From: Ylistrum balloti
Taxonomy: Eukaryota
Length of the DNA: 64,000 nt
Direction: 5' to 3'
Assembly: GCF_031769215.1 (NCBI RefSeq)
Contig: NW_026782312.1
Coordinates: forward strand, 1 to 64,000
The position numbers and the translations under genes are program-made. This document shows positions 1 to 64,000 of this stretch, in pieces. Positions within the stretch are counted from its first letter, which is position 1. Every line of letters begins with the position of its first letter. Below the pieces are notes generated by a model. That model was not told where the DNA came from and made no database searches. It was given only the letters and a program-made list of their open reading frames with translations.

Positions 1-32193: not shown

Positions 32194-35100
32194 ATGACGG
32201 ACACTAATTCTGACACGAGCTCACTACCTGAAGCACGCGATGCTAAAGACAACATGCTGTATGAACTTCCGGTCGACCGAGGATGGGCTTGGGTCATTCT
32301 AGTTGGTATGTAATTTTATATCAAATCTGTATTGACGCTCGAGTTTTGCTCTCTAAAAAATCTATATGAATGTGAGGGTTTACCTCTCTAAAAAATCTGT
32401 ATGCGATATACTAACAAATATCAACGTATAGCATTGCCAATGTATATACTGAACAAGAATACAGATTCATAAGGTTCTAAATCAATAACATTGCAAGTCT
32501 ACTAGAGTCTAGTTACAAAATCTAGTTACCAAGATATATCATATTGATCTAAATAAAAGAAATGATATTTTGGTCGACCGCACTTCAGAAGAATTATAAA
32601 ATAAATCGTATATTTTAGTCCAATTATTTTTTCACGTGATACCAGTTAACGTAATGTCCAATTCAAACTTTCCATGTGGCCCTGGTTAACTTTATGTCAA
32701 ATACAAACATTTGATATTGTTCCGGTTACATATGTGGAATTTAATTTTTTCACTCGGCTCTGGTTATCGTTTATCATAACAAATACTACTTATACATCAC
32801 AAAAGTCGTTTGATAATTAGCTAACTATTTTGCTTTTGATTGTATCATCGACTAAACGAACGAAATCACTTTGGTGTTGCTGGTATACATTTCGTTGATA
32901 CCTTGGTTTGCCGTTACCTGTATACCCCATTTTAATTCATTCGAATATTGGCACAGTCCAGATTACACACGTGTACTTGATTATTGCTTTAAAATCGAAT
33001 ATATAAGAATTAGGAAATTTATTGAATTATGGAGTTAGTGCAACATTCCATCTGGATGTTGACATTTTCTTCCAATCACTTTGGATTTCTTCAGTCGCCT
33101 CCTACCTTAAAAATTTAGGCCCTAAGCATCACTGACGAGTCCTAGAAGGACGCAACAGTTGCATGATGTAGCATCACTGACGAGTCCTAGAAGGACGCAA
33201 CAGTTGTATGATGTAAAACTACTGCCGAGTCCTAGAAGGACGAAACAGTTGTATGATGTAACACCACTGCCGAGTCCTAGAAGGACGCAACAGTTGTATG
33301 ATGTAACACTACTGCCGAGTCTTAGAAGGACGAAACGGTTGTATGATGTAACATCACTGACGAGTCCTAGAAGGACGAAACAGTTGTATGATGTAACATC
33401 ACTGACGAGTCCTAGGAGGACGAAACAGTTGTATAATGTAACATCACTGACGAGTCCTAGGAGGACGAAACTGTTGTATGATGCATCACTGACGAGTCCT
33501 AAGAGGACAAAACAGCTGTATGATGTAGTTTAATTCTTTGGTTGACTCTACTATATCTAACTCTTTTGTATTAAAGACGCAATTTAATTATGTAATCTTA
33601 GACTTATCTTGTAACCGTATCATTATAAACACTATAGATGTGTATTTTAATTGATAAAAGTTTTGTCCAAAAAGAAGTACTGATATTTTCAGCACAAAAA
33701 GAATATTTAATTAATATAACATTATTCAATAGATCACATTTTATAGCCGAACTTTATTGTACTCAATCCAGTTCAATGTGGTAACGGAAAAGATGATAGT
33801 GAAGGAAAATTGGACAACTAGGTTAAGACTGATGGAAGTAATAAAGTTACAAGATAAAAAGGCTAAGGTGCAAGTCTGTTGACGAAAGATGCAACAAAAC
33901 ACTTTATTGTATTGTTGATTGGTATTATTTCATAATTTGAAATAAGTGATAACGAATTATATTGGTGACACGTGTTTTAGCCAGTACCCTCATCACCACG
34001 CTATACGCTGGGATTTTCAAGAGTTTTGGACTATTCTACGTAGAAATCTTGGATGTCTACAGCAGCAATGTATCTACTACATCATTAATATCATCTCTAC
34101 AGTTCGCCGTCTACTGTGTCACAAGTATGTAGATTTGGTTGCATTTGTGTTTTTTACGAAGTCACAATACCTAAAGGAGACGGGTGATTGAGACCATAAG
34201 TTCTACTACAAAGCTCAACACAGTTAAGCTGTTCTTCATCAAGTCAGGTTTAATTCTTTGACTTTCACGAGTTTGTGAAACTAAATTCCCTAGATAGTGG
34301 TTCGGTGTTTTCTTTCCTGAATTGAGAAAATTCAAATTGCATTTAATCGAGATATTGAAATTTTGAAATATTTAGAATATTGACTGAGAACTTTCCCTTA
34401 ATTGACTAAAATAGAATTGTCCACGGTGAAAGTGAGAGTATCATCTCGTTATTCTTTCTGTCGTGACTGTTTATCTGCACGGTGAGCCTATCAAAGCATT
34501 GTTTTCTTGAAGGACTATACAAAAACTCACCGGAGAATATCATATTTCGATACAAATATCTTGTAACATAAAGCGGTTCAATAAATTACACACTCATCTC
34601 TATCGCTAGGCGCCTAAAGTAATAAAACCTACCTTAAAGTCAAAAATGGTCATTAATCTTAAAATAAAAACCCGGAAAACAAAAAAGCAAAAAAAAGCCA
34701 AACAAAAATACCGGGAATTTCAATATTAAAATCCTTGTTGTACATTGCTACAATATTTTGGGGTCGTAATCCGGGATTCGACATCACGACACCCTTAACA
34801 AATAGTATGAGATGACAATTTAATGTCATTTCCTCATATATATTTTTAGGCCTGTTAATGGCTGATGACTGTGAATTGGTTGAGATCTATATTCGAACCA
34901 TTAAGAGAGATATACATTGTATCCATGTAAAAACAACTTTATTCGCCGACAAGTTAATCGTTTTATTTTGTTATTAATAGCAATTTTCCTTTTTCGTCGT
35001 TAATGGCATTTGATTTTAGTAAATTTTCACTGTTTTTCCAGCTGTTCCAGTCATGACGTCATTGACACGGCGTTCCAGTATCCGTTGCTGTCAGCTGGCT

Positions 35101-38100
35101 GGTATCCTGATAACGGCTATTGGATTTGGACTGAGCTCATTGGTCCACAGCCTGGACCTGCTCATTCTTACCCAGAGTATTCTTAGTGGTATGTGACATA
35201 ATTGTTACACCTAAGCACATGTTATGTAAATCAGCCCCAACTACAAAATATACACATTTTCAGATGTGACAATCATATAATACCAGTTGTGTGTTCAATA
35301 TAGTTACAGGTTGTTACTGGAATTATTACCTCCACGCTATTTTATTCTTAGGAGATGGTCAGAAATAAGCACACAGGCAACTTGATTACAGCCATAAGAG
35401 AAAGGAAAAGAAAACCTAAAGTCACTATTAAGTATATTAACTTTCTTATTGTTCTTCAAGCCTGTCGCGAACTTAATTTGTCATGCTTTTACCCACTTTT
35501 AGACCTTGTTAAAAGAAACTTCTCAGTCAAAAGATTATTCTTTGTTAACTTAGAAATTCTTGTAGTAATTAAAACTTTGATTTATCTAACGACCATTTAA
35601 CGAATAGTCCATCCTGTGCCTGCTCTTCTGGATATGAAACTGTTTCCCATTACTTTCTTGAATGTCTTATGTATAATAATCATAGACTCTTTCTGTTTAC
35701 GTCTGTTAATATTTATAGATACTATAACCATATTGATACAAACATCTTTCTACAATGTCCTGACTGTAACGGAAATACAAACAGAATGTTACTAAATGAT
35801 GTTCAATTATTTATTGGTTAAACCCGCTTCATATCTGATAAATTTAATTTCAATCACTTACGGAGAGAACTTCCATGGGCTCCGATCCTATTGACTCAAT
35901 CTGTATTACATTTTATGTCAGTAAAATATGTTCGAATGAAATGAAAATGAAATAAAACTTATAAATATATGGAACCCTTGAACCATTTTTGTTTGTACAC
36001 GAGGCAAGTAAATAGCACCGTTTACTACAAATTAAGAGTTAGATACAGTAGAACCAAACTGCATCACACAGCTGTGCTTTCTTCTAGGACTCGTCATTCA
36101 TGATTAAGGCCTTTGAATGCTAGCAGGCGACTGAAATAATTCAAAGTGGTAAAAAAAAGTCCTAATTTGGACATGGAGATGCACTAACTCCATAATCAAA
36201 TAATTTTCGTAATTTTCATATAACAGATAATGTGTCAAAAGAATGTACATGTTCTGAACCGTGGCACTATTTGATGTATGATGTGGAATCCAGTTTACAA
36301 TATTGATGATTCCTTTAACAAACATGTGAGAGTAAGTTCATGAAAGCGTTTGTCCGAAATTACAAAGAAAGTATATTGGTCGCATGTCTTTTTCAACGAG
36401 ATGTAGTATTTTCTAGAATTACCATGATTTCTGAATTCTAAACAGCTTATAATTCTGAGGTAATTTATCACTGCCTTTTGGAAAGGTATCGGTTTTGGCT
36501 CATGCCATACAAATTTTGTTGCTTTTTTCATCTCCATTTATAGTTAATATACTGTTGAATTTATTGATGTCAAATGATTTTCACTTATAATTCACAATTG
36601 TTTTTAAAGAATGTACTTATAGAATAAAACATGCTGAAGATATTTATGAATTGGTGGAAATCATGAATCATTTCCTGTAGGATAACAACATTGATAATAC
36701 TGACATGTTTACAGAAATATTATCCATACCTGAAATCGACGAATCTAAGGCAAAATATGAACGAAAGAAATTTAGCTTAGAAGACATTGATTATAAACCA
36801 CGTGTACAGCTAGTTCAATGAAAAAGGGAACTGCTATAAAATATGCAGAACTTCTTTGCATTGTATTGTTAATATTGTGTCATTATGTATCAATTTATTT
36901 TTACAGGACTAGGCATGGCTCTGGTTTACCCCACGGCTATCGTCTTAATCGGAAAGTACTTTCGAGGGCGTCTTGGATTAGCAAACGGTGTCTTGATGTC
37001 TGGTTATGCTTTAGGGGGCGTCACCCTGCCTCCTCTATTGCGGTATATTTTGGATGAGTATAGATTAGAGGGTGCCCTGTTGTTGACAGCGGGGATTATA
37101 ATCAATTGTCTTCCCCCAGCCTGCTTGCTGCGACCATTTGAGTTTTACACAGAACGAAACTCGGGATCAACGAACAAACTGGAAGGAAATCATGTAAAGA
37201 TTGATAGTAAACATGAGAACATGTTGACGAACAGTTGTGCATTTAAAGATTGTCGAAACAAGGACCAATCGTCGGCACTGTTGTCTGGTTATAATCCAGA
37301 CACCACCCTTGCGAGTGCGTCGGCTCCAAATCTTTCCTCATCTAGACACGTAACCAATGGAGTAGTCACTTCCGGTAAAAATGGAAGCGATAGTCAAATC
37401 GATAGTATTCTTACAAAAGGCAATGCAGAGTATTTAGAACCATGCATTTTTGGATATCTAAGTACAGGAGAGTTTACAAATCTATCACAGGAAACTGTAA
37501 GAAAGATGTCAAAAGACAATGATTCTTCAAAATCAGTTCATGATTCGTCTCTGATTAAACGTTTGTTTAATAAATGTAAATCTTGGCAAATGTGCAGCCC
37601 GATTTTATGGAGAAATAAGCTTTTCCTTTTGCTTATTCCAATATATTGTTTCGCAAGTGTTGGATCAGAAACATGTCATCTCTTTTCACCATCTTTTGCT
37701 AAGGACAGGGGAATATCGAGCTCCAAGATCGCGACACTGGTATCCATACAGAGTATGTGTGACTTTGTTGGTAAGTTAATCTACCCAAATAGTTAGCTAT
37801 TGAAACTTACACAGGAAAAGAAACAGCTTATGTGATAATGATAAATCAACTGATCGTTTCACCTTAATTGTATTCAGTGTTTGGATTGTCTGGTGGGCAT
37901 TGTTTTCAGTTCAAAGATCTATTAAGAGAAACCACTCAGAAATTATTTATATATTATAGACTATAGAATATCTGTTCACGTACAGGTAATATATGTAGTT
38001 GGTCGAACTTGACTGATCAGTACTACGCAAACACCCTGCTGACCAGCCAAACTGTTGTACTAGGTTGAAGATGTCCCTGTGCAGACCCATTCTGCGCGTG

Positions 38101-39914
38101 CTATAGGTTATTGGTTTTTTACATAACCTTCAGCTGAGCACGTGTTACAATAAGATGACTGACATCATTAACAGAAATACATCTCTGTTTCAGGACGTGT
38201 CTTAAGTGGCTATATTGCAGATCTACCCCGGATTAAACGACAACAGATAGTAATGATTTCGCAAGTGATAGCAGGTCTAATAATGCAGCTGACGCCATTG
38301 TTCCATACCTTCTGGTCTCTTGTTCTTTTCTCAGCTGGCTACGGTCTTACGGCGGGTATCATATTTGCATTGTTTCCACCTATCCTCTCTTCTTCCGTTG
38401 GTCAAGACATGTTCCCAACAAGCGTGGCAGTAATGATTCTGATAAAAGGATCCTTTGTGGGTGGACTGATTCCTTTTCTTGGTAAGTAAATCTAACTGTA
38501 ACATTGATTTTCAAATGGCTCTAATTTTCGAGGCTTTACCAAAATATCTTATGAAAGAGGGAAGTATTTATCTCGACTGCATTTCCTTAATTTTTAATGG
38601 ATCTATTTTTCCGCGATTTTATACCGTTCTTGAAAATAGTAAAAATTGGAATCCCTCAAAAATTACATCATTTACAGTACAAGTGCTAGCCATTATATGA
38701 GTTATGGGAATATAATGACAAAATCTTGTTATAATCCATGTTTTGTTGTTTTGTTAGTTACGCACTATAAAAACCATTTTGTTACTTATACATTATGTAA
38801 ATCATTTGTTTTTTATTTCCATTCTGTACTTACCGAATTTACCAACGATAGCGTGGCGTTATTTATTACACTGCAAGATTATATGACGAGTCTAATGTGA
38901 GGTACCAAGCAGCTGATTGTTGTGTTTTCTATTTCTGTTGCGATGCTCTTCTATTCTTAACGTTTTTGATGCTACAATACTTTAACATGCATAAGAGGTG
39001 ATAACATACTACTCTAACAGGGTGTTGTTGGTACTTCACGTGTGATGTTAATTTGGTATTAAAAATTCATTAAGAGTGTGTTGTGTATGTATACTACACT
39101 AAATGTGTGTATTCAATGCAACTCCTTTTCGACTTTTTACGTTTTTTTATTCATTACTATTTCATTGACTTGTATTCGCTATTCTTGACACTTTTGAATA
39201 ATACATGATGATTTAAACGTTACTTCTACTAATATTGAAACTTTTGAGTATTGGATGATAATTTCCACACTACTCGTACTAATATTGACACATTTTGATA
39301 ATAGATGATAGTTTCCATACTCCTTGTAACAATCTTGACACATTTAAATGATATATGATATTTTCCACACTGCTTGTACTAATATTGACAATTTTGAATA
39401 ATAGATGATAATTTCCATACTGCTTTTAACAATCTTGACATTTTGATTAATAGGAAATAATTTCCACATTACTTGTTCTAATATTGACATATTTGAATAA
39501 TAGATGATGTTTTTCCTATCGTTGGTACCTACCATGACACATTCAGATAATAGATGATAATTTCCATACTATTTCTAACATGCTTGACACAATTAGATCA
39601 TAGATGATAATTTCCATACTGTTTGTAACATGCTTGACACATTTAGATAATAGATGATAATTTCCATACTGTTTATAAAGAACTTGCCTTGATTATTTCT
39701 CTGTGCTGGTATCTCTCGTTGTTTTCCTTGCTGATATTAACGTATTATTAATCTTATTCCAGGTTATCTCCGAGACAGTACAAACGAATTCCACGCGACC
39801 TTCCACTTCATGGGAGCAACATCATTGATAGCGTCCTTGTTATTGCTACTATTTGATAGAATTGCTGTAAAGCATCACGAGGGCGCCATTTCAGTTGAAA
39901 TAAGTGGAGATTAA
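32194..39914 (+). CDS. Monocarboxylate transporter (SLC16/MCT family, MFS), paralogue 1, 568 aa, 6 coding exons
   Basis: Exons 32194-32305, 33981-34124, 35042-35188, 36907-37770, 38194-38481 and 39763-39914 join in frame (1707 nt). The motifs PVDRGWAWVIL, YAGIFKSFGLFY, IGKYFRGRLGLANG, LLRP, CDFVGR and GYLRD are SLC16 hallmarks. Confidence 0.93.
33127..33525 (+). ncRNA. Tandem array of nine 45-nt minimal hammerhead ribozyme units; units 6-8 have an intact catalytic core
   Basis: Unit: CATCA (stem I) CTGACGA (core C3-A9) GTCC-TAGAA-GGAC (stem II) GAAA C-AGTT-G TA (short stem III, GUA cleavage triplet) TGATG (stem I') TAA. Units start at 33127, 33172, 33217, 33262, 33307, 33352, 33397, 33442, 33484. 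Confidence 0.9.
36055..36180 (-). mobile_element. Decayed single copy of the hammerhead-bearing element (antisense, MCT1 intron 3)
   Basis: The minus strand reads TTTCAGTCGCC...GGCCTTAATCATGA-ATGACGAGTCCTAGAAGAAAGC-ACAGCTGT-GTGATGCAGTTT. Confidence 0.7.
39230..39675. repeat. Degenerate 50-bp minisatellite (about 9 copies) in MCT1 intron 5
   Basis: GATAATTTCCATACT... recurs at 39556, 39606, 39656, with more diverged copies upstream. Confidence 0.85.
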
Positions 39915-41694
39915 TAGTTTATATTTTATTTGTCAATTTACATTGTCATTATTTTTTTATAAATTCATAAAAGTGAAATTTAAGTTCATAGTCTTGTTGG
40001 TCTACAGTGCAGCAAGTTCTAGTTGAAATTTTATAAGGGAGCTAACTCCCATTCAAAACGAATAAGCATAACTAAGTTGGCACGCTCCAGACTGTTCATT
40101 TATCCGATGATGGTGACCGTTAAGTCAAAGAAACATCACACTCAAATCTTCTACTGGTTGTGTTATAAGAACTTCTATTCTATAATAATGCCCTTTTGTT
40201 TAATTTTCACTAATGTATAACTGCTGGCAAGTTTGTTTCTGATGCATTTTATTTATTTCGAGATATTCAGTGTTATGTTGGAAATACTGTCGTGTTTAGT
40301 TAACATATTATTACACGAAACATTATCTTAAATTCTGTGTTTGTCAGTGTTTGTGTGATCAGTGATGGTACACATCATTTCATACTCATGAGAAATTAAA
40401 CTCTTTCAATAAACCAACGTCTTGTGTGGTATGTTTGGATGCTGTCAAGTACTTCCCGCCATAGATGATGGGAACACGTTCAAGGCATTGACAGGCGTTA
40501 AGAAAAATGTTTTATTTCGAGCCCACCATTAATAGAATTGGATATTTCTGAAACTTCATTTGCAAATTCCCTTTGGTCTCTAGTTATTTCTGTTTGAGTT
40601 TTTGGACTAATCAAAAAAACAAAATGGCCGACTGGTGGCCATCTTCGATTTTTTACAATGGAACGAAGATGCCCTTTGGTCCTTAGTTGTGCTTTTTTAA
40701 TTTTTAGTACATACATGGAAATACATAGAAAACATGGAAACGTCTTTCTTATTTATCTATTGTCAGGGTAATTTAAATTATATGATGAATAAATTTATAT
40801 CGATGTTACATTAACAACACTTTTATATTTGACATCTTGGATTTGGCATTTAAAGATTATCGCTATTTCTTTAGAAGATTTTAAGTTTTATATTATTAAG
40901 AGCAAAAAAAAGACGAAATAAGAGAAAAGCTGAGAAAGCATTGAATTTTCAAAGAACATAAAGTTTTAATGGATGCGATTATCTGTTCAAGATCTCTTGT
41001 TCGTTATTAACAATTATTGCGTAATGGTGTTATCAATTGCTATTTTTATTATCCGTTAAACTGACAGATCATTACGCGTCAATATGAGTCATTGAAATGT
41101 GAAAGCAATCTTTCTAAAGGAAACCTAGAGACGTTTCTAGAATTAAATATATCAAGTTAATGAGGAAAAGCAGGTAAACAAAGGACAACAACAAATAAAA
41201 TAATAAAAAAACAAAATAAAAAAACAATAACCAAAAAAAAAAACAATTTCTTTTTGATATGCAAAGCAGAGATTTTCCCTTGCGATTTTTTTGTTGGACG
41301 TTTATATCGATTTGTTTATACCTACTATATATTTTGAGATACTATCTCATCTAATGTTGGTATCCTGGATGCACCAGGTGTGGAATATATTACCTGTCCA
41401 TATCAACAATGTTATGAAGCAACGTGACCAATCTCTATTGTAACAATCAGTGTATTTACCAAGAAGAAGATGTAACCGATGCGATAGGCTTCAGAGGATC
41501 ATCTCGATATACATAACATTGGCAGATGTCGCTTTGATTAGTATTGATAGGAAACGTCACTTCAATTTTAATGGGACCTGAATCTTAATATATTTATGAT
41601 TCTGGCCACGTGACCTGGATTCTCTCTCAGTTACATACTTATAACAACTGTTAATCTGTCCTAAACAGTTTGAGCATACCTTGCGAGAGGCTTC

Positions 41695-44600
41695 ATGTCC
41701 GAGACACTAGAATCAGAGGAGGAGTTCCGCTTCTTGGCTGATCAGTCGAATCCCACTGTGGATGAACGTGGCGATGTCCCAATCGACCATGGTTGGGCTT
41801 GGGTTGTTCTAGCCGGTAGGTACATAAATTGCCTTACCTTATACAATATAGTATATTATTCTACGTGTGTTAACGGCTTGATAAACCACTGCCCTTTTTT
41901 ATTAATAGACATGGAACAATTTTATTATTTGTTCATTGCCGTGGTAACCTAATTGATATGATGAAAACATTTATGTTACTTTAACAAAACATATTCAACA
42001 TAAATAAGAAAAAACATTGATAACTTTTTTAAATCGAGACTGCAAACGACAATTGTTAATATCAAAGCTCAAAATATTTTAGTAAATGATATTTTATCAA
42101 TAAGTTTTTTTCGGATATTTATGGTATAAGAAAACCTCTATAGTTTTTTAATTGATACTACTGACGTAACACATTAAAATGCATCAGTGTTACGTAATGT
42201 TCAGACCTTGTCCTGCTGACACTGTCAATGAGATGTGATAGTCTAGCGCAATATGGACCTTGCACTATCCTATATAGAACTTGTGTTATCATTACTATTG
42301 ACAAGACAAAAAGCAGGTTTTTAACGCGTACATATGTACTTACACATTATCCAGACTGTTGTACGATCGCTAATAATTCCAATGCACTAGGTTACTAAAT
42401 ATAGCCTGTCAAATTGCTTCATATATGCCAAGTCAGTCCAAACAGTGACCATGAATACATATTGTATACAATATATTGTGCATACATATACTTGAAGGTA
42501 GCAATGCTATAGACGCTTTATGAAAGTCTGTAACGGTTAATAATACATTATTATGCAGTGTTCATGTCCTGACATTTAAATGATACGGCGCTTGATATAA
42601 TCGTAACGCCTTCAGTGAACACTATTTTTGTACCTTTTTAATGAATGACTCGTATTTCTAATAAAACAAAACTCTTGTAACGTTCTTGAATCTGAGTGAC
42701 AGATAAAGTACCTCTTCGTTATAATTTGAATTCTCTATGAGTATATTTCAAACTCTTTTGTAGTGTTTATAATGTTACATAGCGGTGGTTCTTCGTGATC
42801 ATTGACTTAAGTGATCTGGGTACATCTTGTGATCGCCATTTTGTTGGTTGTGTCCGTGCCTCTGTTAGAGCCTGAAGTACATATCATGTTTGCATCAAAA
42901 CTGATGATGAAGTGATATTCAGGATGGTCGGTTGGCACGGTGGTAACGAACTCGCCTTTCACCTAAGTGTTCAGGGTTCGATTCCCGGAATTGCCGTGGA
43001 AAGGCATGGAGTCGCCAGCCCGACCATGTAGGTTCCATTGGTACTCCTGGTTTCTCCTACAATAAAACCCCTCGAACATTGTTATAAAATAAATTGATAA
43101 AGTTTAAACTGTTGACGTGACCGTTATTAAAAGAAAAAGAACTCTTAATTTCGGTAGAAAAGATTATACAGGTTGACTGTAGTATCTGTGATGTACCTTT
43201 TCCTATTTTAGCTAGCATAGTTATCAATGTGTTATACGCTGGAGTATTGAAGTCGTTTGGGATCTTCTTCATCGAGATACTGGATGTTTACGGCGGTGCA
43301 GTCTCGACAACCTCCCTCATATCTGGACTTCAGTTCACCGTATACTGCACAGCAAGTAAGCATTTCCTCTGGAACATTGAATTTATAACATGTGTCTTGT
43401 CTTCCTGGTTTTTGTTGGTGTTCGTCTTCTGTTAAGATACTGAAATACACTCAATGATTTATTTTCATACTTTTCTGTCGCTTATTGTAATTAACATACC
43501 CACATTTAATGTGTGCACTCATCCCTACTACTGCGTGTTTAATTAACAATATCCCTGTAGCTGAATGTTTCATTACAGTACCGGTCGTGTCCATGTATAT
43601 ATCCGAATTGATGTCTCTTTCACTAAGCCTGCTAACGTTTGTTCATTCATTCTGTCCTTCTCTGCAGTAGGACGAAATCGCAGTGTGGGTTGTCTACAGT
43701 GCATGATCGATAAAGACAACTAACTTTGATACTAATGTATATACATTCGTCACATTTATCATTTGCTACCCTGCAGGAGCCAAAGAAATACACATGTATT
43801 CTGTCCCAAGAGGCGACCAATTCTGATGTCCACAGATCTTTCTCGTGTATAAAGAAGGCATTACAGGTGCTAGAATTAATCTATCTACTTTCCGAATGTA
43901 GCAGTTTGGATCTTTTCTTTTTTTCTCAGTGTACTTTCTCTGTCTTAGTTTGTGTCTACCTAGACTAGTAGACATAACCAAATAATGTAGAAGGTTGGTA
44001 CTGTCATATAGTAGCACAAATACTTAATGTACCTGTATAACACTAGACACTCAATGAAATGTTCAAGATGAATCAGAAGGAATATGATGCCATTGTTTTA
44101 CAGAATGTCACTTCTATGAAGTGACACTATCAGATGAGTTCCCTGTTTTACAACTCAATAAATCAATCGATATAAGACCTAAAGCGCAAAATGTTTTAAC
44201 AAAATATACTCAGCATATTAAATATGATTATTTCACGACCAGATGTGCCCGTACTTATGATCCTGTTACGGTACCAGAGCGTGCGCACCTGTCAGCTGAT
44301 CGGTATTACCTTCAGTTCCTTGGCGTACGCCCTCAGCAGTTTGACCACACGGCTGGATCTCCTTATTCTTTGCCAGAGCCTTCTAAATGGTGAGACTCTG
44401 TTATATGTTTGTATAAAGAGAAATTCTACTCAATTTTCAAAACGATAATATTTTCAATTACTGTAAAATGAAGGCATTTGACATTGTATAGAAAAAAAAT
44501 ATGATAATAAAACTACATATCTTTAACTCTCGCCCGTTACTAGTGACTGATATACAAGTGCTTACGTCCACTAAAACTTCTTTAAGAATAAAAGGAGTAT

Positions 44601-57650: not shown

Positions 57651-58684
57651 TGCATTTTGATATCTAAATTTGTATTTAAAGGCGAACAGATATTCACCTG
57701 TGTGTCTGTACAACCTTTAAGTATTGAGTGGAAGAGAACATCATAACAAATATAATACTGCATCCTATTGCTGTTTCGTCCTGCCTTGACTGTCAGCAAT
57801 GCTGGAGATAAGAATTTGGAAATCCAAACAAGGAAGGGAGATGTGGGGAAAAAAACACCTGTAAATAAATATGTATAATGCATTAGACATGTCCATCATT
57901 GATTTAAGGAATGCTATTAATTTGTATGGTAAATTTTAAATACTGATACTTAATAGAGAAAGAAGTTGTATAATATTTCATAAAAATTTGGAACATAAAA
58001 GTAACTCATCATATCATTACATTCATATTTATTAATTTGAACCACTTTGTGTACAAGTTCGTTGGTAAAACAAGGCAACATTGTGTGTTTAGTAATAGCT
58101 ATCACATCCCTTTGTTTGGACGTCACAGAAGACAATAGTTCTGATATATGTATATTCTTTATACACATCCTTTCCCAAATGTCTGCATAATAACGATGGG
58201 TGAATAATATATATCTACGAGACAGATTGCCTATCATTATCACCTATATTGTTTTAACTTAATCGCTTTGCTCTTAGATCTATAAATCAACATAAGATAG
58301 AAATATGTTAGTAAAACTATTCTAGACAAAAAGTGTTTAACCCTACACAATAACCATTATTAATCATCCCAACAACATACAAACATATAGATAACTACTG
58401 TTATTTTCAAAGTGTTCAATTTTTTGCTGAAAACATTGAAAAATAAAGTTCCTAGAATAAACCATTGTTCGTCTAATGACTTTGATGGAAAAAGATACAT
58501 AATGAATTCAATTTGTTTCAAGCTTTCAGTAAAATCTTGAAATTGTGAAGTACAGAAACAATAACGTTACAAGTCGAACATCAATAAAGGAATCTTACGC
58601 CCAGATAATCTGCAATTATCTCAATCTTTTAGGCTACACAGTTGTATTGTGTTTATGATATATTTCACACATCTCAATATTCTT

Positions 58685-59317
58685 ACCAAACAGAAAGTCT
58701 ACAGAGATTTTACTACAGACATCTTAGTCTTAAACATCTATATAGTTTTACTACAGACATCTTAGTCTTAAACATCTATATAGTTTTATCGCAGAAATCT
58801 TAAATATCTTTAATTTTACCACATACATCTTATTCTTTAACATCTGTATAGTTTTAACAAACATCATAGTCTTAAACATCTGTATAGTTTTACCAGACGA
58901 CATAGTCTTAAACATCTGTATAGTTTTATCAGACGTCATAGTCTTAAACATCTGTATAGTTTTACCACAGACATCATAGTCTTAAACATCTGTATAGTTT
59001 TACCACAGACATCATAGTCTTAACATCTGTGTAGTTTTATAAGACGTCATAGTCTTAAACATCTGTATAGTTTTACTACTGACATCATAGTCTTAAACAT
59101 CAGTATAGTTTTACCACAGACATCATAGTCTTAAACATCTGTATAGTTTTACCACAGACATCATAGTCTTAAACATCTGTGTAGTTTTACCACAGACATC
59201 ATAGTCTTAAACATCTGTATAGTTTTACCACAGACATCATAGTATTAAACATCTGTGTAGTTTTACCACACACCTTAGTCTTAAACATCTATATAGTTTT
59301 ACCAGACATCATAGTCA
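58685..59317. repeat. 38-bp minisatellite (about 15 copies)
   Basis: Unit TGTATAGTTTTACCACAGACATCATAGTCTTAAACATC. Confidence 0.93.
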
Positions 59318-59721
59318 TCTGAATTGAATGGATCATTAGAAACATGTATATATGTTACCTCTAATCACTGTGATACAGCTGTGCAATCATAACATATTTT
59401 ATCCATCACATTTCACTCACCTAGAACAAGAACAATTCTAATTTTACAAAAGGAAATCATTAATGTTCCTTTGTAAGAAGCTTGTCTAAAACTAAGTCAG
59501 TTTAAGCATGAGTAACAACACCATGGTACATGTGAGTTTACAAGGCATGAACACATAATATAAAAACTGTACACATTAAAAGCTTCAGTAAAGGACTTAG
59601 TCCTGATATTATATCAGAGAAAAATAAAAATTTATATAATCATACAGTATACTACTGTGAATTACAAACATTATTCATGTTGCCCATTATTTTAGGGATA
59701 TGAAGACTGCTAAGACATATT

Positions 59722-60045
59722 GTCTACTACCAGTATGACAGTTATGGTTACTAGGGATTTGCAGGTTGCTATGACAAACTGTCCAATCTGCTACCAGTAT
59801 ATGACAGTTATAGTTACTAGGGATGGGCAGGTTGCTATGACAAACTGTCCAATCTGCTACCAGTATATGACAGTTATGGTTACTAGGGATGTGCAGGTTG
59901 CTATGACAAACTGTCCAATCTGCTACCAGTATATGACAGTTATGGTTACTAGGGATGGGCAGGTTGCTATGACAAAATGTCCAATCTGCTACCAGTATAT
60001 GACAGTTATAGTTACTAGGGATATGCAGGTTGCATGACAAACTGT
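59722..60045. repeat. 66-bp minisatellite (about 5 copies)
   Basis: GTTGCTATGACAAACTGTCCAATCTGCTACCAGTATATGACAGTTATAGTTACTAGGGATGGGCAG, period 66 (59765, 59831...). Confidence 0.93.
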
Positions 60046-61051
60046 CAAACCTTTACTTCCACAGCTATTCCATCCTTTATCTCCGCACAAAAAAGAGCCT
60101 TGTTTGCTCCAAGACTTTATGAATTAATGAATTTCTAATTTACAAAGATCAGAAACGTATTAGAGCAAATCCTGAAACATTTTCTTAAAATGTAATGCCA
60201 AAACATCTGTTACAAGACTACTGAAAGCAAGCAAGACAAACAGCAACCAGAAGAAAAGAAAGAAGTCATAAGACCATTTAATGACCAGAAAATAAATAGG
60301 ACCACTATTTTCACCCATGTTGGTTTCTTCTGGGTAACCATTTCTCTTTACACCCATTCAATGTCTTAGTACGCCATTTCTCTTTACTCTCATTCAAGGT
60401 CTAAGAACTAGTCAACTTTCATGACTTAAGAAATATATATTGATCTTATATATATATAAGTATATGAACAAATGTCATAATATGTCAACAAATGCAATAC
60501 TCCAGAAAATATCAATATGAAAGGGCAGATCTGCAGCATTTTACTGCAGTGTGGGTAGTTCAGTGCACAGTATATAACCGAAAAATTGTTGTACATATAA
60601 ACTCTTAAAATTTTTGTTCACAAAGCTATGAATGCCATCAATGATTCAGCGATTACAATTAAGAAGAAGAAACCTCTCCTGTCTTAATGTCAATGATACA
60701 TGCTAAAAATATGGTATTATGATAAAAAGTTACATTTTTTACAAAAATGATCAAGACAAAAAATATGTGTGAGCAACATGATTTGTATTTTGGGCCTTCT
60801 GAATGACCCATGGAATGTGATTTTGTATCAAATATTGCTTCAATTTCAAAACAAAACAAAATTCTTCTGAACTGTAAATTTCTTCAAAGCACCTTTAGAG
60901 GAATATCTCATTCCTTGAACTACATTACGACAAGAACGATTGGATTTTTACAATGACAAAGGTAACAATTTTCTTGATATCACCACTACCTTATATGTAA
61001 TTCTCCAAACTTCCTCACCTCCAATCCGACATTAACTTGCTTACTGATATT

Positions 61052-61462
61052 ACCAATGTCTTAGCACTAGTGTATATACTTACCATGGTCTTAGCACTAG
61101 TGTAGATACTCACAGTGGACTGTCTAACTGACATTACCATGGTCTTAGCACTAGCGTAGATACTTACCATGGTCTTAGCATTAGTGTAGATACTGTCCAT
61201 GGACTGTCTAACTGACATTACCATGGTCTTAGCACTAGTGTAGATACTGTCCATGGACTGGCTAACTGACATTACCATGGTCTTAGCACTAGTGTAGATA
61301 CTCTCAGTGGACTGTCTAACTGACATTACCATGGTCTTAGCACTAGTGTAGATACTGTCCATGGACTGGCTAACTGATATTACCATGGTCTTAGCACTAG
61401 TGTAGATACTCTCAGTGGACTGTCTAACTGACATTACCATGGTCTTAGCACTAGTGTAAATA
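61052..61462. repeat. 54-bp minisatellite (about 8 copies, some truncated)
   Basis: Unit ACCATGGTCTTAGCACTAGTGTAGATACTGTCCATGGACTGTCTAACTGACATT. Confidence 0.92.
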
Positions 61463-63404
61463 CTCTATATGCTGTCTGTCTAATAACCATGAACTTAATG
61501 CTAATGAAGACCATCCTGACTGGTACTTGACCTTACCATGGTCTGAGCACTGTAAACACTACTCATTTCCTTACTTATTAATATTGCCATGGTTTTAGCT
61601 TTTAGCACTTTTCAACATCCATATTGATGGGCTCATAGACAGTATTTTGATTTTAGCACTGAAGACATGATGATCAGTTTTTGACATTTTTTGTTTCTGG
61701 ATTTATACAAGCCTATTACTTTCAAATTCCAATCTAAAGTAAAAAAGACTGACATGACTTGTCAAAATCAATAATCATAAGAAACAGATACTCAGTCTGA
61801 CCACTTAAATGACGAGCAATGAGGAGAATCGACTGTATTGTAGTTAAATTCTCAGGACATTGCCCAGGAAGCTGAATATAAAAAATATATATTCATAAAG
61901 CACATTTGCGAGAAGATGGTAATTTATTGCACTACACTGAACTGGCTTTAAAAAGTAAGGAAATTATAATTATAATCTGTATATCATTCAAATTTGAAAA
62001 CATAGCTAATTCAAATAACATGTAGTAAAAACGCCTTTTAAGACAGATGGCCTTTGTATAAATGTGGTCTTAAGGATAGGTTTGACTATATACATAAAAT
62101 ACATGCTGTTATATAGACAAAGTTTAGAACAAAAAGTTTCTAGAATATTTAAAGTGATCAATTTCATAATTGATTTCATGATTTGAATGAAATACAGTTA
62201 TCAAATAGGTTAAAAAATTAGTGTTCTGCTTGGATTTGTAAAAATCTTTTTGTAAATAAAGTAAAATATCTATATACATGAGTAGTAAAATATTTATCAC
62301 ACACTAAACACTGAGACATATTCTTCATTTTAACAATACAGAAATTAAAACTATACATATTTATGATTTTATCAATCATATGGTATTGTCTATGTTTTAT
62401 GGAAGAGAGTATCAATTTAACATATGTACATTAACAACAGTAGATTTGCAGCTTATTAGGTAACTACCTAAAGAAAATAATTGCTTTTTCATCACTTGTA
62501 TATTAAATGTTTACATCAAACTCATGAAGAAAACTGTTATGTGCTGAGCAAATTAAGAAATTTACATAAATCACATATTTAGAAAATTCATTAGTTAAAA
62601 AAAAGAAAAATCAATTTCAAGAACAGAGCATCACATATTTACAACAGTTAAATACTGAATGAAAGTTTTAACAATAAAATGTAAATGAAAATTATATTTT
62701 TACAAAATGTCCTCTCAAACTCAAATTTATCGAAAACTGATTGAATTTCTTTTACATTCAAATGTCCATCACTTAATGAAAACATTCTCAACATGAACAT
62801 GCTCAAATAATATATACAGCACAATTTTAAAAATTAAAAATAAAAAATAATCATTGTATTGGAAAAACAAGATGAAAATGATTCGAAGATTGTCAATCAT
62901 TGAACATTTTTTTCTATTTGGTGAAATGAAAATATTAATTTGAATTATAACCTTTCAGTTTGATTACAGTCCTTTACCATCCATTTTGGATAGTATGGTT
63001 ATTGACCGAGTAATTAATGACCGGAAAAAATGAGGCAACCATGGGCCAGAGGACAATGATTAGTCATAAATGCATTATTTGTTTGAAGTTTCACTTTTGA
63101 TGCAAGTCTTTTCTGAATATAATAAGAGGTAGCAAGCAGCTTGACAATATCATTCATTGTTCAGTTCACTTGAAAATCTTTCTGGAATTGCCAATACTTC
63201 ATTCCATGATACAGTTTGTCTTTTATCAAACTGGTTTTTTTTTATCTAATTTTGATTAATCAATCAATGACCTGATAATCATCATCATGTATATCATAAC
63301 ACAAAATCAATTCAACAATAAAATTTCAAACAAAATACTTTGTTATTAATTCACATAATCATTAATATGTATTCAAATAAATGATAACATAAAAATCCAC
63401 AGAT

Positions 63405-63548
63405 GTGTGGTCAGAGGTAACACACTCATCTTTCACCCACATGTCCAGGATTCTACTTCCAAAAATTATATGAAAAGGTATGAGGTCAACAGCCAAACCA
63501 CTTTGGTTTTCCCTCAGTAATCCAGTTTCCTCCTACAGTAAAACCCTT
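63405..63548 (+). mobile_element. Decayed tRNA-derived SINE copy (same family as 42926-43073)
   Basis: GTGGTCAGAGGTAACACACTC..CTTTCACC, a degenerate B-box, and the tail GTTTCCTCCTACAGTAAAACCC align with the 42.9-kb copy. Confidence 0.55.
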
Positions 63549-64000
63549 AACACACATTAATCTAGGTCAAAAGAGTGATTACTGTAAATTTTAATAATTT
63601 GTTTCTCAATTGTTGTAAAATAAATAAAAGCCAATTTATCTATTTAAAAACAAGAGATTTTTAAGTATAGATTCCATAAAAAAATCTCCCAACTTTTATA
63701 AGCTTCAAGAAATATCAATGGTTAAAAAAACTGGTTTATCACTAACAAATTTGTTATCATGACCTCTATCTAGTTAAAACTTTATCTCTCGTTTCACTGT
63801 ATTTTCTGTACCTTATTAACAACAGAAAACTAAGGAATCTATCCTACATTACATTAATTTCATAGACGTTTTCTCTGATACTGTATTTATGAGCAAATAA
63901 ACACTGCCAAGAATTTAGCCCCTTTCTTCACTTTTGCAGAATAGTGAGCTAAAAGTGGCTTATATTAAGCACTCCAAAAACTTTAACACTAAACTGGTAC

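What the first reader, a model, noticed from the sequence alone, without database searches (positions are those of the whole stretch)
33127..33525. A minisatellite made entirely of hammerhead ribozymes: nine head-to-tail 45-nt units
Seen: each 45-bp unit contains, in the correct order, the invariant hammerhead core CUGANGA...GAAA...NUH, a 4-bp stem II (GUCC/GGAC), a 5-bp stem I (CAUCA/UGAUG) and a minimal stem III with the self-complementary segment ACAGUUGU (ACAGCUGU in unit 9). Units 6 (33352), 7 (33397) and 8 (33442) have an unmutated core. Established: minimal type I hammerheads with palindromic stem III occur in Penelope-like elements, in metazoan non-LTR retrozymes and in newt, schistosome and cricket satellites, where monomers are to my knowledge hundreds of nt and cleavage is helped by dimerisation. 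Inference: here the repeat unit is reduced to the ribozyme alone, which I do not recognise as a described configuration. It may be a minimal self-processing satellite.
Basis: partly seen in the sequence, partly recalled or inferred. Interest (0 to 1): 0.92.

Follow-up and report, generated by a model that had tools for sequence, protein, structure and literature searches.

The report
Decaying 45-bp hammerhead ribozyme minisatellite
Nine head-to-tail 45-base copies of a minimal self-cutting hammerhead RNA motif really are here, but they are an expanded, partly dead internal module of a common ~400-base mobile repeat sitting in a transporter-gene intron, and they evolve like ordinary satellite DNA, not like a working ribozyme.

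Summary
Window 33127-33527 holds 9.0 tandem 45-bp units, each a complete minimal type I hammerhead motif. Units 6-8 keep every invariant core nucleotide.

The array is not a free-standing satellite. It is the expanded ribozyme module of a dispersed composite element of roughly 32815-33610, whose usual form carries one hammerhead. That form resembles non-LTR retrozymes and PLE-associated repeats.

The exact core 25-mer occurs 3,918 times in this 648-Mb genome. Across 646 sampled units the catalytic core is no better conserved than loops. Broken helix pairs outnumber compensated ones 12 to 1, and large arrays of catalytically dead units exist. Growth is therefore at the DNA level.

The window copy is a weak one. 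Six of nine cores are dead, and its ACAGUUGU helix III makes the active fold a minority state.

One point stays unexplained. Array units are about three times less diverged than their own flanks.

No RNA data exist, so cleavage is untested.

The scan reported this family at least eight times on other DNA of this genome. A 2026 preprint lists retrozyme families with consensus lengths down to 51 bp. I rate it a new variant of a known kind, of modest interest.

The parts
32815..33126 (+). 5' arm of the composite (retrozyme-like) element. The part from about 32905 is clearly homologous to other copies. 32815-32904 aligns weakly and includes a degenerate copy of the 3'-tail motif.
   Evidence: Genome search with 32870-33131 gave 1636 first-look candidates. 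The 40 scored matches are 72-78% identical and start at query position about 36. Local alignment to the extended consensus spans 32815-33126. Flanks are homologous between array loci.
33127..33527 (+). 45-bp minisatellite of nine units, each a minimal type I hammerhead motif.
   Evidence: TRF, pattern scan 9 hits against 0 expected, Rfam Hammerhead_1 sub-threshold hits, unit table.
33127..33351 (+). Units 1-5, all with inactivating core changes: A13C in units 1, 2 and 4; A6C in units 3, 4 and 5; U16.1C in unit 1. Neighbouring units share these mutations.
33352..33396 (+). Unit 6, the only fully canonical unit. Predicted cleavage is 3' of A17 at 33388.
   Evidence: Rfam RF00163 33.2 bits, E 2.8e-06. 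Core and helices are intact.
33397..33483 (+). Units 7 and 8, with intact cores. Unit 7 has a stem I mismatch (UAAUG). Unit 8 is 42 nt with helix III ACUGUUGU. Predicted cleavage sites are 3' of 33433 and 33478.
33484..33527 (+). Unit 9, which carries G12A (GACAAAAC). It is the only unit here with the family-consensus palindrome ACAGCUGU.
33528..33610 (+). 3' tail of the element. It is degenerate here. The family consensus ends in a motif like TGTGTGTCTTTTGTACAATCTT, after which loci diverge.
   Evidence: Downstream alignment of 17 loci. The tail consensus and 29.6% divergence for this copy are.
32194..32305 (+). Exon 1 of the host MFS/monocarboxylate-transporter-like gene. It runs from the ATG to ...PVDRGWAWVILV, with a GTATGT donor at 32306.
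   Evidence: Translations and splice-site inspection.
32306..33980 (+). Intron 1 of that gene. It contains the whole element in the sense orientation.
   Evidence: Donor at 32306, and the acceptor TTTTAG ends at 33980. Exon 2 (33981 to about 34126) and an exon within 35023-35193 match the paralogue's N-terminal exons. The large exon 36885-37796 is MFS_1, E 1.1e-11.

Best explanation
The array is a DNA-level minisatellite expansion of the single hammerhead module of an old, dispersed, non-coding element of about 400 bp. That element has a 5' arm, a minimal type I hammerhead and a tail of about 95 bp. It resembles metazoan non-LTR retrozymes and PLE-associated repeats. This copy was inserted, sense-oriented, into intron 1 of a transporter gene.

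Shown:
- The composite architecture of the element.
- The prevalence of single-hammerhead copies.
- Occasional head-to-tail tandems of the whole element.
- Genome-wide abundance.
- Absence of any ribozyme-specific constraint.
- Fixation of dead cores in large arrays.
- More diverged units at array edges.
- Higher-order periodicity.

Inferred:
- The element was originally spread by retrotransposition.
- The 45-bp arrays grow, shrink and homogenise by unequal exchange or slippage.

If the intron is transcribed, adjacent intact units could pair their self-complementary helix III segments. This gives the classical double-hammerhead, which is the same thing as a junction-spanning type III hammerhead, and it would cut after GUA every 45 nt. 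In this copy only units 6-8 qualify. The C-to-U change in helix III makes the active fold a minority state. Any cleavage is expected to be slow and of no consequence for the host gene.
For: - Architecture: flanks are homologous across array loci over about 230 bp upstream and about 95 bp downstream, at 68-88% identity.
- Copy form: of 29 loci found with the 5' arm alone, 13 have exactly one hammerhead, usually followed about 90-100 bp later by the tail motif. Six have none detectable and the rest have 2-19.
- Whole-element tandems: hammerhead spacing is 395 bp in L040, and the tail motif lies upstream of the 5' arm in L035, L040, L047, L050 and L036.
- Abundance: the exact 25-nt core occurs 2010 + 1908 times against 0 for the reversed control.
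- No functional constraint: divergence is 7.3% in the core, 6.5% at N7, 6.2% in loop 2 and 5.7-6.9% in the stems. There are 566 broken, 186 one-sided and 47 compensated pairs. G12, A13 and A6 are among the most variable sites, and C25/G26 show CpG decay.
- Dead arrays: L018 has 48 units, nearly all G12A. L017 has 49 units, nearly all A13G. L011, L007 and L020 are also dead.
- Satellite behaviour: edge units are 11-12% diverged against 6.9% for inner units. Pairwise divergence rises with lag. Perfect cores recur every 180 bp on C19.
- Folding: the family-consensus junction folds as the type III hammerhead at the MFE (-17.5 kcal/mol, P 0.46). Window junctions give P 0.04, 0.013 and 0.0014.
Against: - Array units are about three times less diverged than their own flanks. 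Units are 5.7% diverged and array consensus 1.7%, against 19.9% for arms and 22.7% for tails in 14 copies. Single hammerheads decay like their arms, at 20.0% against 15.2%. Simple neutral intra-array turnover does not predict this. It needs exchange between arrays, homology-biased turnover, or some renewal process.
- Variants at unit sites 33 (C/T) and 45 (A/G) are intermixed within most of the 34 arrays. This hints that arrays either moved as arrays or exchange sequence.
- The link to an autonomous PLE is not established. The sampled PLEs of this genome carry a different minimal hammerhead, CUGAAGA...GAAAGCGCUA.
- Neither expression nor cleavage could be tested.
Confidence: 0.78

Rival explanations
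1. This is a working self-processing satellite. Transcripts of these arrays cut themselves into 45-nt monomers through the junction or double-hammerhead fold, and those RNAs, linear or circular, have a role for the element or for the host.
For: - The family consensus junction adopts the hammerhead fold at the MFE.
- Some arrays are fully intact, such as L008 with 14 of 14 units.
- Family copies pass the Rfam gathering scores for both type I and type III.
- Array units are better conserved than their flanks.
Against: - Conservation is uniform over the unit. Catalytic residues are not spared, and helices break 12 times more often than they are compensated.
- Only 31% of 646 units keep both core and helices, and 50% keep the core.
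- Large dead arrays persist.
- The motif has no loop-loop tertiary contacts. Published minimal PLE hammerheads cleave poorly even as dimers (PMC4209133).
- No RNA evidence exists.
Confidence: 0.1
2. Arrays are made or renewed through RNA. Self-cleaved 45-nt units are circularised and copied by rolling-circle reverse transcription, or multimeric cDNA converts resident copies. This would keep arrays close to the family consensus while their flanks decay.
For: - Array consensus is only 1.7% from the family consensus, while arms are about 20% diverged.
- The same two polymorphisms are mixed inside most arrays.
- Retrozymes are proposed to move via circular RNA (PMC7229834).
Against: - Arrays always sit exactly between the same arm and tail.
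- Dead-core variants are homogenised across 47-49 units, which a cleavage-dependent route cannot do.
- Edge-unit decay, lag-dependent divergence and a 180-bp higher-order period are signatures of unequal exchange.
- Only 2 of 250 multi-variant unit haplotypes are shared between loci.
Confidence: 0.07
3. The array has been co-opted to regulate the host transporter gene by cutting its pre-mRNA inside intron 1.
For: The array lies in the sense orientation inside intron 1, 454 nt upstream of exon 2.
Against: - It is one of thousands of copies, and six of its nine units are dead.
- Its active fold is disfavoured.
- The paralogous neighbouring gene shows no such array, since the window holds only these nine core matches.
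- An earlier report on another intronic copy reached the same negative view (s1-262738).
Confidence: 0.03

Closest known systems
Metazoan non-LTR retrozymes (Cervera & de la Pena 2020, PMC7229834; Li, Clavereau & Pollet 2026 preprint, 10.64898/2026.07.22.740005)
   Same: Both are tandem, AT-rich, non-coding repeats with a type I hammerhead in each unit. The parent element here has a monomer of about 360-400 bp, sometimes in head-to-tail tandem. It is present in thousands of copies in an invertebrate genome that also holds PLEs.
   Different: The classical repeat is 150-450 bp with a canonical hammerhead that has loop-loop contacts. Here the amplified unit is the 45-nt minimal ribozyme alone, and only that module is amplified, not the whole element. 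The preprint's shortest family is 51 bp, in vertebrates, and it is not discussed further. Circular RNA was not tested here.
Minimal hammerheads of Penelope-like elements (Cervera & de la Pena 2014, PMC4209133; Lunse, Weinberg & Breaker 2017, cited but not readable here)
   Same: Both have a short helix I, no tertiary contacts, a 1-2 bp helix III with a palindromic loop suited to dimer formation, and a position about 80-100 nt from the element's 3' end. PLEs with such motifs exist in this genome.
   Different: There is no RT/GIY-YIG ORF next to this copy. The sampled PLE hammerheads have a different sequence, with AGCGCU rather than ACAGCUGU as the palindrome. PLE hammerheads are reported about 3 kb apart or as dispersed single motifs, not as 45-bp arrays.
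Ribozyme-bearing satellites and SINE-like repeats (newt satellite 2, schistosome Sm-alpha, cave-cricket pDo500)
   Same: Each is a genomic tandem or dispersed repeat that encodes a type I hammerhead. Dimer-dependent cleavage through an extended helix III (Forster et al. 1988) is the same geometry as the junction hammerhead here.
   Different: Those monomers are about 330 bp or longer and carry non-ribozyme sequence. Their transcription and cleavage have been shown experimentally.
Tandem-repeat-containing mobile elements of bivalves (internal satellite arrays carried by MITE-like or Helentron elements; from my own knowledge)
   Same: Both are dispersed elements with conserved arms and an internal array of variable copy number that behaves as a satellite.
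   Different: The internal repeats of those elements are not ribozymes.

Membership tests
Hammerhead ribozyme, type I (Rfam RF00163) | Invariant core CUGANGA ... GAAA ... UH in the correct order | tested here: met
   Units 6, 7 and 8 are complete and units 1-5 and 9 are mutated. Genome-wide, 50% of 646 sampled units are complete.
Hammerhead ribozyme, type I (Rfam RF00163) | Three helices around the core, with helix I open | tested here: met
   Helix I has 5 bp, helix II has 4 bp and helix III has 2 bp plus a tetraloop. However, the thermodynamic fold of the single unit prefers a rod that sequesters C3-G5.
Hammerhead ribozyme, type I (Rfam RF00163) | Score at or above the Rfam gathering threshold (34 bits) | tested here: not met
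   The best window unit scores 33.2 bits. Other copies of the same family do reach it, at 35.8 and 35.0 bits, and Hammerhead_3 reaches 48.9 against 48.5 across a junction.
Hammerhead ribozyme, type I (Rfam RF00163) | Site-specific Mg2+-dependent self-cleavage | not testable with these tools
   This needs in vitro transcription. No RNA run holds the stretch.
Non-LTR retrozyme | Tandem repeat with a complete hammerhead in at least two consecutive units | tested here: met
   Units 6-8 are consecutive and complete. This is the criterion used by the 2026 preprint.
Non-LTR retrozyme | Monomer of about 150-450 bp carrying a canonical hammerhead with loop-loop contacts | tested here: not met
   The unit is 45 bp and is a minimal motif without tertiary-contact loops. 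The parent element of about 360-400 bp does fit the size range. The preprint's range reaches down to 51 bp.
Non-LTR retrozyme | Expression as linear and circular monomer RNA | not testable with these tools
   Only one public run holds the stretch. It is genomic contigs, with flanks at depth about 9.
Penelope-like element (pLTR) | Adjacent RT plus GIY-YIG ORF, or sequence homology to a PLE terminus | tested here: inconclusive
   None of the 72 GIY-YIG matches lies on contig C455. Pieces of the element lie within 1.5 kb of 4 of 30 GIY-YIG loci, but beyond the ends of those PLE copies. The PLE hammerheads differ in sequence.
Satellite / minisatellite DNA | Concerted evolution: within-array similarity, diverged edge units and higher-order periodicity | tested here: met
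   Within-array pairwise divergence is 6.5%, about half of what independent decay from the consensus would give. Edge units are 11-12% diverged against 6.9% for inner units. There is a 180-bp periodicity on C19.

The most novel reading that the evidence does not exclude
The 45-bp arrays are not passive relics. They are kept near the family consensus, about 3-fold less diverged than their own flanks, by a process that passes through RNA. Junction hammerheads would release 45-nt units that are circularised and reverse-transcribed as multimers, which then convert resident arrays. That would make this the smallest known ribozyme-defined replicating unit in an animal genome.
Probability: 0.07. Interest if true: 0.85.

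Novelty: new variant of a known kind. Interest (0 to 1): 0.33.

Why it matters
This is the short extreme of ribozyme-bearing repeats. The ribozyme module of a retrozyme-like element has itself become the satellite unit, so every junction of two units spells a complete type III hammerhead.

That makes a tidy natural system for two questions. One is how satellites are born from mobile elements. The other is whether minimal hammerheads do anything in vivo.

The discrepancy between well-kept arrays and decayed flanks is a concrete, measurable puzzle in concerted evolution.

For this particular locus the practical message is that it is an ordinary, mostly dead intronic copy.

Tried and rejected
- Expression and cleavage ends. 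The look-up of sequencing runs returned a single holder that is not on record as RNA. Laying it showed genomic contigs only. Flanks are at depth about 9, contigs break at the array, and summed depth in the array is 1e4-5e5. There was no information on RNA or on copy number at this locus.
- PLE partner. I searched GIY-YIG in the genome and got 72 matches, then scanned 30 loci. Element fragments lie near 4 of them but outside the PLE copies. My first generic hammerhead scan missed the PLE hammerheads because of too strict a stem II rule. Inspection found them, and they are of another sequence type.
- Selection for catalysis or structure. Rejected on the per-position and pair counts.
- Subfamily artefact as the cause of the arm/array divergence gap. 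Rejected, because the arm consensus of array-bearing copies and of single copies is nearly identical, and the best genome match to this copy's arm is only 78%.
- Recent exchange between arrays. Only 2 of 250 multi-variant haplotypes are shared among the 34 sampled arrays. This is uninformative given the thousands of arrays in the genome.
- Taxon. The atlas search with the transporter exon gave only 'Eukaryota, various phyla'. I therefore do not assert the mollusc or bivalve label used in earlier notes.
- Literature. Lunse et al. 2017 and Arkhipova et al. 2017 are not held. No paper in the library contains the core sequence or combines hammerhead, satellite DNA and bivalve.
- The 124-aa ORF at 33159-33533 is a by-product of the in-frame 45-bp period, not a gene.
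Full report
**1. What is in the sequence**

Window 33127-33527 is a head-to-tail array of period 45 with 9.0 copies, 91% matches and TRF score 613. A hammerhead-core pattern with up to three mismatches hits nine times in register and never in 100 shuffles. Three hits are perfect.

Each unit reads: helix I strand CAUCA, core CUGACGA, helix II GUCC-UAGAA-GGAC, then GAAA. A two-base-pair helix III (A-U, C-G) is closed by AGUU. The cleavage triplet GUA follows, then helix I strand UGAUG and a UAA spacer.

- Units 6, 7 and 8 keep all invariant residues.
- Units 1, 2 and 4 have A13C, units 3-5 have A6C and unit 9 has G12A. Unit 1 has also lost U16.1.
- Unit 7 has one helix I mismatch.
- Unit 8 lacks the spacer and is 42 nt.

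Rfam's type I model scores 33.2 bits on unit 6. That is a whisker under the gathering score of 34, and nothing in the window except a tRNA passes gathering.

**2. The array belongs to a larger dispersed element**

A search of the window's own 648.5-Mb assembly with the array returned matches on dozens of contigs, from 1407 first-look candidates. They include arrays of about 5 and 8 kb on C50 and C214. The perfect 25-nt core occurs 3,918 times, against 0 for the reversed control.

The flanks of the arrays are homologous between loci. About 230 bp upstream and about 95 bp downstream match at 68-88% identity, and similarity stops after a motif like TGTGTGTCTTTTGTACAATCTT.

Searching with the window's 5' arm alone gave 1636 candidates.

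- Of 29 fetched loci, 13 carry exactly one hammerhead, usually followed about 90-100 bp later by the tail motif.
- Six carry none detectable.
- The rest carry 2-19 units.

An alignment of single-hammerhead copies shows that many begin with the same tail motif that ends the element. Whole elements sometimes lie head to tail, with hammerhead spacing of 395 bp in L040. This is the more-than-unit-length, variably 5'-truncated layout familiar from PLEs and retrozymes.

In the window the element spans about 32815-33610.

**3. Host context**

The element lies in the sense orientation inside intron 1 (32306-33980) of an MFS/monocarboxylate-transporter-like gene.

- Exon 1 is 32194-32305 and ends ...DRGWAWVILV, followed by a GTATGT donor.
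- Exon 2 starts at 33981, after a TTTTAG acceptor.
- A further exon lies within 35023-35193.
- The large exon 36885-37796 matches MFS_1.

A paralogue follows at about 43100-46000 and has no array.

**4. Can it fold and cut?**

For a single unit the active type I fold is 5 kcal/mol worse than a rod in which ACUG of the core pairs with CAGU of helix III. The probability of the active helices is about 1e-4.

Two adjacent units can instead form a complete three-way junction. Helix I closes over the spacer, and the two self-complementary helix III segments pair over 8 bp. This is the double-hammerhead of Forster et al. 1988 seen as a type III ribozyme. With the family consensus ACAGCUGU this is the MFE fold (-17.5 kcal/mol, P 0.46). 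Rfam's type III model reaches its gathering score on such a junction in locus L012, at 48.9 against 48.5.

The window copy has ACAGUUGU in eight of nine units, which gives two G-U pairs. Its junctions 5/6, 6/7 and 7/8 reach only P 0.013, 0.04 and 0.0014. The five-unit stretch 33307-33530 folds into long-range pairings between non-adjacent units (-64.7 kcal/mol, z -2.9).

Published minimal PLE hammerheads cleave poorly even as dimers (PMC4209133). Self-cleavage here is therefore possible in principle for units 6-8, but expected to be weak. It was not testable. The only public run holding the stretch is genomic contigs.

**5. How the arrays evolve**

I analysed 646 units from 34 arrays. The sample is mixed: L002-L030 were chosen by similarity to this array, and L032-L060 by the arm.

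- Half the units keep every core residue, and 31% also keep the helices.
- Divergence from the unit consensus is flat: helix I 5.7%, core 7.3%, free N7 6.5%, helix II 6.9%, loop 2 6.2%. Only two polymorphic sites stand out, C/T at 33 and A/G at 45.
- G12, A13 and A6 are among the most variable positions. C25/G26 show CpG-type decay.
- Helix pairs are broken 566 times, kept by a one-sided change 186 times, and compensated 47 times.
- Whole arrays are fixed for lethal changes. L018 has 48 units that are nearly all G12A, and L017 has 49 units that are nearly all A13G. L011, L007 and L020 are also dead.
- Edge units are more diverged (12.2% and 11.1%) than inner ones (6.9%). Pairwise divergence rises from 6.5% at lag 1-5 to 8-9% at lag 10-15.
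- One array has a perfect core every 180 bp, a four-unit higher-order repeat.
- In the window, neighbouring units share mutations: units 1-2, units 3-5 and units 7-8.

All this is the behaviour of satellite DNA that grows by unequal exchange or slippage. It is not the behaviour of a sequence selected for catalysis.

**6. An unexplained feature**

I compared 14 array-bearing copies that have complete arms.

| Part | Divergence |
|---|---|
| 5' arm, from its consensus | 19.9% |
| 3' tail, from its consensus | 22.7% |
| Array units, from the unit consensus | 5.7% |
| Array consensus, from the family consensus | 1.7% (10 of 588 sites) |

In 13 single-hammerhead copies the hammerhead is 20.0% diverged and the arms 15.2%, so it decays like its arms. 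The arm consensus of the two groups is almost the same, which rules out subfamily structure as the cause. For the window copy the values are 19.9%, 29.6%, 7.9% and 1 of 42.

Purely intra-array neutral turnover predicts that fixed differences accumulate at the flank rate, so something else is acting. Candidates are ectopic exchange among the thousands of arrays, or turnover biased towards the majority unit. The latter would act as position-blind purifying selection and fits the flat profile and the edge effect. A third candidate is renewal via cDNA.

Sites 33 and 45 are intermixed inside most arrays, which fits exchange or inheritance of already heterogeneous arrays. Sharing of rare haplotypes between the 34 sampled arrays is minimal, at 2 of 250. 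That is uninformative at this sampling depth.

**7. Relation to known systems**

Type I hammerheads in metazoan tandem repeats of 150-450 bp are the non-LTR retrozymes (PMC7229834). Minimal hammerheads with palindromic helix III mark PLE pseudo-LTRs and many dispersed fragments (PMC4209133). Reviews note minimal type I hammerheads 'in tandem' in PLEs.

A 2026 preprint derives vertebrate retrozymes from PLE pLTRs. It lists family consensus lengths from 51 to 972 bp, and it explicitly treats their tandem growth as satellite birth by unequal crossover.

This genome has canonical PLEs with a C-terminal GIY-YIG domain and a classical minimal hammerhead (CUGAAGA ... GAAAGCGCUA) about 125 nt downstream of it. 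Each element ends about 75 nt further on, often at (TA)n. The layout is the same as in our element, but the sequence differs.

I could not find the partner PLE.

I found no paper with this sequence or with a 45-bp hammerhead array. Two key papers were not readable.

**8. Verdict**

The unit is indeed 'ribozyme only'. But this locus is a decayed copy of a very abundant family that this scan has already reported at least eight times elsewhere in the genome. Two parallel notes exist on this same stretch.

My tests agree with those reports on four points: the parent element, DNA-level growth, the junction/double-hammerhead equivalence and the intronic position. I add two things. One is the quantified lack of ribozyme-specific constraint. 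The other is the arm-versus-array divergence gap.

The finding is a new variant at the short extreme of a known kind. Interest is modest unless RNA work shows processing.

Noticed in passing
window 48351-48422 (-): A tRNA gene, the only Rfam match in the window above gathering (60.4 bits).
   Followed up: no
window 32194-38486 and about 43100-45991 (+): Two tandem paralogous MFS/monocarboxylate-transporter-like genes with the same exon layout. Their large exons are 33-35% identical. Only the first carries the hammerhead element in intron 1.
   Followed up: partly
window 16478-17809 (+): Fragments of an LTR-retrotransposon pol gene (RT-RNase H, integrase zinc-binding and core domains), in a GC-richer stretch at 14-18 kb.
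   Followed up: no
window 51405-52637 (+): A 410-aa ORF with a RING finger and B-box domains (TRIM-like), next to a GC-rich, strongly C-skewed stretch at 54-58 kb.
   Followed up: no
L064, L078, L080-L082, L085-L087 (oriented coordinates about 1880-1960): A young PLE family, 95-99% identical between copies, with a C-terminal GIY-YIG domain. It carries a classical minimal hammerhead (CUGAAGA ... GAAAGCGCUA) about 125 nt after that domain and ends about 75 nt later, often next to (TA)n. Inverted 5'-truncated partial copies lie alongside.
   Followed up: partly
G000:C422:240415-261997 and C129:50248-67783: GIY-YIG matches inside 755-aa open frames. They recur every 5.26-5.36 kb on C422, which suggests tandem, possibly intact PLE copies.
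   Followed up: no
G000:C19:1174706-1175810 (-): Perfect hammerhead cores recur every 180 bp. This is a four-unit higher-order repeat within a 45-bp array.
   Followed up: no
34 arrays in L001-L059, unit sites 33 and 45: Two polymorphisms, C/T in the helix III palindrome and A/G in the spacer, are intermixed within most arrays at different loci. Rare multi-variant haplotypes are almost never shared between loci.
   Followed up: partly
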